A DNA stretch of 64,000 bases from a virus (lineage: Duplodnaviria > Heunggongvirae > Uroviricota > Caudoviricetes): the IMG/VR virus record IMGVR_UViG_3300021979_000001, positions 354,948-418,947 of that record. One strand, given 5' to 3'. The translations under genes were made by a program, and so were the position numbers. The notes beneath the pieces were generated by a model. The model searched no databases and was not told where the DNA came from. It saw only the letters and a list, made by a program, of their open reading frames with translations. This document shows positions 1-64,000 of the stretch, in pieces (the first letter of the stretch is position 1; each line of letters begins with the position of its first letter).

Positions 1-61
1 TTTCAAATGGTAACCATAGCTGACCTGGATCATATACGTGATCCAATAGTAACACAACCAT
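1..61 (-). CDS. N-terminal fragment (runs off the window) of a fifth member of the H-x-YD-x2-QLW paralog family
   Basis: Not in the ORF track. The reverse complement reads MVVLLLDHVYDPGQLWLPFE, matching HEYDHNQLWLDF of the neighbouring ORF. A GAAGG RBS-like motif lies upstream. Confidence 0.6.
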   Translation of the reverse strand, partial: MVVLLLDHVYDPGQLWLPFE

Positions 62-111
62 TCGACGATACCTTCGTTATATTGGGTCTGATGTTATTGA
101 TGTTATTGATG

Positions 112-708
112 TTAATCAATTTCTGTTGTAGTGCAATACTCACTTAATACTTTCTTCAATACACCACTGCGTTCCAACAGTTGAACCATCATATACGTTT
201 CTCTACGCGAGAACATGATTATGACATCATTTTGTTTGGTCTTGTTATGCGTGTTAATATAATATCGCCCTGATGCATTCACGACAAACCAGTATTTAAA
301 CAACATGTAATCAGCACCAATGTTTATGGTCATCTGATATATATTGTCATCATCGTCCCGATCCCAACACGGATAATCACACCGCTTCAAATCGTAGTAT
401 TCGGTATCGGAAATTTGACAAAATTCATCAAACCGCAATTGATATTGCTGGTTATTAGAATAAGAATACATAATATAAGTTAATGGTCTAATACGGGCGG
501 TCGTCTGCGAAGGGCGTATATTATCCCGATAATATGATCTCAAATAAGACTTTTTGATCGGATAAAAAATAGTATGACCAAAATCTAACCACAATTGATT
601 GTGGTCATACTCGTGCTGCAATGTAATCGATTTTGGTGCATATGCCATATATTCGTATTCAATCGAGATATATTCATTAATGTCCAATGCAGATTTCATA
701 ACACTCAC
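112..708 (-). CDS. hypothetical phage protein, QLWxDFGH paralog family
   Basis: 198 aa. Shares PxSITL-H-YDHNQLWLDFG, L-x-FDEF and DYPxWDRD motifs with 734..1372. Confidence 0.8.
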   Translation of the reverse strand: MSVMKSALDINEYISIEYEYMAYAPKSITLQHEYDHNQLWLDFGHTIFYPIKKSYLRSYYRDNIRPSQTTARIRPLTYIMYSYSNNQQYQLRFDEFCQISDTEYYDLKRCDYPCWDRDDDDNIYQMTINIGADYMLFKYWFVVNASGRYYINTHNKTKQNDVIIMFSRRETYMMVQLLERSGVLKKVLSEYCTTTEID

Positions 709-733
709 TTCACCATTTTACCAAATGACATTG

Positions 734-1372
734 TTATTGGTCGTTACCGTATTCCGTAATGATTTCAATTATTTCCCCACCCCGAGATAACATATCTACC
801 AAAACGAACGCGGCTTGATGTGAAAAATAACATATGTGTTTATCATTGTATTTAGTCAAATAAAACCTGCCTGGCGCATGATCAATAACCCATTTCTTAA
901 ATTGGGTTAAATGCCGGTTGTCATTAAACGGCATTGTTATATTAAATATGTCGCCATTATTATCCCGATCCCATACGGGATAGTCATTTTTAGCAAGGAG
1001 CATGAACTCATAAAATTCCAACTCGCGAAATTCGTCAAATGGCAACAGATATTGTGGTTCAGTAGAATAACAATACATTCCCTTGTTTGTTGGGGTTATC
1101 AGATTATCATTTTGCTTCGGTTTAATATTCGAATTATGATACCGGTAAAACCGCTTTTTATATGAGTCGTCCAGTCGGTAGATTACGGCTACACCAAAGT
1201 CTAACCATAATTGATTATGATCATACCGATTATGCAATGTAATTGATTGTGGGATGAAAGCAACATGTTCGTCTTCAATCTCATAATCTCTAGGTTCGTT
1301 ATGACATATAATATCATCAAAAACCATGTCAGTTATATTGACGTATTCATGTATATCCAAAGCAGGTTTCAT
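734..1372 (-). CDS. hypothetical phage protein, QLWxDFGH paralog family
   Basis: 212 aa. Starts MKPALDIHEY and carries the same motifs as 112..708. Confidence 0.8.
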   Translation of the reverse strand: MKPALDIHEYVNITDMVFDDIICHNEPRDYEIEDEHVAFIPQSITLHNRYDHNQLWLDFGVAVIYRLDDSYKKRFYRYHNSNIKPKQNDNLITPTNKGMYCYSTEPQYLLPFDEFRELEFYEFMLLAKNDYPVWDRDNNGDIFNITMPFNDNRHLTQFKKWVIDHAPGRFYLTKYNDKHICYFSHQAAFVLVDMLSRGGEIIEIITEYGNDQ

Positions 1373-1950
1373 AATGCAATCTTTACCATAATCATATCAC
1401 TGTATTTTTCGAACACGACGGTTTTTTGGGATTTCAGACTCCCATATTTACCATAACATACCCGGTCACATATAGAAAACAACCGGCTTGCGCCGCCATC
1501 AACCGATTTAAACGAAATGCCATAATAGTTACCATTTTCATCCTTTTCAAACAACGGAAAACCCACGATTGACATATTTGTTATGACCTTCGTGGATAGT
1601 CGCCGCCCGGTATCGAACGGTAGCAAATATTGATTTTGGTCTAATCCAATATTCGGATATAAACTATGGTGTTCTGGTGACAATTTTATTTTTTTATTGA
1701 TTTTGGTTTTCATTGATGCCAGTTTATTGTTTGCATTCCTGGCTTCGGATTTGGCTTTATTTATTTCTGCCCGCTTTTCTTTTGCGGTTAATGCTTTAGT
1801 GGAGGTAGATGCCTCAAAAATAGTCACATGACCAAAATCAAACCACATCTGGTTAATGTCATATGTATGGTTCAACCGAACGATTTTATTCGAACCGCAA
1901 GCAGTTGCAATATCGCGACTTATCATAATCGGATATTTATGCATCAGCAT
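1369..1950 (-). CDS. hypothetical phage protein, QLWxDFGH paralog family
   Basis: HTYDINQMWFDFGHV and QYLLPFD motifs. 4-nt overlap with the downstream gene. Confidence 0.8.
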   Translation of the reverse strand: MLMHKYPIMISRDIATACGSNKIVRLNHTYDINQMWFDFGHVTIFEASTSTKALTAKEKRAEINKAKSEARNANNKLASMKTKINKKIKLSPEHHSLYPNIGLDQNQYLLPFDTGRRLSTKVITNMSIVGFPLFEKDENGNYYGISFKSVDGGASRLFSICDRVCYGKYGSLKSQKTVVFEKYSDMIMVKIAL

Positions 1951-2476
1951 TAGTATCTCCCATCATTGATTTTATCTTCAACCAATCATTTTTGCACTTA
2001 AAGATAATTGTTGTCAACGATTTAAGTTTCATATTGCGCAAACTTAGTTTTTTATATTTGTTCGGTTTTTTACCAGGGTAATGTGAAAAATTATGTCGGC
2101 AATGTTCATGCGCTAATTTTTCAGTTACATTATTATTAGGTAACCAATAAAGTTCCCCTTGCGCACGATGGTCCCAACCTGGGAAACCTTTTGCCGAAAT
2201 GTCCCGCAATACTGTTTTATGACAAATCCGATATTCATAAAATGGCAATACGCCTTGATCATCAACCTGATATTTTTTGATATTTAAGGTTGGCGGCGGA
2301 CCATTGTGTTTGGGTGTTGTTGTTGTGTCATCGGTGGTCGTGTCATTAAGCAAGAAAAGAAAAACATGACCAAAATCAAACCATAACTGTTCTTTGGGAA
2401 AATAGCTGTCAAAATAAACGACATTCCCTGTCACATAATAATTGTTTTTGTCGCTGTTTAAATCTAATATCATCAC
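1937..2476 (-). CDS. hypothetical phage protein, QLWxDFGH paralog family
   Basis: EQLWFDFGHV, VLPFYE and GFPGWD motifs. Overlaps the next gene in an operon-like way. Confidence 0.75.
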   Translation of the reverse strand: MMILDLNSDKNNYYVTGNVVYFDSYFPKEQLWFDFGHVFLFLLNDTTTDDTTTTPKHNGPPPTLNIKKYQVDDQGVLPFYEYRICHKTVLRDISAKGFPGWDHRAQGELYWLPNNNVTEKLAHEHCRHNFSHYPGKKPNKYKKLSLRNMKLKSLTTIIFKCKNDWLKIKSMMGDTNADA

Positions 2477-2670
2477 AGACCAACCTATGGAACAATATTA
2501 TTTTTATAAGATGAAATGTTGATGCTGTCAACGAATTATAGTTGACAAAAAACATTTTACCTATAAATATTGTTGTATTGTTTAACTAAGGGGGTTTCGA
2601 TTTCTGATGCGACGCTCGATGCAGCAATGGCCGAATTATATTCCGTGCTAAAAGGATAACCAACACAACG

Positions 2671-2704
2671 AATAAGGCGGGTAAAATACACCGCCTTGTT
2701 TTTT
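2671..2704. terminator. intrinsic terminator hairpin
   Basis: AATAAGGCGG-loop-CCGCCTTGTT followed by a T tract. Confidence 0.6.
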
Positions 2705-2727
2705 AATTCATCGTTTGATAAAGAAAT

Positions 2728-2773
2728 TGATCGGAATGGAGGGGTTCGAACCCCCGGCCATTTGGTCCCAAAA
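2728..2773 (-). pseudogene. duplicated 3' half of tRNA-Pro (anticodon loop to 3' end, CCA changed to TCA)
   Basis: 2731-2759 matches 3193-3221 at 28/29 nt. Similarity continues to the TTTGGGA anticodon loop and then stops. No 5' half or D arm is present. Confidence 0.75.
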
Positions 2774-2786
2774 CGGTAGTTTCATT

Positions 2787-3113
2787 ATGAACAAGTTTTC
2801 GATTGTCGATATTTGTGACTTCCACCGCGTGGAAAATCACCCAAAAACAAAATCATGGTATTGCGACCAACCAAAGATTGAACACATCAATCGGGTTCAG
2901 ACCATGACTGACACGAGCATAGAAAAACTTGTTTCGGTGTTTGGTGCGCCTGACCGTGCGCATCGAGCCAATTTTTGGTTTTTTGAAATTGATGATGTTG
3001 GCTTCATGATCAAATTGGATGCCACCGGGATGACTGTATCTATCAACAACCTTAGCATCGATGACAACAAATTGTTTTCGGTAATGGACGAACTGTATTC
3101 CCGGCTAAAATAG
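2787..3113 (+). CDS. hypothetical protein (108 aa from ATG 2787)
   Basis: C-terminal part of track ORF 2715..3113. The upstream extension is only the antisense of the tRNA fragment. A terminator follows. Confidence 0.6.
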   Translation: MNKFSIVDICDFHRVENHPKTKSWYCDQPKIEHINRVQTMTDTSIEKLVSVFGAPDRAHRANFWFFEIDDVGFMIKLDATGMTVSINNLSIDDNKLFSVMDELYSRLK

Positions 3114-3130
3114 ATGGTTCTTAAACACAA

Positions 3131-3167
3131 AAAAACAAGGCTGGTGAAAATTACCAGCCTTGTTTTT
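3131..3167. terminator. bidirectional intrinsic terminator between the ORF and tRNA-Pro
   Basis: AAAAACAAGGCTGGT-loop-ACCAGCCTTGTTTTT with perfect 15-bp arms. Confidence 0.75.
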
Positions 3168-3189
3168 GTTTCATCATTTGATGAATGAT

Positions 3190-3266
<77 letters not shown>

Positions 3267-3277
3267 TTTGTTGCTCT

Positions 3278-3306
3278 CTTATATCGAATGGTGAAACTAT
3301 TGTCAA
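3278..3306 (-). promoter_or_regulatory. sigma70-type promoter for tRNA-Pro
   Basis: TTGACA-N17-TATAAG on the minus strand, about 11 nt upstream of the tRNA. Confidence 0.7.
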
Positions 3307-3309
3307 CAT

Positions 3310-3690
3310 TTAGTTTTCGTGAATCGAAAAATATTCTGGTCCCAATGCTGAAATCAACACTACTTTTCCAGGTAACCCATGTGGATTGTTAAGTTCATCG
3401 ATAACCGAACTCCCTATTCCATCTTCTGGATCAACTCGTAGAAGATCAGTTGGGACATTTTTAACCTGGACTACGGTATTACATCCTTTTTCTTCGGCGA
3501 ACCATAATGCGTCGTCGCTGTCAGATGACAAATACAGATACCTGCTTTGGCCCATATTTGCCCCTTGCGCCCATGAACGCGGAGTCCACCCATTTTTAAT
3601 TAAATTTTCTGCACTATGAGAACATGTTCCATGATATAACACCGGGATAATCATGGTATTTTCTGATACTATATTGATAAAATCTCGCAT
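3310..3690 (-). CDS. small ADP-ribosyltransferase-fold-like protein
   Basis: LYHGT...A..I...G...YLYLSS...A..FA pattern typical of H-type ART/PARP-like phage proteins. ATAAATA motif upstream. Confidence 0.55.
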   Translation of the reverse strand: MRDFINIVSENTMIIPVLYHGTCSHSAENLIKNGWTPRSWAQGANMGQSRYLYLSSDSDDALWFAEEKGCNTVVQVKNVPTDLLRVDPEDGIGSSVIDELNNPHGLPGKVVLISALGPEYFSIHEN

Positions 3691-3754
3691 TATTATCCTA
3701 CGTTAACATGATGCGATTATTTATCTAATATTTCAGGTCAAAACAAAAAACGAA

Positions 3755-3830
3755 TGGTGCCGGGGAACGGATTTGAACCGCTGACACCCGCCGCTTCAAG
3801 ACGGTGTTCTACCAACTGAACTACCCCGGC
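3755..3830 (-). tRNA. tRNA-Phe(GAA)
   Basis: GCCGGGG/CCCCGGC acceptor, CCGTC-TTGAAGC-GGCGG anticodon arm, GGTTCAAATCC, CCA. Confidence 0.9.
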
Positions 3831-3841
3831 ACAAAAAAAGA

Positions 3842-3916
3842 TGGTGTCCCCAACGGGATTTGAACCCGTGCTTTCACCTTGAAAGGGTGATGGCCTAACC
3901 ACTAGCCGATGGGGAC
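3842..3916 (-). tRNA. tRNA-Glu(UUC)
   Basis: GTCCCCA acceptor, TCACC-CTTTCAA-GGTGA, T-arm, CCA. Confidence 0.95.
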
Positions 3917-4209
3917 TATTCTGTTTTGATATATTTACGAATCTTTTTCCGCAAATCAAAAGTAAATGGTCGCTCGTTTTTCTCCAACAAATCTGTTACC
4001 AACGTAGAACATGTAATTCCGCATGAACGCAATGAAACGTCTTCACTTTTTGGTTTCCCAGTAGTAAAAACTCCGGTAATTTCTTCATTGTCAATATCAA
4101 CCACAAAAAAATCGCGATTTTTTACATCGTTGATGTTACGGCAAACAGAAGCGAACCCATGATTTCCAAATTTTTTCGGATTAAATTCAATAACAACATA
4201 TTCAGTCAT
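3916..4209 (-). CDS. hypothetical protein
   Basis: ATG 4209 with an AAGGA RBS and a sigma70-like promoter upstream. The stop codon abuts tRNA-Glu. Confidence 0.6.
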   Translation of the reverse strand: MTEYVVIEFNPKKFGNHGFASVCRNINDVKNRDFFVVDIDNEEITGVFTTGKPKSEDVSLRSCGITCSTLVTDLLEKNERPFTFDLRKKIRKYIKTE

Positions 4210-4273
4210 ACACACATTCCTTTGATTTGTTAATTTATACATTATATATATAGTTAAACTGAATATATGTCAA

Positions 4274-4519
4274 TCAGAAAAAACGGTTTTTCTTTTCAAT
4301 AAAGTATTCCGTATCAGTATTGTAGGTCCAGGACAATATCAAATATTTGGTTCGACTTGCCTTTTTGATGCGATAGTGGATAAAGGTGTCGTCATTAAAC
4401 ACAGAAATTATTTGAAACCCGATCATTCGCAATACAGGATTACATATTACTTTCAGCAACGACCGATGATTTATGATCGATCCATCTTTTTGTTTACGAA
4501 TGATACCTAATTTTAGCAA
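4274..4519 (-). CDS. hypothetical protein
   Basis: 81-aa ORF that fills the gap between neighbours. Confidence 0.5.
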   Translation of the reverse strand: MLKLGIIRKQKDGSIINHRSLLKVICNPVLRMIGFQIISVFNDDTFIHYRIKKASRTKYLILSWTYNTDTEYFIEKKNRFF

Positions 4520-4553
4520 TGATTTATCCTAAATAATGTAAAATGGATTTATC

Positions 4554-5018
4554 ATGAAATTACAAGACTTATTTGAAGCAGTAAGATATGGCCCGAAAGG
4601 TTGGTTTAATACCAATGATAAGACCTGGATTGAAATATCCGGTTACTGGCACCATTCATCGTTTGTTTGGAATCATCCAGACTTGTTTTCATGGAATGAT
4701 ATATTCGGATATTCACCCGAAGATTATTTAGAGCAATTTAACCTGGCTAATATGTTACCACCCGATTATGATGAAACGATTATCGAACCATTAATAGATC
4801 ATGGTTGGGTTCGAATGACTTCAACCATGCATTCCGATAACAATCTTAATGTTTATTTAGATGCCAAGTCTGACCAACCGGCACGAACCGCTATCCGTTA
4901 TATCATCCAGAAAATCATTTCATTTCGGGATATACACGATATTACCATTCAACTAAGTGATGGCCCCGCGCTTAAGTTTGACCAGAAAACCGTTATGGCT
5001 TATCTGCGCGGGAAATGA
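4554..5018 (+). CDS. hypothetical protein with MKLQDLFE leader (possibly virion-packaged)
   Basis: 154 aa. TAAATA at 4530-4535. Oriented against the tRNA array. Confidence 0.7.
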   Translation: MKLQDLFEAVRYGPKGWFNTNDKTWIEISGYWHHSSFVWNHPDLFSWNDIFGYSPEDYLEQFNLANMLPPDYDETIIEPLIDHGWVRMTSTMHSDNNLNVYLDAKSDQPARTAIRYIIQKIISFRDIHDITIQLSDGPALKFDQKTVMAYLRGK

Positions 5019-5019
5019 A

Positions 5020-5095
5020 TGGAGAACCATGTCGGACTCGAACCGACGACACACAGATTAAGAGCCTGTTGTTCTAGCCGCTGAACTAATGGTTC
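5020..5095 (-). tRNA. tRNA-Lys(CUU)
   Basis: GAACCAT/ATGGTTC acceptor, ACAGG-CTCTTAA-TCTGT, GGTTCGAGTCC, U73-CCA. Confidence 0.92.
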
Positions 5096-5109
5096 AATAT
5101 CAAAAAAGA

Positions 5110-5183
5110 TGGTAGCGGGTCCGGGCGACGACCCCGGCTAATCAACGTTATGAGCATTGATCCTTTCCCAGCGAAGCCCCGCC
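5110..5183 (-). tRNA. non-canonical tRNA with CAU anticodon (Met/fMet/Ile2 uncertain)
   Basis: TCAATG-CTCATAA-CGTTGA anticodon arm and CCA end, but the T-loop is GTCGTCG and the D arm is irregular. Confidence 0.7.
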
Positions 5184-5204
5184 AAAAACACACTCGTTGG
5201 TAAA

Positions 5205-5281
5205 TGGTGATCCTGGAAGGATTCAAACCTACAACCTTCGGTTTCGTAGACCGACGTTCTATTCAGTTGAACTACAGGATC
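5205..5281 (-). tRNA. tRNA-Arg(ACG)
   Basis: GATCCTG/CAGGATC acceptor, TCGGT-CTACGAA-ACCGA, CCA. Confidence 0.92.
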
Positions 5282-5288
5282 ATAAAGA

Positions 5289-5373
5289 TGGTAGTCGTAG
5301 GGAGACTCGAACTCCCATGGGAAACCCCACCGGAACCTAAATCCGGCGCGTATACCAATTCCGCCATACGACC
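5289..5373 (-). tRNA. tRNA-Leu(UAG)
   Basis: GGCGGAATTGGTATACGCG D arm, CCGGA-TTTAGGT-TCCGG, long variable arm, A73-CCA. Confidence 0.95.
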
Positions 5374-5384
5374 ATTACTTAATA

Positions 5385-5610
5385 GTCGATCTATACAGAT
5401 CGAAAAGGGGGTTGCGGACGCGTTGTATCGGGGACTTGCACCCAAGACTCCAATCAATTCATAAGACCGACTTAACTTATGAATAACGTGGATTCGAACC
5501 ACATTCTCTCTACCGGCATGCCATAAATGGTGGTAGGCAACTTACATACAACACTTACCCTCACGTTATATCAATTCTTGATTATGACTTAAACGTTATC
5601 ATCATAATCC
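5385..5610 (-). ncRNA. candidate structured RNA with two T-loop-like hairpins inside the tRNA array
   Basis: Minus-strand GTGG-TTCGAAT-CCAC (5488-5502) and GGG-TGCAAGT-CCC (5431-5443), plus 7-9 bp hairpins. No cloverleaf or CCA. Confidence 0.35.
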
Positions 5611-5653
5611 ATCCTATCAACTTCGATCAGGTCAACTTATATTCTAATTTTAT

Positions 5654-5728
5654 TGGTGGAGCCAGTCGGATTTGAACCGACGACCCTTTGCTTGCAAAGC
5701 AAATGTTCTCCCGCTGAACTATGGCCCC
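5654..5728 (-). tRNA. tRNA-Ala(UGC)
   Basis: GGGGCCA/TGGCTCC acceptor with G3:U70, loop TTTGCAA, CCA. Confidence 0.95.
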
Positions 5729-5754
5729 TATTTTCGTGTTTATTTAATCAAAAG

Positions 5755-5828
5755 TGGATGCCCCTGCTGGATTCGAACCCGCGCTAATGACGCCAAAAGC
5801 CATTGTTCTACCACTAAACTAAGGGGCA
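5755..5828 (-). tRNA. tRNA-Gln(UUG)
   Basis: TGCCCCT/AGGGGCA acceptor (U1:A72), ATGGC-TTTTGGC-GTCAT, CCA. Confidence 0.9.
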
Positions 5829-5880
5829 TTAATAATTACGTTATACTACATGATGTTAATTATTGTCAACATCTTTTTTA

Positions 5881-5954
5881 TGGCACGGGTGGAAGGATTC
5901 AAACCCTCACTAACAGTTTTGGAGACCGTTGTGCTATCATTACACCACACCCAT
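5881..5954 (-). tRNA. tRNA-Trp(CCA)
   Basis: ACGGT-CTCCAAA-ACTGT anticodon arm, G73-CCA. Confidence 0.92.
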
Positions 5955-5968
5955 ATATCCATAATGAA

Positions 5969-6055
5969 TGGAGATAGTGACAGGATTCGAACCTGTGCGC
6001 GATAAAATCGTCCGGGGTTGCAATCCGGTGCAATCGACCACTCTGCCACACTATC
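5969..6055 (-). tRNA. tRNA-Cys(GCA) with an atypical long variable arm
   Basis: GATAGTG/CACTATC acceptor, loop TTGCAAC, U73, 15-nt variable region ACGATTTTATCGCGC. Confidence 0.88.
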
Positions 6056-6068
6056 ACCAGTAAAAAAT

Positions 6069-6155
6069 TGGAGGACCGGGTGAGATTCGAACTCACGCTG
6101 CGCTTTCGCGAACGGATTAAAAGCCCGCTGCCATCGACCGCTCGGCCACCGGTCC
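6069..6155 (-). tRNA. tRNA-Lys(UUU) anticodon on a class II (Tyr/Ser-like) body
   Basis: GGACCGG/CCGGTCC acceptor, GCGGG-CTTTTAA-TCCGT, variable arm TCGCGAAAGCGCAGC, U73-CCA. Confidence 0.85.
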
Positions 6156-6165
6156 TCAATAAAAA

Positions 6166-6250
6166 TGGTGGGAAGCCGTAGAATCGAACTACTCCCCTTT
6201 CGGGAACGGATTTACAGTCCGCGTGCTAAAACCATTAACTTTGACTTCCC
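6166..6250 (-). tRNA. tRNA-Tyr(GUA), apparent 8/4 cloverleaf
   Basis: GCGGA-CTGTAAA-TCCGT, 8-bp acceptor GGGAAGTC/GGCTTCCC, 4-bp T-stem GTAG/CTAC, A73-CCA. Confidence 0.88.
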
Positions 6251-6488
6251 ATATAAAACAGAATTGGTTCCTTCAATTCATCAACAAAATTTATTTCAAG
6301 ATTAGTAACTTGGTTACAAATACCATATATGTAACTATAGCGGCATTTATGTTGGAACATGCCACTACCAGGCTTCACAACCCAGTTGCACCTTTTTTCC
6401 GCAATCATTGCATCCATCCAGTAACCCGCCCGTTCGAGAATGTTTTAGGTGTTTTCTCGCGACCTCGTTTCGCATACCACCAAGACAT

Positions 6489-6520
6489 AAAAAAACCCGG
6501 CGAAGTTTCCTTCTACCGGG
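6489..6520 (-). terminator. intrinsic terminator upstream of the tRNA array
   Basis: Minus strand CCCGGTAGAAGG-AAA-CTTCGCCGGG followed by T7. Confidence 0.6.
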
Positions 6521-6936
6521 GAGTAAGATTATCAATTATGTGAAATTAGTCACATCATTTGACAATAATCTCCCCATGGGCCAGATATTGCTCTTTCCAA
6601 TTGCGAGGCATAAAATACGCGCAAAGGTTTGCAGCAATACGCTGATTGCGTTTTGCTTCAAATTTTGCGTTATGTTTTATGCAATTCGACATTTGAAAGT
6701 TCATTCCTTGTTCAGATTTGTCTATGTAAGACACGTCATTGCGTCTCACACAAATATATTTATCAAAGTAATTTCTAAAATTCAACATATTTTTTCAATT
6801 TTATGCAAAAAAATTCAAAACCCTATGATTTCTGCGGGTTATAGAACGAAAAAAATGTCAACGACCGTTATTTTATAAACATTGTGCCCCACTGAAGAAC
6901 CTGGTGGAAATACCATCACTTGTTTTTATCATCATA

Positions 6937-7125
6937 TCACGGAGCAACGAAATCATCCCAATGACTAAACGCGTTTTCGGGCCAAGTATTAGTTTTAGTT
7001 CCGTCCAGCCATGGAGTAATTGGCCTAAAATCAGGGCGATATTCAATTGTTACGGGACAATTCCATATAACATGCCATGCAACAATTTTACGATTTCGCG
7101 GAACGGTATCAAATGGTTTCCACAC
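6937..7125 (-). CDS. small phage protein of the W-x-P-x-x-T-x-P (DUF551-like) type
   Basis: Starts MWKPFDTVPR, ends SHW..P, AAGGA RBS. Confidence 0.55.
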   Translation of the reverse strand: MWKPFDTVPRNRKIVAWHVIWNCPVTIEYRPDFRPITPWLDGTKTNTWPENAFSHWDDFVAP

Positions 7126-7148
7126 TACCGTGAATCCTTATTGTTTAG

Positions 7149-7706
7149 TTAAGAATACAAATCAACTGGATTTTTGATCATCGTTACTGGTATATTATAT
7201 TGTTTTATGACCGACATCGCAACATTCAAATTATCATTTGCTTTCTTTAATGCCTTCTGTTTATCAACATCAGACATATCCGATAGCTGCCGTTCAAATA
7301 GTCCTGGGTTTTCAACCAAAAATACGCGGGTAATATATTTTCTAATATCACCAATCGGACCACGAACTATTTCTTCGGCTTCATACCGCCCATGTCGCAT
7401 ACCGCGAGATAAAAAAGAAGAATCGTCATATGGTCGCAAATAGGTTGCCGGATTGTCCGGTTCTTTCGTCATTTCTGCATACGGCATAATCGAGTAATTG
7501 TGTGTCAATTTAGTTCGATCAACAACCAAAACAGAATGATAAAGTCCACCCCATGAATATAGGCGAGCAAAACGAAAATCACGGGTAAAGGAATTTGATG
7601 TTCCATTACCCGATGACATCCGATTGCTTTCCAAAATTTGAACCAAATTCGTCAAACTTGTTGCATGATACAAATGGTCTGGACGAACAATTTCAAATAT
7701 TTTCAT
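7149..7706 (-). CDS. ADP-ribosyltransferase-fold-like protein
   Basis: LYHATS...IL.S..., SFTRD..FA, and EAEE (E-x-E-like) motifs. Confidence 0.55.
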   Translation of the reverse strand: MKIFEIVRPDHLYHATSLTNLVQILESNRMSSGNGTSNSFTRDFRFARLYSWGGLYHSVLVVDRTKLTHNYSIMPYAEMTKEPDNPATYLRPYDDSSFLSRGMRHGRYEAEEIVRGPIGDIRKYITRVFLVENPGLFERQLSDMSDVDKQKALKKANDNLNVAMSVIKQYNIPVTMIKNPVDLYS

Positions 7707-7720
7707 GGTTGGTGCGTTGC

Positions 7721-8191
7721 TTAGTCTTGATAAATCAAATCATCATCATTGACAAACAAACTAACTTCACCCATGTTTTGGGCCAATTTTGTTAACTGTT
7801 TACCATATTCGGCAATGTCTCTATCCCATGCTCCGGCACCATGATGATTCCGATCAAGCGCAAAATCGTGGCCTGCTTGTGAATAACTATAAACATATTT
7901 GTCTCGTGCCGCGTTAATTATTGGAGCGGCAGATTTCAAATACTCGATACAGTCCTCTTTAAACTCATTTTCTGTTTCAGGCGCAAGATCATATTCAGAA
8001 TCATTAAGATATTCTTCTTCATTTTCTGGATCATCTTCTGCTCGCGGATTTGATGATGACCACAATAATGCGGTGACATAAGCCGACATAAATTCATTAA
8101 ATTCGGCATCAGTATAATTTTGATTATTTTGGGTTTCCGCAACACTTTCCATCAGGGTAACTTTATTCATTAAATCGCGCATACTTGACAT
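7721..8191 (-). CDS. conserved-type phage hypothetical protein
   Basis: AYVTALLWSS and AGHDFALDRNHHGAGAWDR motifs. ATAAATA upstream at 8228-8234. Confidence 0.7.
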   Translation of the reverse strand: MSSMRDLMNKVTLMESVAETQNNQNYTDAEFNEFMSAYVTALLWSSSNPRAEDDPENEEEYLNDSEYDLAPETENEFKEDCIEYLKSAAPIINAARDKYVYSYSQAGHDFALDRNHHGAGAWDRDIAEYGKQLTKLAQNMGEVSLFVNDDDLIYQD

Positions 8192-8252
8192 ATTAGTTTC
8201 ATCCTATGTTGAATAATATTATGTTATTATTTATGTTAATAATCAAACACAC

Positions 8253-8288
8253 AAAAAATAAAGCCCCATCTTGGGGGCTTTATTTTTT
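8253..8288. terminator. bidirectional intrinsic terminator
   Basis: AAAAAATAAAGCCCC-loop-GGGGCTTTATTTTTT. Confidence 0.75.
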
Positions 8289-8454
8289 ATGCTGTCAAGG
8301 TTTTGTTCCAGAAATTTAGTTTATCCAGAACAGGCAACCACCGTTCGTCGCCTTGCTGATTTTGATGACACCGCGCCGCCGCCACCATTTTTTGTTTAAC
8401 GATTGCGGCCATTTCTGATTTGTGTTCATCAACAGTTTTTGGAATATAGTTCAT
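8287..8454 (-). CDS. hypothetical protein (55 aa)
   Basis: ATG 8454 with a GGGGG RBS-like run, TTGACA promoter upstream, terminator downstream. Confidence 0.55.
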   Translation of the reverse strand: MNYIPKTVDEHKSEMAAIVKQKMVAAARCHQNQQGDERWLPVLDKLNFWNKTLTA

Positions 8455-8576
8455 ATTACCCCCAATGTATTGATATTTAACCATAATAAATTCACAAACT
8501 TTTGTCAACAATATTTTTATTAAACAAAGAAAAAAGCACGACCATTTGACCGGATCGTGCTTTTTATTCGATTTTT

Positions 8577-10307
8577 TTACATGCTGTTCAAATGGATTTG
8601 AAAAAGCATGTTATAGATAAACCCGGCAGTGATAAGATCGCGTTCAATTTTATCCTGTTTTCCATAAATGGTGAAACAATTCGCCGCATCATCGATGGCT
8701 TTCGCATTGGGTATCACGGATTTCAACAGTGGTTCGATACCCGCATCCTGGTCATATAATTCGGCGTTATCCCGAAAATGGTCAACCGGACAGAAATAAA
8801 CGTTTAATTCATTTTTGCGGCGACCAGGAGAAATACCAAATACAAACTCATTGGGGCGCATTTTTGCCAGTTCAGCATCTTGCTCGTCGGTGGACAGGGC
8901 ATAAAAGTCTGCCGACCGATCTGACCACGGACGAAGTAATGCCGTTTCTTTATTGTTGTTGATCGTGGTTGTATCAACAACCAAGTTGGTGCCGGTATCA
9001 ACCAGCGTTTCACCAAAACGATTTACCAATACCACCGTAGTGGCGATGGCATCGAGAATCAGCCCGTTTGCAAGTGCCGTGGCCGTTTCTTTATTGGAAA
9101 ACGCATACCAGCAACCATCTGACCGCTGTTTTTTATATGCCATGGGGCTAGCCATGCCCCGCTTAGTCAGCAACGCATCAATTTCGGCCAAATTGCCATC
9201 CGGTATTTCAACCCGGAAAAACTTCTTTATGACCGTGTTTTTATCAATCGTATAGTCATCATCAATCGTATGTGCCATTACGGCACTTGGGTTCATCGTT
9301 TGGTCGTCAGATTGGGACATGACAATTGGTAGATAATTTGTGTGATCATTGAATTGTTCGGCAAGGGCCTGGTCCACGCCACCGTTCAGTTCGACATCGC
9401 CGGTAATTTCAAAATTTTGATCTGACAACATACAATATATATGAGGGACATCACGTCCCAGCATTTCGTTTGATACTTCTGATGCCTGATCGCTATTACA
9501 GCGAATTACCATCCACATCCCCGCATCGGGATTGGTGCCATGACCGATAACAGTTTTGGCCCGCATAATCGGGCGGCTAATGTTCGGAAAACCAGCATGT
9601 AACAAAATGTCATCGATCATGGATGACCCAATGCCAGCGCATTCAAAAAACCAAAAAGAACGTTGTGGCACCGTTTCCATCGGCCACATTGCAGTCACAT
9701 CGGTAAAATCAATGTCGCGGGTATCAGCATCGATGGTGTTACCAGTTCGCGTGTGTGTCAACGCCTTCGTGTATGATATATTCCCATTGGAATCGGTTGA
9801 AAGAACGGATTCATCATCTTCATCAATGGTAAAGTTTTCAATGGTGAGATTACCGTCCTGTGCCGCCTTATATGCTTCATATTGGGCACGACGAACATCT
9901 TCTTCCGTTTCAACGGCGGGCGTTTCCCACGGATCAAACTGTTTCAAATCATTGATTTCTTGTTCAATCTCGCGGTGTTTTTGATAGGTGTTAAAAGGAT
10001 CATTCTGATCTTTGAGCATTTCATTGTTCAAGTCCCGCAAGATTTCCAAATGCGGGATTTCGTCAATTCCATACTTTTTGAAAAATTTTTTCTGTTGCGC
10101 ATCGTCCGCGTGTTCTACCATCAATGGCGGGCGCGTGAAATTTTTCACACGATCATCCTGCAATGATTGTATAATATCCGGGAAATCCGCAGAAACATAG
10201 TTGCGCCCTGATTTCCCGATCAGGGTTTTCACAAATTGTTCAAAATCCAGAATAGTTTCACAGGCACCAATAATGGTGGTAAGATCGCATTTTACCGCAT
10301 AAATCAT
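8577..10307 (-). CDS. hypothetical acidic protein (576 aa)
   Basis: Long ORF with a GAGG RBS. No motif recognised. Confidence 0.8.
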   Translation of the reverse strand: MIYAVKCDLTTIIGACETILDFEQFVKTLIGKSGRNYVSADFPDIIQSLQDDRVKNFTRPPLMVEHADDAQQKKFFKKYGIDEIPHLEILRDLNNEMLKDQNDPFNTYQKHREIEQEINDLKQFDPWETPAVETEEDVRRAQYEAYKAAQDGNLTIENFTIDEDDESVLSTDSNGNISYTKALTHTRTGNTIDADTRDIDFTDVTAMWPMETVPQRSFWFFECAGIGSSMIDDILLHAGFPNISRPIMRAKTVIGHGTNPDAGMWMVIRCNSDQASEVSNEMLGRDVPHIYCMLSDQNFEITGDVELNGGVDQALAEQFNDHTNYLPIVMSQSDDQTMNPSAVMAHTIDDDYTIDKNTVIKKFFRVEIPDGNLAEIDALLTKRGMASPMAYKKQRSDGCWYAFSNKETATALANGLILDAIATTVVLVNRFGETLVDTGTNLVVDTTTINNNKETALLRPWSDRSADFYALSTDEQDAELAKMRPNEFVFGISPGRRKNELNVYFCPVDHFRDNAELYDQDAGIEPLLKSVIPNAKAIDDAANCFTIYGKQDKIERDLITAGFIYNMLFQIHLNSM

Positions 10308-10350
10308 ATCAAACCCTCTTTTACCAAATACTTACATGCATACTAATACT

Positions 10351-10749
10351 TTATAAATATGGTGTCAATGAACAAGTGAACACATTTTTCTGGTTGACTA
10401 AATTTAACATGTTTATGTAAAAAACCCCCGGTGATACCGGGATATTATTTGGCAACGTTACAATTACGTTTTTGTCGTGAATAATCACACGTTCGTTCGG
10501 AATTCTATTGGGATGCCAATAGGTTACTGTAATTGGAGAAAAAGCAATCGTGGTTCCACCCGGCTTTTCACTCACCCAGGTTCGTATCGAGTGATCTGGG
10601 TTTACATATGTTGGTGCTGCATGAACTGCGGTAATGACTGTTGCATCATTTTCTCCCACAACCAATGGGAATGAAACAAGACAACCCGGATCAATAGTAT
10701 ATACTTGATCCGGGTCTAAATCTTCAATAATCGTTAATGGATATAACAT
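10351..10749 (-). CDS. hypothetical protein
   Basis: 132 aa. ATAAATA at 10774-10780 upstream. Confidence 0.65.
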   Translation of the reverse strand: MLYPLTIIEDLDPDQVYTIDPGCLVSFPLVVGENDATVITAVHAAPTYVNPDHSIRTWVSEKPGGTTIAFSPITVTYWHPNRIPNERVIIHDKNVIVTLPNNIPVSPGVFYINMLNLVNQKNVFTCSLTPYL

Positions 10750-10776
10750 GGCTCAACCTATTATGGATGAACTTAT

Positions 10777-11250
10777 TTATCCATTCGAGCCATCAACAAC
10801 CTGATCAAACTCATTTTTCTGTGGTGGTTGAAATGACCGAATCATAGAGTCAACAACATCGGGCGGAATAAATTTACCGGTGTTGTTATACCGATCTTCC
10901 AACCGATGATCTAACACTTCGCGGTCAATGTTGTTAAACATCACCGCAATGTGTTCGTATCCTGTGCTATTTTGCAACCAGAATTGCCGGGATTTTACCG
11001 ACATGTTTGTCCGGTCAACAATAATATCATCACCGGCTTGAACTGCCTGCAAAAAAAGTTCATGCATGAATTTGGTTGCGTCTCCCATCACGCCCATATT
11101 GAAGGCATCAGAATACGAACACCCGTTATCACGAGCGAACTGTTCAATCCAATCATCCGTCGAAATGACAACGGTTGATGGGGTTGTGTTTTTTGCACGC
11201 CAGGTAGATTTTCCTGATCCCGGTGGACCAATCAACATGTATAGCTTCAT
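10777..11250 (-). CDS. P-loop kinase, polynucleotide kinase-like (AAA_33)
   Basis: MLIGPPGSGKST Walker A, ISTDD, IIVDRTN...R and IP..VV..M motifs. Confidence 0.85.
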   Translation of the reverse strand: MKLYMLIGPPGSGKSTWRAKNTTPSTVVISTDDWIEQFARDNGCSYSDAFNMGVMGDATKFMHELFLQAVQAGDDIIVDRTNMSVKSRQFWLQNSTGYEHIAVMFNNIDREVLDHRLEDRYNNTGKFIPPDVVDSMIRSFQPPQKNEFDQVVDGSNG

Positions 11251-11263
11251 TCTGTTTTCCTGT

Positions 11264-11476
11264 TTAGTCACTGTCCCATGTAGCTTTCCATGGGGCAATT
11301 ATAGTTGCGAGGTCGGTGACAGTTATTCGTATTATTAGCATAATCGGCCAAAACAGAAAAAACATGAGTGACCAGAATAACGCGGAGATCGTCGAATGCC
11401 GGACATACAACCGCCATGATAATTCAAATATGGCGATCAGTGCCGACAAAGTAGTCCAACATATAATGAAAATCAT
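11264..11476 (-). CDS. small two-TM membrane protein
   Basis: Two hydrophobic stretches. ATGA overlap with the upstream gene. Confidence 0.55.
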   Translation of the reverse strand: MIFIICWTTLSALIAIFELSWRLYVRHSTISALFWSLMFFLFWPIMLIIRITVTDLATIIAPWKATWDSD

Positions 11477-12195
11477 TGTAATTCCTTCAATTTAACGATT
11501 GTCAGAACATCATATGTTGTTTCCTGGTTGAGCGGGTTTCGAAAAAGGGACTGGACATATTCCAGCTTGATTTTTTGTCCACTTTTTAAAACCTGTTTCG
11601 CACACTCAAACATGGTTTCATCGGTGATTGACATATCGATGAACTGGTTCCCGGCATTACCAATTTGCATGGTAATTTCAAAAGTCGTGTTGATGCCCCC
11701 TTGATCGGCCACTTTTACCAGTCGCCCAACCCGCGTTCCGGTTGACTTGGAACCAGTCGCATTGGCATTCACACACCCGTTTTCGGGAAATACCGATGGA
11801 TCAACTTTGATGAACTGTTCCACAACATTGCTGGTGTCCCCAGAAAACCCGGAATGAACCAATTTTTCCCGATATGGAACGACGACATATTCACCAATCA
11901 TATTTTGATTGGCGTTAAAAACTTCTGTAGATGTTGAAAACATCCACGGATTTTTGATTTCTGATGTTGTTTTGCCATCGCTGTCAACTTTTTCAACAAC
12001 CAACGGGGTTGATTCCGCCCCTAACAGGATTTCTCCTTCTCCGGTTTTGTTGATCCAGCCTTTGGTTGAATACTTCGAAAGCTGACCCATGCGGTAGCCT
12101 TCCGCATAGGTATTCATATCTGCCTTTGCGGAACAGGTGGCACAAATAACGCCAATGAACGCACTAATCAAAACAATATACACGATGCTACGCAT
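11473..12195 (-). CDS. exported protein with an internally duplicated domain
   Basis: Signal peptide. Repeats G-x-R-x-G-x-L-x-K..G.INxT-x-E in both halves. Confidence 0.7.
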   Translation of the reverse strand: MRSIVYIVLISAFIGVICATCSAKADMNTYAEGYRMGQLSKYSTKGWINKTGEGEILLGAESTPLVVEKVDSDGKTTSEIKNPWMFSTSTEVFNANQNMIGEYVVVPYREKLVHSGFSGDTSNVVEQFIKVDPSVFPENGCVNANATGSKSTGTRVGRLVKVADQGGINTTFEITMQIGNAGNQFIDMSITDETMFECAKQVLKSGQKIKLEYVQSLFRNPLNQETTYDVLTIVKLKELQ

Positions 12196-12347
12196 TGAAA
12201 CTTCCTTTAACTTTGGACTTTTAATACCATATCAGTGCATATGTGTTTAGTAAACAATTATTTTTTTAAAATACTGTGGTAAAATTAATGTTGTGGTTTT
12301 TTATATTATGCAGTATAACTTAGTTTATAGATTGAAAGGATAATGTT

Positions 12348-13490
12348 ATGAAATTGGACCTGTCTGTATTACCAAAAGGGGCAAAAAAACTTCAATGTGC
12401 ATTTTCGGCGCATGGATTTCCGTTATATCTGGTTGGCGGGGCAGTTCGTGATGTTGTTCGCGGCGAACCTGCCAAAGATTTTGATCTGGCAAGCGCCGCA
12501 ACGCCGGATGAAATGGTTGCAATATGCAATGAATTTGATTTTCATTACATACCAACCGGGCTGAAACACGGCACCCTTACCGTCATGGTCAATTCGGTTG
12601 GTTATGAGATAACAACCTTTCGGACGGAAACGGACCATGACGGTCGTCATGCAACGGTATCCTACACGCGGGAACTGTCCGAAGATTTGGCCCGTCGTGA
12701 TTTCACCGCTAACGCAATGGCCGTGAGCCTTGAAACGAATGAACTGGTTGATTTGTTCGGTGGTTACGATGATGCAAAAAATGGTGTTGTTCGCTTTGTT
12801 GGTGATGCCAATGCCCGCATAACCGAGGATTTTCTTCGGATATTCCGGTTTTTTCGGTTCAATGCCCGGTTTGGACATCGCGCAAGCAAAACCATGTTGC
12901 AAGTGATGAACCAAAACAAGCATGGTGTCGCATCCCTTTCCGGGGAACGGATATGGAGCGAAATGTCCCGTATACTGTCTTATGACACTTTTGCCGGGAC
13001 CATGGCTGATCTTCGCATGTGCGGGGTTCTTGATGTTGTTGGGATGATGTTACCGGTGGATGTCTCAATGCCATTACCAGCCAAAAAAGCAACCCCTGCT
13101 GCAATGATGGGGTTCATGATGCAGGATATGTCTGCCACCACATTTGACAAACTGGTGCGGCGGTTAAAATTCAGCGTGAATGAAATGAAATTGGCACATT
13201 TCGTTCATACTAATGCAGGTCTGGTATCGGAATCAGAATTGAAGTGGATGGTGTTGAATGGAACCCCGAAAACTTGGGTTGTTGATTTGCTGACCGTGAC
13301 AAGTTCAATGCTGCTTGATGATTTTATGACATGGGACGTTCCAAATTTCCCAGTTCGTGGATCGGATTTGCTGGAAGCAGGAATGGTGCCAGGCAAAGAA
13401 CTTGGTAATACATTACATGCATTGAAACGGCACTGGTTTGACAATGGCTGTGTTAAAACCAAAGATGACCTTATGGCAATGGTTGTCTAA
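12348..13490 (+). CDS. cca: CCA-adding tRNA nucleotidyltransferase (class II)
   Basis: VGGAVRD, DFDLA, GLKHGT, EITTFR, DLARRDFTANAM, RITEDFLRIFR and SGERIWSE motifs. Confidence 0.92.
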   Translation: MKLDLSVLPKGAKKLQCAFSAHGFPLYLVGGAVRDVVRGEPAKDFDLASAATPDEMVAICNEFDFHYIPTGLKHGTLTVMVNSVGYEITTFRTETDHDGRHATVSYTRELSEDLARRDFTANAMAVSLETNELVDLFGGYDDAKNGVVRFVGDANARITEDFLRIFRFFRFNARFGHRASKTMLQVMNQNKHGVASLSGERIWSEMSRILSYDTFAGTMADLRMCGVLDVVGMMLPVDVSMPLPAKKATPAAMMGFMMQDMSATTFDKLVRRLKFSVNEMKLAHFVHTNAGLVSESELKWMVLNGTPKTWVVDLLTVTSSMLLDDFMTWDVPNFPVRGSDLLEAGMVPGKELGNTLHALKRHWFDNGCVKTKDDLMAMVV

Positions 13491-14637
13491 CACATTGCTG
13501 TAAAATGGTCTCAACCTTCGTAAATACCGAACTCAACATGTCAGGGTCATTTGCGGGTATCACAGTATATCCCAAATGATCCTGATAATGTTTTGACACC
13601 TCATTATTATATCCATCATCAATCATGACAATTACGTCTAGTGTTGTCATTTCATCCAGCCATTGGCAATCGCGGGTATTTGCCGGATAATCCTGCATGA
13701 CAAACCCGCCGAGTGCATCCCGCATAACCAATCGCGATCTAATAAGTTCAGCCTTGACATTATGTAATGCCGGTTGCTGCGCCTGATATGCAGCAACAAT
13801 TGGATCATCCGCACCCAATGTATCAACTATTTCATCTGGTGTGATATGGGGAACTTCGTATGTTGATGCTAACTGATTTCCCAATTCGTTACTTGCATTT
13901 ATCAGCAAAATTTTTGGGCGAACAATCCCACTTGGATCAACATCAATCCCAATATATTCTAAAAATACCGGTAGTTCACTGTAACATACTGGGCCACGAA
14001 TAACCGGGATATTGACTGCATTTTCCAATACAGAATCATCACCCATTGTTTTCCCTGGAATCAGGATGGCATCGGCACCGGTAACATCCCCGATTTCTTC
14101 TGCGATTTTGTCAGTGGTCAGCCAGGCAGCAATTGCTATATCAAGTGCCCTGATTTCATATGTAAAATCAATCTCGCCCAATGCATCAACGACACGTTGT
14201 AAACCTGTTTTTGCAAGCTGACCCGTCACCATGATGATATGTTGATCAGGTTCCGGGCGATACTCTAAAATGGTGTGCGTTTCGATGATTTCTGGTCTTG
14301 GGGCTGAACAATTTGCATCAATCTGACCGATTATTTCAACCGCATTTTGATCAAAAACGATTATTTCCGATCCATCGCCTATCACACATCCATCAAACGA
14401 ACGATCATGTGTAAATGATACCATCGTTTCAATAAATTCATCGCGACTTACGGCGTAATATGCATTTCTCAAACTAATTCGACATTCATAAACATCGGGA
14501 CCAGCATCAACCGCCTGGTTGAAATCAGAAAACAATGCACCAGACACCGGATCAATATCAATTGAACCAGATGTTCCATAAAATTTGATGCCATTATATG
14601 GCCGGTATATGTTGAGTTGATTAATAATATCACGCAT
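13471..14637 (-). CDS. multidomain protein: degenerate ART-like + DUF6513-like + adenylate-kinase-like
   Basis: IKFYGT...FDGCVI..EIIVFD; VTGQLA...IAAWLT...ILIPGK..GD...IPVIRGP...ELPVF; YEVPHIT...LIRSRL...GFVMQDYPAN. Confidence 0.6.
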   Translation of the reverse strand: MRDIINQLNIYRPYNGIKFYGTSGSIDIDPVSGALFSDFNQAVDAGPDVYECRISLRNAYYAVSRDEFIETMVSFTHDRSFDGCVIGDGSEIIVFDQNAVEIIGQIDANCSAPRPEIIETHTILEYRPEPDQHIIMVTGQLAKTGLQRVVDALGEIDFTYEIRALDIAIAAWLTTDKIAEEIGDVTGADAILIPGKTMGDDSVLENAVNIPVIRGPVCYSELPVFLEYIGIDVDPSGIVRPKILLINASNELGNQLASTYEVPHITPDEIVDTLGADDPIVAAYQAQQPALHNVKAELIRSRLVMRDALGGFVMQDYPANTRDCQWLDEMTTLDVIVMIDDGYNNEVSKHYQDHLGYTVIPANDPDMLSSVFTKVETILQQCVRQPLP

Positions 14638-14782
14638 AATTTTATTTATTAAAAACAGCCAGTATCGATATATGCTCTATATACACGTTAAAAAGCCACC
14701 AGACGCAATTAAAGCATTTGGTGGCTGTTCGATGCAGTATTCGGTTACATGCGTTGTATGGCGATATTTTCCCTCGTAGTGA

Positions 14783-14965
14783 TCACCATAGATTAAACCA
14801 AATACCGATGCCGTGAACGATTGCAATTGGAAACGCCATGGCTCCGGCAATCAAAAATCCCCAGTTCTCGGTAATGAAACAGGTGTATACGTGTTGTAAC
14901 CACGCACCTACACAAACCAAAAAAATAAATACGAATGACAAAACACAACCAAAACGTCCCTGCAT
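14783..14965 (-). CDS. small membrane protein
   Basis: 60 aa, hydrophobic, strong AGGAGAG RBS. Confidence 0.7.
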   Translation of the reverse strand: MQGRFGCVLSFVFIFLVCVGAWLQHVYTCFITENWGFLIAGAMAFPIAIVHGIGIWFNLW

Positions 14966-15037
14966 GACAATCTCTCCTATTTAAAAATACATACCCCCCG
15001 ACATTTTTCACTGATGCCAGGGGGTATTGTTGGTTGA

Positions 15038-15976
15038 TTATTGGGTTGGGTTGGTGCGGTTCCAAATGGTCGGAGACGCATCTTCGATTGCGATGACCAA
15101 CCGGCTTGACACGCTGTTCGACATTTTGAAATCCTTTCGAGCGATTAAAAGGGCATCAACCGTCGGAACTTCAACCGAATCTTCGCCCCAACCGTCGTCA
15201 ATCAAATTATTGTAGACGCCCGGTTTTTGGCCGGGATCACGGCGAATGATTTTTTCAAAGTGATACATCGGGGCACCATCGCTCCCTTTGATTTCCTTGA
15301 AATCGCTGTCATCAACATCAATCAGGCGCAATGCCGGTTCGCGGTCGCGGGTATTGACGGACATCAGGTTTGCCGCTTGCATGTCCGGCGAGTTCAACCC
15401 AGACACCCAAAGCATACAGGTATCATTGCTGTCCTTAACCTTGCGGGCGGCTTCGATGCCAACAGAATCGGGTATGCGTTCGCTTTTATCATACGCGGTA
15501 TTCGCTGTTCGCAATGCCCGCCATGTCTCGGCAGAACCACCGCCATCCGGGCCAACAATCAATTTTCCGTTATTATTACCAACGTCCGAGATTGAATCCC
15601 AGTCGGAGTTGACCGGGCAGAGAACATGAACATATTCGGTATACAAATTGGCAAACTTGTCCAATTCGCCAAGGGCTTTCGGATTTTCCATCCGAAAGAG
15701 ATCATTCACGTCGGACTGGACGATGCCCATGTCACAATCGCCAGCCATCAGGCGGCGCAGGTTGTCGAGCGACCCGCCAGTTTCAATGATTTCGACATCG
15801 GTAAATACGCCGTTTAGCCGTTTCGAGATTTCATTGGCAGCAAAAGTGTAGTTCCCCGTGGGCGACCCGGCGCAAACGCGCAAAACCTGGTCGGCAGCAG
15901 AAGCCGGATTTTTGAATACAAGCATGGCAATCATCATGATCGGAATGGCATAACATGCCGTTTTAAAAAATTTCAT
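15038..15976 (-). CDS. TAXI-family TRAP transporter solute-binding protein
   Basis: Signal peptide, AGSPTGNY, ETGGSLDNL..L..G..DMGIVQSD, LYTEYVHV, G..GGGS. Confidence 0.85.
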   Translation of the reverse strand: MKFFKTACYAIPIMMIAMLVFKNPASAADQVLRVCAGSPTGNYTFAANEISKRLNGVFTDVEIIETGGSLDNLRRLMAGDCDMGIVQSDVNDLFRMENPKALGELDKFANLYTEYVHVLCPVNSDWDSISDVGNNNGKLIVGPDGGGSAETWRALRTANTAYDKSERIPDSVGIEAARKVKDSNDTCMLWVSGLNSPDMQAANLMSVNTRDREPALRLIDVDDSDFKEIKGSDGAPMYHFEKIIRRDPGQKPGVYNNLIDDGWGEDSVEVPTVDALLIARKDFKMSNSVSSRLVIAIEDASPTIWNRTNPTQ

Positions 15977-16151
15977 TTTGTCACCCTGTCGTTGACCCTG
16001 TTGTGATCCTTGATTGGAACAAGAATTAACATACACCAAATTTTAAAAAAGTAAACTGTTTTTTTTAATATTGGTGATGATTAATATTTCATGATTACAC
16101 GTTCATTATTTGGTTAACCCCCATGATATATGGATCATGATTTCACTTGTC

Positions 16152-17048
16152 TTAACGTATTTCCTCGCCATGCCGAATAATTTCGTTCCGCCATTTTTTC
16201 CAGAATTGTTTGGCGTCGGCCAGGTATTCTTTTTTGCGTTCGGTTGAACAATAATTACCTAATTGTCCAACAATAATTTTTGCAACTTTTTTCGCTCGCA
16301 TATTTTTCAACTTATCATATGAGACCTGGGTCTCCTTGATGCGTATATGTGTGTTTGATTCAAACACAAACAAATAGTTGATGACATCGTTGGAATGATG
16401 AAAAATCGCATCATCCGGTATATAATGTTTTACAAATATCAAACGATTAATTTTATTTCCAACAACCCCAACCGGAATAGCCTGATATTTTAAGTCGGCA
16501 CTAACTATCAATTCCGACGAAACCATATCCGGTGCAAAGATAATATCAGTTTCGCCCAACGATATATCAACTTGGTATGTGGACAAATTGCTAGGCAATT
16601 TGTCCATTTTGGTATTTAAAATTTTAAGTGTCATTGTTGACAAATTATCGGGCAGCGTAAATGGAACCTTATTGCTATCAACAACAACAAAGTCGAAAAT
16701 CTTTTCATGCCCATCATCACGTAAAACAACTTTTTCTGGGATATTAATGATTTTGGTGTCAGTGAGACAAATACCATTACCAACAACCAGGGTATCAGGT
16801 AGTTGAGTAATATTTGTCCCAATGATAGATAATTCGCGATGAACGACAAGCCCATCCGGTAGCCGGTTGATTTTATTTCCTGTAATACACGCACTACCCA
16901 AAATGGTAAGATCATCAGGCAACTTATCGATGTCGTGTTTACTCAAATCAAGATTGTGTCGAACAATCTGATTTGATTTTGTCATAAAATCATCCACCGG
17001 TATATCGACGCCGTTGATTTGAATAGTTTTGTTTGATGAATTGGTCAT
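16152..17048 (-). CDS. LPxxLxVxGxL repeat (leucine-rich-like) protein, paralog 3
   Basis: Repeats such as LPDDLTILG, LPDGLVV, LPDTLVV. Shares the C-terminus FWKKWRxEIIRHGE. Confidence 0.8.
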   Translation of the reverse strand: MTNSSNKTIQINGVDIPVDDFMTKSNQIVRHNLDLSKHDIDKLPDDLTILGSACITGNKINRLPDGLVVHRELSIIGTNITQLPDTLVVGNGICLTDTKIINIPEKVVLRDDGHEKIFDFVVVDSNKVPFTLPDNLSTMTLKILNTKMDKLPSNLSTYQVDISLGETDIIFAPDMVSSELIVSADLKYQAIPVGVVGNKINRLIFVKHYIPDDAIFHHSNDVINYLFVFESNTHIRIKETQVSYDKLKNMRAKKVAKIIVGQLGNYCSTERKKEYLADAKQFWKKWRNEIIRHGEEIR

Positions 17049-17081
17049 GCTATATCACCCAAAAATAGGTTTTTTTGTTAC

Positions 17082-17954
17082 TTACGCATTTTCTGCAATT
17101 GTTTCGCCATGACGGATAATTTCATCCCGCCATTTTTCCCAGAATGTTTTTGCATTATATTTGTAATTGTTCAACCAATCCAACGGATCATGCCGCCCGG
17201 TCTCACCAAGCAATAACGCGCCAGCATCATCCGATGTCATCTCTTTCAGATCATCATACGAAACCGATGTGCCGTTGATAACCAAGGTATCCGATGATTT
17301 AAAAACGAGGTCATATGTAATGATGACTACCAAGCCATCATTATGATAATCAACAAACTTGATTGTTTTTACATTGCGCGGGATAGGTTGTGCCTCTAAT
17401 GATGAACAAATATGCAAGCACAAAACGTTTAAATCATTAGGCAAGCACAACGTATTATTGACCAAAGCATGACCGATGGACCCCGTTGGAATTATCGACA
17501 ACCGTGATGCAAAAAGTCCCAAAGGCAATTCGTTAACTTTGGTATCTACTAAATAGACACTATCACACATCATATTGTCTGCCAATTTGACCGGAACTGT
17601 ATTTTCCATACAAGTAATACCCACTCGGCTTTTTTGTGCAGGAATATAATTAATTTTTGTTCTAGCCAGCATTAAATGTTTGGCAATCGCCATCGTTTCG
17701 GGCAAACGCGTGATGTTTGTTCCAATAATCGCAAGTGATCCGTCTACTACCAGATTTTCTGGTAGATAATTAATATGGTTTGTGTTGATTTCCAACAAGC
17801 CATTTACCTGTAAATTAGTAGGTAATTGGTAAATTTCATACTTTTCGTCAATTTCCAAATTATGATTGACCACCAAATGGTCCGAATTCATAAAATCATC
17901 CACAGGCATATCGACGCCATTGATTTCAATCGTTTCGCGTGATGAATTGGTCAT
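17082..17954 (-). CDS. LPxxLxVxGxL repeat protein, paralog 2
   Basis: Starts MTNSSRETIEING with a GGAG RBS. Termini are near-identical to 18053..18931. Confidence 0.85.
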   Translation of the reverse strand: MTNSSRETIEINGVDMPVDDFMNSDHLVVNHNLEIDEKYEIYQLPTNLQVNGLLEINTNHINYLPENLVVDGSLAIIGTNITRLPETMAIAKHLMLARTKINYIPAQKSRVGITCMENTVPVKLADNMMCDSVYLVDTKVNELPLGLFASRLSIIPTGSIGHALVNNTLCLPNDLNVLCLHICSSLEAQPIPRNVKTIKFVDYHNDGLVVIITYDLVFKSSDTLVINGTSVSYDDLKEMTSDDAGALLLGETGRHDPLDWLNNYKYNAKTFWEKWRDEIIRHGETIAENA

Positions 17955-18052
17955 GATATTATCTCCAAAATAATGCGGTTGGTTATTGAAGTAATATACC
18001 CCACAATTAAAAAACGTCAATCATTATATAAATAATTGACGCTTTTTGTTAC

Positions 18053-18931
18053 TTACGCATTTTCTGCAATTGTTTCGCCATGACGGATAATTTCATCCCG
18101 CCATTTTTTCCAAAATGTTTCGGTTTGATATTTGTATTTTTTCTGCCAATTCAACATATGGTTCTTCCCGGTTTCACCAAGCAATAACGTGATAACATCA
18201 TCCATTGTCATCTTTTTCAGGTTATCATACGAAACCGGGGTGCCGTTGATAACCAAGGTATCCGATGATTCGAAACCGAAAGTATAGTTAATTTTGACAA
18301 ATGGATCATGATACAAATCATCCCGATAATGAATATCGGTAAACTCGATCTTTTTTATCTTGCGCGGGATAGGTTGTGCCTCTAATGATGAACAAACACT
18401 TAACCGGTTCACACTTAAGTCGTTCGGCAAGCACAACATATCGGTGAATGGGTAACCGTTTGCTGCTTCGAGCGTCAACGATAAAGCTGATAACCCTGAT
18501 GGCAATTCTTCTACTTTAGTGTTTATAAAAATAACAATGCCACACGTCATATTGTCTGCCAATTTGACCGGAACCGTATTTTCCAAACACATAATATACA
18601 CCCGGTCTTTTTGTGCAGGAATATAATCAATTTTTGTTTTGCACAGCGATATTATACCAGAAACGACCATCGTTTCGGGAAAACGCGTGATGTTTGTCGC
18701 AACAATCATAAGTGATCCGTTTACTACCAGGTTTTCTGGTAGATAACTAATATTGTCGGAATTGATATGCAATTGACCATTCACCTGCAAGTTATCAGGT
18801 AACCGATAAATTTCACTACCAACCATAATATTCAAATCATGATTGACCACCAAATGGTCCGAATACATAAAATCATCCACCGGCATATCGATGCCATTGA
18901 TTTCAATCGTTTCGCGTGATGTATTGGTCAT
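18053..18931 (-). CDS. LPxxLxVxGxL repeat protein, paralog 1
   Basis: Same repeats and termini as paralog 2. Confidence 0.85.
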   Translation of the reverse strand: MTNTSRETIEINGIDMPVDDFMYSDHLVVNHDLNIMVGSEIYRLPDNLQVNGQLHINSDNISYLPENLVVNGSLMIVATNITRFPETMVVSGIISLCKTKIDYIPAQKDRVYIMCLENTVPVKLADNMTCGIVIFINTKVEELPSGLSALSLTLEAANGYPFTDMLCLPNDLSVNRLSVCSSLEAQPIPRKIKKIEFTDIHYRDDLYHDPFVKINYTFGFESSDTLVINGTPVSYDNLKKMTMDDVITLLLGETGKNHMLNWQKKYKYQTETFWKKWRDEIIRHGETIAENA

Positions 18932-18969
18932 GATATTATCTCCAAAATAATGCGTTTGATTATTGAAGT

Positions 18970-18998
18970 AATATACACCACAATTAAAAAAACGTCAA
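18970..18998 (-). promoter_or_regulatory. sigma70-type promoter, duplicated at 17993-18020
   Basis: TTGACG-N17-TATATT on the minus strand. Confidence 0.6.
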
Positions 18999-19107
18999 AC
19001 ATTTTTTAAAATATATTTGTATATTTTATATCATTACCAACGACTGTATAAAACCGACAAGGTTACATCCAAACTAATTCGGTATGTTTTGTTTAATTTA
19101 TTAGTGT

Positions 19108-19383
19108 TTAAAAATCATCGGAAAAATCAATATTTCCCACTTCGACGATGCCGCTTTCAACAAGCTGGGTATATCCACCAATTCGATCACCATCTACGAA
19201 AATTTGTGGCACGGTTCGGTATGATCCTTCCAATCCAAGTTTATCATATAACGCATTTCGGTCATCTGGATTATCAATTACAATTTCGGTAAAGTCCAGA
19301 TTACGTTCACCCAGGTATTGTTTTGCTTTCGTGCAAAACGGACAATTATACTTTGAATATATTTCAATTTTCATTCGTTTCAA
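19108..19383 (-). CDS. glutaredoxin
   Basis: CPFC active site and TVPQIF...IGGY. Confidence 0.92.
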   Translation of the reverse strand: MKRMKIEIYSKYNCPFCTKAKQYLGERNLDFTEIVIDNPDDRNALYDKLGLEGSYRTVPQIFVDGDRIGGYTQLVESGIVEVGNIDFSDDF

Positions 19384-19444
19384 TCCTTAATTTATAATTA
19401 ACCAATCTATCGGACGACATCATTTCATTCATTATCTATGATAT

Positions 19445-19888
19445 TTACCACCAACTATATGCTTTTGACGCCCGATATTTGTTACGGCGATATTTGGATG
19501 TTGGCAATTGAATGTTATTTACAATAATCTCATTATACAGATCATATAAATGACTGATATTTTTTCTGTTCCAACGGTTCATAACGTTTCCATAACCTTT
19601 ATACCGATAATGATACCGCCAATTCCACGCACTTGCCAAATCATTATATCTTTTTTTTGTCTCGATATACATACCGTATTCGTATGTTAATTCATCCGTT
19701 ATAACCATATCAATAGAATGATATTTTGTTAGCTTAATATTTCTGTATCTATATGCATAGCAATGTTCATAATACCCGAAGTGATCGTGACATTCTCCGT
19801 CATTCCTACGTATTATTTTTACTGCTCGTTTCAGTTTCTTTTCATTATTTGCCCGTTTTTTTAAATTTTTCCAACTACTATCTCGCAT
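19445..19888 (-). CDS. hypothetical basic protein
   Basis: 147-aa ORF in the operon. Confidence 0.6.
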   Translation of the reverse strand: MRDSSWKNLKKRANNEKKLKRAVKIIRRNDGECHDHFGYYEHCYAYRYRNIKLTKYHSIDMVITDELTYEYGMYIETKKRYNDLASAWNWRYHYRYKGYGNVMNRWNRKNISHLYDLYNEIIVNNIQLPTSKYRRNKYRASKAYSWW

Positions 19889-19895
19889 AAAATCA

Positions 19896-20597
19896 CTATC
19901 CTAACAATACTTTTTCATAAGCATAAACTGTTTTGAAAAACAGCCGCATGTTATTACTATTAACATTAGCATATTTGTTATCAATCAGCATCCAGTCGGA
20001 TGTGCTATCTGATATTACATCAGGGCCGAGAATGTTATAGATATATTGATGCATCGTTTTGAATGATGATATATCACCAACACATTCAATAGGATGTAGA
20101 TCAGTGGCGTCAAATATCGATATATAATCAGGCCATTCTATTTCAAACCAGTTTGACATCACTGACTGATCACTGATTATTATTTCACCCTTTCGAATGA
20201 ACACCAAACACATATTTGTTCGATTAGATCGAAACCAATTATGTCCACCGTCACAAAACGTCGTTCGGTCATTACTATATTTAAAATCATGTTGAAATTG
20301 ACTGAATATTACTTGTCCTTCATTGCTAATTGCACCATAAAACATTGTAGTTGCAATTTGGTTTGCTGTTTGTTTAATACCACCCTTATCTACATAGAAA
20401 TATTCCATATCATCATGTAATGATGCGATAGAATCATAAAAGATAGGTTCGGGTCCGCACCATTCATTACCAAAACCATAATCACGCATCACATTATATT
20501 GCCCCATATAATGGTATCTCGACTCATACTTATATGGGGCGGGCAAAAACATTGGTTTTAGTTTAGTAATTGATGCTGGATCAAAAAACAGCGACAC
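19896..20597 (-). CDS. hypothetical protein
   Basis: 233 aa with an FSQFQHDF...FCDGG..W.R motif. Confidence 0.65.
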   Translation of the reverse strand: MSLFFDPASITKLKPMFLPAPYKYESRYHYMGQYNVMRDYGFGNEWCGPEPIFYDSIASLHDDMEYFYVDKGGIKQTANQIATTMFYGAISNEGQVIFSQFQHDFKYSNDRTTFCDGGHNWFRSNRTNMCLVFIRKGEIIISDQSVMSNWFEIEWPDYISIFDATDLHPIECVGDISSFKTMHQYIYNILGPDVISDSTSDWMLIDNKYANVNSNNMRLFFKTVYAYEKVLLG

Positions 20598-20800
20598 TAA
20601 AATGATCCACCACTAATGGAAGCCATATCCTGGGTTGTTTTTTGTTCCTTTTCGATTATTTGTGCCATAAGATGCGCCAATATTGCTGTAATATCAACTG
20701 CTTCGTCGATTGGCATGCGGATTTCTCGTGATCCTTTGGCTGTTGCCAGACGAACCCGTTTGGTGAAATCGGAAACGACGGTTGAATCTATGGTATTCAT
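20597..20800 (-). CDS. hypothetical protein
   Basis: 67 aa, overlapping the RNase H stop. Confidence 0.65.
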   Translation of the reverse strand: MNTIDSTVVSDFTKRVRLATAKGSREIRMPIDEAVDITAILAHLMAQIIEKEQKTTQDMASISGGSF

Positions 20801-21918
20801 TTATAACCTTTATTCAAATATGCGGCATGATAGGTTGATTCTTTACTGATCGCGGGTAAATCGTGCTTGCCACAAAACTGCATGAAGTTCAATCCCACCA
20901 TAGCCACAGGTTCTTTTTGAACGGCATCAATTATCACCTGATCCATTTTCACTTTGATGTCATCTGGTTGCATAGACAGATCGATCAGTTTGCGATTTAT
21001 TTCATATTCATTCAGAACCTTTACCTCCTTGGTAATCGGGTTCCCGTCGGCATCATGTCCAACCAGTTTTTGCCAACGTTGCAACATGAAGTTATTCCAT
21101 TTGAACCCTTTCCCGCCCCTGTCTTCCCATGCTTCATTAATCCCGATTTTATTTTTTGATCCTTTTGTTCGGGCACCAGGACAGGCCGAAAAGATACCAT
21201 CCCCAGAATCACCACGAATGCATTTAAAAAATAGAGCCTTTTCCCACCAGTTAGGTTCAATCGTGAACGAAAATGGTTTAATTTCGTATTCAGGGTTTTT
21301 CTTTTTCTTTTCTTTTTCAGCTTTATCGTGCTTTTTTTTGACATCCGCAATGGTCCCGGAAACTTTTACTTTTCCGCTACTACCATCAACGGTAAAAACC
21401 AATTCGTTACCATTGGTATCAAAAACACCATTATGTTTAATATGACGTTCACCAACGCCATCATATATACTTACTTTTTCGGAAATCAATTGAACGAAAT
21501 CAGAATCCCCGGACAAAATGATATGTTCATCATCCGGGTGCAATTGGCACCATCTGGCAATAAAATCATCACCTTCCACACCATCACATTGTAGGACAGT
21601 GCAACGTGTTTTTTCAGAAACGAATGCGATAAAATCGTCCAGAATTTCAAAGAAGAAATCATCTTCTTCTTTTTCTTTCAACGATTTTGCCATTTTGGCA
21701 ACCCGTCGTGCTGCTTTATACTCTGGGTAAACTGCATTCCGCCAGGACTTACCTTCACATGCGAACACAATGTGGTCAGCATTAAAATCTTTATACAGTC
21801 GGTTAAGACTGCGAAACATGATGGTAAGAGACATCCCAGCACGACTGTAAATGTCACCACTGGTTACATGTCTGGCACGATTGAACAAATTCGCAATATC
21901 GACAATGGCATAACGCAT
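20797..21918 (-). CDS. rnh: T4 RNase H-like 5'-3' exonuclease (FEN family)
   Basis: IVDIANL, SWR..YPEYKA.R, EGDDFIA, SGDSDFVQL, RGDSGDGI, NRKLIDL. Confidence 0.9.
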   Translation of the reverse strand: MRYAIVDIANLFNRARHVTSGDIYSRAGMSLTIMFRSLNRLYKDFNADHIVFACEGKSWRNAVYPEYKAARRVAKMAKSLKEKEEDDFFFEILDDFIAFVSEKTRCTVLQCDGVEGDDFIARWCQLHPDDEHIILSGDSDFVQLISEKVSIYDGVGERHIKHNGVFDTNGNELVFTVDGSSGKVKVSGTIADVKKKHDKAEKEKKKKNPEYEIKPFSFTIEPNWWEKALFFKCIRGDSGDGIFSACPGARTKGSKNKIGINEAWEDRGGKGFKWNNFMLQRWQKLVGHDADGNPITKEVKVLNEYEINRKLIDLSMQPDDIKVKMDQVIIDAVQKEPVAMVGLNFMQFCGKHDLPAISKESTYHAAYLNKGYK

Positions 21919-22064
21919 TTTTTTGACCGCATTTTATTTTTGAAACAGCGGTAATTTTAAGTTATGAGCGGCGCGAAAGTCAATATTATTGTGTGATCAA
22001 AATATCCTACAGGCGGTAAGAAACGTTACCCTTACCGCCTGTTTATTCGGGATGTGACACGGTT

Positions 22065-22316
22065 TTATGCCACCGGCTCGTTTGTGGTGACATCCACCGT
22101 TGTAACGACATGACGACGCATTAGGTTATCATACAGAATAACCGGGTTCTCCCCCTTTGCGATCATGTTGTCGTAGTGAACAACTGGCGTTTCCCCAGCC
22201 CCACCAAGAACGTCATCAATTTGACGCATGATGTCAACATCAACAACGATAAAACGTGATTCTTCGACCATTTTTTTGTATCCTTTTGTTAAATGCTCCG
22301 CAACATAGCGAAACAT
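22065..22316 (-). CDS. hypothetical protein
   Basis: 83-aa ORF followed by a terminator-like hairpin. The start is uncertain. Confidence 0.5.
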   Translation of the reverse strand: MFRYVAEHLTKGYKKMVEESRFIVVDVDIMRQIDDVLGGAGETPVVHYDNMIAKGENPVILYDNLMRRHVVTTVDVTTNEPVA

Positions 22317-22416
22317 GGTCAGTTTTCATGGACCGTTAATTACCCAGAAATAAAAAAAAGGTCAAGCACATTTTTTATGCTGACCCTTTTTCAAAAACTA
22401 TTGTTTGACTTTGTGG

Positions 22417-23217
22417 TTATGAAAATTCCGACCCACCGTATCGAGTGCTACCTCGAAGATTAAACGGTATGTTATCAGGGTATGCATCTATGGGAACATC
22501 CATGTTAACACTATTGCAAACATCAGTAAACCACATATCCATTACATCCTGATCAGAACTTGCTTCGTAACCACTAGCCCGAAGGGTTTCAATCCATTGT
22601 GCATTCCAGTCCATTTCGAACTGAAAGCCGTTTATGCCTTTTGATTTGTCAAAGCCAGAATGAACAACATCAACCCATGGTTCATTTTTTAATGTTGCTA
22701 TTCCCTTTTCCATTTCGGTATCTGTAATTTCGCCGAAGGAATTGCGAATTTTGAGATAGGAAATGTCTTTTTCGACCGAAGACGCATTAGACAATTCAAC
22801 TTGTTTCATCAAATAGTCTTTTTCGCTAATATCACCGAACTTGTGCATAATATCAAGTTTGGCGATTTCTCGATCTTCTGCCCGGTGTGTGTAATCAACA
22901 AGTTTTAATTGATGTGTTTTATCATCAATAATACCAAATTCATGATCAAGATTAAGCTGATTATATTCATCATTATTCAATGAATTAATCTCACTTAGTC
23001 CGACATATTTTGAACACACCCCATGTTTGATTTTCGCAGTAATGAGTTTGATCTGCTTTTCAACACACTCATTGTCATCGAATTCTATATCAATAAGGGC
23101 CTTGTCTAAATCATATCCAGTAAAATAATATGCTGCTTCTGCCTCTCTCCGAACTTTTCCGTGCAACCCCCAGGATGCAGGCAACCATGAGAACGGAATA
23201 TAACGTTTTACTCGCAT
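22417..23217 (-). CDS. hypothetical protein (large-phage type)
   Basis: KGIATLKNEPWV...FEMDWN..WI..L...GY....D.WF..VC. ATAAATA upstream. Confidence 0.75.
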   Translation of the reverse strand: MRVKRYIPFSWLPASWGLHGKVRREAEAAYYFTGYDLDKALIDIEFDDNECVEKQIKLITAKIKHGVCSKYVGLSEINSLNNDEYNQLNLDHEFGIIDDKTHQLKLVDYTHRAEDREIAKLDIMHKFGDISEKDYLMKQVELSNASSVEKDISYLKIRNSFGEITDTEMEKGIATLKNEPWVDVVHSGFDKSKGINGFQFEMDWNAQWIETLRASGYEASSDQDVMDMWFTDVCNSVNMDVPIDAYPDNIPFNLRGSTRYGGSEFS

Positions 23218-23263
23218 ATCAATTAATACCTTACAGTTAAAATCATAGTTATTTATCTTTAAT

Positions 23264-23800
23264 TTATACTAAATGAACAATTTTTATTAAATCAGTGAAT
23301 GATTTACCATGTTTTTCTTTATCGAGCATGACCACACCAATGAAATCATTATGATCAGTAAACGTTACTGCCTGGCTGTTACCAATGACAATAAAATCTT
23401 TTGCAATCATTTGTGACGTTGCAATCACTAAATTTTTGTTACAAATAATTGATGCTTTTTGATAATTGGTCCAGTGTCTAACGGTTTCTGGTTTATTATG
23501 GTTCATTGGAATAAGATCAGATTGTGCCGGGTTCATCAATATAAACGCATTTCCAAACATTCGTGATGGAATATGGTTACACAATAAATTATGCAAATAA
23601 GTATGTAGATCAGTCATGGTTTCATCCCGATACTGGGATTTCACATCACATTGCGAAAATATTTCAAATAAAACTTTATCCTCTGCGTCGTATGTATTAT
23701 GAAAATATGTTGGCATAGATACCACATCAGGATTGTATTCAACCGTTACTGATCCATCAAAATGATTAGCTTTTGTCGTCGAAAAGAATAGATGTTTCAT
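23264..23800 (-). CDS. hypothetical protein
   Basis: 178-aa ORF. Confidence 0.65.
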   Translation of the reverse strand: MKHLFFSTTKANHFDGSVTVEYNPDVVSMPTYFHNTYDAEDKVLFEIFSQCDVKSQYRDETMTDLHTYLHNLLCNHIPSRMFGNAFILMNPAQSDLIPMNHNKPETVRHWTNYQKASIICNKNLVIATSQMIAKDFIVIGNSQAVTFTDHNDFIGVVMLDKEKHGKSFTDLIKIVHLV

Positions 23801-23839
23801 TTACTTTCTCACGAAATAATAAATACAGCATACATAACG

Positions 23840-24571
23840 TTAATTATTAATTGCACGCAAATAATAAGCATACGTAGCATAATCTGTTGTGATTTCGACC
23901 GACATAATGCCAACTCTGCTAATTTTCAATTCAACCGGGTGTGCATTAAACAGTTTTGTCATCGTTAAAAACAAATCGATTGACCATGTATGTGATACCG
24001 ATATATTTCCTTCGACATTATCAACGAATACCATACTGGCTTTTTGAGTTGATGCATTATCTTCACCAAGATTAAACACGAGGCGTCCGTCAACAATTTG
24101 GGTTGAGAAATTAGGATCAACACCCGAAAATAGACTAGCCAAGCGGCTAAAATCGGCCAAACTTTTCTTTTCCGGTGTTACGACAATATCCCATGGGATA
24201 TTTCCGATAGTAACCGGTTCGGTTACATCTGGACCCCCAAGGCGAAAATCAGCACCGATATTTTTTGAAACTCTAAATTCAAACGCTTCGGGCCGTTCAG
24301 TTCCACCCATAACACGGCGGCGCACGGAAAACGTTGATTCATCACAATTGTAGGCGGGAAATGCTAATAGCCCGGTCAGAACCTTGATATTGCGCATACC
24401 GCACTCACCGATCAAATCATTTTCCGGTTTGATAAGTTTGGCGTTAACGAACATCATTCGTTCAATATTGCCACTGAATACCGTTTCTGATGCGGTTCCC
24501 ACAATACGAACATTTTCAAGTTTACCACCAATATCGATATATTTGGTCAAATCACGCAACATATCACGCAT
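23840..24571 (-). CDS. probable DNA polymerase sliding clamp (gp45-like)
   Basis: 243 aa, directly downstream of the polymerase. Beta-rich, with a C-terminal YAYYLRA motif like T4-type clamps. Assigned by context, not alignment. Confidence 0.6.
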   Translation of the reverse strand: MRDMLRDLTKYIDIGGKLENVRIVGTASETVFSGNIERMMFVNAKLIKPENDLIGECGMRNIKVLTGLLAFPAYNCDESTFSVRRRVMGGTERPEAFEFRVSKNIGADFRLGGPDVTEPVTIGNIPWDIVVTPEKKSLADFSRLASLFSGVDPNFSTQIVDGRLVFNLGEDNASTQKASMVFVDNVEGNISVSHTWSIDLFLTMTKLFNAHPVELKISRVGIMSVEITTDYATYAYYLRAINN

Positions 24572-24638
24572 AACGAATTTCCTATAGTTAGTAGATCATA
24601 ATATTACTGTATACCCAGACGAAATCTCAATATTTTTG

Positions 24639-27602
24639 TCATCCAAAAACAAAGTATTCATCACCCGCATAATTTCTGGTTTTGCTCAAATCCCATTCAG
24701 GCAAAACACCGACTAAGTTATCGAGCTTTTTATCAATAATTGTATCTTCCATCAATGCATGATCAAATGGTAGTTCTTTGAACCATTTTGGAATATGTGG
24801 TTCATCAATCGGATACGCTATTGATTTGATACCCATAACATTCGGTTTCAACTTACATACGATAGTTTTGAATCCATCCGAAATACGCATAGAATACCGA
24901 TCCGCGTTGGATTCACATAAATTATTCCAATTCATTGCGGCCCGAACATGTCCTGGCATATTAATTTTTCCCTTTTCTTGACCTTTTTTACGAGGTCCAT
25001 ACAACCCATAATTAATAGCTTCGTTATGACGTTCCGTATAATCGTCCAATGCTTTAACAGCTTTGGGTGACCCTTTTTCCCATCCTGGACGGGCCTTAAA
25101 ATCAATGCGGAATTGGCGAACCCACTTATACATTTCTTCTTGATTTACTTCCGTCAACAATCCCAAAAGGATACGTTCAAGAAATTTCTGCATAAATTTT
25201 GGTGTATCTGCCCGTTTAAGATCAAGCCCCATTGCTTTCAATTTTCCGGGTTTACCATCCACATCTACCCGTTTCCCTTCATCGTCATAAACCAAACATG
25301 CATATTTCTTTTTCTTAATAAACAATCCCATCGATGCGACAATTTCACGACCTGCCGCGATGATTGCACCGCGTTCCAATCCAGTATTGAAATTATCATC
25401 CATAAATTTGGGGAATGTTTTATTAACTTCTTCCCCAATATTGTCATAGAGATCAATAATATTTTCACGAGACCATTCAAACTTAACGAACCGTGGATCA
25501 TCTTTCAGCACGTGATATGCAGAAAAGTAAATAGAGTCAGTATCGCCATAAATAATTGCGTCACCGGCGTTGTCGTATTTTCCCGTAATCGTTTCGTTGA
25601 TAGATGATCCCATATGTTTAGTGATGCAACGACCAGTCAGGGTAACCGACTGACCCAACCGTTTATCATAAAAACGTAATCCTTCGTTAAGCAATGCACC
25701 ATAAAGACTGTTAAGCAAAATTTTTCTAGCTTGCTGGCGTTGATCCCAATAATGGAACAATTCCGAAATTACTTTGGCCCTGGCATTATCATATGCCTTG
25801 ACAAGACCATCACGCATTTCAAGACCAAATTCACGAATATACGCAACAATACCTGAAATATCGCAGTTTTTTACCATATCCCCCAAGGATATAGCTGGGT
25901 TTACTTCATCAACATCACCCGAAAATTCTGCAACTTGTTTGATAATGTCTTCTGATACCTTTACGCCAAACATAATTGACTTAAAAGTATCTTTTTTCCG
26001 CTGCATTTCTTTACGTTGGGAATACCATTTCGCCAACAGCGCGGGAATCATTCCCTCAATATCGGTTCTGAATATGGTTCCGTTCGCACTTATACAAACG
26101 TGGTTTGCGGGATTGAAAATGTAATCCCACAGTTCCTCCCCGGAAAATGTCGCAGTAGTGCCATCATCGAAATCAACGATCAATTCCTTATCGTTGCGTT
26201 CCATCATATACTTATATTCGAGCGTTCCGAATAAGCCATCCCAGGCTTCTGCACCGGACATGCCTTTTTTCTTGCCAACCGGCATCATTCTTTCAGCCAG
26301 ATACGCATCAGTATATGTCGGACGGATTTGGCCGATGATTGTTTCTGGCGATAGGTTTAATGCCCGGATCGTGGATGGATACAGGGAGTTAAGGTCAACT
26401 GCGCCAATTTCTTTATGTAGGCCAACTTTTGGTTTGATAACATAAGCACCCGCGACCGATTTTCGTTCTGCATCATCATCTCCGGCATCAAGTGTCGGAT
26501 CGTATGCGTCACGTTTCGGGCGATTGGGCACAACAACGCCCACTTCATGCATTTCGTTAATGATTGCCTGTTCAACCAGGGCAACTGATCCCATGGTTGT
26601 TTTAAGCAATACACAATTGGCATGTGCAACCTGATTTGACAGTTCAATGTATTTTAATTTCTGATCAATCTTGACCAGCAGGTCAACGTCCTGTCTGTTA
26701 TATGCAATAAATTTCTCAAAATCTTTTTTATAAAGATCGTCTAATGTCCCTTCATACGGAATCTTATTTTCGTTAACTTCAATTTCACCAACATAATCGA
26801 GTCGATATGAGTGCAACTGTTGTGTTACATGTTTTTGATATAACAACAAATAATCAAGATGAATACGTCCAACCAAGTCATAGGTTACGTGTTCGCGGTT
26901 GAATTTTATGTATTCACGACGTAGTGGCTGTTTTCCCCACAAACAGAAATTAGATAAGATTTCTTCGCCCATGATTCGGCGCATACGATTGACCAGATAT
27001 GGAATATCGTATCCTTCCGAGTTCCAACCGGAAAGAACATCAATATCTTCAATCAAGTCCAGGAATACCGTTAATAAATCGGCTTCATCAGTAAACAGAA
27101 TAGTATTGTCGAATTTATCAACGATTTTCTGCGCATCATGGACTGAATATGTCGGCGGGCATAATACAAGGGTGGTTAATTTTTGCCATTTACTGTGCCA
27201 CAATGTAATTGCAGTAACAGCATTAAATGGGTCATCAGTTGGGGCAAACCCAAATTCAGGCGAAAAATCCACCTCAATATCGAAAAGACCGATATTAAGT
27301 TCCGGGGCTTCTACCCCATGATAATTTTCTGATAATGATCGGAAAACAGGATTAATGTCGCTTTCAAAAATGGTGCGACCTTCTGCCTCAAATTTATGTA
27401 ATGCGTTTTTGAATTTGTATGCTGTTTGTGTAACAAACTTTTTGCAAGGATCATTGAAAATTGATCGATGACTACCTGATGGATGCGAATAATATAACAC
27501 ATGATTAACTGGGAACGTGCGGTATATTCGTTCTCCATTAACCCGCTCAACAACCGAAATAGTGTCTTCACGGCGATCATAAAATGCATCAATATAACTC
27601 AA
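24639..27602 (-). CDS. family B DNA polymerase (T4 gp43-like)
   Basis: Exo motifs DIEVD, GWNSEGYDIPY, YNRQDV. Pol motifs DLNSLYPS, KILLNSLYG, YGDTDS, KKKYA. TTG start with GGAG RBS. Confidence 0.97.
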   Translation of the reverse strand: MSYIDAFYDRREDTISVVERVNGERIYRTFPVNHVLYYSHPSGSHRSIFNDPCKKFVTQTAYKFKNALHKFEAEGRTIFESDINPVFRSLSENYHGVEAPELNIGLFDIEVDFSPEFGFAPTDDPFNAVTAITLWHSKWQKLTTLVLCPPTYSVHDAQKIVDKFDNTILFTDEADLLTVFLDLIEDIDVLSGWNSEGYDIPYLVNRMRRIMGEEILSNFCLWGKQPLRREYIKFNREHVTYDLVGRIHLDYLLLYQKHVTQQLHSYRLDYVGEIEVNENKIPYEGTLDDLYKKDFEKFIAYNRQDVDLLVKIDQKLKYIELSNQVAHANCVLLKTTMGSVALVEQAIINEMHEVGVVVPNRPKRDAYDPTLDAGDDDAERKSVAGAYVIKPKVGLHKEIGAVDLNSLYPSTIRALNLSPETIIGQIRPTYTDAYLAERMMPVGKKKGMSGAEAWDGLFGTLEYKYMMERNDKELIVDFDDGTTATFSGEELWDYIFNPANHVCISANGTIFRTDIEGMIPALLAKWYSQRKEMQRKKDTFKSIMFGVKVSEDIIKQVAEFSGDVDEVNPAISLGDMVKNCDISGIVAYIREFGLEMRDGLVKAYDNARAKVISELFHYWDQRQQARKILLNSLYGALLNEGLRFYDKRLGQSVTLTGRCITKHMGSSINETITGKYDNAGDAIIYGDTDSIYFSAYHVLKDDPRFVKFEWSRENIIDLYDNIGEEVNKTFPKFMDDNFNTGLERGAIIAAGREIVASMGLFIKKKKYACLVYDDEGKRVDVDGKPGKLKAMGLDLKRADTPKFMQKFLERILLGLLTEVNQEEMYKWVRQFRIDFKARPGWEKGSPKAVKALDDYTERHNEAINYGLYGPRKKGQEKGKINMPGHVRAAMNWNNLCESNADRYSMRISDGFKTIVCKLKPNVMGIKSIAYPIDEPHIPKWFKELPFDHALMEDTIIDKKLDNLVGVLPEWDLSKTRNYAGDEYFVFG

Positions 27603-27635
27603 AAAAATCTCCCTTGCATTAAAACAGCAAGTTAT

Positions 27636-27944
27636 TTAGATATTATTATTTTCGTAATTATCAAAACATAGTTGGAACATAACCAGGTCTTCGTAGTTTT
27701 CAAATCCAAATTCTACGTAAAATGTGTTATTTAAACATTCGATAGTTTCCTCAAACATAATATACAACCCGGTTGGGTTATAAATATCTTCAATACCAAT
27801 CAACATTTGGTATCCATCATACAAACTACATGTTTTCTTGATTTTTATGCGATTACGCAAAATATTTTCACGCATTGGGTATGATAGGAGATCAAATTGT
27901 TTTCTTGATAATGCTTTATAATGAATTAATTTTGTTTCATTCAT
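27636..27944 (-). CDS. hypothetical protein with a C-terminal FENYEDLVMFQL motif
   Basis: 102 aa. The motif is shared with other ORFs in the window. Confidence 0.6.
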   Translation of the reverse strand: MNETKLIHYKALSRKQFDLLSYPMRENILRNRIKIKKTCSLYDGYQMLIGIEDIYNPTGLYIMFEETIECLNNTFYVEFGFENYEDLVMFQLCFDNYENNNI

Positions 27945-28010
27945 ATTTTTGATCCGAAAAAATATGGAGGCGGACCTAATTACCCGCCTCCTATCTAAAT
28001 ATTAGATTGA

Positions 28011-28265
28011 TTAGCTGCGTCCGGCCAATTCTAAAATTTCGTCAATTTCGTCATTGATTACTCGCACTTCATCACGAAGTGCTTTAAATTCAATACGGAC
28101 CGCATTGTTCAGAACCGAAGGCTTGGTCCCAATTTCTTCTGCCATCGATTTCGTTGATTCTTTCAGACCTTCTTGCAAATCAGCGATGTCCTGGCGGATA
28201 CGTAACGCGGCTTCCATGTAGGTCTTAAGTCGGGAACGGGTATCGGCATTAATGGTATCAAACAT
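28011..28265 (-). CDS. small coiled-coil DNA-binding protein (T4 DsbA / DUF2312-like)
   Basis: 84 aa helical pattern (RLKTYMEAALRIRQDIADL...LNNAVRIEFK). Probable ATG 28265 with an AAGGA RBS. Confidence 0.55.
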   Translation of the reverse strand: MFDTINADTRSRLKTYMEAALRIRQDIADLQEGLKESTKSMAEEIGTKPSVLNNAVRIEFKALRDEVRVINDEIDEILELAGRS

Positions 28266-28508
28266 GAGGGAATATCCTTGTAATGTGAACTTTTTACATG
28301 CAGCTTCGTTGCTGTGAAAGAACAATACGGGAACTCGATATGCTGCGTCAATATTTTCGTTCACCATAAATATTGTTTTTTTTCAATACCTTAAATAAGC
28401 ATATGAACAATAATTTTAAATATAATGTTTATCATAGTAGAAATAATGGTTTACAAATATTATTCACCCGGTAATATATATTAATAACCCCAACTGAAAG
28501 GACGAAAA

Positions 28509-29012
28509 ATGACCAACAAACATGTAGCTAAGGCCATTGTTCTCCTTAACGAAATCATCAAGGGCACCCATACCGAATCGCAGACGATTATCGATGCCAT
28601 CCGGTTTGCATCGGTGGCTCATGGGGACCAACAATATGGTGGTCTTCCGTATATTGTTCACCCAGTGGCAGTAATGTTGGCCCTGCCGAACGATGCCACC
28701 ACCGACATGAAAATTGCTGCCATCCTTCACGACGTATTGGAAGATACTGACGTAAGCGAAACAGAAATTGAAACCCGGTTCAACGCATCGGTTCTTCGCA
28801 TGGTTAAACAACTCACCCGTGACAAGGATGCCGGAACCTATCAAGACTGGATTCTGGAAATGGCGAAAATTCGCGATATTGATGCAATCAAAGTCAAGAT
28901 CGCAGACATTACCGTAAACATTACCGACTGTAAGGAAACCCTCACCCATCGTTACGAACATGCGATGGACGTTCTGACCAAGGTGGTTAGCGGGGAATGG
29001 AAGGTCGCATAA
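28509..29012 (+). CDS. HD-domain protein, SpoT/Mesh1-like (p)ppGpp hydrolase
   Basis: AHGDQ.YG..PYIVHP..V, AAILHDVLEDT, V..LT, VKIAD. Confidence 0.85.
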   Translation: MTNKHVAKAIVLLNEIIKGTHTESQTIIDAIRFASVAHGDQQYGGLPYIVHPVAVMLALPNDATTDMKIAAILHDVLEDTDVSETEIETRFNASVLRMVKQLTRDKDAGTYQDWILEMAKIRDIDAIKVKIADITVNITDCKETLTHRYEHAMDVLTKVVSGEWKVA

Positions 29013-29036
29013 ATCATGGATGCCGAAAGCGAAAAG

Positions 29037-29070
29037 TAAAAGGGCGGGAAATTTAATCCCGCCCTTTTTA
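29037..29070. terminator. intrinsic terminator
   Basis: AAAAGGGCGGGA-loop-TCCCGCCCTTTT. Confidence 0.75.
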
Positions 29071-29202
29071 TTATTCAATATTGTATGAATTAACGACCGT
29101 CATGCTCGCATATGTCGAACACATAAGTAGCACAAATACAAAACTAATAACCAACACCAATGCCCGCACTAATAAAACCTTTCCTGTATCAAATATTACC
29201 AA
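29071..29202 (-). CDS. putative 43-aa single-TM protein
   Basis: Below the ORF-track cutoff. TTG start, MVIFDTGKVLLVRALVLVISFVFVLLMCSTYASMTVVNSYNIE, ending at the terminator. Confidence 0.35.
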   Translation of the reverse strand: MVIFDTGKVLLVRALVLVISFVFVLLMCSTYASMTVVNSYNIE

Positions 29203-29415
29203 CGACTTTTATACCTACCCCAAGATAAATAAGTCAATAATATTTTTAATTTTTGTTGCCATAACACCATTGCCATAAACCACGTTTAACCGGCTTTACA
29301 GCGCGTCTACGTATTTAATGACACACCATAGCTGTTTTTTGTTAAACCATATCAGGCGGGCGAAAAAAAGGGCACTGTGTTTATTTTATAATACCTACTA
29401 TACGGAACATTAAAA

Positions 29416-30603
29416 ATGCAAAATGACGATACGATACAAGATGAACTTTATGACATTGAAACAAAAGACGATATTGCCAACATACTACAGCAATACGGAG
29501 CGACAAAATTAAGTTTACCCGGATATAAGGGCGATGATATTTTCATCACTGATAATTTTGTGATTGAATGGTCTGGTGATGATCTTTATGTCACGTGTGA
29601 ACCAAAATCAGCCTGGTTATATGATGCCGACCTAACTTCGTTATTTCCAGATTCCGAAATCGAAGCGTCAAATGCGTTTTGGAATGCACCAGAAATTTTA
29701 TACCATGCTACATCCGAAAAAAATGCCAAAAATATAATGATAACCGGATTACAACAAATTCAAAAAACCCGTCGTGCAATTAATCAATTCGTTGATGGCA
29801 TATTTACCAGCACCGAGCCGGAAAGCATTTATATGTATGGATCAGTTATCATTGAAATAGATACCGTTGCAATGAAAAATGCTGGATATACTCCACCAGT
29901 TAGCATGGAACCCGACGTATTTGAACAGAAGTTACGATACGATCTGGCACATTTAATCCAATATAACGAGTATTATGGCGATAATATTGAATCTGATCAA
30001 TATACCATCATCGTTCATGGTGATATTCCTGCAAAATTTCTATCAACTGAAACTGATTTAATGGAAAGAACCGAGGTTAACTCTGATATTACATTATATT
30101 GCGGTGTATCTAATTTTAATGCTGGATTAATGAAAATATCTCCCCGTTCAATAGACCTGGCAATGTTTTCCCGCCAGGAAGATGCCTTGTCAACCGCTAA
30201 GAAGGCAACGAAGATCACACAGGTATCGTTTGGTCCAAAAGTCAGGGCCAAAAAATTGATGAATTTAAAAGGTTTTATGGATACCCTTAACCGGGTGAAT
30301 AAACTAATTGACGAACACCCCGGAAAAGATATGTCTATGTTAATTAAACAACGAGAGTATTATCTCGAACAGTTGGGTGAATACAAAAATTACACACAGG
30401 ACGAATTGGATTATATTTTTTCATTTGATGAAACGCTTCGTCCAGTTGTCCTGGAAGTCCATATACCAGCAGCAGAAACCGACCAACTCGAACCGACATA
30501 CGATTATATGCGTAATAACAAAAATCATGATTGGAAAGATAGTTTGGATCAAACCGGCATCGTGATATTTCGGGGAACCATTCAACCAAACTGGATACAA
30601 TAA
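29416..30603 (+). CDS. protein with one or two ART-fold-like domains
   Basis: ILYHATS...I...GL...GIFTST...YG.VIIEID...VHGDIPAKF. The second half has LYCGVS...VVLEVHIP...FRGTIQPNWI. Confidence 0.55.
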   Translation: MQNDDTIQDELYDIETKDDIANILQQYGATKLSLPGYKGDDIFITDNFVIEWSGDDLYVTCEPKSAWLYDADLTSLFPDSEIEASNAFWNAPEILYHATSEKNAKNIMITGLQQIQKTRRAINQFVDGIFTSTEPESIYMYGSVIIEIDTVAMKNAGYTPPVSMEPDVFEQKLRYDLAHLIQYNEYYGDNIESDQYTIIVHGDIPAKFLSTETDLMERTEVNSDITLYCGVSNFNAGLMKISPRSIDLAMFSRQEDALSTAKKATKITQVSFGPKVRAKKLMNLKGFMDTLNRVNKLIDEHPGKDMSMLIKQREYYLEQLGEYKNYTQDELDYIFSFDETLRPVVLEVHIPAAETDQLEPTYDYMRNNKNHDWKDSLDQTGIVIFRGTIQPNWIQ

Positions 30604-30633
30604 GAAACGCCCGGTAAAATCCGGGCTTTTCCT

Positions 30634-31038
30634 TTATCCTAAACAAATAGTTCCTATCACAATATAACAAATGGTGTGTAGGAGTTGGTCAAGTCCTGTC
30701 AAATACCAAAATTCAGGGTGGGTGTTACATTTCCATCCTTTATATTGTGAAATATTCATCTTTGCGTAATCAATGATATAATGAGAAACAAACTCAAAAC
30801 AAGAAACCCAAAAAATTGTTAATAATTCAATACGAGCCTCGGGATATGACCAGGTAACTAGTGTGTCCCAAAATAATAGAATAACACACGTTACATAGGC
30901 ATGTTTGAGTGAATGACGAATTCCGCCCCAGTGAAAAAGTGTTCCCTTGTTTCTCCATTCAAATTCTGGTTGCCACATGAAATCAACAAGAAAGTGCTTG
31001 ATCGATAAAATCAAAAATAAAACTGGAAATAAGATCAT
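30634..31038 (-). CDS. DUF3307-like membrane protein
   Basis: KHFLVDF..Q...NKG...HSLKH...HYIIDY.K...GLDQLLH. Confidence 0.75.
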   Translation of the reverse strand: MILFPVLFLILSIKHFLVDFMWQPEFEWRNKGTLFHWGGIRHSLKHAYVTCVILLFWDTLVTWSYPEARIELLTIFWVSCFEFVSHYIIDYAKMNISQYKGWKCNTHPEFWYLTGLDQLLHTICYIVIGTICLG

Positions 31039-31081
31039 AGGTAACTGCCTCAATATTAAAAAAGTTCAACAAACTAGTGTG

Positions 31082-31414
31082 TTATACGATACAAGACAAC
31101 GTGGTTCCATCAGTATTACCACTAGTCAATACACTACCTTCCCCCCAATATAAGTCCAAATCGTTGATTTGATCAAACGTAATACTAATAATATCATCGA
31201 CGTTTACGTTTGTGTCATATACAATGGCACAGGGCAATGAGTTCGAGGTTTCACCATACCATGGGACAGTTATTGTTATACCGGTTTCATCACCAAAGTT
31301 TCCAAAAACAATTACTTTCTTTGGAATATGGGCATCCCGATATATTATGCCATCAATCGACATTCCACCAATATCATCTGATATTTTACTATATTTACAG
31401 GCTATTGTTGTCAT
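31082..31414 (-). CDS. hypothetical protein
   Basis: 110-aa ORF in the operon. Confidence 0.55.
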   Translation of the reverse strand: MTTIACKYSKISDDIGGMSIDGIIYRDAHIPKKVIVFGNFGDETGITITVPWYGETSNSLPCAIVYDTNVNVDDIISITFDQINDLDLYWGEGSVLTSGNTDGTTLSCIV

Positions 31415-31423
31415 AATATGTTA

Positions 31424-31750
31424 TCAGTTCGCCCCAAGTCCTTCACCGGAACTACTGCCATCATCTTCTCCCTTACAAACATCGCCACAACCGCGAACCA
31501 AAATATGATCGTAAAATATAATACGCTTTTGTTCACTTGTTATTACTATAATATTACGATGTTCTATATGTGGAATTGTAACTGTTTCGCCCGATAAGTC
31601 TCCGATGTTGCCGTAATTAATTTTAGTCCACCCATCACAATCGAACCAACTCGGTAATATATTTGTAGAACTATCACCAATTACGGCATGATTTGCAGAA
31701 TAAATATCTGCTATTGATCGCAACGATGGTTTCCAATCTTTTTCATTCAT
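31424..31750 (-). CDS. hypothetical protein
   Basis: Probable start at ATG 31750, downstream of kptA. Confidence 0.5.
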   Translation of the reverse strand: MNEKDWKPSLRSIADIYSANHAVIGDSSTNILPSWFDCDGWTKINYGNIGDLSGETVTIPHIEHRNIIVITSEQKRIIFYDHILVRGCGDVCKGEDDGSSSGEGLGAN

Positions 31751-31779
31751 ATCAATACCAGCGTCAAAAGGTTTTGTCG

Positions 31780-32343
31780 TTATTCTGCCCACCTGGTATC
31801 CGAAACAAAATTGAGCGTGAATCCGGTTGGAGGTAAATATTTGACTAACCATACGCCGTTTTCACTAATATACCAATCAATTTTTTTATATTGTTTGGTA
31901 TCGATTGTTATGATCACCAAATTACCACCGTGTCGCGTGCCAACGGCGCGTGCTGTATCAATATCAGCCGACAAATGAACATAGTTACGTGTCATTCGTT
32001 GTAAACCATCCTTCATGATTTTATCAATAAATCGCGAGGATGTTCCGTGATAAAGAAAATCTGGTGGACATTGGGGCACAAAATTCATATTAACCGGAAC
32101 ACTATGACCCTGATTTGCTCGAATTAAAGTTCGTTCCCTGTTTAACGAATATCGATTTTTGTTATCGGTGTTCACAATTTCAAACAATATGGTTTTGTTG
32201 ATTGAATGCCCGCATTTCTTCATTCCCGAAATAAGGGCATTCACATCAACCCAACCACCAGTATTCAGTTCCAGGTTTAGTTCATTTGGTTTATGGCGCA
32301 GGTAGTATGCCAACACCCTGCTTAATGAAACATGGTTTTCCAT
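31780..32343 (-). CDS. kptA: RNA 2'-phosphotransferase (Tpt1/KptA)
   Basis: LSR.L...LRH.P, K.RY, IRANQGHS, LYHGT, R.YVHLS, VG.RHG, NGVWL. Confidence 0.95.
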   Translation of the reverse strand: MENHVSLSRVLAYYLRHKPNELNLELNTGGWVDVNALISGMKKCGHSINKTILFEIVNTDNKNRYSLNRERTLIRANQGHSVPVNMNFVPQCPPDFLYHGTSSRFIDKIMKDGLQRMTRNYVHLSADIDTARAVGTRHGGNLVIITIDTKQYKKIDWYISENGVWLVKYLPPTGFTLNFVSDTRWAE

Positions 32344-32349
32344 TTGTTT

Positions 32350-33714
32350 TTAAATTTTTTCGCCTTTTTTGGTTCCGCGCCATCCTTTAAACCTGGGGAA
32401 ACGCAATGAAAATTCGCCAGTTACCGAATTTTTAGAAATAGCATCCGCTTTAACTTCAACCATCATCCCGATAAACTTATTTTTATCTGCAAAAATTTCA
32501 TCACGCAAAGCATCAGATAAACCGGTTGATACATTCGTTTTGATATAAATACCGTCATCCTCACCGGCACAAACCAATGCACCGGTTGTGCCAAAATATT
32601 TTCCGTCTGCATTTCCAGGTTCAACATCCATCACTTTAAGGGTGACTTCAATAAAGGGCTTAATCTTTAGCCAATCCGGTGTTTTTTTCGTTCGATATGG
32701 CGAATTGGCATCCTTTGCCATGACACCCTCAAACCCGTTAATCAACGCTCGTTTGTTAAATTCAGCAAATGCGGCTTTTCCTTCCTCTGTATCAAGATTG
32801 ACTAACACTTTTGGTAATACCTGCACACTTTCCCCACAATGTTCCTGAAACATCGGGATCATATCAACCAAGACATCATGCCGGTTTTTAAGTGGCGTTT
32901 TACATTCACCTTCCGAAAATCGATTTAGCGGGATAATGTCAAACAGCGCAAGTTTGGTTGCACTGGTATCAACATCGGTTTTTCGGTTAAGCTGCGTCAT
33001 TAATTCATTGAACGAGTTATCTACAACTTCACCATCCAGAACAATAGACGCCGGAATCAATGGAATCAATTTTTCCAAACTTTCGCGCAAGTGTGGAAAA
33101 TTGGTGTTAATTTTTCCATTTCTGGTGAATTGTGTAACGATTTTCTTTTCTTTGTCCAGGATGGATAATAATCTAACACCATCCATTTTAACATCTAACA
33201 ATTTAATGCCAGACATTTTCTTTGGGTATTTTATTCCATCCATTGCCAACTGCAACGAGAATACCGTAACGATATAATTATGGGCATCGTCATAAATCGG
33301 AGCAAGTTTCAATAAAATTTTATTGATTGTTTTGACATCACAACCGATAGCAAAATTTTTCAATAAAATTCTACGATAAAAATTGTTCCATTTGTCAATA
33401 TTACATTGTTCAGCGGCTTCATTTATCGCTTTTTTTGCATTGTTCCCGGTAAGTTCTCGTGTTTCCAATGCGTTGGCGAGTTTCTTGAAATCGGAAAAAC
33501 TAAGATTATCCGTATCATCCATACCGATTTCAGAATCAATTTCGTCAATTAATGCAATTTTTTTGACCCCATAAGTGACTGTGGGATCATATGCCATTTT
33601 AAAACCTTCAAAAAACTCACGATTGCCCGCAGTAAATGCGTTCATTAACAACTGTTCTTTATCGGTTCTGCCCCCGGTATTACGAAGGGCTGAAATAAGT
33701 TCTAAAGTGTTCAT
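32350..33714 (-). CDS. ATP-dependent DNA ligase
   Basis: KMDGVR, LDGEV, FDII, EGVMAK, WLKIK and LRFPRF motifs. Confidence 0.95.
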   Translation of the reverse strand: MNTLELISALRNTGGRTDKEQLLMNAFTAGNREFFEGFKMAYDPTVTYGVKKIALIDEIDSEIGMDDTDNLSFSDFKKLANALETRELTGNNAKKAINEAAEQCNIDKWNNFYRRILLKNFAIGCDVKTINKILLKLAPIYDDAHNYIVTVFSLQLAMDGIKYPKKMSGIKLLDVKMDGVRLLSILDKEKKIVTQFTRNGKINTNFPHLRESLEKLIPLIPASIVLDGEVVDNSFNELMTQLNRKTDVDTSATKLALFDIIPLNRFSEGECKTPLKNRHDVLVDMIPMFQEHCGESVQVLPKVLVNLDTEEGKAAFAEFNKRALINGFEGVMAKDANSPYRTKKTPDWLKIKPFIEVTLKVMDVEPGNADGKYFGTTGALVCAGEDDGIYIKTNVSTGLSDALRDEIFADKNKFIGMMVEVKADAISKNSVTGEFSLRFPRFKGWRGTKKGEKI

Positions 33715-34034
33715 TCGTTTCCCCGATAAAGACGTTTCCATTTATTGATTTTGGCGTCAAGGACGCTTACCACTTCGGCATGAATTTTTTCGTGGTCATC
33801 ATCGATGGGTAACGGGGTATAAAGACAATCCACCGCAACAAGAACCACATCAACCAATTCTTCGCGCACATCATGCCATGTTTTTTCTTTGTAATTTTTG
33901 TCGCTTGTAACACCCAGGTATGCTTCGAATACTTCGCCCAATTCCTCGGTCAGCTTCATAAGTCGTCTGTCAAGTTGGCTGGCATCCCGTGTTGGGTTTG
34001 CGTCAACAATTTTATGGATAATATCATCGCTCAT
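33711..34034 (-). CDS. MazG-like nucleotide pyrophosphohydrolase
   Basis: KLTEELGEV...VREELVDV. Confidence 0.85.
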   Translation of the reverse strand: MSDDIIHKIVDANPTRDASQLDRRLMKLTEELGEVFEAYLGVTSDKNYKEKTWHDVREELVDVVLVAVDCLYTPLPIDDDHEKIHAEVVSVLDAKINKWKRLYRGNE

Positions 34035-34126
34035 GTATCATTACCTTAAATTATTTGAACGGGCATATTGCCATATATGAAACCGGAAACACAATATAAT
34101 TATGGTTAACCAAAATTTTAATCGCA

Positions 34127-34161
34127 CAAAAAAGGCCACCCGAAATCGGATGGCCTTTTTG
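34127..34161. terminator. intrinsic terminator
   Basis: CAAAAAAGGCCA...TGGCCTTTTTG. Confidence 0.7.
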
Positions 34162-34620
34162 TTAAATGTCTAACATGGTTTCGAGTTTTGTCATGACTTC
34201 CCGTGCATCATCCTGATCGGGACCATCATATTCTGCCATATGAATCAGGTGTTCCAAATGCTCCACGATGCTTTTAACAAACGGCCCAGATAGCGTGATG
34301 GTAGCGTCTTTGATCCGTTGTTCTTTATCAATCCGCTCTTGCTCGACACGTTTCTCGTTTTCTTTTTCTTCTCGATACATTTTCTTTTTGCGATTTTTTG
34401 CTTGGCGAATGGCAAGATCAACCGCATTTTGATATTCTACATAATCTGGATGATTTTCGGATACCGGATGATCCCGTTTGTGTTTTTTCCCGAAATAATG
34501 CGCCCATGCAGAAGTGACCCGAACATCTGGGTTTCCAGCGGTAAGCCTAGCACCACAAAGCGGGCAGCATATCCGACCACGTTCAAGGTCTACATCAAAT
34601 GTAATATCAAACTTTTTCAT
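34162..34620 (-). CDS. hypothetical protein with a possible Zn finger and a coiled coil
   Basis: CPLC...H....H followed by a charged helix. Confidence 0.6.
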   Translation of the reverse strand: MKKFDITFDVDLERGRICCPLCGARLTAGNPDVRVTSAWAHYFGKKHKRDHPVSENHPDYVEYQNAVDLAIRQAKNRKKKMYREEKENEKRVEQERIDKEQRIKDATITLSGPFVKSIVEHLEHLIHMAEYDGPDQDDAREVMTKLETMLDI

Positions 34621-34737
34621 AATTTCGAAACCCAATCAGAAATGTATTTCTATACTATAACAAACAATAGCAAATTCGTAAACACCAAAATTTTAAATAT
34701 TGGTGTTTACGATCCCAATTTTACTTCATTCCCAATT

Positions 34738-35985
34738 TTACTTCATTGCGTGTTTAATGACCTGGTTCATCGTCAACCCTTGGACGACGATTGAAAAGAT
34801 CACAACGCCGTAGGTCATGGTTAATAACAAGTCTTTAAATGGCGAATCTGGTATAGCCAAAGCCAGGGCAATAGAAATACCGCCGTGAACCCCACCCCAA
34901 GTCAAAATTTTAACTGCACCGGTGGTGTATTCAGTTGATGTAATCCATGACAATACTGCAATCACATCGGCGACCACAATAAACCGGGCAATGAGGGACA
35001 CCATAATTGCCAAACCGGTTGCAATAATTGCAGTTACATCATGACTGATCGCAAAAACTTCGACACCAATCAGTAAGAATAAGACGCCAATTAATCCGTT
35101 ATGGATTACCTGCCAAAATTTATGCAGGTATTCACGGGTATTTTCTACCATGCCGTGTTTTTGACCATGATTGCCGGTAAACAACCCAGCAATGACACAC
35201 CCCAACGCCCCACTAACACCCAGCACCCGTGACAGCGATGTAATGGCAAATACAGTAACCACGGTTAGCATCACTTCCCACGTATGCCGATCAGTTGTTG
35301 CGGTCCAACGATAGGCCGCATATCCAATTGCAAGACCAAGTATAACACCCCCAATCGCCTCAACTGCAAACATTTCAGCAATGTGGGTTATATTGATGTG
35401 GGTATCAGTGCCAAACGCCACCTGGGTTAACACGGCAAAAACAACAATCCCCACCCCATCATTAAAAAGGCTTTCCCCGGCCACTTTCGCTTCCAATGTC
35501 TTTGGGACCGCGTGCTTTTTCAGAATCGCGATAACCGCAATTGGATCAGTGGGTGACACAATTGCCCCAAACACCAGCGACACAAGATATGGAATTTGCA
35601 CACCCATATAATTCAAAATGAAATACATGGATGTTCCGATAATCATTGTGGTCGCGACCGTTCCGACAATTGCCAGAACCGCAATCGCTGCTTTTCGTGC
35701 CATCATTGGCCCAACATCGGTATGCAATGCGTCCCCGAACAACAGGAATGGCAACATCCACACCATAACGACTGCGTAGAAATCAATTCCGCCCATAAAT
35801 TCACGGATTTCGGCAGAAATTGAAAATGACGGAATGACCTGATCCGCCGAGGTTAGCAGAACTGATGCCACCAGCGCGACCAGTAACAAGCCAATTTCAT
35901 CTTGGATTTTCAGAAATTTCTCGTTGATCCATCCAATCAACACAACCGCAAACAACAAAATGGTCAGTGTGTCTAACACATCCAT
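34738..35985 (-). CDS. nhaP: Na+/H+ antiporter, CPA1/NhaP family
   Basis: About 12 TM helices, FGAIVSPTDPIAV, GESLFNDGVG, LTWGG.HGGISIALAL. Confidence 0.92.
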   Translation of the reverse strand: MDVLDTLTILLFAVVLIGWINEKFLKIQDEIGLLLVALVASVLLTSADQVIPSFSISAEIREFMGGIDFYAVVMVWMLPFLLFGDALHTDVGPMMARKAAIAVLAIVGTVATTMIIGTSMYFILNYMGVQIPYLVSLVFGAIVSPTDPIAVIAILKKHAVPKTLEAKVAGESLFNDGVGIVVFAVLTQVAFGTDTHINITHIAEMFAVEAIGGVILGLAIGYAAYRWTATTDRHTWEVMLTVVTVFAITSLSRVLGVSGALGCVIAGLFTGNHGQKHGMVENTREYLHKFWQVIHNGLIGVLFLLIGVEVFAISHDVTAIIATGLAIMVSLIARFIVVADVIAVLSWITSTEYTTGAVKILTWGGVHGGISIALALAIPDSPFKDLLLTMTYGVVIFSIVVQGLTMNQVIKHAMK

Positions 35986-36057
35986 TTGAACACCCTCAAA
36001 TTAAAAAACACGACACATTGAATTATGTATCGTGTTTTTTATTGTTTGCCAACATTT

Positions 36058-36342
36058 TTATTCTTGGATGATTTCATTTGCCTTTTTAACAAAGGCTTGT
36101 GCCGTGGCAATTTCATTGGTCAGTGCCCGGAACTGTGCTTCGGTTTTGACTGTAATGCCGGACAGCAAAATGAAAAAACCACGTTTGCTGATCTTCACCC
36201 TCAACGAGTTGAACCGGTCCGGCGACATTATGCTGTTTTTTACCGACGTGAATACAAAATCATTCCCGGCGGCATTTTCCGTCGCATCGATGCCATTTTC
36301 AGCCAAAAAACTAATGATATTTTTCAGTTGGGTGGTGTTCAT
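36058..36342 (-). CDS. hypothetical protein
   Basis: 94 aa with a strong AAAGGA RBS. Confidence 0.65.
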   Translation of the reverse strand: MNTTQLKNIISFLAENGIDATENAAGNDFVFTSVKNSIMSPDRFNSLRVKISKRGFFILLSGITVKTEAQFRALTNEIATAQAFVKKANEIIQE

Positions 36343-36370
36343 AATGTCGTCCTTTCAAAAGGTTAAACTT

Positions 36371-36706
36371 TTACCCAGCGTGAGAAAAAGAACTCCCACA
36401 ACCACAATTCGACGCTTCATTCGGATTATTAAACTGGAACGACGATCCCATCATGTTTTCAATCCAATCAATCTCGGTTCCAGCCAAATAAAATGGCATG
36501 ATTTCGTTCATGACTACGATAACATTTGGGTTGGAGAATGTTATAACTTCGTCGTCTGACTCAACTTGATTTTCATCAATAAGCTGCATATCATAACTGA
36601 AACCAGAACATCCACCTGATATAACGCCAAAGCGCAATGCATATTTGCTATTAGTCGCAAGCAAATCGGCCAATCTATTCTGTGCATTTTTTGTTAATGT
36701 GATCAT
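36371..36706 (-). CDS. iscA: A-type Fe-S cluster carrier (IscA/HesB family)
   Basis: ITLT..A, GGCSGFSY, G.EIDW...GS.F.FNNPN...CGCGSSF. Confidence 0.92.
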   Translation of the reverse strand: MITLTKNAQNRLADLLATNSKYALRFGVISGGCSGFSYDMQLIDENQVESDDEVITFSNPNVIVVMNEIMPFYLAGTEIDWIENMMGSSFQFNNPNEASNCGCGSSFSHAG

Positions 36707-36770
36707 ATTGTTTTCCTAGTTATAGCAACTATACTTTATCATAAATAATACAAAGTGCAAGGAAAAAAAT

Positions 36771-37664
36771 ATGTTACTACATCATTTATTTGAATCGCCA
36801 ATTATGTCATATAAAGTTGACGACGATTTTGAAGATAATCAGAAAAAAATGAAAAATACGTATAAATCAAATCGCGACCAATATAATGATTTCAAAAATT
36901 TTCACCATTGGCATAAATCTGACATTAACGCAATAATGGACCCTGCATCATGGGAAAATCATGTAACAACATTTGCTGGCACAAAATATCCATTCAACAT
37001 CTATGTTTATCAGGATGAACGACCTAACTATGATATATGGATGTCAAATTTTGCAATGGATGTAAATCACAAAAATATTACCCCGGAAATGAAGAATTGG
37101 TTTAAAAAGAATGATTATACATCCAGAATTAACATCATTTTAGCAAATAATTTATCAGATGAAGCAAAAGTATCCATTAAATCATCTTGGATTCTTGCAC
37201 ATCGTATCGGACATGCACTATTGTTACCGGATAACAATAATCATAAAACGTTTTTTTCATCATTAATTTATGTAATGAAACAGTATATTAAACGAATAAT
37301 TGTATTAGCATATGACGTTGCCTGGGAATCAGAAGACAGTGAATACTTCAATAATGATATTGATGAATTTATGTTTGAAATATATTCGAAAGAGATGGGC
37401 CATGAACTCGGAACAATGCGTTCTGCCAGAAATAAAAGACTTGTTAATGGTTATGAATGGTATGTCGAAACATTTGTTCAATGGTTATTACAAGGCAAAG
37501 TAACGTTAAGACCATTACCTGAAATTTTTGATGAAAATGTCATGACCAAAGATGTAAACAAAAGAAAAACAGCACACAAATTATGGGCAAAAATGCCGAT
37601 AGTATTTTCTCGTTGTTTTGAAGAAATCATGGAACATTCCGTTGGGACATTCCATTCTACCTAA
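36771..37664 (+). CDS. hypothetical protein with MLLHHLFE leader (possibly virion-packaged)
   Basis: 297 aa. ATAAATA at 36741, WILAHRIGH motif, terminator after. Confidence 0.75.
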   Translation: MLLHHLFESPIMSYKVDDDFEDNQKKMKNTYKSNRDQYNDFKNFHHWHKSDINAIMDPASWENHVTTFAGTKYPFNIYVYQDERPNYDIWMSNFAMDVNHKNITPEMKNWFKKNDYTSRINIILANNLSDEAKVSIKSSWILAHRIGHALLLPDNNNHKTFFSSLIYVMKQYIKRIIVLAYDVAWESEDSEYFNNDIDEFMFEIYSKEMGHELGTMRSARNKRLVNGYEWYVETFVQWLLQGKVTLRPLPEIFDENVMTKDVNKRKTAHKLWAKMPIVFSRCFEEIMEHSVGTFHST

Positions 37665-37667
37665 AGA

Positions 37668-37696
37668 AAATGCCGGGGAATTTTACCCCGGCATTT
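37668..37696. terminator. bidirectional terminator between convergent genes
   Basis: AAATGCCGGGG-loop-CCCCGGCATTT. Confidence 0.7.
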
Positions 37697-37703
37697 ATAA
37701 TTG

Positions 37704-38918
37704 TTAATCAGTTACTCGATATACAAATGCGCTTCCACTAAGTGAAACCGCAGCAATCCAAGTAGTGGACAATGTTAAACCGTCGTAAGATGATAAACAT
37801 TTAGTAATAACTCGATAATTACCAGGTAACGGATTATCAATTTTTCTAATCTGTTCCCATGTTGATCCTGATTTTTTGAATATAATTACCGAAGTATCAC
37901 CATTCACATTACCAGCGAATACCGTTGTTCCGGCATCATCACATGACACACAACTTCCAAGTCTAAGTGATGTGGTTTCGGTATTTGCGGAGAACTTATT
38001 AATGCTATTCCACGACCCACCACTAAATGTCATTTCATGAATTTCCCCTTTTTGAGAATTTGCATATGGTTGACTAACAAATAATTTTGAGCCATCACTG
38101 TTAAGAGCAAGGTCATAACCAAATCTGATACCAGACATTAATGCGGGTAATGTAACAGTTTGTTGCTCCCAGGATGTTCCATTGTTATGATATACGTATA
38201 CTTTTCCAACCTTACTTAGTGAACTCACCGAATATTCAAAATCACCAATTGCAATAGTTGATCCGTCTTTACTCATAGTTAGAGGATCAAAACTAAATTC
38301 AGAATCATTTTCAACAGGGTCTAAGGTCGTCACATATGACCATGTTCCACCCGATTTTGAATACAGTTCTATGGTATATTCGCCAATAGCTTCTCGTGAT
38401 GACTTCACCGCAATAAGGGTTCCATCTGCCGAAATTTCAACCAGTCTACCAAACCCATCATAATTATGATATGTGGGTGAAACAAGTTCAACCGGCGACG
38501 ACCATGATGAACCGTTATATTCATAAACGAATGCCCCACCAGCGTTTGATCCATGAATATCAAGACGGCTTGCACCAACCACACATACTGTGCCATCTGA
38601 ATTTAATGCGACTGATTTACCAAAATCACTTGATGCCTCCAATTGTGGATTATCAAATTCACCAATAATGTTTGATGTCGCACCAGATACATCATAAATG
38701 GTAACCGATCCATACGCTTGTGTTAATGCCAGATTTTGTTTACCACCTATTGCGGTAACCAATCCGTTTCCAGAAATGGCCGAGCCATATCCGAACAACT
38801 CCCCGGTTATTGCATCGCCCGTATATTCAATTTGTGTTAACGAACGAAGCCACGCTGATAGTTTTACCGTTCGTGTTTTGATACCGCCAACCAGTTTCCC
38901 CGAAAATAAAAGACCCAT
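37704..38918 (-). CDS. FG-GAP-like repeat beta-propeller, probable virion/tail protein
   Basis: Repeats of FG.SVALNSDG....VG...G..YVY...G.SW. Confidence 0.75.
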   Translation of the reverse strand: MGLLFSGKLVGGIKTRTVKLSAWLRSLTQIEYTGDAITGELFGYGSAISGNGLVTAIGGKQNLALTQAYGSVTIYDVSGATSNIIGEFDNPQLEASSDFGKSVALNSDGTVCVVGASRLDIHGSNAGGAFVYEYNGSSWSSPVELVSPTYHNYDGFGRLVEISADGTLIAVKSSREAIGEYTIELYSKSGGTWSYVTTLDPVENDSEFSFDPLTMSKDGSTIAIGDFEYSVSSLSKVGKVYVYHNNGTSWEQQTVTLPALMSGIRFGYDLALNSDGSKLFVSQPYANSQKGEIHEMTFSGGSWNSINKFSANTETTSLRLGSCVSCDDAGTTVFAGNVNGDTSVIIFKKSGSTWEQIRKIDNPLPGNYRVITKCLSSYDGLTLSTTWIAAVSLSGSAFVYRVTD

Positions 38919-39006
38919 AGTATATATACTCCTATTAGTTAACTATGATACAATATTTATCCATATTTTCTATTATAAAATAAATATGTTTTACACTATA
39001 GTATAA

Positions 39007-39639
39007 CTAAAATATATTTTTTACCATATTAATCAACTTATCGAGTTCATCTTTTCGGACAATTGAATAACCTTGATTTGAAAGTAAATCCAAAATCATT
39101 TGTGGTTGATCGGTGTCTATTTTTTTAAATTTTTCAGGCAATTGATCCCATGTTCTAAGCAAGGGGTGTGTCTTATTTTCAAAATTTATTGTCGTGCCGT
39201 AAGTCCACCCATCGTCCTGGCGTTCCTTCATCCATGTGTCATGCTGTTTTTTCGCCCATGATGCGCATAACTCCATGTAACTATCATTTTCAATATCAAT
39301 TGTGTTGTTATTCATAACGGATACAGGCAGTTCACTTACTTCCAAATCGAAATCCAAATCAATAAATTCTTGTGAAAGCGTATCTGCTACTTTCGTTGAT
39401 TCTTTAGCACCCAGTGGGCGAGAGATTGGAATCATATAATAATTTTTGCCATTGATTATCCGATGAACCAGCGACACTCCTTTGAACTCACCATTATCAT
39501 CGGTTGAATGTGCGATTGAAAGCACACCAGCCGGACAAACATCATTGACACAATGATAAAATGCTTTCACTAATGATTTGTCCAATGGGGTATCAACGAC
39601 CAGCGTGATTTTGAAAAGAATATTAATTGGTGTGTTCAT
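39007..39639 (-). CDS. RyR-domain-containing protein
   Basis: AKKQHDTWMKER..DGWTYG......KTHPLL..WDQLPE..K. Confidence 0.8.
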   Translation of the reverse strand: MNTPINILFKITLVVDTPLDKSLVKAFYHCVNDVCPAGVLSIAHSTDDNGEFKGVSLVHRIINGKNYYMIPISRPLGAKESTKVADTLSQEFIDLDFDLEVSELPVSVMNNNTIDIENDSYMELCASWAKKQHDTWMKERQDDGWTYGTTINFENKTHPLLRTWDQLPEKFKKIDTDQPQMILDLLSNQGYSIVRKDELDKLINMVKNIF

Positions 39640-39651
39640 GTTATATTATCC

Positions 39652-40176
39652 TTATTGCTTCGTGCGTTCCAGTTTTTCCCGCCCACGTGTCCATGCAGCG
39701 GCACCGAGAATAGCCCCAAACGATATGTGAAATAGTCCGCTCTGCTGTAATGTTAACGGTTCCCATGTTCGACTTTGTTCCAGCACTTTTAATGCCTCTA
39801 CTTGGGCGGTTGGATTATCCAGTTGTGCTACTATCTTAACCATTTGATCCGGTGGCATTTTTGTATTAGCCCATTCGTTATAAGATGGCATTAATACAAA
39901 ATCGAAAACACAAATAAACAGGTAAACTGCCGCCGCTACCGGTCGCCAATGGGATGTCAACCAGGTCTCGTTATTTGCGGCTGGGTGAGCGGTAATTACA
40001 TCACCGCCGTAGGCAGCACCATAACCACCATAGCCACTGTAGCCCCCATTATAACCGCTCCCACCACCATTGTAACCACCACCATAACCTTTATTATGTG
40101 ATGGTCCGTATCGTGAGCCGTTATCTGGTGGGCAATCGGGATTATCTGGATTATCGGGACGCATAATTTTATACAA
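39652..40176 (-). CDS. holin-like membrane protein with a Gly/Tyr-rich N-terminus
   Basis: WRP...Y..IC.FDF...P and GLFHISFGAILG..AWTRG.EK. Located in the late block. Confidence 0.55.
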   Translation of the reverse strand: MYKIMRPDNPDNPDCPPDNGSRYGPSHNKGYGGGYNGGGSGYNGGYSGYGGYGAAYGGDVITAHPAANNETWLTSHWRPVAAAVYLFICVFDFVLMPSYNEWANTKMPPDQMVKIVAQLDNPTAQVEALKVLEQSRTWEPLTLQQSGLFHISFGAILGAAAWTRGREKLERTKQ

Positions 40177-41350
40177 TCATAATTTCAACAACGCCAAAAC
40201 CGTTGTCTGTTTTTTTATTTATTGCTCTACCTATTGCAGTATACGGCATTGGATTATCGGATGCCTGTGCATACCCAGGGCAAGCACTTGTCACTAACAA
40301 TTGTCCCGGATAAACGGTCCCTACTACTTTGCATGGAACTCTACCTTTAAGGGCAATTGCTGGGAAATAATCGTCAGAACCAGCAGATGCATTTAAAACA
40401 TGGGCGGGTTCGGTGGATATAACACCCGCAACTGATCTGCTATTTTCATGCGTGCTAATGGTAACTTCTTTATCGCCACCAAGAATCATTACGGTGCCCG
40501 GTTCATATATTGCATCGGCTTCATACCGTTCCGCAATGTCAGCGGCATGCATAGCAAAGGTAGCGGTCCCGACAAAATTTTCTGCATACACCGTAGAAAA
40601 ACTATTGGTATTTGAGCCAAGATTAATTGTGTTATTTGCATTTGGGATAACGTTTCCAGAAATCGTGCCACCGGACAATGGTAATTTGTCATCTAATTCT
40701 GGGACATCAACTGATAATGTAACATTTGACGACCCATCAATCGATACGGTTCCCGATGCGTCACCGGATAATGACAATGAAAATGGATTTGTAAGTTTAC
40801 TTGCGGTAGATGCATTACCTAAAAATGAGGGTGCTGAAATATTTCCGGTAAAATATGCAACCCCGTTTTCTGCATGAATAATCGCATCGGCCCCACCCGT
40901 TTCAGAAATCAAAGTTAGTTTTGTTTTTACTGAAACCCCGGTTGGGTCTACTCCTAACTTGCGTTGTCCCTGGATTGACACTCCAACGAAATCAACACCT
41001 GCGTAAATACCTTTAGACGGATCGCTATCATATGTAATACTGGGTTGCGATTCGGTTCCATCCGACATATAAAGTTTTGCGTTTTCTTCAAACAGAAGTG
41101 ATCCGGTGATCGTTCCACCGTCGATTTTTAAATAATCATTTAGGAACTCACCCATATATCCGAATGGACGCCATTCAAGATCACCGGCATCATTATGGGT
41201 ATACGTTTCAATTCGACCACTATCGCGACCAAAACGAATTGACCCAAGCATTGGGATTGTTGCATCACTGTTTGTTGACGGTAAAACGATTGACCGTCCT
41301 AAAACCACTAAATCACCCCCGGAGTGCCGAGTATCAATAATTCGCGTCAT
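40169..41350 (-). CDS. tail fibre-like protein with a C-terminal chaperone/peptidase G2-like domain
   Basis: FLGNASTASKL, LSGDASG.V.IDGS.NV, ADIAERY...PGTV...GG..EVT...IALKGRVPCKV. Confidence 0.75.
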   Translation of the reverse strand: MTRIIDTRHSGGDLVVLGRSIVLPSTNSDATIPMLGSIRFGRDSGRIETYTHNDAGDLEWRPFGYMGEFLNDYLKIDGGTITGSLLFEENAKLYMSDGTESQPSITYDSDPSKGIYAGVDFVGVSIQGQRKLGVDPTGVSVKTKLTLISETGGADAIIHAENGVAYFTGNISAPSFLGNASTASKLTNPFSLSLSGDASGTVSIDGSSNVTLSVDVPELDDKLPLSGGTISGNVIPNANNTINLGSNTNSFSTVYAENFVGTATFAMHAADIAERYEADAIYEPGTVMILGGDKEVTISTHENSRSVAGVISTEPAHVLNASAGSDDYFPAIALKGRVPCKVVGTVYPGQLLVTSACPGYAQASDNPMPYTAIGRAINKKTDNGFGVVEIMIV

Positions 41351-41456
41351 AACGTAATAAACCTGTTGTTTTAAGTATTTATTCACAAACAAAGAAGACG
41401 CGGCCTGCGCCGCGTCTTCATATTGTAGTTATAGTCCATTAGTCGTTATGATTGGA

Positions 41457-43934
41457 TTAACCAGCCAAATATTCAACGATGACTTTACCAGCACCGGTAG
41501 TAGCAGTTGATGCATCAGCAACAAGCTGCGTTGCAGTGTAATCCTGGGCAGCGTCTACAACGTAAATGCCGGTTGTTGCTTCATCAACATCGCTTGCCGA
41601 AGCAAGTTCATCGGTGGTAGCAGCAGAACCAACAGTAACGTCGCCATCAAATGCTGTGGTAACAATCACTTTAACACGCAGAACAGTTCCGGTAACAGTT
41701 GCACCAAGATTGACGCTCGAACCGGCAACCAGATCAACAACACGAGTTTTGACAGAACCAGAAACACTTGCGCTAACAGCGGACGAAACCGCGTCATCAA
41801 CATAAGTTTTATTGGTAGCATCACCACCCGATGTTGGAGCAGCAACGTTAACAACACGTGTATCTGAAACATCAACAACACCGTCGCCTTTTGGTGCAAG
41901 TGTGAGATTGATGTCTGTTTCAGTTCCCGCCGCACCCAAAGTAACGGATGTGGTGCCGTTTGTTGCAGTAACATAACCGGTTGCAGAAGCCGAACCCAGG
42001 AAAGTCATGACAGCTTGACTATCAGCATCCTGAATTTCAACAACGCCATCCGTGCCAGAACCGTTACCACCACGAAGAATGATATTACCTGCATCACCAG
42101 CAGCGTTATCACCACCAGCAAGAGTCAGATCGTAACCGTCTTCGGCCTGAATGAAACCGGCACCGGCATCACCGATAATAACCTGACCAGCACCCTGTGG
42201 GACAAGGCGAATATCAACGTCATCAGCGGTTCCAGAAATTGCTTCAACTCGGACTTCACCAGCAGTGCCAAGATCAATCTGGAAGTTCGAATCTTGTGTA
42301 TCACTGGTAACGATGTCACCGACTTTAGTTTTGGTTCCGTCTACGTCACCGTAGAACTCAATCGCCCCATCAGCAGCTTTAACACTGGTCAGGGTATCAG
42401 CCGAAACGATTTCATCTGATGACAAACCGTCCAGACTATCAACAACAGCTTTAATCTGTGTGTCAAGTGCAAGGTCAGCAGCACGGAATGATGTGGTTGA
42501 ATCAAGGTAGTTCGAACCAGAAATTGTAGTGTAATCATCACCTGAAACACCAAGAGCAGTGTTCAAGTCGTCAATGCGACCACCAAGTGCGGTATCGGCA
42601 TCGGCGCGATCAGATGATTCTGACAGAATATCCGCAGCATTACCAGATACAGCGGAGTCAAGAGCGGTCAGCGCATCTACGATAGTAGTTGCGGAACCAA
42701 GATAATCGGTGCCAGTGAACGATGCCAGAGTGCCATCTGTTTCAAGACCAACCGCAGTTTCGATTGCATCGATTTCAGTCTGCAAGCCAGTTGCACTTGA
42801 ATCTTCTTCGAGAGCAACAACACGAGCCTTGAACGCCGCATCAATATCAACGGTGTAACCGGTATCAGAAGAACCAGTAACCGAAACATAATCAGTGGTG
42901 CCAAGAACAACGGAGTTGGTGTTGTCGATAACATCCCAGCCATCACCAGAATTTTTAACAAGACCATCGTTTGCGTTAGCATAAATGCTTACGGTTTCTT
43001 CGGACCCGTTAACATACTTGAAGTAACCAGAAGTAGAAACCTTGTAGTAATCACCGGCATCTTTACCACCAGCAGACAGACCATCAAGATCAAATGCATT
43101 TTCTTCATCAACGCCACCAGCAAGGTTGGAGACATAATTGAATGCATTACCAAGACCATTAATAGCAGTGTCAACATACAATTTGGTTGATGCATCGGCA
43201 TCGTTTGTTGGGGCAGCAAGGCCAGTCAGCTTAAAGCCGCCCATATCCTGATCACCAGTAAATGCTACTGATCCGTCTTTCTTAATGACTTCGCCATCAA
43301 GAGTATCAATGTTACCCTGTAATGTGGTATCTGCATCCGCACGGTCTGATGCTTCTGAAAGAATATCAGCAGCATTGCCAGAAACCGCAGTATCAAGGGC
43401 AGTCAGCGCATCTACGATAGTAGTTGCGGAACCAAGATAATCGGTGCCAGTGAACGATGCCAGGGTGCCGTCTGTTTCGAGACCAACCGCAGTTTCAATT
43501 GCATCGATTTCAGTCTGCAAGCCAGCAGTATCATTACCTTCAAGCGTTGTAACGCGATCCGATACAGCCTGTAATGCGGTATCAAGTAATGTGTCCGCAT
43601 TGAAAAGTGATGTTGCGGTATCGATGTAGTTTGCAGATTCCGATGCGGTATACGCACCGTCGGTGCCAAGCCCAGCGCCAGTCTGTGTTGCATCAACTTC
43701 ACCTTGTAGTGAAGTGATAATGCCATCAAGCGTTGAGGTCGCAGTATCAACATAGTCTTTGGTTGATGCATCGTTAGCAGATGTTGGTGTTGCGATCTGA
43801 ATACGAGCAAATGCACTATCTGCCGCATCACGAACCGAGAAAACACCGCCAGTCTGGGTCAGCTTTGCGCCGCCTTTACCAAACTGAACATTACTACCTA
43901 CACCAACAAGACCAAAATTTTTAATATTCGCCAT
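41457..43934 (-). CDS. acidic virion structural/fibre protein
   Basis: 825 aa with DA.TK.YVD motifs, heptad segments and an internal 66-aa repeat. ATAAATA upstream. Confidence 0.75.
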   Translation of the reverse strand: MANIKNFGLVGVGSNVQFGKGGAKLTQTGGVFSVRDAADSAFARIQIATPTSANDASTKDYVDTATSTLDGIITSLQGEVDATQTGAGLGTDGAYTASESANYIDTATSLFNADTLLDTALQAVSDRVTTLEGNDTAGLQTEIDAIETAVGLETDGTLASFTGTDYLGSATTIVDALTALDTAVSGNAADILSEASDRADADTTLQGNIDTLDGEVIKKDGSVAFTGDQDMGGFKLTGLAAPTNDADASTKLYVDTAINGLGNAFNYVSNLAGGVDEENAFDLDGLSAGGKDAGDYYKVSTSGYFKYVNGSEETVSIYANANDGLVKNSGDGWDVIDNTNSVVLGTTDYVSVTGSSDTGYTVDIDAAFKARVVALEEDSSATGLQTEIDAIETAVGLETDGTLASFTGTDYLGSATTIVDALTALDSAVSGNAADILSESSDRADADTALGGRIDDLNTALGVSGDDYTTISGSNYLDSTTSFRAADLALDTQIKAVVDSLDGLSSDEIVSADTLTSVKAADGAIEFYGDVDGTKTKVGDIVTSDTQDSNFQIDLGTAGEVRVEAISGTADDVDIRLVPQGAGQVIIGDAGAGFIQAEDGYDLTLAGGDNAAGDAGNIILRGGNGSGTDGVVEIQDADSQAVMTFLGSASATGYVTATNGTTSVTLGAAGTETDINLTLAPKGDGVVDVSDTRVVNVAAPTSGGDATNKTYVDDAVSSAVSASVSGSVKTRVVDLVAGSSVNLGATVTGTVLRVKVIVTTAFDGDVTVGSAATTDELASASDVDEATTGIYVVDAAQDYTATQLVADASTATTGAGKVIVEYLAG
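42591..43525. repeat. 200-bp intragenic direct repeat (42591-42790 / 43326-43525)
   Basis: Encodes GLQTEIDAIETAVG...DRADADT twice. The central ~60 bp are identical and the flanks differ mostly at synonymous sites. Confidence 0.85.
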
Positions 43935-44086
43935 ACTGTTCTATCTCCTATAGGAACAATTTATTTTTAGAAGGCCACGAGTAAAATGCCACATCTCATA
44001 ATATACAAGATATGGCACTCTAACTCATAATTATTTATTTAGTTATTTAGCGAATAATCTTCATACGTAATTAATAACAATGGTTT

Positions 44087-46051
44087 TTAATTGTAACTAA
44101 TTGTAATACGAACTTTTCCACTAGTAGATGATCCAGGATTGAATGAATATTTCAAATAAACATCAGTTCCCGCATCATAAGTATGCGTCGGTGTTGTTGT
44201 ATACTCGCCGATTACACTCAAATCATTTTCATCAGCATTCATTAAACGTTCCATGTCATCATCATCACCAACAGTAATAGTTGCATTGTCATCGTTGAAT
44301 ACTTCATCAACAGAAACAGTAACGAAATTAATTCGTGAACCATTTCCGACTTCACCCAGTGTTCCAACTTCATCAGATGAAATTGTTAAATCAACAAAAT
44401 ATGTATCACTATCCACTTTTGCTGTTTCTTCGGATGCAATCATTACCCATTCTGATCCATTGTAAAGATACACACCCCATTCATCATCTCCTTTATCAAG
44501 AACATATGCTTGATCACCTAACATTACATCAAGTGCGTCTCTAGATGCAATATTCGCGACAACATATGTTGTTGCTTGTCTGATACCTTGTTCAATATAA
44601 AGGGACGCGGCTTTAATACCATTCTCTGACGAAAACAGTCCTAGATCAGATAATGTTGTTCCAGTGACATCTACTAAATTAATTGCACGGGCATCATCTG
44701 CTTCAAGATGAACATATGTATTTGTTGATGCTCCGGTGCTTAACGGTAATCCTGATGCCGATCCTGTTCCAGCAAAGGAAGTTCCATTTGTGTCCAATGT
44801 TCCGTTAACAATCGTAATTGACCCACCACTTGTTTCAGTAATAACCAATTTACCATCACTGGTAGACGCCACAATATTAGGAATATTCGCTGCATTAATA
44901 TCAACAGCCATGTCTTCCTCAACGGCCAATTCAATACCATACTGCGAGAAACCGGTAGCAAATGTAGTGAATGTAACCGATACCCCATTGATTGTTGCCG
45001 TTGCGTTTGGTCCGGCAGATGGTGCATATATTGCCGGTTCCCCATAGGCCATGCTTAATGATGATTCAATTACCGTTGGTGCAACAACAGACGATGCTGT
45101 AACACCATGACTCGATGTTTCCGTGTTAACTGCATTGATAAAATCAAGACTTGACCCACCAGATAATGTAAGTTCAACACCATTGACTGAAAACTTATTT
45201 CCACTGGATGTTGTGCCACCTGCTACTGATCCGGTTACAGTGGATTTCGTGAAATCACGAATTTTCATCATAACCGGAGTTGGGCCAGGTGTTGTTGTCA
45301 GATTACCGGCATTTGCCGAGTCCGCATAAAGAATATCACCAACATTACCTGGTAAATAATCGTTATTATCGAGAACCTTTTGAATTGGGTTAATCATAAA
45401 CATGTTCGGACCAAGACCGGTATAACTAACGGTTCCCACCATTTGTGGGTGATCTGAATCGGTTGCAACAAAAGTATTGGTTTCAGGATCAACCGAAATT
45501 ACTTGCCCATCGAAAAACCCATGATTTTCTTTTTCCAATGTAAAATTGACATCTGCTTCCAAATTTTGAAAACGAGAAGTCAGATTGGCAAAGAATACCG
45601 AACTCACACCACTTGATGGAATTGGGTCAATCACGGGAAGTCCATCTTCATTAACTTCAAAGATAATAACAAATGCCGGAATGGAAAAAATACCTTTACC
45701 ATTACCTGTCGTATTTCGGAAAGTATTGTAACGCAATGTATCTTCAACCATGCACTTCAAATGTGTGTCAGATTTTTCAATAACATTGATAATTTTCAGC
45801 GCAACACCGGTTGAAATATTGGCAACATAATCACCAACATTAACGTCCATGCCGTTAAATGCCTTTGGTTTACGTGTTGTTGTGCTGGAATGTGTCTGTT
45901 CGGTCACATCAATATCGATTATCCATCGATAATCGGAGGGCGTAGCGCCCCCCGACCAATAAGGTGAACCATCATCGTAGGGCCACGCCCCGGCACCTGC
46001 CGAAGCAGACACAGCACCAGGGATGACTTTTGCAGGAATGTCGATATACAT
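44087..46051 (-). CDS. probable virion structural protein
   Basis: 654 aa, Thr/Ser/Gly-rich, in the structural operon. Confidence 0.7.
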   Translation of the reverse strand: MYIDIPAKVIPGAVSASAGAGAWPYDDGSPYWSGGATPSDYRWIIDIDVTEQTHSSTTTRKPKAFNGMDVNVGDYVANISTGVALKIINVIEKSDTHLKCMVEDTLRYNTFRNTTGNGKGIFSIPAFVIIFEVNEDGLPVIDPIPSSGVSSVFFANLTSRFQNLEADVNFTLEKENHGFFDGQVISVDPETNTFVATDSDHPQMVGTVSYTGLGPNMFMINPIQKVLDNNDYLPGNVGDILYADSANAGNLTTTPGPTPVMMKIRDFTKSTVTGSVAGGTTSSGNKFSVNGVELTLSGGSSLDFINAVNTETSSHGVTASSVVAPTVIESSLSMAYGEPAIYAPSAGPNATATINGVSVTFTTFATGFSQYGIELAVEEDMAVDINAANIPNIVASTSDGKLVITETSGGSITIVNGTLDTNGTSFAGTGSASGLPLSTGASTNTYVHLEADDARAINLVDVTGTTLSDLGLFSSENGIKAASLYIEQGIRQATTYVVANIASRDALDVMLGDQAYVLDKGDDEWGVYLYNGSEWVMIASEETAKVDSDTYFVDLTISSDEVGTLGEVGNGSRINFVTVSVDEVFNDDNATITVGDDDDMERLMNADENDLSVIGEYTTTPTHTYDAGTDVYLKYSFNPGSSTSGKVRITISYN

Positions 46052-46063
46052 TTAGTTTCCTTA

Positions 46064-49000
46064 TTAAAATTTAAACATGATCGCACATTGTGCGCGTTGC
46101 TGGAAACCAGCACCCGCACCAGTATCCATCATACGAAGTTGAATAGTGAACCGTGAGAAGTTACCCATATATGTTGTGTTATCCCATGTTCCACCGGCCA
46201 ATACTTTACGTGTGTCAAACGATGTTGTGACGTTGGTATAAACCAGTTCATTCGTGGCAGTAACATGTCCCATAACCGCGATGGCGATTGGTGGGAATGC
46301 ATGCCCGGTAAAGTTAAATTCTACAATACAATTGGATGCATCGAGAATATTTACTTCAACACCGGATGATGTTGTTAATACTGGATCAGCAACATCAAAC
46401 GTCCCACCAGCACCAGATGAATAACGGAAAACAACAAATTCATTTTGTTCAACGTTTGATGATCCACCCGGAACCGTGACGGTTGTTACACCATCTTCAT
46501 CGGTGACCGTAACACCGTTACCAACGAAGTTAAGGGTATCAGCCAATGAAACAACTTCGGTTCCTTCATCCTGAACCGCAATCCCACCAGAACCACCGGT
46601 TCCATTTGAAATTTCGGTTATACGACCTTTACTATCAACCGTAACATTTGCGTTTGTATAAGAACCGGATGTTACGCCGGTTTCGGACAGTGACGTAATA
46701 ATCGAAGTTGTGCCAGAACCAGTAATGTCACCCGAAAGAGTGGTTGTTTGATTTGCAGTCAGGTAACTCACATTGGATGCAGCAGTTACACGACCTTTTG
46801 CATCAACCGTAACATTATTATAGGTTCCACCAGTAACACCCGTATCCGTAAGACCAATAATAAATGTTCCTTCGGTTGTCACCGGACCACCCGTCACACT
46901 AACATCACTTGTTCCAGCAGCATCAACCGATGTTACCGTTCCCGTGCCCGCTAATCCCGATGCATCGATAGTGATGGTGTTTGTGCCTTCAACCAGGGTG
47001 ATGTTTTCGCCTGCAACAAGTGATTTAAATTGCAAATCAACATCAGCTTTTGCTTTGAAAATGCCAGCACCGGTGCCAACATTCGAAGCAGTATTGATTT
47101 CACCATAGTTTTCATTTGTTGCATCGGTAATACGACCATATGGATCAACAGTAACACTGTTGTATGTTCCAGCTTCAACACCGGTTTCGGACAGGCTGAT
47201 TTCAATTTCACCAGTATCCGTAATCGGGCTACCGGCAATTTCAATACCATTATACCCAGATGCAGCGACCGAATGAACTGTGCCATAATCAACAAGCGTT
47301 GCCGCAGTCACACGACCTTGTGCATTAACCGTTAAACGATTATATGTTCCAGCAGTAACACCTGTATTAGCAAGACCAATTGATAATGTCCCGCTTTCAG
47401 TAATCGGACTACCAACAACAGTAATACCATTGCTACCTGTAGCTGCAACCGACGTTACTGTTCCAGTGGCAGAACCAGCAAGTGCATCAATCAAGATAAC
47501 ACCGTTTGATTCCGTAATGGTAACACCATCACCACCCGTTAAGGATTTAAATTCCAAATCAGCATCAGTTTTCTGATAAAAGACACCTACCCCGCCAGAA
47601 ACGTTCGATGCTGTATTAACTTCGCCGACACCAGTAACAGTTGCAGTCGATGTAATGGTAATCTCGCCTGTTTCGGAATCTTCTGTAACAGTAATATTAT
47701 CACCGGCAACAATGGATTTAAACTGTAATTCATCCAGTTCTTTGCCCGCGTAAATACCAGTGCCATCACCGAGATTGCGACCATTGCTAATATCACCATA
47801 AACAACGTTTGTTGCAGAAATCACACGACCTTGTTGATTAACCGACACTTTATTATATGTGCCCGGCGTAACCGCAGTATCATCCAGTGTAACGGTAAAT
47901 GTCCCAGTATTAGTGATTGGTCCACCAGTTACGGAAATACCACCAGCACCTTCTGCATCCACGCTATAAACGGGAGATGGACCAGACGCAGCATATGTAA
48001 TGCGACCGTAATCATCAACAGTGATAGAAGCAATATCATAACTTCCCGCAGTCACCCCGGTTGTTTTTGCATCAATCTCTATGCTGTTTGTTGTTTCTGT
48101 TAATTCAATGACATCGCCACCCAGTAACGACTTGAAATGTAATTCAGCATTTACTTTGTTTTTGAATACACCAACACCAGACCCGTCATTTACACCGACG
48201 TTAACTTCACCCGAATCCAATGGATTTTCAACAATTTCGGTAATACGACCATACTGATCAACCGTCACCGTTGGGATATTATATGTCCCGGCTGTTACCC
48301 CAGACTGATCTAGAGCAACGGTGAAATTTGTATCATTATCTTCATCGACACTGGAAACATCCATCCCGGCACCAGCGGTTATCGTGGTTGTATGACCAAG
48401 AGATGGTGCGCTAATTGTAAGTGTGGTTCCATTGTCGGATATACCAATCCCGCTACCAGGAACCAGTGATTTAAACTGTAAATTTGTTCCCGATTTCTGA
48501 TAATATGTTCCAAATCCACCAGTGCCAACATTTGATGCGGTATTTGCTTCACCAATAGGTTGAACGGTAGCCGCAGTCACACGACCTTGTGCATTGACGG
48601 TTAAGCTATTATACGTTCCAGGCGTAACGCCAGTAGAAGACAAACTTACGTTAAAACTACCGGAATCAGTGATGGTTGTATCACCACTAACCGTAATACC
48701 ATTTGTTCCAGTAACACCAACCGATGAAACACTCGCGGGAGTTGATATAACAATTTCAGTAACATCTTGTGTTATTTCAATGTTATCACCAGCAACGATG
48801 CTGCGTAATTGATATGGTGTTGTTCCCGTGCGGTATACTGTTGCACCACTACCAACATTTGAAATGGTGTTAGATTGCATCGCAGTTACACGACCATATG
48901 AATCAACCGTGACCGATGGGTAATGATATGTGCCAGATGTTACGCCAGTAGCAGATAATCCAATCGCGAAGTTACCCGTTGTGGTGATTGGACCACCGGA

Positions 49001-50497
49001 AACAGTAACACCATTCTGACCAGTTGCCGTGACACTTTTAACCGTTCCGGTTGCGCCATTCAGCGTAATTGTTGCAGTCCCATTACTTTCGGTAACAGTT
49101 AATGCATCACCAACAATATTCAGATTTTTGACATCCGTTCCGACTTGTGTCCCTTCTTCAAGCACAGTCAGTCCCGAAAACTGATTTTCCAGAATTCCGC
49201 TTGCATCAATGATAACATCCGACTCGGATTCAGTAACATCGATACCACCAGTCCCAACAATACGACGGAATTGTAAATTTTGGCCGCTTTTTCCAAAGAA
49301 TATATTTGCGGAACCATCATCACTTTCAGAAAGATTTTCACCCGCTGTCACAATTGGATTTGGTGCCGCACTAGTAACACGACCTTTATTATCGACAACA
49401 ATGGTAGGTGCAACATATGTTCCAGCCGTAACACCGCTTGTCCCAAGCGCGACATTGAAACTACCACTACCAGTAATTGTGCTTCCCGTAACGACAACAC
49501 CATCACTGCCGGTCAAACCAACGCTCGATACCCCAGCAGACCCGTTAGTAACGGAAATCAACCGTCCTTGTGCGTCAACCGTAACATTTGCATTGGTATA
49601 AGACCCGGCAGTAACACCAGTATCCGTTAATCTGATTGCCAAAGTGCCAGTATCGGTTATTGGACCACCCGTAACAGATACGCCATGACTCCCCTGGGCA
49701 GCAACTTCTGTTACCCCGGTTGTCGAGACTGTAACTTCGTTTGCCGTTGAGGTGATGGTGGTGTTTCCAGAACCTTTAAGGGTCTTGAACTCCAACGCAG
49801 TTCCATTTTTAGTTGAGTATACACCAACACCAGACCCAACATTTGCCCCCGTATTAATTTCACCAAGGGTGTTTGTTGACGCCGATGTAACGCGACCTTG
49901 TGCATCAATGGTAACAGTTGGTGCTGTGTAAGTTCCTGGGGTTACGCCGGTGCTTGACAGACCAATAGAGAGCGAACCAGACTGGGTAATTGGGCTTCCT
50001 GATACAACGACCCCATTCTGACCAGTTGCGCCAACAGATGTCACTGTTCCGCTTGTTTCTGGTGTCCACTCGAATGACGTTCCGTTCCATTTAAGGACAA
50101 CATTTGCACTACTTGGTGCAGTAATAAAATCAAGTTCATCTTCCGACACCCCATAAAGGATTCCCTTCGGAATAATCGAAGCAGGGGCTTCAACAATCGA
50201 TGAAAAATTAATAGTGTCTAATCCACCCACCGCTTTAATGGTGATAGTCGATCCATCTTCTGACAAAACGATGCCATCACCAGCGACGACTGATTTAAAA
50301 TCCAGAACAACGTCGGATGATCCGTTTGTTCCCATGAATAGGCCATACCCGACACCTAGATTGTGACCGGTGACTGATTTTACGCTAGGTTTTGCTGTCG
50401 TTGTTTCTGTTCCAGTGCTTGACGAACCCGAAGTTGTTCCTTCATATGTCACTTGTCCTGTCCCAGATGTAATACGACCATTTCCAATAGTTGGCAT
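46064..50497 (-). CDS. giant repeat-rich fibre-like structural protein (1477 aa)
   Basis: Many GVT.GTY...TVD..GRVT, GTVTSV.A.G..GI.V.G.PIT..G and E.NTASNVG.G.G....K....L.FKSL modules. Confidence 0.8.
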   Translation of the reverse strand: MPTIGNGRITSGTGQVTYEGTTSGSSSTGTETTTAKPSVKSVTGHNLGVGYGLFMGTNGSSDVVLDFKSVVAGDGIVLSEDGSTITIKAVGGLDTINFSSIVEAPASIIPKGILYGVSEDELDFITAPSSANVVLKWNGTSFEWTPETSGTVTSVGATGQNGVVVSGSPITQSGSLSIGLSSTGVTPGTYTAPTVTIDAQGRVTSASTNTLGEINTGANVGSGVGVYSTKNGTALEFKTLKGSGNTTITSTANEVTVSTTGVTEVAAQGSHGVSVTGGPITDTGTLAIRLTDTGVTAGSYTNANVTVDAQGRLISVTNGSAGVSSVGLTGSDGVVVTGSTITGSGSFNVALGTSGVTAGTYVAPTIVVDNKGRVTSAAPNPIVTAGENLSESDDGSANIFFGKSGQNLQFRRIVGTGGIDVTESESDVIIDASGILENQFSGLTVLEEGTQVGTDVKNLNIVGDALTVTESNGTATITLNGATGTVKSVTATGQNGVTVSGGPITTTGNFAIGLSATGVTSGTYHYPSVTVDSYGRVTAMQSNTISNVGSGATVYRTGTTPYQLRSIVAGDNIEITQDVTEIVISTPASVSSVGVTGTNGITVSGDTTITDSGSFNVSLSSTGVTPGTYNSLTVNAQGRVTAATVQPIGEANTASNVGTGGFGTYYQKSGTNLQFKSLVPGSGIGISDNGTTLTISAPSLGHTTTITAGAGMDVSSVDEDNDTNFTVALDQSGVTAGTYNIPTVTVDQYGRITEIVENPLDSGEVNVGVNDGSGVGVFKNKVNAELHFKSLLGGDVIELTETTNSIEIDAKTTGVTAGSYDIASITVDDYGRITYAASGPSPVYSVDAEGAGGISVTGGPITNTGTFTVTLDDTAVTPGTYNKVSVNQQGRVISATNVVYGDISNGRNLGDGTGIYAGKELDELQFKSIVAGDNITVTEDSETGEITITSTATVTGVGEVNTASNVSGGVGVFYQKTDADLEFKSLTGGDGVTITESNGVILIDALAGSATGTVTSVAATGSNGITVVGSPITESGTLSIGLANTGVTAGTYNRLTVNAQGRVTAATLVDYGTVHSVAASGYNGIEIAGSPITDTGEIEISLSETGVEAGTYNSVTVDPYGRITDATNENYGEINTASNVGTGAGIFKAKADVDLQFKSLVAGENITLVEGTNTITIDASGLAGTGTVTSVDAAGTSDVSVTGGPVTTEGTFIIGLTDTGVTGGTYNNVTVDAKGRVTAASNVSYLTANQTTTLSGDITGSGTTSIITSLSETGVTSGSYTNANVTVDSKGRITEISNGTGGSGGIAVQDEGTEVVSLADTLNFVGNGVTVTDEDGVTTVTVPGGSSNVEQNEFVVFRYSSGAGGTFDVADPVLTTSSGVEVNILDASNCIVEFNFTGHAFPPIAIAVMGHVTATNELVYTNVTTSFDTRKVLAGGTWDNTTYMGNFSRFTIQLRMMDTGAGAGFQQRAQCAIMFKF

Positions 50498-50551
50498 TTG
50501 GTATCCTCCAAATAAATTACTTTTGTTCTATTTATTCCCAACCACGTTTAG

Positions 50552-50953
50552 TTAGAAACACAACACAATACGATTAATTGTCCCAAAAAGTGTAACTTCG
50601 CGCTCGCCCGCCATATCATCCAAAATATATGATCGATCCAAGATTGCCCGCACCCAAAGATATTTTCCTTGGAACGTATATCCAACAGCATGTGTTTCAT
50701 TCGGGATTGATGGATTTCTTGGAAATTCAATTGTATGATTGCCATCCAATGGAACGGAAAACCAATCAGTATCTAATGGTTCCAGGGCCAACGATGCTTC
50801 GATGCTTATTTTACCGTGCAACGCATTGGGGTAAATAACAACAGTATGCAATCCGTTGTGTCCATTATACCACCCGCCCGATTTAACAGGTTCGCCAACT
50901 ACGTTTATTTCGTAGCCTGTATTGTTCATTAGAATGGAATTTGGTCGCTTCAT
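50552..50953 (-). CDS. hypothetical late protein
   Basis: G.I.IEASL...P...DWF.V...F.G.Y.WVRA. ATAAATA upstream. Confidence 0.7.
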   Translation of the reverse strand: MKRPNSILMNNTGYEINVVGEPVKSGGWYNGHNGLHTVVIYPNALHGKISIEASLALEPLDTDWFSVPLDGNHTIEFPRNPSIPNETHAVGYTFQGKYLWVRAILDRSYILDDMAGEREVTLFGTINRIVLCF

Positions 50954-51057
50954 GACATCACTTCAAAGGGTTATGTCTTATTTATTATACCTTGACCCTA
51001 AATAACGCCTATGATAGCCTTTTTAAAAATTTTCGTTAACTACAAATTGAGATTGTA

Positions 51058-51795
51058 ATGTCATATGTTCACGAAGAATTACCAGTCCTGGATAATCCAT
51101 ACTTCGAAATTATAAAATTTATTGAACCAATCTTGGATATGGAAACCGGGCCTTGGCTTGCCGGGGGTATGATGCGTAGATATTTATGCAATACTGATAT
51201 ATCAGAAGAATTTGATATTGATATTTTTTGTGCCAATTCAAATAAAATGAATAGTGCATGTGATAAACTGAATAGTATAATCTGTAAAAATATAGATAAT
51301 TTTGAAATCACCACATATCGACATTTAAGTAAAAGTCATAATGCGTTAAGTCTTAATGTATGTAGTGGTGCATTTTATGAAATGGTCAACAGAACAAGAC
51401 ACAAATCAAATCGCAGAAAGGTAACCATTCAGTTTATTGATGCAAGCCGTTCATTGCATGATACTGAAAATGATATGGTCCCAAAAATATACGACACGAA
51501 GGACATCAACCCAACTCATATTTTGGATCGATTTGATTTTACAATTTGTCAGTTTCTTACTGATGGCAAAACGTTGATGTCTGGGAAAACATCAAAACAA
51601 GATTTGTCCAATAATATGCTGGTGTTACACGAAATGAGGTATACCCGACCATCGCTTAATCGTGTTTCAAAATATATGAAAGCAGGATATATTGCACCAC
51701 CAGGGACATTATCTACTGTATTTCGTCTGAATACCCCACTTGAAAAGAAGAATATTTATTGTGCTTCTGGTATTATCTTATATGGAAATTACTGA
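51058..51795 (+). CDS. polymerase-beta-superfamily nucleotidyltransferase-like protein
   Basis: WLAGGMMR...DIDIF...IQFI...ILDRFDFTICQF...R..KY...GY. Confidence 0.7.
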   Translation: MSYVHEELPVLDNPYFEIIKFIEPILDMETGPWLAGGMMRRYLCNTDISEEFDIDIFCANSNKMNSACDKLNSIICKNIDNFEITTYRHLSKSHNALSLNVCSGAFYEMVNRTRHKSNRRKVTIQFIDASRSLHDTENDMVPKIYDTKDINPTHILDRFDFTICQFLTDGKTLMSGKTSKQDLSNNMLVLHEMRYTRPSLNRVSKYMKAGYIAPPGTLSTVFRLNTPLEKKNIYCASGIILYGNY

Positions 51796-51796
51796 C

Positions 51797-52354
51797 ATGT
51801 TTAAAAATTTGTTCAATAAAAATCCCATAACAGAAACAGTTGATATTAAAAAATCAACATTACAAGAATACGAAAATAAACCCAAATTTGATTTTAATTG
51901 TATTACCTATGATATTATTAAACCATATCTTACCATGTCTATTCTGGTTGAGTATCCGATAATAGCGTGTGTTATGCATGATAACATCATTATGCCACTC
52001 GTTTTTTCTCGGGGTGTTGTGGTTACCTACCCAGACTATATCGCGTTGTTATCATACGTCACCGGGCCAGCATCTACTATGAATGAATCGCTAGTTGCTA
52101 TTGAAAAAATTATTGGTGTTCAGTCAAAACGTTTGATGTCTATCGCGCTCAACAATAGGCAACTAGCATCACAAATTGGTAACACGAGATTGTTTATCAT
52201 CAACAAGAATGTTTATGACTCGTTGATAAACAATATCAACGAGTCAATTCGTAATAATAAAGATGATAATATAGTTTTAGATAATTTCATTAATTACATT
52301 AAACACATCGAAAATCAATACAAGATAGCATGGGATGAACCACTAAAAATTTAA
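51797..52354 (+). CDS. hypothetical protein
   Basis: ATG directly after the upstream stop. Terminator after. Confidence 0.65.
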   Translation: MFKNLFNKNPITETVDIKKSTLQEYENKPKFDFNCITYDIIKPYLTMSILVEYPIIACVMHDNIIMPLVFSRGVVVTYPDYIALLSYVTGPASTMNESLVAIEKIIGVQSKRLMSIALNNRQLASQIGNTRLFIINKNVYDSLINNINESIRNNKDDNIVLDNFINYIKHIENQYKIAWDEPLKI

Positions 52355-52380
52355 GAAGGGGGGTTGCCCCCTCTTTTTTT

Positions 52381-53430
52381 TTAAAATGACGCAACCATTA
52401 CTTTTTCACTGACCCATTTTTTAAATGTTCCATCCGAAAACTTAACAGAATGGAATGTTAACGGGTATTGTATAAAAAAATTACCAAGATGTGATGTTTT
52501 GAATACTACCGAGTTAACTGCGGAAAAATAACTTCCATCAGCAAAATCAAAATGGATGATACCTTCAAGGCCGATCATGTTGTTGTTTACTTTATTTAAC
52601 TTGGCAGATACCAGATTATTTTTTTTATCAATAATCCCAACCAATTTCTTCAAATTTTTCAAAATAAATTTATTGCGAATATCATCTGCCACTTCACTAG
52701 CAAACTTGTTAACAATGTCATCAACATCCGACTTAATTGTGATGTCGCTATTCATTGTATAGCCAACCCGAGTGGTAACTTTACTGACTATAATAAGCGC
52801 TATCTGGTTCGAAGATTTTCCTTCCGGTCCATACATCATCTGTGGCGTAAATGATTTCCCAGTCGTATTTTTTTCCTGGGTATATTCATTTTTCCATGTG
52901 CTGATATACTGGTTCAATTGGAAAATTAACGATTTAACAATATTATCGTAACTTTCTTCTGTGATCTGGTTAAGTAGGTCTTTAACCATTTTCATATCAC
53001 CAGACCGACTAACCGGTGCCAATGCCGCTTGTGCTGCCTTAGACATCGGTTTGGGTTTCGCCCCAACAAGTGGTTTGACTTCCTCGGCCAGAACGAAATA
53101 TGGAATGAAAATCGAAAAAAAATCAGCAATAATATTGCGTGCTTCAACTGGAATGTCCAAGTTATCGATAGTTTTTTTCTTCGATTTATAATGGGCAACC
53201 GTTGGGCGGGCCATCGCCACTGTAAACGAGTGATTTCCAAGAAGGTTATACATGTCATACTTATCAAACATGGCGGTCCATGCTCGATCAACAATATTAT
53301 CGATATTTTTCTTGTTTTCCTGGTAATGAGCCTTGATAATCGTTTCGTCAACTTTTGCCTGTTCTAATTTGGCACGAGCCGCGCCCAACTTTTCGATTTG
53401 AAGATCAGAAATGAGATCAGTAATAAGCAT
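52381..53430 (-). CDS. hypothetical protein
   Basis: 349-aa ORF ending F.QYPLTFH.V...DG. Confidence 0.75.
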   Translation of the reverse strand: MLITDLISDLQIEKLGAARAKLEQAKVDETIIKAHYQENKKNIDNIVDRAWTAMFDKYDMYNLLGNHSFTVAMARPTVAHYKSKKKTIDNLDIPVEARNIIADFFSIFIPYFVLAEEVKPLVGAKPKPMSKAAQAALAPVSRSGDMKMVKDLLNQITEESYDNIVKSLIFQLNQYISTWKNEYTQEKNTTGKSFTPQMMYGPEGKSSNQIALIIVSKVTTRVGYTMNSDITIKSDVDDIVNKFASEVADDIRNKFILKNLKKLVGIIDKKNNLVSAKLNKVNNNMIGLEGIIHFDFADGSYFSAVNSVVFKTSHLGNFFIQYPLTFHSVKFSDGTFKKWVSEKVMVASF

Positions 53431-53531
53431 TTTATAATACCCATAATATTATAGTTATTAAAATATAGTGGTCATGTTTAATTTAATCAACAAAAAAACG
53501 ATAGAGATCGTTAAATCTCTATCGTGTTTAT

Positions 53532-54362
53532 TTAAGCCAATACAATCGAAGCGTCTGAATCACTTTCGACTGTTCCATTTTCATTCCATACATAACTCAC
53601 GTCATCGAACGTATACAGACGAAATGTATGAATCATGCGAACAGCTTTGACAATTGATGCACCAGTAATTGTAACTGTTGGAATAGAAGTATACCCACTA
53701 CCGGCATTGGTAACAGTAATGCTATCAACCATTCCTTCTTCACGAGAAGATGTTGCGGTTGCATTACCACTAACCGTAACAGCAGGATTGGATGCATAGC
53801 CATCCCCACCATTATCAACTACAATACGCACCACTTCCCAGGCAGTCGCCGTGACTGTTGCGCCAGTTCCGGTGCCCGATGTTGCATTTACTGCATCTTC
53901 TGGGTCTGTTAAAACGCCATACATGCCCGCTTGCGTGACTTCCAGCCCGGTGATAGCACCAGACCCGTCAACGCTTGTCACGGTCAATATAACGGCCTGC
54001 AAACCACTACCTGTGCTGAATGACAGGGTATCACTTACATCATAACCAACACCACCAGAAACAACACTAACCGCAGTAACCCCCATCAGGGCATGCGCGG
54101 TAGCCCCATTGCCTTCCTTGGTAAATAATGTTGCTTCAATTACGGCATCCCCAGCATCGGAAACTTCTGGTTTCAAAGTCACGATGCCTGATGCTTCGGT
54201 TGATGTGTTAACCACTTTATACGTCGCCACACCCATCTGTTGAATGATGATTGACGTTGTATTCGATTCTTCTTCGCCTGGAATCCAGCATTCGGTTATC
54301 TTAACCTGTTTTCCGGCATCTGTTGTTGAACCAAAGTAACGAGTATTTAACGGTCGCCCCAT
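53532..54362 (-). CDS. probable virion structural protein
   Basis: MGRPLN..YFG start, N.GSGYT..PTVTITG repeats, AAGGAG RBS, ATAAATA upstream. Confidence 0.7.
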   Translation of the reverse strand: MGRPLNTRYFGSTTDAGKQVKITECWIPGEEESNTTSIIIQQMGVATYKVVNTSTEASGIVTLKPEVSDAGDAVIEATLFTKEGNGATAHALMGVTAVSVVSGGVGYDVSDTLSFSTGSGLQAVILTVTSVDGSGAITGLEVTQAGMYGVLTDPEDAVNATSGTGTGATVTATAWEVVRIVVDNGGDGYASNPAVTVSGNATATSSREEGMVDSITVTNAGSGYTSIPTVTITGASIVKAVRMIHTFRLYTFDDVSYVWNENGTVESDSDASIVLA

Positions 54363-54383
54363 TGATTTTCTCCTTAAAGAAAG

Positions 54384-54390
54384 TATTTAT
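54384..54390 (-). promoter_or_regulatory. T4-late-like promoter motif ATAAATA (representative copy)
   Basis: The same motif lies shortly upstream of genes at 3718, 6757, 8228, 10774, 14643, 23250, 38954, 41376, 44032, 50529, 50979 and 60256 (minus) and at 4530 and 36741 (plus). Confidence 0.6.
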
Positions 54391-54427
54391 CTGATTTATC
54401 ATTTTCTTAAGGACAACCGTTTAATTG

Positions 54428-54907
54428 TTAATTCTGCAATAAAAACAGAACAAGGTCTTCATTTGATACTGGTAATTTTAACACGTTGTTAAGGGATCGT
54501 GATCTAACTGTTTTTTTACTAGGTCTGGTCCGTGATTTTTCAGATATTGAAATCGCAATTAACCCACTTGGGTATATAGTTACGACCTTTCCGATAATCG
54601 ATATGATTGGCCCGGACGTTCCACTTTTATATGAATAATATACCATGTCACCAACCCATACGGACCGTTTCATAGCATCTTGCACATCATCTTCGACTAT
54701 TTCACCATTCACATACGGATATATATATTTCATATCCATCTTACAAGAGGGTATGTTTGTATCATCAGGGGTAAAATATACTTTAGAATCAAACGTTTCA
54801 CGCTTACATTTACCCAACAATCCATCATGATTGTGTCCATCATGAACAATAATAAATGTAGTATGCGGATCACGTTCAATGATATTTTTAAATTTTGTTA
54901 ATAACAC
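54428..54907 (-). CDS. hypothetical protein
   Basis: 159-aa ORF. Confidence 0.6.
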   Translation of the reverse strand: MLLTKFKNIIERDPHTTFIIVHDGHNHDGLLGKCKRETFDSKVYFTPDDTNIPSCKMDMKYIYPYVNGEIVEDDVQDAMKRSVWVGDMVYYSYKSGTSGPIISIIGKVVTIYPSGLIAISISEKSRTRPSKKTVRSRSLNNVLKLPVSNEDLVLFLLQN

Positions 54908-54920
54908 GTTGCTGTTTATC

Positions 54921-55190
54921 CTATTCCGGCAATTTTGATTTTAACTCGGCAATGGATTTTTCTGCATCACGCAATCGATCAATTGCAATTTTTACCGTAG
55001 TTTCCAAATCGGCTAACTGCAATTTTAACAAATTGTTAACACCATCAACCGAATTTTGGTTTTGTTTAGATAACTCATATAATCGTTTATACTCCGAAGC
55101 TACGTTATTCGCAGCTTGCAACTTTTCTTCGTATTCACGTGTTATTTTTTTAACGAACTGGTTTCCACCCATATCATAAATATCAGCCAT
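54921..55190 (-). CDS. hypothetical coiled-coil protein
   Basis: ATG 55190 overlaps the upstream stop. Heptad pattern. Confidence 0.6.
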   Translation of the reverse strand: MADIYDMGGNQFVKKITREYEEKLQAANNVASEYKRLYELSKQNQNSVDGVNNLLKLQLADLETTVKIAIDRLRDAEKSIAELKSKLPE

Positions 55191-55560
55191 TTTTTGCCGC
55201 CCGCAATTGTTTTTTACGACCAGGACGACGACCACGGCGACGACCCGATGACAATGCATCACCCGAGACATTAAGATTGTATACTGCCGCGAACCGATCT
55301 AAATCCATACCATCAATGGCAACAATTGCATCATTAATAATACGTCTGTGCTTCCCGGTATCAACATCGGAGACATCCAGGATATATCTGTTGTTTGTAT
55401 GATCTTCGGTGATACGCAGTAAGTTGAAATTACCAACCGACTTAAAATTGATCATGCCACTCATATCGACTGCTCGATAATGTGCGCTAATTTCAATCAC
55501 CCGGTTAAATACGTCTTTACTAATTAACTTTTTCATCAATTTTGCATTCATAGAAATCAT
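55183..55560 (-). CDS. hypothetical protein with a basic GRRRGRRP tail
   Basis: IDGMD..RFA..YNL...G.RRGRRP. Confidence 0.65.
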   Translation of the reverse strand: MISMNAKLMKKLISKDVFNRVIEISAHYRAVDMSGMINFKSVGNFNLLRITEDHTNNRYILDVSDVDTGKHRRIINDAIVAIDGMDLDRFAAVYNLNVSGDALSSGRRRGRRPGRKKQLRAAKNG

Positions 55561-55745
55561 CCATTATTTTAAAAGTGTGACTTCCATGATTTTGAACATT
55601 ATTTTTTTCCGCATTCATCGTTTTACCGATATGTAAACTACTATAGTAGTTAGTGGGACCATATTACTGAAAAAATAAATAATATCCAAACCATGAAATT
55701 AGTTTTAATTTTGAAATGTTTACGATCTGTTCTTTTTCAGACCGG

Positions 55746-55778
55746 TTAAAAGGCCGGGAACGATACCCGGCCTTTTAA
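55746..55778. terminator. intrinsic terminator after clpA
   Basis: TTAAAAGGCCGGG-loop-CCCGGCCTTTTAA. Confidence 0.75.
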
Positions 55779-55788
55779 TTCATGTCAT

Positions 55789-58050
55789 TTAGACGAGGAT
55801 AATATCCCCATCTTTAACATCAACCGTGCAATCACCGCCATGTTCCAGATTTCCCATGATCATTTTCCGTGCCAACGGCGTTTTGATCGCATCGTTGATG
55901 ACACGGGACATCGGACGCGCACCATAATCTGGATCAAACCCTTTGTCCGAAAGCCATTTCTTCGCATCCGGGGTGATTGTCAAATTGACATCGTTTTCTT
56001 TTGCATGGGCAACAACCTTAGCAAAAAACTTATCAACAATCATCAGCATCGTATCTTTTTCCAGACGATTGAAGACGATCACCTTATCAATCCGGTTGCG
56101 GAACTCCGGTGCATATTTCTTTTCAATCGCCGACTTTGCCGCTGTTGCCACATCAATTTGATGTCCCGAGCCGAATCCCAAGGGTTTCTTGCTCATTTCA
56201 AACGCACCGGTGTTGGTGGTCATGACAAGCACGGTATGTGAAAAGTCAATCGTTTTACCTTTTGTATTGGTAAGACGACCACCGTCCATCACCTGCAACA
56301 ACAGGGTGAAAATATCGGGATGGGCTTTTTCAATTTCATCAAGGAGGATGACGCAGTGTGGGTTTTTTTCAACCTCACTGGTAAGTTTTCCACTCCCACT
56401 TGCTTCATCATACCCGACGTAGCCAGGCGGAACACCGATCAACCGCGAAATTGAATGTTTTTCTTGGTATTCGGACATATCAAACCGCAACAGTTTAAGC
56501 CCAAGTGTTTCGGCAAGCTGTTTGGTTGCTTCTGTTTTCCCAACACCGGTGGGGCCAGCAAACATGAAACAACCCAAGGGTTGGTCATGGTCCCGCAACC
56601 CAGCACGGGCAACAATCGTTGCATCAACAAGATTTGAGATTGCGGTGTCTTGCCCGAAAACGACTTTTTTCAAGTCATCTTCCAACGTTAAGATTTTCTC
56701 CCGTTCACCTTCTGTGATCATCTTTGCAGGAATGTTGGCAATTCGCGCAACTTCTGCCTGGATGTCGGCCAACGTGATTACTTTATCTGACCGATCAGAC
56801 AGAGAAATTTCAGCCCCGACTTCATCCATAACGTCAATGGCCTTATCAGGCAAATGTTTATTGACAATATGTCGGGTTGCCAATGACACCGCCGCATGAA
56901 CCGCCTCGTCCGAATATTTGACATTGTGGAAATCCTCATAGTAGGGTTTAAGCCCCATCAGGATTTCAACCGTGTCGTCATAGTTCGTTTCTTCAATGGT
57001 CAGTTTCTTGAACCGACGAGCCAGCGCGGCGTCTTTTTCAACATGAAGGGTATATTCATCATGCGTCGTTGCACCGATACAACGGATCGTGCCATTGGCA
57101 AGGCCAGGTTTCAAGATATTGGCAACGTCAAGTGCTGATCCGCCGCCAGACCCGGCACCAAGCATCGTGTGAATTTCATCAATGAAGATAATCGAATCGG
57201 GTAGAATTGCCAATGACTCTGCAATCTGCTTGACACGTTCCTCCATTTCACCACGATATTTTGTTCCGGCAATCAACGAACCCATGTCCAGCGACCAGAT
57301 TTGTTTGGTTGATATGCTGCTTGGCACATCACCATTCACGATCTTCATCGCCAATCCTTCTGCTACCGCAGTTTTACCCACGCCCGGTTCACCAACCAAC
57401 ATAACATTGGATTTCTTTTTCAGGTGGAGGATTTTAACCAGCCGGTCAATTTCGGTTGAACGACCGATCAATGGATCGATCTTTCCAACGGGCATTTCAT
57501 TCAGATTTTTGCAATATTTACGCAGACATTTGTCAGCTTCATCCGGCGATGTGATACTTTTCGCCGCACCACCGATACCTTCGGCCAGTTCTTTTTCGCG
57601 ACGATCCAGATTCAACGCAGACTGCATTGCCGCAAGATCAATCCCCATATCCGATAGCATTTTCATGCCGACTTCATCGGAGATCATATGTGGCGTTTGA
57701 TCAATGATATAGGTGATGCCCAAGATCAAGTCTGCGCCAGTGCAATCGGAACGACCCCGCAGCGCCCCATTTCCAACAACATATTGGATAAGGTCTTTCG
57801 CGCCCTTGTTTTGTTTCACTTCACCGTAATGGGAAGTGGGAATTTGACAATAATGATCATCAATATTCGAGATCATCTCGTCGATGTCGTCATCCGTGAT
57901 TTCGGGATTTGCCGCTTTAATGCTGGCACGAGCATCGTCATCATCCAATGCTGACAGCAAAAAATGATCGAGATTCACGAACTTAGATTTATAATGTGCT
58001 GCATATTTAAATGCAGCGTCCACCAATCCTTGAATTTTTTCGTGCGACAT
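55789..58050 (-). CDS. clpA: ATP-dependent Clp protease ATPase subunit ClpA
   Basis: Two AAA+ modules (GEPGVGKT/FIDEIH and GPTGVGKT/LLDEIEKAHPD), no ClpB middle domain, LGF ClpP-docking loop. Confidence 0.9.
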   Translation of the reverse strand: MSHEKIQGLVDAAFKYAAHYKSKFVNLDHFLLSALDDDDARASIKAANPEITDDDIDEMISNIDDHYCQIPTSHYGEVKQNKGAKDLIQYVVGNGALRGRSDCTGADLILGITYIIDQTPHMISDEVGMKMLSDMGIDLAAMQSALNLDRREKELAEGIGGAAKSITSPDEADKCLRKYCKNLNEMPVGKIDPLIGRSTEIDRLVKILHLKKKSNVMLVGEPGVGKTAVAEGLAMKIVNGDVPSSISTKQIWSLDMGSLIAGTKYRGEMEERVKQIAESLAILPDSIIFIDEIHTMLGAGSGGGSALDVANILKPGLANGTIRCIGATTHDEYTLHVEKDAALARRFKKLTIEETNYDDTVEILMGLKPYYEDFHNVKYSDEAVHAAVSLATRHIVNKHLPDKAIDVMDEVGAEISLSDRSDKVITLADIQAEVARIANIPAKMITEGEREKILTLEDDLKKVVFGQDTAISNLVDATIVARAGLRDHDQPLGCFMFAGPTGVGKTEATKQLAETLGLKLLRFDMSEYQEKHSISRLIGVPPGYVGYDEASGSGKLTSEVEKNPHCVILLDEIEKAHPDIFTLLLQVMDGGRLTNTKGKTIDFSHTVLVMTTNTGAFEMSKKPLGFGSGHQIDVATAAKSAIEKKYAPEFRNRIDKVIVFNRLEKDTMLMIVDKFFAKVVAHAKENDVNLTITPDAKKWLSDKGFDPDYGARPMSRVINDAIKTPLARKMIMGNLEHGGDCTVDVKDGDIILV

Positions 58051-58141
58051 TGGTTATCCTTTAATTAACGATAATTAACGATGCTATTCTAGCACAAAAT
58101 CACCAGCACACAATAGATAAATGATTAATTATTGTGTGCTA

Positions 58142-58582
58142 CTATTTTTCAGGATGCCATCCCATTCCCTTGCGAACGATGTCATTGACTTTTTCAATAC
58201 CATCGTTCTTGACTTTTTGGCATAAGGCAACATCCGCATCCGCCACATGATAGGCAAGATATTCAGAATACCAATACAATTCAATATCGATTTTATTCCG
58301 AATAGCTTCTGCTTCGGACCATTCCAAAACCCCACCAATTGATTTTTCTTGATCAAACAGATAAGCATTGGCCGCCGAGATGTAACGACCAAGTTCGTTA
58401 TATGTTTCGGCACATACATCGCGTCCCTGAATATCTACAGGCTTGCGATTAATGGGAGCAACATCGGTGCTTGCCATCGCATCAGAAACGCAAAACATCC
58501 CCATCACGATACCAAGTGAGAGGACACGAAGGACCGGTTTCATGCGCAACACTTTTGAAAAAGTCATTTCACATTTTGTCAT
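58142..58582 (-). CDS. hypothetical exported protein
   Basis: Signal-peptide-like N-terminus and a GGAGGA RBS. Confidence 0.65.
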   Translation of the reverse strand: MTKCEMTFSKVLRMKPVLRVLSLGIVMGMFCVSDAMASTDVAPINRKPVDIQGRDVCAETYNELGRYISAANAYLFDQEKSIGGVLEWSEAEAIRNKIDIELYWYSEYLAYHVADADVALCQKVKNDGIEKVNDIVRKGMGWHPEK

Positions 58583-58669
58583 ACCGTCCTCCTAAATTTT
58601 GGTCGTCTATATTTTCTAGTTCATTCATACCCGTTTTACGACGATTTGACAAGCAGAAAAACACAAAAA

Positions 58670-59449
58670 CTATTCGGATGGCGGATAAATTTCGTTTCGT
58701 ATGCTTTGCAATTTACGTTTGTGTTTCTCCGACACCATCTTTGGTATTTCCAGTTCGATTATGACATAAAAATCACCTGGAATAGTTGCCGGTATCCCTT
58801 GGTTCTTCAAACGAACCATATCATTGTGTCCCGAGCCGGATGGTATTGATACTTTTAGCTTTTTATTAGTCGGAGTGTTAACAATGATGTCACATCCAAT
58901 CATAGCGTCGAACACATTGATCGTTCGAAGACAGAATACATCCTTTCCGCGAACAGTAAACCCATTATCAGGGGTAACATGTATCTTAAGGTTAATCGAA
59001 CCATGTTGTTCGTTTGCCGGATAGTATAATACCTGACCATGAAACACGCCCTTTGGTATAGGGACACAGATGTCTTGGCCGTAGCAATTTATCAATATAG
59101 TATTTTCATTATAGCATTCAGACAATGGTATTGAATGCACCATATTTATTGGACGGGATTTTGCTTTTCGCAAAATATCATCCCATTCTCGCTGTTCTCT
59201 CTTATGTATATCATTCAGATCGAAATCCATTTTCCATTTGTAATTTTCATATACTTTGGTTTTTGGATGGATTTTTTCATGGTTCTTAACGATAGCTTCA
59301 TATGCATCATTAATTTCGCGAAATTTTGTTGCTGCGTCATCTGAACTATTATGATCTGGATGATATTTTTTTGCCATACGATAGTATGCTTTTTTTACAT
59401 CATCGGGTGATGCATGTGGTAATAGACCAAGAACTGCATAATGATTCAT
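58670..59449 (-). CDS. DnaJ/CbpA-like J-domain co-chaperone (no Zn finger)
   Basis: Y..LG...KKAY...AKKYHPD...F.EI..AYE, followed by a DnaJ C-terminal domain. Confidence 0.9.
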   Translation of the reverse strand: MNHYAVLGLLPHASPDDVKKAYYRMAKKYHPDHNSSDDAATKFREINDAYEAIVKNHEKIHPKTKVYENYKWKMDFDLNDIHKREQREWDDILRKAKSRPINMVHSIPLSECYNENTILINCYGQDICVPIPKGVFHGQVLYYPANEQHGSINLKIHVTPDNGFTVRGKDVFCLRTINVFDAMIGCDIIVNTPTNKKLKVSIPSGSGHNDMVRLKNQGIPATIPGDFYVIIELEIPKMVSEKHKRKLQSIRNEIYPPSE

Positions 59450-59811
59450 TTTTGTGATCCAGATGCTCTATCTTTGATTGCACCAATCAAGAAATCATTA
59501 ATATGCTTTTGTTCTTTTATATATCGAGTGATTTCAGCCATATTGAGTGACAATTTTTCATATCCATCGGTTGTTAATGCAAAAATAACAAAATTAGTTT
59601 GACCGGATTTTTCCACATTATCAATGAGTTTCTGTAATTCATCAAAGTTTAATACCAACCACGTTATGTCATTATTAAGTTGCATTGGTTGTGCTTTAGG
59701 AATAACCAACGGAAGTGTGGGCGGTGTTTGAATCTGAACCGGGGTATAATCTTCGGTAGTTGAACATGCTGTTAATAGCAACACCCATAATATAATAAAA
59801 AATTTATTCAC
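59446..59811 (-). CDS. o-spanin-like lipoprotein (Rz1-like)
   Basis: Lipobox LLTAC, Pro-rich linker, YEKLSLNMAEITRYI. Overlaps the i-spanin end. Confidence 0.7.
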   Translation of the reverse strand: MNKFFIILWVLLLTACSTTEDYTPVQIQTPPTLPLVIPKAQPMQLNNDITWLVLNFDELQKLIDNVEKSGQTNFVIFALTTDGYEKLSLNMAEITRYIKEQKHINDFLIGAIKDRASGSQK

Positions 59812-60226
59812 GGCTTATTTTCTCCAAATCATTGATTGCATTTTTGGTCGCAGTATTAACGCGTTTTTCGATCAATCCTGGCTTATGCTGTGCAAGATCA
59901 GATAGGTTATGTTTTCGCAATAACAATTCAAGATTTTTTGAGTGTGATCGTTCCGTAGATAATTGACTATCTAGATTTTCAAGTCGGGCTGTGTCTTTTT
60001 TCGATAACTCAATGAGATTCTTAATATTATTGTTAAGTGATTCATTTGATACTTTAAGTGATTTGTTTTCATCGCTTAATGTAGTCACGTTAGTAGTAAG
60101 AGAAGAAATTTTGCTTTGTGACCAGAAGAAATATGTGGCAGCAGAACCAATAAGAATAATTAATGCAAGGACACCAATACCGATAATCCATTTAGTGGGA
60201 ATAATTTTAGAAATGAAACCAAACAT
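59804..60226 (-). CDS. i-spanin-like protein (Rz-like)
   Basis: N-terminal TM, long coiled coil, LA..KPGLIEKRVN. ATAAATA at 60256. Confidence 0.7.
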   Translation of the reverse strand: MFGFISKIIPTKWIIGIGVLALIILIGSAATYFFWSQSKISSLTTNVTTLSDENKSLKVSNESLNNNIKNLIELSKKDTARLENLDSQLSTERSHSKNLELLLRKHNLSDLAQHKPGLIEKRVNTATKNAINDLEKISRE

Positions 60227-60344
60227 ATTCTTCCTGCCATATTACTGTGTTTTGTTATTTATACGATCATAAACTATTATAGTTCGTGGCGTGAAACCAC
60301 ATTCGTATTACCTTGCGGTAATACTCATGCTGGTTCCCCACCCG

Positions 60345-60407
60345 TTTCACTTCGTAATGAACAATCATTGCTCTTACATCGCAATGACAGTTCATTACGA
60401 AGTGAAA
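60345..60407. repeat. long inverted repeat (18-bp perfect arms plus 7-bp inner stem)
   Basis: TTTCACTTCGTAATGAAC / GTTCATTACGAAGTGAAA. Confidence 0.85.
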
Positions 60408-60544
60408 AGTTTTTTACAGGAATTATTAGTTAGTAATGAATGATCATCAGTATGTGATAAAGAATTATCATTTGAATAATCGTTACTAACTTATGATATT
60501 TGATTTATAATTTTTATATATGCATCCTAGATTTGTGTCATCTT

Positions 60545-60653
60545 TTTATCCCCCCTGTTGGCCCAATAATATCGTGTTCATCCTATAAGACATGGTTATA
60601 CATAATCCTATAGGATGCCAACACGATATTATTAGACCAACAAAGAGGATAAA
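60545..60653. repeat. ~110-nt interrupted inverted repeat
   Basis: Arms AATAATATCGTGTT/AACACGATATTATT, CATCCTATA/TATAGGATG, TGTTGG/CCAACA and TTTATCC/GGATAAA. Confidence 0.85.
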
Positions 60654-60659
60654 TTTAGT

Positions 60660-61147
60660 GGGAAAAAATACTTCCTGAGTTCTTAGCCACTCTCAATAAA
60701 GCGACGTAACCACATTACATGGTTGCTGGCGGTTTTCCGAAACCAGCTTGTTGCCGCCCTTATCCGGTCAGTTAATCACACCCATATAGAGACAGTTCGG
60801 GGATTTACCTTGCCTGTCAGGTTGATTATCTATCGACCAAAACGGTTATGAAAATAATTTATGATTTTCAAGCGCATGCACCTGGCACAATTGAGGGACC
60901 GGTGCATGTGTATAGTTGTCAAAGATGTCTAGACATAGCTATACTCTTTCATCGTGCCTTTTTCCACAACGCAATGTGTGGCAAGCGGCTGTTTACATAA
61001 TCGCGCCACCGTAAGTGTGGACTATGTAACCGGCTTGTTGCTCGTTCTTGCAGGTAAACCCCGGTCAGATGATCCCGGATGGACTTACTTTGGGACGAAA
61101 GTGGCCCCGATTACTTTCTGAACGTTATGAGGGTATCGTCGATACCA
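60660..61147 (-). ncRNA. candidate large structured non-coding RNA (~490 nt)
   Basis: No credible ORF, GC-richer than the flanks, many nested stems, and a minus-strand TTGACC-N18-TATATT promoter at 61153-61182. Confidence 0.5.
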
Positions 61148-61263
61148 AAATTAATATATGACATATCGTCGATTTGGGTCAATATAAATGTTGACGACAT
61201 AACCCATCCTGGATTAGCGTTTGCAGATTACGATTTTTGCCTGGATCACATGGAATGGAAGAT

Positions 61264-61893
61264 ATGACATTACGCAAATATATACGTAGTCTTGAAATAG
61301 CGAAGAATATGGGATGTTTCTTTGTTTCTTTCATCAATATGGCAAAAAACTCTGACAATATTGATCGGTTTGAGACGCGCATATTTATGTCAGCATCAAA
61401 AAACATATCGCGAAAACATTGGGAAGTGAAATACAAGGTGGCCGATATGGCTAATATGATTACGATTGTCGTATACGAAAACAAGGTAAGTATATCTGGT
61501 CCACAAACATTATTTTCAACAAGTAGATATTGGTCACGGCGTTTGTCCAAAACGATTAACCGCATTCATGGTATGAAAACAAACAACGGCCCACAAGTAG
61601 ATATTGATATTAATAATAAAACCAATCTAGTTCAAGAATTTGTTGAAAAGTATAAAGCAAATATTAGCAATAACCGGATAACAGAACTATCATATAATCG
61701 ATTTCCTTATTCGGTGATCATCACGGCACCGGAATATGGCACGGTAGATTTTTTAATAGGCATTTCATCACAATTTGTTGGTGATTTCATGTATGCACGA
61801 AAAAATGATCAACATCATCATATTGTCTATTTTGAAAAAAACGAGGATTTCACCTTAGCTAAACTATCATTAGATCGATTAAACAGAAATTAA
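61264..61893 (+). CDS. hypothetical protein, paralog of 61970..62575
   Basis: Shares FI.M.KN.DN, S.YWSRRL, ISSQF.G.FM and YFEK.ED. Confidence 0.75.
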   Translation: MTLRKYIRSLEIAKNMGCFFVSFINMAKNSDNIDRFETRIFMSASKNISRKHWEVKYKVADMANMITIVVYENKVSISGPQTLFSTSRYWSRRLSKTINRIHGMKTNNGPQVDIDINNKTNLVQEFVEKYKANISNNRITELSYNRFPYSVIITAPEYGTVDFLIGISSQFVGDFMYARKNDQHHHIVYFEKNEDFTLAKLSLDRLNRN

Positions 61894-61969
61894 TAAAAAC
61901 GTTGATGTAATTTTTAGTTAATGGATATTGGTGATCCGTTACGTGTGGTTTTTTGAAGGGGGCTGTTTC

Positions 61970-62575
61970 ATGCATTTCGATCAATTCAATAATTATTTCA
62001 ATAGTCTGAAAATGTGTCGTAGCGTAGGTCGTTTTTTTGAACATTTTATTAAAATGACAAAAAACACTGACAACCTGCGAATGTTCACCAAAGTGGGACC
62101 GACTAAAAGCCCCCGAGATGAATGGACAATTCAGTATTTGATTTCCGGTATAAACATCAAAATTGTTGTTTGTAACGATAACGTTTCGGTGTATGGAACC
62201 GAAAACATTGAATCAGATAGTAAATATTGGTCACGGCGCTTGCGGCGGGTTATTAAACGCGTTTACGAACAACAAATCAAGAAATCTGATACTGAAATCA
62301 TTCATAAAAATATGTTGCTTGATTTTGTCAATAAACATCACATTCGTGTCACGAATGATCTATTATTGAACCTTGCTAACTCGCCATTAGAATATAGTCA
62401 CTGTTTGTCGGGTGGTAAACGAGATGTCTGTGCGTATTTGTTTTCAATTTCATCGCAGTTTACCGGTAATTTTATGTTTTATCATAAAGATAGTTTGTCA
62501 ACCATGGTTTATTTCGAAAAGGAGGAGGATGCCGTGTTAACGAAAATAGCTGTTGATAGGATGAATGGTAGTTAA
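61970..62575 (+). CDS. hypothetical protein, paralog of 61264..61893
   Basis: Same motifs as 61264..61893. GGGG RBS-like run. Confidence 0.75.
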   Translation: MHFDQFNNYFNSLKMCRSVGRFFEHFIKMTKNTDNLRMFTKVGPTKSPRDEWTIQYLISGINIKIVVCNDNVSVYGTENIESDSKYWSRRLRRVIKRVYEQQIKKSDTEIIHKNMLLDFVNKHHIRVTNDLLLNLANSPLEYSHCLSGGKRDVCAYLFSISSQFTGNFMFYHKDSLSTMVYFEKEEDAVLTKIAVDRMNGS

Positions 62576-62632
62576 AATTGGATGTGATTTTATTATCGAT
62601 GCAATTGGCATATATCAGGATCAAATTATAAT

Positions 62633-63235
62633 ATGACATGGAAACTTCGTATCAAACTTATTAATGCAAACATAAAATATAATATAACTAAACAGTTATT
62701 TTGTATCAAACTGTATTTTTTTATGTTATTTCGTCCAAAATTGTTTGAAGTAGTAGTCGGTCATCTTAACAAATATATGACGGGTGATTCGGGAATTAGT
62801 GTTTCTAATAGTAAAACTGGTAATATATTATTGCCTAATACCAAATTGTATATTTCCCATCATAGATACGGAATTATACAATATATAATTTTTGAATATA
62901 AAGTTTATAATATATATTCATTATTTTGGTATAAACGATTTAATAAAATTGGGATGAAATATACCAGTGACCCGGATAAATTAAATACTGAAACCACTAC
63001 CCAAACAACTGAAAAAATTGAATCGTTAACACGTTGTTCAAAATCATTTATTAATGCGATAACACTGCCTGCATTTTCGTATCATGTTGCCTGCAAACCA
63101 AATATTGACCCTAATGAGTTTGATTACAGTTCTATTCGTGGAAAGTATTTTATTTCGAGAGGAAATGATAATATTGATCAGGTTAGCTTTGAGTATGAGG
63201 AAGATGCTGTTTTGTTCAATATAATGATGAATTAA
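62633..63235 (+). CDS. hypothetical protein, distant paralog
   Basis: FWYKRF and a C-terminal SFEYEEDAVLF. Confidence 0.65.
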   Translation: MTWKLRIKLINANIKYNITKQLFCIKLYFFMLFRPKLFEVVVGHLNKYMTGDSGISVSNSKTGNILLPNTKLYISHHRYGIIQYIIFEYKVYNIYSLFWYKRFNKIGMKYTSDPDKLNTETTTQTTEKIESLTRCSKSFINAITLPAFSYHVACKPNIDPNEFDYSSIRGKYFISRGNDNIDQVSFEYEEDAVLFNIMMN

Positions 63236-63244
63236 AAACGGGGA

Positions 63245-63721
63245 TCAAAATTGATCCCCTTCATTTCCCCAAAATTGTGTATCGCATAATTTTTCGAGGT
63301 TATGCAGTTTGGTGAGACCATACCGACCATCATCACCATTGATAAAATCTAAAAATATGCGTTCCTGGATGGTAGTCAATGTCTGTTTTTGAATGGCTTT
63401 GCGTCGGTTGGCTATATTGGTAGTATATTGAGGGATCAATTCGGTCATAGTATTTTCGAGAATGGTAAACTTGATGGCAGCGGCTTTGGCGCTTACTTTG
63501 TTATCAAATGCCACATCGCCATCATCCAGTGTCATTAATGATGCGGATGCATGTAATCGAAAAATTGTGGCATAAACGCCCTGGCACACACTGATTTTTT
63601 TCATATTATCTAGCGTTGGCTGTAAATTCAGCGTTTTTTTGTTTTGCTGGGCGAATGATGAAAAGGTCATGCAGGATAGAATAATACCGAAAATTGCACC
63701 GTATTTTATGGTTGTTATCAT
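63245..63721 (-). CDS. hypothetical exported protein
   Basis: Signal peptide from ATG 63721 (MITTIKYGAIFGIILSCMTFSSFA). The start is uncertain. Confidence 0.6.
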   Translation of the reverse strand: MITTIKYGAIFGIILSCMTFSSFAQQNKKTLNLQPTLDNMKKISVCQGVYATIFRLHASASLMTLDDGDVAFDNKVSAKAAAIKFTILENTMTELIPQYTTNIANRRKAIQKQTLTTIQERIFLDFINGDDGRYGLTKLHNLEKLCDTQFWGNEGDQF

Positions 63722-64000
63722 TAAAAAGGTATCCCCAAAAATATATAATACTTTATGATACAATAAATTGACGTAGAACACTAGTTTTTTGTATACTGTT
63801 TTCATGAAAAAAATTATCCCTCGCCATAGTCTGTTATTGACAATTGGAACAAGCAAACCCGATCTGGATGTTGTTGCGGCCATGTTTGCGCCGCATGAAG
63901 TTGTGTGTATCGAAACCATATCAATGATGTTGACTGGCGGATTATCGCCATCGATCATGGTGGATCATATCAGAAACCATATCACATCGGTGATCAAAAC

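Follow-up and report, generated by a model that had tools for sequence, protein, structure and literature searches.

The window, by which I mean the whole 64,000-nucleotide stretch of DNA analysed here, comprises bases 354,948-418,947 of a 457,165-bp IMG/VR virus record that CheckV rates as complete. On its minus strand ARAGORN finds 11 tRNA genes between positions 3190 and 6155, and it counts 20 tRNAs in the whole phage, along with a tmRNA in two pieces. The first gene of the array (6166-6250, minus strand), recognized by its minimum-free-energy fold and by a homolog, has the anticodon GUA. It is followed by the two genes that are the main subject of this report, a tRNA-Lys(UUU) with a class II core (6069-6155, minus strand) and a tRNA-Cys(GCA) with a 15-nt variable arm (5969-6055, minus strand). 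The remaining array, on the same strand from 5954 down to 3190, consists of Trp, Gln, Ala, Leu(UAG), Arg, Lys(CUU), Glu, Phe, and Pro (all by ARAGORN), of which Lys(CUU) (5020-5095, minus strand), an ordinary class I tRNA with U73, serves as a comparison. A scan for promoters and terminators around the array gave no signal above that of shuffled sequences, and a 576-aa ORF adjoining the array found no match in phages by tblastn.

Several proteins of the phage bear on the array. An ORF for a P-loop kinase of the AAA_33 family (10777-11298, minus strand; Pfam PF13671, 77.3 bits), a family that includes polynucleotide kinases, possibly provides a context of tRNA repair, its membership in a tRNA system being putative. 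An ORF on the plus strand (12348-13490; Pfam PF01743, 112.7 bits, and PF12627) encodes a nucleotidyltransferase of the CCA-adding-enzyme/poly(A)-polymerase family, a context of tRNA maintenance. The phage also encodes a T4 Rnl1-like RNA ligase (111 bits) and an Rnl2-like ligase, and no RtcB was found in it. A search for phage-encoded LysRS and CysRS turned up only a class II fragment of 22 bits, below threshold, and a frameshifted relic of a CysRS N-terminus. The host is probably an alphaproteobacterium, because the tmRNA matches the Rfam family alpha_tmRNA (134.5 bits) and the named nearest relatives of a ClpA-like protein of the phage, at about 45% identity, are all from Alphaproteobacteria.

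The Lys(UUU) and Cys(GCA) genes are 87 nt each according to ARAGORN, and they score 56.2 and 55.4 bits, respectively, on the Rfam tRNA family (RF00005), whose gathering score is 29. A structural parse gives both of them seven of seven acceptor pairs and five of five T-stem pairs (that is, a 7/5 cloverleaf), a 7-nt anticodon loop with U33, the discriminator U73, and an encoded CCA. The D stem has 3 bp (flanks GCC...GGC in Lys and GCA...UGC in Cys) and closes an enlarged loop, GAGYGGUCGAU, as in the Ser and Tyr tRNAs of bacteria. The D region is common to the two genes (GCCGAGCGGUCGAUGGC vs GCAGAGUGGUCGAUUGC). The variable regions, 15 nt each (UCGCGAAAGCGCAGC in Lys and ACGAUUUUAUCGCGC in Cys), fold into hairpins of their own, and both genes therefore have class II architecture, defined here as a variable region of at least 10 nt that forms its own hairpin. 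The arm of Lys is made up of 1 nt, a 3-bp stem (CGC/GCG), a GAAA loop, and a CAGC tail, and that of Cys of 1 nt, a 4-bp stem, a UUU loop, and a 3-nt tail. The anticodon stem of Cys contains an A31-C39 mismatch within its 5 bp. Lys has the canonical anticodon loop CUUUUAA, and its T loop and G18G19 are present.

In bacteria, long variable arms are by the textbook limited to the tRNAs for Ser, Leu, Tyr, and Sec. The original prediction had described the two genes as 87-nt tRNAs with U73, 15-nt arms, and a common D region, built on bodies abnormal for bacterial Lys and Cys; it is borne out on each of these points by ARAGORN, Rfam, and the structural parse, and for the D region by the sequence as read. 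All the cellular tRNA-Lys that were checked have a 4-bp D stem and a 5-nt loop, as opposed to the 3-bp D stem and tyrosine-like arm of the phage tRNA.

The stretch from the anticodon to the variable arm of Lys had also been likened to that of the adjacent GUA gene. The likeness is genuine, extending to 25 of 31 positions with one compensatory stem change included, and the long arm is indeed of the tyrosine type. The neighbor itself, however, had been taken for a standard class II tRNA-Tyr, which it is not. ARAGORN missed it, Rfam matches it to tRNA-Sec only (36.4 bits against a threshold of 47), and it folds with an 8-bp acceptor stem, a 4-bp T stem, a 5-bp D stem, and a 4-bp variable arm (z = -3.07), A73 and CCA being present. 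Erythrobacter phage vB_EliS-L02 has a homolog whose acceptor stem and D stem both show compensatory changes. That the gene is a decayed tRNA-Tyr is ruled out by the 8/4 fold together with the conserved homolog; as modelled, it is an 8/4 tRNA of the allo type. Ser and His tRNAs with 8/4 folds occur in the tRNA clusters of alphaproteobacterial phages (PMC5389517), and no 8/4 species bearing tyrosine marks is named in the available text of that article by Mukai et al.

[quoted passage not shown] Parts of the D loop and of the anticodon stem are prescribed by this pattern, so the invariance seen there and the apparent narrowness of the family are partly by construction. Of 22 IMG/VR contigs matched, 21 carry a long-armed tRNA-Lys, and the remaining one matches in coding sequence by chance. 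No tRNA was obtained for L021 (the chance match), L031, or L033. By BLAST, annotated tRNA-Lys genes of 87-89 nt are also present in four cultured phages. Rhodobacter phage RcXuper (85% identity to the Lys of the window along the full length) has UUU and CUU versions. These are the two Lys tRNAs annotated in it, each with a long arm, and the annotation of its first 30 kb, where the tRNA array lies, contains no class I Lys. Mesorhizobium phage Cp1R7A-A1 carries long-armed Lys tRNAs with UUU and with CUU, as well as a long-armed Asn, and the other two carriers are Rhizobium phage RHph_I1_18 and Microcystis phage Mwe-JY26. The GenBank records label the long-armed genes simply as tRNA-Lys. In the body of literature that was searched, no account turned up of phage tRNAs for Lys, Asn, or Cys that combine a long arm with a 7/5 fold.

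The Lys family comprises at least 36 distinct sequences, which align as a cloverleaf. Pairing is found in 97.8% of cells, compared with 33-51% in slid controls, and across 36 members 16 of the 20 pairs are changed on both sides, including all three pairs of the variable arm; covariation is seen in every helix. Because of this degree of pairing and of the two-sided changes in the arm itself, the fold is not a product of chance. The arm has one unpaired 5' base and a stem of 3 bp in 21 members and of 4 bp in 12; among 35 hairpins the loop is GNRA in 25 and the tail CAYC in 24. This geometry fits that of phage and bacterial tRNA-Tyr (1 nt, 3 bp, and a 3-nt tail), and it is unlike that of tRNA-Ser (4-7 bp with a 0-2-nt tail) and unlike that of tRNA-Leu. 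The Lys gene of the window, which scores 90.5 bits on the family model R1 (the gene was itself among the training sequences of the model), is a member of this conserved family of phage tRNA-Lys. With bacterial tRNA-Tyr it has in common the 3-bp D stem, the D loop GAGYGGUCGA, and a 3-bp variable stem with several unpaired bases after it, and it differs in its anticodon, in having U73 rather than A73, and in a tail of 4 nt rather than 3 nt; the acceptor stems of the family are of the Lys type.

The original prediction would have lost its point if such tRNAs were standard in the host lineage, and they are not. The pattern matched 10 of 185,579 species genomes, and eight of these matches are real. 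Six of the eight lie in arrays that contain between 8 and 31 tRNA genes, one of these six being the same element as an IMG/VR provirus, and the other two are lone genes within the stretch fetched. A covariance model of the family gives true members at least 73 bits in five carrier genomes, and the carriers G001, G002, and G005 also hold a canonical class I tRNA-Lys(UUU) of 75-76 nt with A73. In a sample of 150 Alphaproteobacteria no new family member was found: outside one known carrier the best matches reached at most 74 bits, and the seven best of them, when checked, proved to be six tRNA-Ser and one tRNA-Tyr. The long-armed Lys is thus borne by phages and nearly absent from cellular chromosomes.

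The Cys gene is a separate case. Phage tRNA-Cys ordinarily have the same D arm as this gene (UGGCAGAGUGGU...): among 108 distinct IMG/VR tRNA-Cys with that arm, 104 are 71-79 nt in length and four are 80-86 nt. Since this arm occurs in so many tRNA-Cys of mostly normal length, its presence in both window genes is no proof that the Cys gene came from a Ser or Tyr tRNA, and the suggestion of an anticodon-swapped scaffold loses that footing for this gene. Other Cys tRNAs with a long arm are present in L028 and L039, in Brevundimonas phages, and, as a version of 86 nt, in two more IMG/VR contigs; the variant is rare and its arms are not stereotyped. The Cys of the window is 74% identical to a 78-nt phage tRNA-Cys, the closest outside the genome, and 66% identical to the phage's own tRNA-Ser(GCU). 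These comparisons are compatible with two origins: either the variable loop expanded, or a tRNA-Ser(GCU) with U73 changed a single base of its anticodon. On the former, the gene would be a phage tRNA-Cys with its normal D arm and a variable region expanded into a hairpin.

The Lys family has a different look. Twelve arrays contain both a class I and a class II Lys, and the class I Lys provides the closest acceptor stem to that of its class II companion in seven of them and an identical one in three; in L010 and L035 the two share their anticodon and T stems as well. Because acceptor stems are common to the class I Lys of the same arrays, the family looks like a tRNA-Lys whose D and variable core was replaced, not like a Ser or Tyr tRNA given a new anticodon. 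The idea of an anticodon swap on a Ser or Tyr scaffold would then be right only in part. Long-armed tRNAs of other kinds that occur in the same arrays similarly keep the acceptor marks of the amino acid named by their anticodons: Asn has G73, with U1:A72 in four of five, His has G-1:C73, Trp has A1:U72 and G73, and Cys has U73 in four of four, all in agreement with the identity table of Giege and Eriani (PMC9976931).

What amino acids, then, would the two tRNAs of the window carry? It is likely, judging from identity elements, acceptor stems, and codon usage, that both are charged cognately, and both would encode working elongator tRNAs bearing the amino acid that the anticodon names. The Lys gene has the U34, U35, and U36 of tRNA-Lys identity, which the host LysRS would read, this enzyme being probably of class I, with base 73 mattering little. 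The A73 characteristic of bacterial tRNA-Lys is absent from it and from the phage's class I Lys(CUU), both of which have U73; A73 is a weak determinant for class II LysRS and marginal for class I (PMC9976931). For the Cys gene, CysRS would read U73 plus GCA: the major marks U73 and G34-C35-A36 are present, and A2-U71 and U3-A70 take the place of the minor E. coli marks G2-C71 and C3-G70. The role of these tRNAs would be one of supply, in a phage genome where AAA makes up about 5% of all codons (50.1 per 1000 genome-wide).

One might suppose that an extra arm is tolerated only by class I LysRS, where it would face the solvent. Of five carrier genomes in which LysRS was examined, two (both Rhizobiales) have the class I enzyme and the other three have only class II, so the arm is not confined to hosts with class I LysRS. 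Base 73 of the family may instead follow the enzyme. The A73 form occurs in four carriers with class II LysRS shown or expected (three of them tested), and the U73 form in both of the carriers tested that have class I; there are two exceptions, RHph_I1_18 of Rhizobium with A73 and the phage of Microcystis with U73. The pattern is suggestive only.

It remains to consider why the long arm should be kept. The explanation I favor, with moderate confidence, is that the two genes supply tRNAs that are charged cognately, and that selection acts on their remodelled core. The U73 of the Lys gene, as a departure from the bacterial Lys determinant A73, counts against it, as does, for selection on the Cys arm, the rarity of a variant whose arms follow no common pattern. 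The remodelled core would make the phage's tRNA-Lys(UUU) unlike that of the host in the eyes of enzymes that attack or deplete host tRNA-Lys, and it may be, I would tentatively suggest, that escape from such enzymes is what keeps it; the original prediction had likewise proposed nuclease evasion, which is plausible. PrrC is one such enzyme: it recognizes the anticodon stem-loop of tRNA-Lys and has tRNA-Lys(UUU) as its substrate. PARIS likewise recognizes the anticodon stem-loop of tRNA-Lys, and its nuclease AriB cuts tRNA-Lys(UUU) between positions 40 and 41, beside the point where the variable arm exits (PMC11464382). The tRNA-Lys of phage T5 neutralizes PARIS, and what makes it resistant has been mapped to altered base pairs of its anticodon stem (Burman et al. 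2024, PMC11464382). The role proposed here is like that of the T5 tRNA, a phage tRNA-Lys(UUU) structurally different from the host's and replacing it when it is attacked. It differs in that the T5 tRNA has a class I body, whereas here the anticodon loop is canonical and it is the D arm and variable arm that have been replaced. The remodelled core would be the counterpart, at the level of the body, of the changes in the anticodon stem by which the T5 tRNA escapes.

The remodelling favors one isoacceptor. Ten arrays combine a class II Lys(UUU) with a class I Lys(CUU) and two have the reverse, and among 1,594 phage tRNAs not selected on Lys, long arms are found in 4 of 49 with UUU and 0 of 11 with CUU. 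This bias and the repair genes of the phage bear on the reading as defence, as circumstantial evidence. Against that reading, the anticodon loop is canonical and an extra arm leaves it unchanged, and the phage retains an ordinary class I Lys(CUU). The presence of a repair ligase in the phage argues for repair rather than evasion.

The main rival is that the long arm is a tolerated structural variant of no special purpose, persisting in a tRNA that supplies codons. Such a variant could readily arise, since the synthetases for Lys, Cys, Asn, and the like read mainly the anticodon and base 73, making either a shift in identity or an expansion of the loop feasible; the tRNA closest in the genome to both window genes (66-67% identity), tRNA-Ser(GCU), has U73, and GCU differs from GCA by a single change. 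Long arms occur at low frequency in phage tRNAs for other amino acids (7 of 63 for Asn, 5 of 124 for Cys, 4 of 90 for Thr, and 3 of 58 for Val), phage tRNA-Cys forms a continuum of lengths from 71 to 86 nt, and the demand from AAA codons explains the need for a Lys(UUU) gene. A neutral insertion, however, would be expected to drift or vanish, while the Lys family keeps one arm geometry, a GNRA loop, and compensatory changes across widely diverged phages with hosts of several phyla. Nor does a purposeless variant sit well with acceptor stems that in most arrays fit class I Lys and not Ser, or with the bias of the remodelling towards UUU. I consider this explanation unlikely, though a serious one.

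Alternatively, the arm might be a handle by which enzymes of the phage (a repair ligase or kinase, the CCA-adding enzyme, or a tRNase for host shutoff) tell phage tRNAs from those of the host. A conserved GNRA hairpin of fixed geometry would suit that purpose, this phage has tRNA-handling genes, and the array of RcXuper contains a nucleotidyl transferase, a ribonuclease, and a peptidyl-tRNA hydrolase. Against it, the arm is confined to one or a few tRNAs of each array, and an unsystematic look for a protein that co-occurs with the Lys family saw none. The idea is improbable on this evidence.

The original prediction had put forward, as its second option, mischarging by SerRS or TyrRS with a recoding of AAA and UGC; in that case AAA and UGY codons would be read partly as Ser or Tyr. 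The class II D arms and the long arm invite the thought, and allo-tRNAs whose base 73 is G or U and whose anticodons are not those of Ser have been proposed to accept serine (Mukai et al., PMC5389517). The bacterial tRNA-Ser set consists of G73, C72, G2-C71, R4-Y69, C11-G24, and a large arm whose size matters (PMC9976931, Table 1). The Lys gene has C72, G2-C71, and C11-G24, like serine tRNAs, and together with these U73, C4-G69, and a 3-bp arm, so that only half the set is present. Its 3-bp arm with a 4-nt tail compares poorly with the arms of 6-7 bp and 1-nt tail in the phage's two tRNA-Ser. For TyrRS the set is A73, G34, and U35; Lys has U73, U34, and U35 at these positions, and Cys has U73, G34, and C35. 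The sister long-armed tRNAs, moreover, retain cognate acceptor marks.

Codon usage also tells against recoding. In the ClpA-like gene, 22 columns are Lys in at least 90% of 60 homologs, and the phage has AAA at 12 of them and AAG at four; at columns of conserved Ser or Tyr among the same 60 homologs, AAA occurs at none. Positions with TGT or TGC in that gene align with Cys in about a third of the homologs' residues. With AAA at its genome-wide frequency, misreading would damage every protein. The phage uses the standard code for AAA and TGY. The U73, G2-C71, and C11-G24 of the Lys gene are also found in the phage's tRNA-Ser(GCU), one of its two tRNA-Ser, so that some low-level serylation is conceivable; as an account of the arm, mischarging is very improbable, and the recoding idea is set aside as not supported.

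Least credible of all is a non-translational decoy, a mimic of tRNA-Lys that would bind and block a nuclease or a sensor of the host: there are irregular tRNAs that become charged and yet go unused in translation (PMC5389517), but the Lys gene has a perfect 7/5 cloverleaf, its T loop and G18G19, a canonical anticodon loop, and an encoded CCA, and in the array region of RcXuper there is no annotated class I Lys beside the long-armed ones.

Class II tRNAs with unexpected anticodons have been described elsewhere. The nev-tRNAs of nematodes are reportedly charged with leucine and said to decode Gly and Ile codons as Leu. As described by Hamashima et al. (2012, PMC3333845), they resemble the tRNAs considered here in being class II with non-Leu/Ser anticodons, and differ as eukaryotic tRNAs that truly misread, where the present evidence points to cognate reading. 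The selC* tRNA-Cys of Mukai et al. (2017, PMC5389517), with a long arm, U73, and GCA, is cysteinylated by CysRS and used in translation, from which it follows that a long arm does not block CysRS. The Cys of the window likewise has a long arm, U73, and GCA, selC* being marked by U73 with GCA (or UCA). In other respects the two differ: selC* is an 8/4 tRNA resembling tRNA-Sec, its acceptor and anticodon stems are longer, it contains a bulge, and it occurs in anaerobic bacteria, adjoining selB*, whereas the window Cys has a 7/5 body, a short arm, a 5-bp anticodon stem, and a place in a phage array. The same holds for the allo-tRNAs of that article, which are similarly long-armed with anticodons other than those of Ser, Leu, and Tyr. 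They are 8/4 or 9/3, while Lys and Cys are 7/5, with a D arm that is class II rather than Sec-like and with cognate rather than serine marks; of the genes in the window only that with GUA has the 8/4 fold.

The Lys family is the substantive finding, for it shows that phages, with a conserved, covarying tRNA-Lys that has a class II core, systematically break the rule restricting long arms to Ser, Leu, Tyr, and Sec. Carriers exist as cultured, plaque-forming phages (RcXuper, Cp1R7A-A1, and RHph_I1_18), and in the family one has a naturally occurring test of the tolerance for an extra arm, both of class I LysRS and of class II. To those who annotate genomes, it says that a phage tRNA flagged as an isotype mismatch need not be either a pseudogene or a device for recoding, and to those who engineer orthogonal tRNAs it offers ready-made scaffolds. 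As to the phages themselves, it is a candidate for a new escape of phage tRNAs from immunity that targets tRNA (PrrC, RloC, and PARIS-like systems). Possibly, though I would not press the point, phages of several bacterial phyla keep a dedicated Lys family, its whole core rebuilt in class II form, that is accepted by LysRS, EF-Tu, and the ribosome and evades defences that read the body of the tRNA. If so, it would represent a second route of tRNA-based counter-defence, one that works at the level of the tRNA body.

The tRNA gene that opens the minus-strand array of the window (6166–6250), adjoining tRNA-Lys(UUU), carries the anticodon GUA, and its product folds with an acceptor stem of 8 bp, a T stem of 4 bp and a D stem of 5 bp, followed by A73 and CCA. 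ARAGORN missed this 8/4 tRNA in the window. A homolog with compensatory changes lies in Erythrobacter phage vB_EliS-L02 (positions 1485–1571 of locus L288), unannotated in the GenBank record. The window gene may encode an 8/4 tRNA-Tyr, a species not named among the 8/4 tRNAs in the sections consulted of the allo-tRNA paper (Mukai et al. 2017, PMC5389517).

The long-armed tRNA-Cys(GCA) (5969–6055, minus strand) has an anticodon stem closed by an A31-C39 mismatch and the loop UUGCAAC (U32/C38), where most phage tRNA-Cys have CUGCAAA. Outside the window, at 253039–253291 (minus strand) of the phage record, there is a relic of a cysteinyl-tRNA synthetase gene. Of the 301 positions of the catalytic domain it retains only about the first 86, spread across two frames, with HIGN in place of the HIGH motif. 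A 201-aa ORF at 174918–175523 (plus strand) resembles the class II Asp/Asn/Lys synthetase core at 22.2 bits, below the cut-off of 25.

In a sample of 1,594 distinct phage tRNAs from IMG/VR loci (L041–L286), a long variable arm was found in 15 of 22 tRNA-Ile(UAU) and in 7 of 63 tRNA-Asn. The opposite anomaly, a variable region under 10 nt, affects tRNA-Leu (56/154; genes of 72–78 nt), and the tRNA-Ser(cga) annotated in RcXuper (11039–11110), at 72 nt, would also be without a long arm. Suppressor-type tRNAs with anticodons UUA or CUA occur in several IMG/VR arrays (L023, L065, L154), and the two with CUA have the Ser/Tyr-type D arm.

The phage record encodes a T4 Rnl1-like RNA ligase (173127–173711, minus strand; 111 bits), ~1.2 kb from the 201-aa ORF, and an Rnl2-family ligase (151206–151748, minus strand; 69.9 bits); a search of the phage for repair genes found no RtcB. 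With the AAA_33 kinase (10777–11298, minus strand) and CCA-adding-type nucleotidyltransferase (12348–13490, plus strand) of the window, the ligases form a predicted toolkit for tRNA repair and maintenance.

At 160209–160554 (plus strand) the record also encodes a permuted tmRNA in two pieces, with the tag ANDNVASNMAVAA. It is of the alphaproteobacterial kind (134.5 bits to RF01849), which points to an alphaproteobacterial host. The window also encodes a ClpA-like AAA+ unfoldase (55789–58050, minus strand), ~45% identical to alphaproteobacterial ClpA; with the ClpP gene that follows the 201-aa ORF elsewhere in the record, the phage may supply a Clp protease of its own.

Follow-up and report, generated by a model that had tools for sequence, protein, structure and literature searches.

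What is encoded in a gap of nearly 1 kb that holds no gene in the genome of a jumbo phage, and what would its product do? The window, meaning the whole stretch of 64,000 nucleotides that was analysed, comprises bases 354948-418947 of a virus genome of 457,165 bp that was judged complete. The family-B DNA polymerase of this virus shows 48-51% identity to those of the jumbo phages Sinorhizobium phage Phosso and Agrobacterium phage Atu_ph07, 44% identity to that of the Rak2/121Q group and 56-61% identity to those of three uncultivated IMG/VR records. The virus is an Atu_ph07/Rak2-related jumbo phage. The gap at window positions 60227/60273-61178 (about 0.95 kb) is the largest ORF-free stretch of the window, the tRNA cluster excepted. 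Its GC content is 45.8% over 60660-61150, compared with 31-35% in the flanks and 39.7% in the window, in agreement with the original prediction, which described the stretch as gene-free and GC-richer than its surroundings. Two Rz-like spanins, a DnaJ protein and a Clp/Lon-like protease are encoded on the minus strand to the left of the gap, and plus-strand genes of unknown function lie to the right. The same phage carries a genuine GOLLD RNA about 1.7 kb to the left of the window (177.9 bits in an Rfam search) and a permuted tmRNA at genome 160209-160554 (ARAGORN). Going by this permuted tmRNA and by the relatives of the phage, an alphaproteobacterium is the probable host.

Four homologous copies of the region, each in a gene-poor gap of about 1 kb, were identified in the phage genome by nhmmer:

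genome 415174-416183, plus strand: copy A, the window locus
genome 199524-198847, minus strand: copy B
genome 306302-305546, minus strand: copy C
genome 125951-126581, plus strand: copy D

The paralogs match copy A with E-values from 7.5e-51 to 8e-19. A covariance model (CM) of the 3' domain was built from copies B, C and D only, and this model recovered copy A, which had been left out, with 52.7 bits (E 4e-13). The same model detected homolog E (53.5 bits) in a related phage; its sequence is identical in two IMG/VR records. Homolog E is flanked by orthologs of the neighbours of copy A (protease, DnaJ, spanin and right-hand gene) and is therefore the positional ortholog of copy A. Homolog F is located on a 3.3-kb metagenome contig. 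A motif scan of 241 million metagenome records yielded 57 stretches for checking by CM, and homolog F was the only one confirmed (62.1 bits). A looser scan of IMG/VR gave another candidate, L188, which is weaker, shorter and AT-rich (29.4 bits, E 1e-5). L188 shares the layout of tail, hairpin and repeat with the family and gives no match to the middle-domain CM; it is probably a shorter relative. A weak second match in the related phage (G002:51509-51604, E 0.2) was left out of the homolog counts.

Searches of other sequence sets, the large databases being prefiltered with exact motifs, gave no further members. BLASTN of the region found no match among 50,697 phage records, and a BLASTN-type search found none in the relatives G001-G005. 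Three CMs (R1, R2 and R3) gave nothing significant in the complete G001 (424 kb), Phosso, Atu_ph07 and two other jumbo records. A pattern scan of 185,579 bacterial and archaeal genomes returned 58 stretches, none of which was confirmed by CM, and the motif TTGGGRYGRAAGTGRCCCC was found in seven IMG/VR stretches, none of them homologous by nhmmer. A DnaJ-based search for relatives reached distant loci only. A search for homologs upstream of spanin genes in jumbo phages had been suggested with the original prediction. Ortholog E has this position at its syntenic locus, but nhmmer detected no homolog at the syntenic loci of G001, Phosso and Atu_ph07, which are densely coding, a 120-bp gap and a 1.3-kb gap without detectable homology, respectively. 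The RNA family is real but narrow: very large databases yielded it in three to four phage lineages.

The proposal of a large structured non-coding RNA read from a promoter of its own on the minus strand is borne out by the existence of homologs, by abundant covariation among them and by a promoter that is the best sigma-70-like site in the region:

60545-61146, minus strand: predicted RNA of about 600 nt, its 5' end placed from the -10 box, about 7 nt past TATATT, and its 3' end from the conserved terminal hairpin
61153-61182, minus strand: sigma-70-type promoter TTGACC-N18-TATATT, with 10 of 12 matches

The block of homology shared by the four genomic copies covers about 60516-61188 (nhmmer). 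The boundaries first proposed, 60660-61182, cut off the 3' part of the RNA, since the hairpin at 60545-60653 belongs to the same conserved unit. On reading of the sequences, a -35 box, an 18-nt spacer and a -10 box occupy the same relative place in all six homologs. The boxes are TTGACC/TATATT in copy A, TTGACT/TATATT in B, TTGACA/TATTAT in C, TTGACT/TACTGT in D, TTGACC/TACCTT in E and ATGACA/TATTTT in F. No intrinsic terminator was found 3' of the RNA at the copy A locus. A protein-coding gene or small ORFs were rejected, because all six frames are closed by at least three stops each in all six homologs and the indels between copies have lengths that are not multiples of three.

The RNA-sense strand is the minus strand of the window. 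In the 3' domain, 21 of 120 cells are G-U, and one pair is G-U throughout the six sequences; on the opposite strand such pairs would be A-C mismatches. The full-length minimum free energy is also lower for the sense than for the antisense strand in every one of the six homologs. The folding energy of 60660-61182 had been named as a check of the prediction; it is moderately better than that of shuffled sequences (z of -1.85 for the plus and -2.81 for the minus strand). A folding test on the single sequence would therefore leave the matter open, and the comparison of homologs is decisive.

The fold predicted by this comparison is composed of about 17 helices with several multi-helix junctions, a GNRA-capped hairpin, a long-range pseudoknot and invariant single-stranded motifs. 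Its main elements downstream of the 5' end are as follows:

61061-61078, minus strand: hairpin H2, (U)CCGG/CCGG(G), with compensatory CCAG/CUGG in copy C
60982-61037, minus strand: H3 (CAAGC/GCUUG) around the variable hairpin H4 (60993-61029), with compensatory CGAG/CUCG in D, E and F
60964-60981, minus strand: hairpin H5, CCACA/UGUGG, fully covarying
60870-60959, minus strand: three-way junction of the middle domain, closed by AGGC/GCUU and holding H6 and H7
60910-60944, minus strand: H6, with inner UGUC/GACA and conserved UUUGACA, from the CM alignment
60875-60908, minus strand: H7, from the CM alignment
60890-60900, minus strand: 5' strand of the pseudoknot in the H7 loop, GGUCC-CUCAAU, pairing with 60685-60697
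60842-60869, minus strand: variable hairpin H8, then the invariant motif AUAACCGU (60842-60849)
60763-60841, minus strand: H9 domain, with closing helix UUUGGUC/GACCGGA and an irregular long hairpin inside
60699-60759, minus strand: 3' domain, in which H12 (GGGCGGC/GUCGCUU) closes the H10-H11 junction
60725-60747, minus strand: H10, with a GAAA or GCAA cap (GNRA-type tetraloop) in five of six copies
60708-60724, minus strand: H11, within the 3' domain
60685-60697, minus strand: 3' strand of the pseudoknot, AUUGAG..GGCU, just 3' of H12

Covariation, which had been named as a check of the original prediction, is abundant. In CM alignments of the six homologs, 96-97% of the middle and 3' domains is paired, and 22 of their 37 base pairs carry compensatory changes. 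The pseudoknot covaries in six of six. The middle domain is 96.1% paired and the 3' domain 97.5% paired, with both sides changed in 12 of 17 and 10 of 20 pairs, respectively. These values were reached by 0 of 500 shuffles for either domain, and slid registers gave 18-48% pairing in the middle domain and 24-50% in the 3' domain. The comparative support is unusually good for so few sequences.

In the pseudoknot, an invariant GUCC pairs with GGCU, and the adjoining variable part is perfectly complementary in all six homologs. This part reads CUCAAU/AUUGAG in copy A, ACCAAU/AUUGGU in B, CCCAAU/AUUGGG in C, UUCCA/UGGAA in D, UCCAUUCAG/CUGAAUGGA in E and CCUUCAUA/UAUGAAGG in F (computed and read by hand). 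Similar variation is found in the hairpins. H5 reads ACAGAA/UUCUGU in copy C, CGGGG/CCCCG in D and GCAGAG/CUCUGC in F, and H4 differs in sequence from copy to copy, always forms a hairpin and needs G-U pairs on the minus strand in A and B. Extra hairpins are inserted in the H2 loop of copies E and F, and the AGGC/GCUU helix that closes the middle junction is retained despite sequence changes (sequence reading). The closing helix of the H9 domain covaries (GGUC/GACC, with GACCU/AGGUC in B, CGGCC/GGCCG in F and ACGUGAU/AUCACGU in D), the same nested helices are present in the minimum free energy folds of the copies, and the loop contains a conserved GCAAGG..AUCCCCGA motif at 60797-60814. The invariant unpaired motifs, namely AAAAGGC, UUUGACA, AUAACCGU, GCAAGG..AUCCCCGA, UAGGUG and ACUCAGG, suggest tertiary contacts or ligands.

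The fold drawn earlier from the single sequence was right in most of its local stems. Seven of nine coincide with comparatively supported helices: 60993-61029 (H4), 60964-60981 (H5), 60910-60944 (H6), 60873-60910 (H7), 60849-60870 (H8), 60725-60747 (H10) and 60706-60726 (H11). The stem at 60820-60838, however, is not conserved, and the comparison places other helices there, in the H9 domain. A long-range helix had been proposed between 60798-60810 and 61052-61063. It has 11 bp with one bulge in copy A, 7 bp in copy B and 6 bp with one compensatory change in copy C, but copy D lacks it, and it shares positions with the 3' strand of H2. The internally repeated module that had also been pointed out is present in copy A but weak in the other copies.

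Near its 5' end the RNA contains an element of two interleaved stems:

61092-61118, minus strand: 5' element, in which S1 (GAAAGU/ACUUUC) is interleaved with hairpin S2 (GGGGC/GUCCC), with a 0-nt connector

A GRAAGU strand near the 5' end pairs with the loop of a hairpin GGGGY...RYCCC, and both stems covary. S1 is 96.7% paired with three of six pairs changed on both sides, and S2 is 84% paired in the MAFFT register and better when aligned by hand. The S1 sequences are copy-specific (GAAAGU, GGAAGU and GGAGU). A pairing of the S2 hairpin loop with a second GGAAGU in the tail was rejected in favour of the 5' copy, as the tail strand is complementary in A and B only. By the usual geometry of H-type pseudoknots, two stems with a 0-nt connector are not both fully formable in one chain, and S1 and S2 would therefore not fully coexist within a single molecule. 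This would make the element either a conformational switch or an RNA-RNA contact that drives self-assembly, the latter appearing somewhat more likely. Intermolecular contacts in GOLLD and OLE were inferred by the same logic and then seen (PMC12286853).

The 3' region comprises a tail, a long hairpin and a downstream repeat:

60669-60682, minus strand: tail motif X1 (AACUCAGGAAGUAU), an imperfect direct repeat of X3
60545-60653, minus strand: long terminal hairpin (about 50 bp) whose 5' base is conserved and C/U-rich and whose 3' base reads CAGGGGGG, then an A-rich run
60520-60534, minus strand: downstream motif X3 (AAAUCUAGGAUGCAU), which may lie inside or just past the transcript

The upper stem of the terminal hairpin is different in every copy with its pairing kept, whereas the base is conserved, and a G6 run and an A-rich tract are conserved 3' of it. 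The hairpin of copy A contains seven G-U pairs and folds at -67.8 kcal/mol in the sense and -45.4 kcal/mol in the antisense direction; the corresponding values are -60.3 and -40.4 kcal/mol for copy D and -37.2 and -28.1 kcal/mol for E. The hairpin had been taken for a separate element adjacent to the RNA. Since it is part of the conserved RNA unit and its G-U pairs are on the RNA-sense strand, it is not a separate DNA element.

X1 is the stretch of about 10 nt after ACUCA in the tail, and X3 the stretch of about 10 nt after AUCUA downstream of the terminal hairpin. The two change in concert between copies, with four sequence types in seven copies: GGA in A, B and E, AGAU in C, UCAGA in D and L188, and GGGUAAUGAU in F. 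The sequence ATCTAGGAT is found in the phage genome beside copies A and B only. No common pairing partner of X1 and X3 was found at homologous positions of the RNA body. A further occurrence of the motif, which would be the third, in the 3' arm of that hairpin was rejected, as the within-copy scores are no better than the cross-copy scores, and so was a role of X1 and X3 as CsrA-type GGA sites, as copies C, D and L188 are without GGA.

The RNA family is absent from Rfam 15 and is a new family of a known general kind, the large ornate RNAs of phages. No Rfam match was obtained at E<=10 in 60200-61400 of the window or at E<=5 in five homolog loci, which supports the earlier reading as a new class. 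All 4227 models of Rfam 15, RNase P RNA, group I and II introns and 6S RNA included, gave only chance-level matches of microRNA precursors to long hairpins. Neither the GOLLD model (RF02032, gathering score 150 bits) nor the ROOL model (RF03087) matched the window locus or the five homolog loci. No tRNA was detected in the four copy loci by ARAGORN, the tRNAs of the genome being located elsewhere. A tmRNA was considered at copy B, where smpB lies about 560 bp downstream, and was rejected for want of an ARAGORN or Rfam match and because the permuted tmRNA is elsewhere. The RNA is neither GOLLD nor tmRNA, since the phage carries a true copy of each at other sites. A literature search returned no description of such an RNA in Atu_ph07-like phages and no further ornate class of phage RNA.

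The best explanation, to which a rough probability of 0.55 is given on the sequence evidence, is that this structured RNA of about 600 nt, the member of a new family, would be an independent transcript acting in trans in the manner of GOLLD and ROOL. Host RNA polymerase would transcribe it early in infection as an independent unit, and it would act as a folded molecule, neither as a messenger leader nor as a DNA site. The genes that follow the RNA run in its direction in A, B, D and E but are convergent in copy C, which argues for an independent transcription unit. As a substrate of RNase III type, the long terminal hairpin would probably set the position of the 3' end and shield it, and S1/S2 would serve as a switch or as an intermolecular contact that leads to self-assembly. 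Much more tentatively, the four paralogs might assemble by themselves, as homo- or hetero-oligomers, into an RNA-only or RNA-rich particle of which they are the subunits, with S1/S2 as an intermolecular zipper. The 5' strand of one chain would then pair with the hairpin loop of the next, and the copy-specific S1 would set the partners. Alternatively, and as part of the same tentative proposal, the copies might be replication origins that work through a folded primer RNA.

Such an origin-associated primer or R-loop RNA, a role already suggested in the original prediction, is the main rival explanation, though a doubtful one, in which each copy marks a replication origin and the 3' part of the transcript, hybridised at or beyond the G-run, the A-rich tract and X3, primes the leading strand as in T4 oriF/oriG and ColE1. 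The proximity of copies to GC-skew minima would suit a role in replication no less than the favoured reading. The copies are scattered over the genome (at 126, 199, 306 and 416 kb), and of its five prominent minima of cumulative GC skew, those at 198.4, 304.8 and 414.2 kb are no more than about 1 kb away from B, C and A, a coincidence with a rough chance of about 3e-4. Skew minima in phages follow gene orientation, however, and copy A is exactly at a strand switch, so this support is confounded by the effect of gene-strand switches on skew; moreover, copy D is some 6 kb away from a minimum, which is a weaker one, and at two minima there is no copy. A promoter of its own precedes each copy, the G6 run and A-rich tract lie past the hairpin, and the tail motif X1 resembles the downstream DNA motif X3. 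Yet X1 and X3 differ between copies of one genome and are therefore not sites of one common initiator protein. The flank of copy A is 77% AT, but the AT-rich element that had been proposed beside the RNA is unremarkable in copies B, C and D, where the downstream tract is 71-73% AT against a genome mean of 62%, and in ortholog E an ORF begins about 65 nt past the hairpin. The conserved tertiary architecture, with its pseudoknot, GNRA loop and invariant loops, also exceeds the needs of known primer RNAs.

An unlikely reading is that of a cis-acting leader, a long structured 5' part of the downstream operon that controls it through processing, antitermination or stability. The operon downstream of copy A and ortholog E encodes spanins, DnaJ and a Clp-like protease, so that the place upstream of these genes is kept in two phages; the co-directional genes at A, B, D and E and the absence of a terminator between the RNA and the next genes in copy A point the same way. 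That the RNA is merely a leader is nevertheless unlikely, because the genes downstream of the paralogs are unrelated and those at copy C convergent. Phosso has the same operon with its 120-bp upstream gap and without such an RNA, and 600 nt with a closed pseudoknotted fold is far above known leaders. The phage habitat, similar size and multiple pseudoknots, and the GOLLD gene as proof that this phage does carry a large ornate RNA, might also suit a divergent member of GOLLD, ROOL or another described class that was missed by the Rfam models. This is very improbable, as no large RNA matched at E<=5-10 in six homolog loci in the same search that detects the true GOLLD of the phage at 177.9 bits, the copies are not beside tRNAs, and the conserved motifs are, to our knowledge, not those of GOLLD, ROOL or other large classes. 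The long inverted repeat between the imperfect direct repeats X1 and X3, in four dispersed copies, could finally be read as an element whose palindromes and repeats act as DNA, such as a mobile-element remnant or a recombination or packaging site. That is scarcely credible for a sequence with a conserved promoter in which about 17 helices are kept by compensatory changes and nearly every mismatch is a G-U confined to one strand, one of these being invariant. Transposase and integrase genes are absent from the neighbourhood, and the indel common to X1 and X3 in all copies speaks against independent insertions.

Large, intricately folded non-coding RNAs of unknown function are rare, the best known being GOLLD, ROOL, OLE and raiA. 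By cryo-EM, two ornate RNAs borne by phages were recently shown to form cages that consist of RNA only and exceed a ribosome in size (PMC12286853). An additional, unrelated class of about 600 nt, with four long-maintained paralogs in one jumbo phage that also has a GOLLD gene, would be a new, well-defined object for structural and genetic work. If self-assembly were true, GOLLD and ROOL would be joined by a third, independent class of cage-like phage RNA assembly, in which, for the first time, a single genome would encode several paralogous subunits. If the copies were origins, a conserved, folded origin RNA would be described for the first time in a T4-related jumbo phage, and the replication start sites of these phages would become testable. 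Because the family is narrow, its reach is specialist rather than general until a function is shown.

Among known systems, ColE1 RNA II and the transcripts of T4 oriF/oriG are similar in being promoter-driven and about 0.5-0.6 kb long; the new RNA has several dispersed copies near GC-skew minima. The fold of ColE1 RNA II decides whether the transcript stays hybridised and primes DNA synthesis, whereas the T4 origins, as far as we know, share no homology with one another and work without a conserved RNA fold. The new RNA has no homology to either, no antisense regulator or RNase H site is identifiable in it, and a downstream unwinding element is not evident in most of its copies. OLE is a chromosomal RNA of Bacillota whose dedicated protein partners have their genes close by. 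It is alike in size (about 600 nt), in being very well conserved and in its complex fold, and it dimerises via loop contacts (PMC12286853). The copies of the new RNA, unlike OLE, have no conserved neighbours and no Rfam match.

The usual site of GOLLD and ROOL in phages is beside tRNA genes or tRNA islands, whereas the copies described here are not adjacent to tRNA genes. ROOL is likewise a multi-pseudoknot ornate RNA of about 580 nt that is borne by phages and prophages and has no known protein partner, and it forms RNA-only cages (PMC12286853). The conserved motifs of the new RNA differ from those of ROOL, and it has no tRNA-island context. GOLLD is also encoded by phages, is several hundred nucleotides long with many helices and pseudoknots, and shares with the new RNA an unknown function; covariation in GOLLD supports contacts that are not formable within one chain (PMC12286853). 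The new RNA differs from GOLLD in having four paralogs per genome compared with one GOLLD, a sigma-70-type promoter of its own and, at its end, a long hairpin flanked by repeats.

The covariance model built on the 3' domain of the ~600-nt structured RNA family gave hits at two further loci outside the jumbo phage genome, one of them weak, and a gap syntenic with copy A (the copy in the window) was located in Atu_ph07. L-prefixed coordinates are local to each locus.

L188:3830-4240 (IMGVR_UViG_3300006129_000012), minus strand: shorter, AT-rich candidate family member, 3'-domain model, 29.4 bits
G002:51509-51604 (L044:1501-1596), minus strand: weak match, 3'-domain model, 13.4 bits, E = 0.2
MF403008.1 229450-230745 (L177:1751-3046): syntenic gap in Atu_ph07, 1.3 kb

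The first locus is a probable member of the family. It contains a TTGACA promoter, a hairpin of 14 bp with a GUAA loop, a tail with GGCUAUGAACUCAUCAGAAAG and a downstream repeat, AUCUUUCAGAAAA, and it was not found by the middle-domain model. The match in G002 lies 3 kb away from E, the ortholog of copy A in this related phage, and is either a chance match or a very diverged second copy. The Atu_ph07 gap is located upstream of genes encoding spanin-like proteins, DnaJ and a Clp protease, and its sole annotation is a 50-aa open reading frame. Homology to the RNA family is not detectable in this gap, which could be the site of a different or very diverged RNA.

Copies A and C are each accompanied by a second long hairpin, and the two versions were found to be homologous by BLAST.

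Window 60345-60407: second long hairpin, ~140 nt past the terminal hairpin of copy A
Genome 306194-306299: its counterpart downstream of copy C

The hairpin beside copy A looks like a plus-strand terminator because it is followed by TTTTTT on that strand, although no plus-strand gene precedes it. The phage genome has five prominent cumulative GC-skew minima (40000, 198400, 246600, 304800 and 414200), three of which adjoin RNA copies B, C and A.

Genes and RNAs connected with translation, a Smr-domain gene and a known large phage RNA were also identified in this genome.

Window 3193-6155, minus strand: cluster of 11 tRNA genes (Rfam)
G000:160209-160554: permuted (two-piece type) tmRNA with the tag ANDNVASNMAVAA
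L002:2694-3122, plus strand: smpB
L002:350-679, plus strand: Smr-domain gene encoding a small protein
G000:352780-353233 (L168:481-934), minus strand: GOLLD RNA (Rfam RF02032 covariance model)

Copy B lies ~560 bp upstream of the phage's own smpB. The tmRNA is of the permuted type, which suggests an alphaproteobacterial host. The window begins ~1.7 kb to the right of the GOLLD RNA, which has two tRNA genes directly downstream. This RNA scores 177.9 bits (E = 1e-49) against a gathering score of 150; it is a bona fide GOLLD RNA, unrelated to the ~600-nt RNA family.
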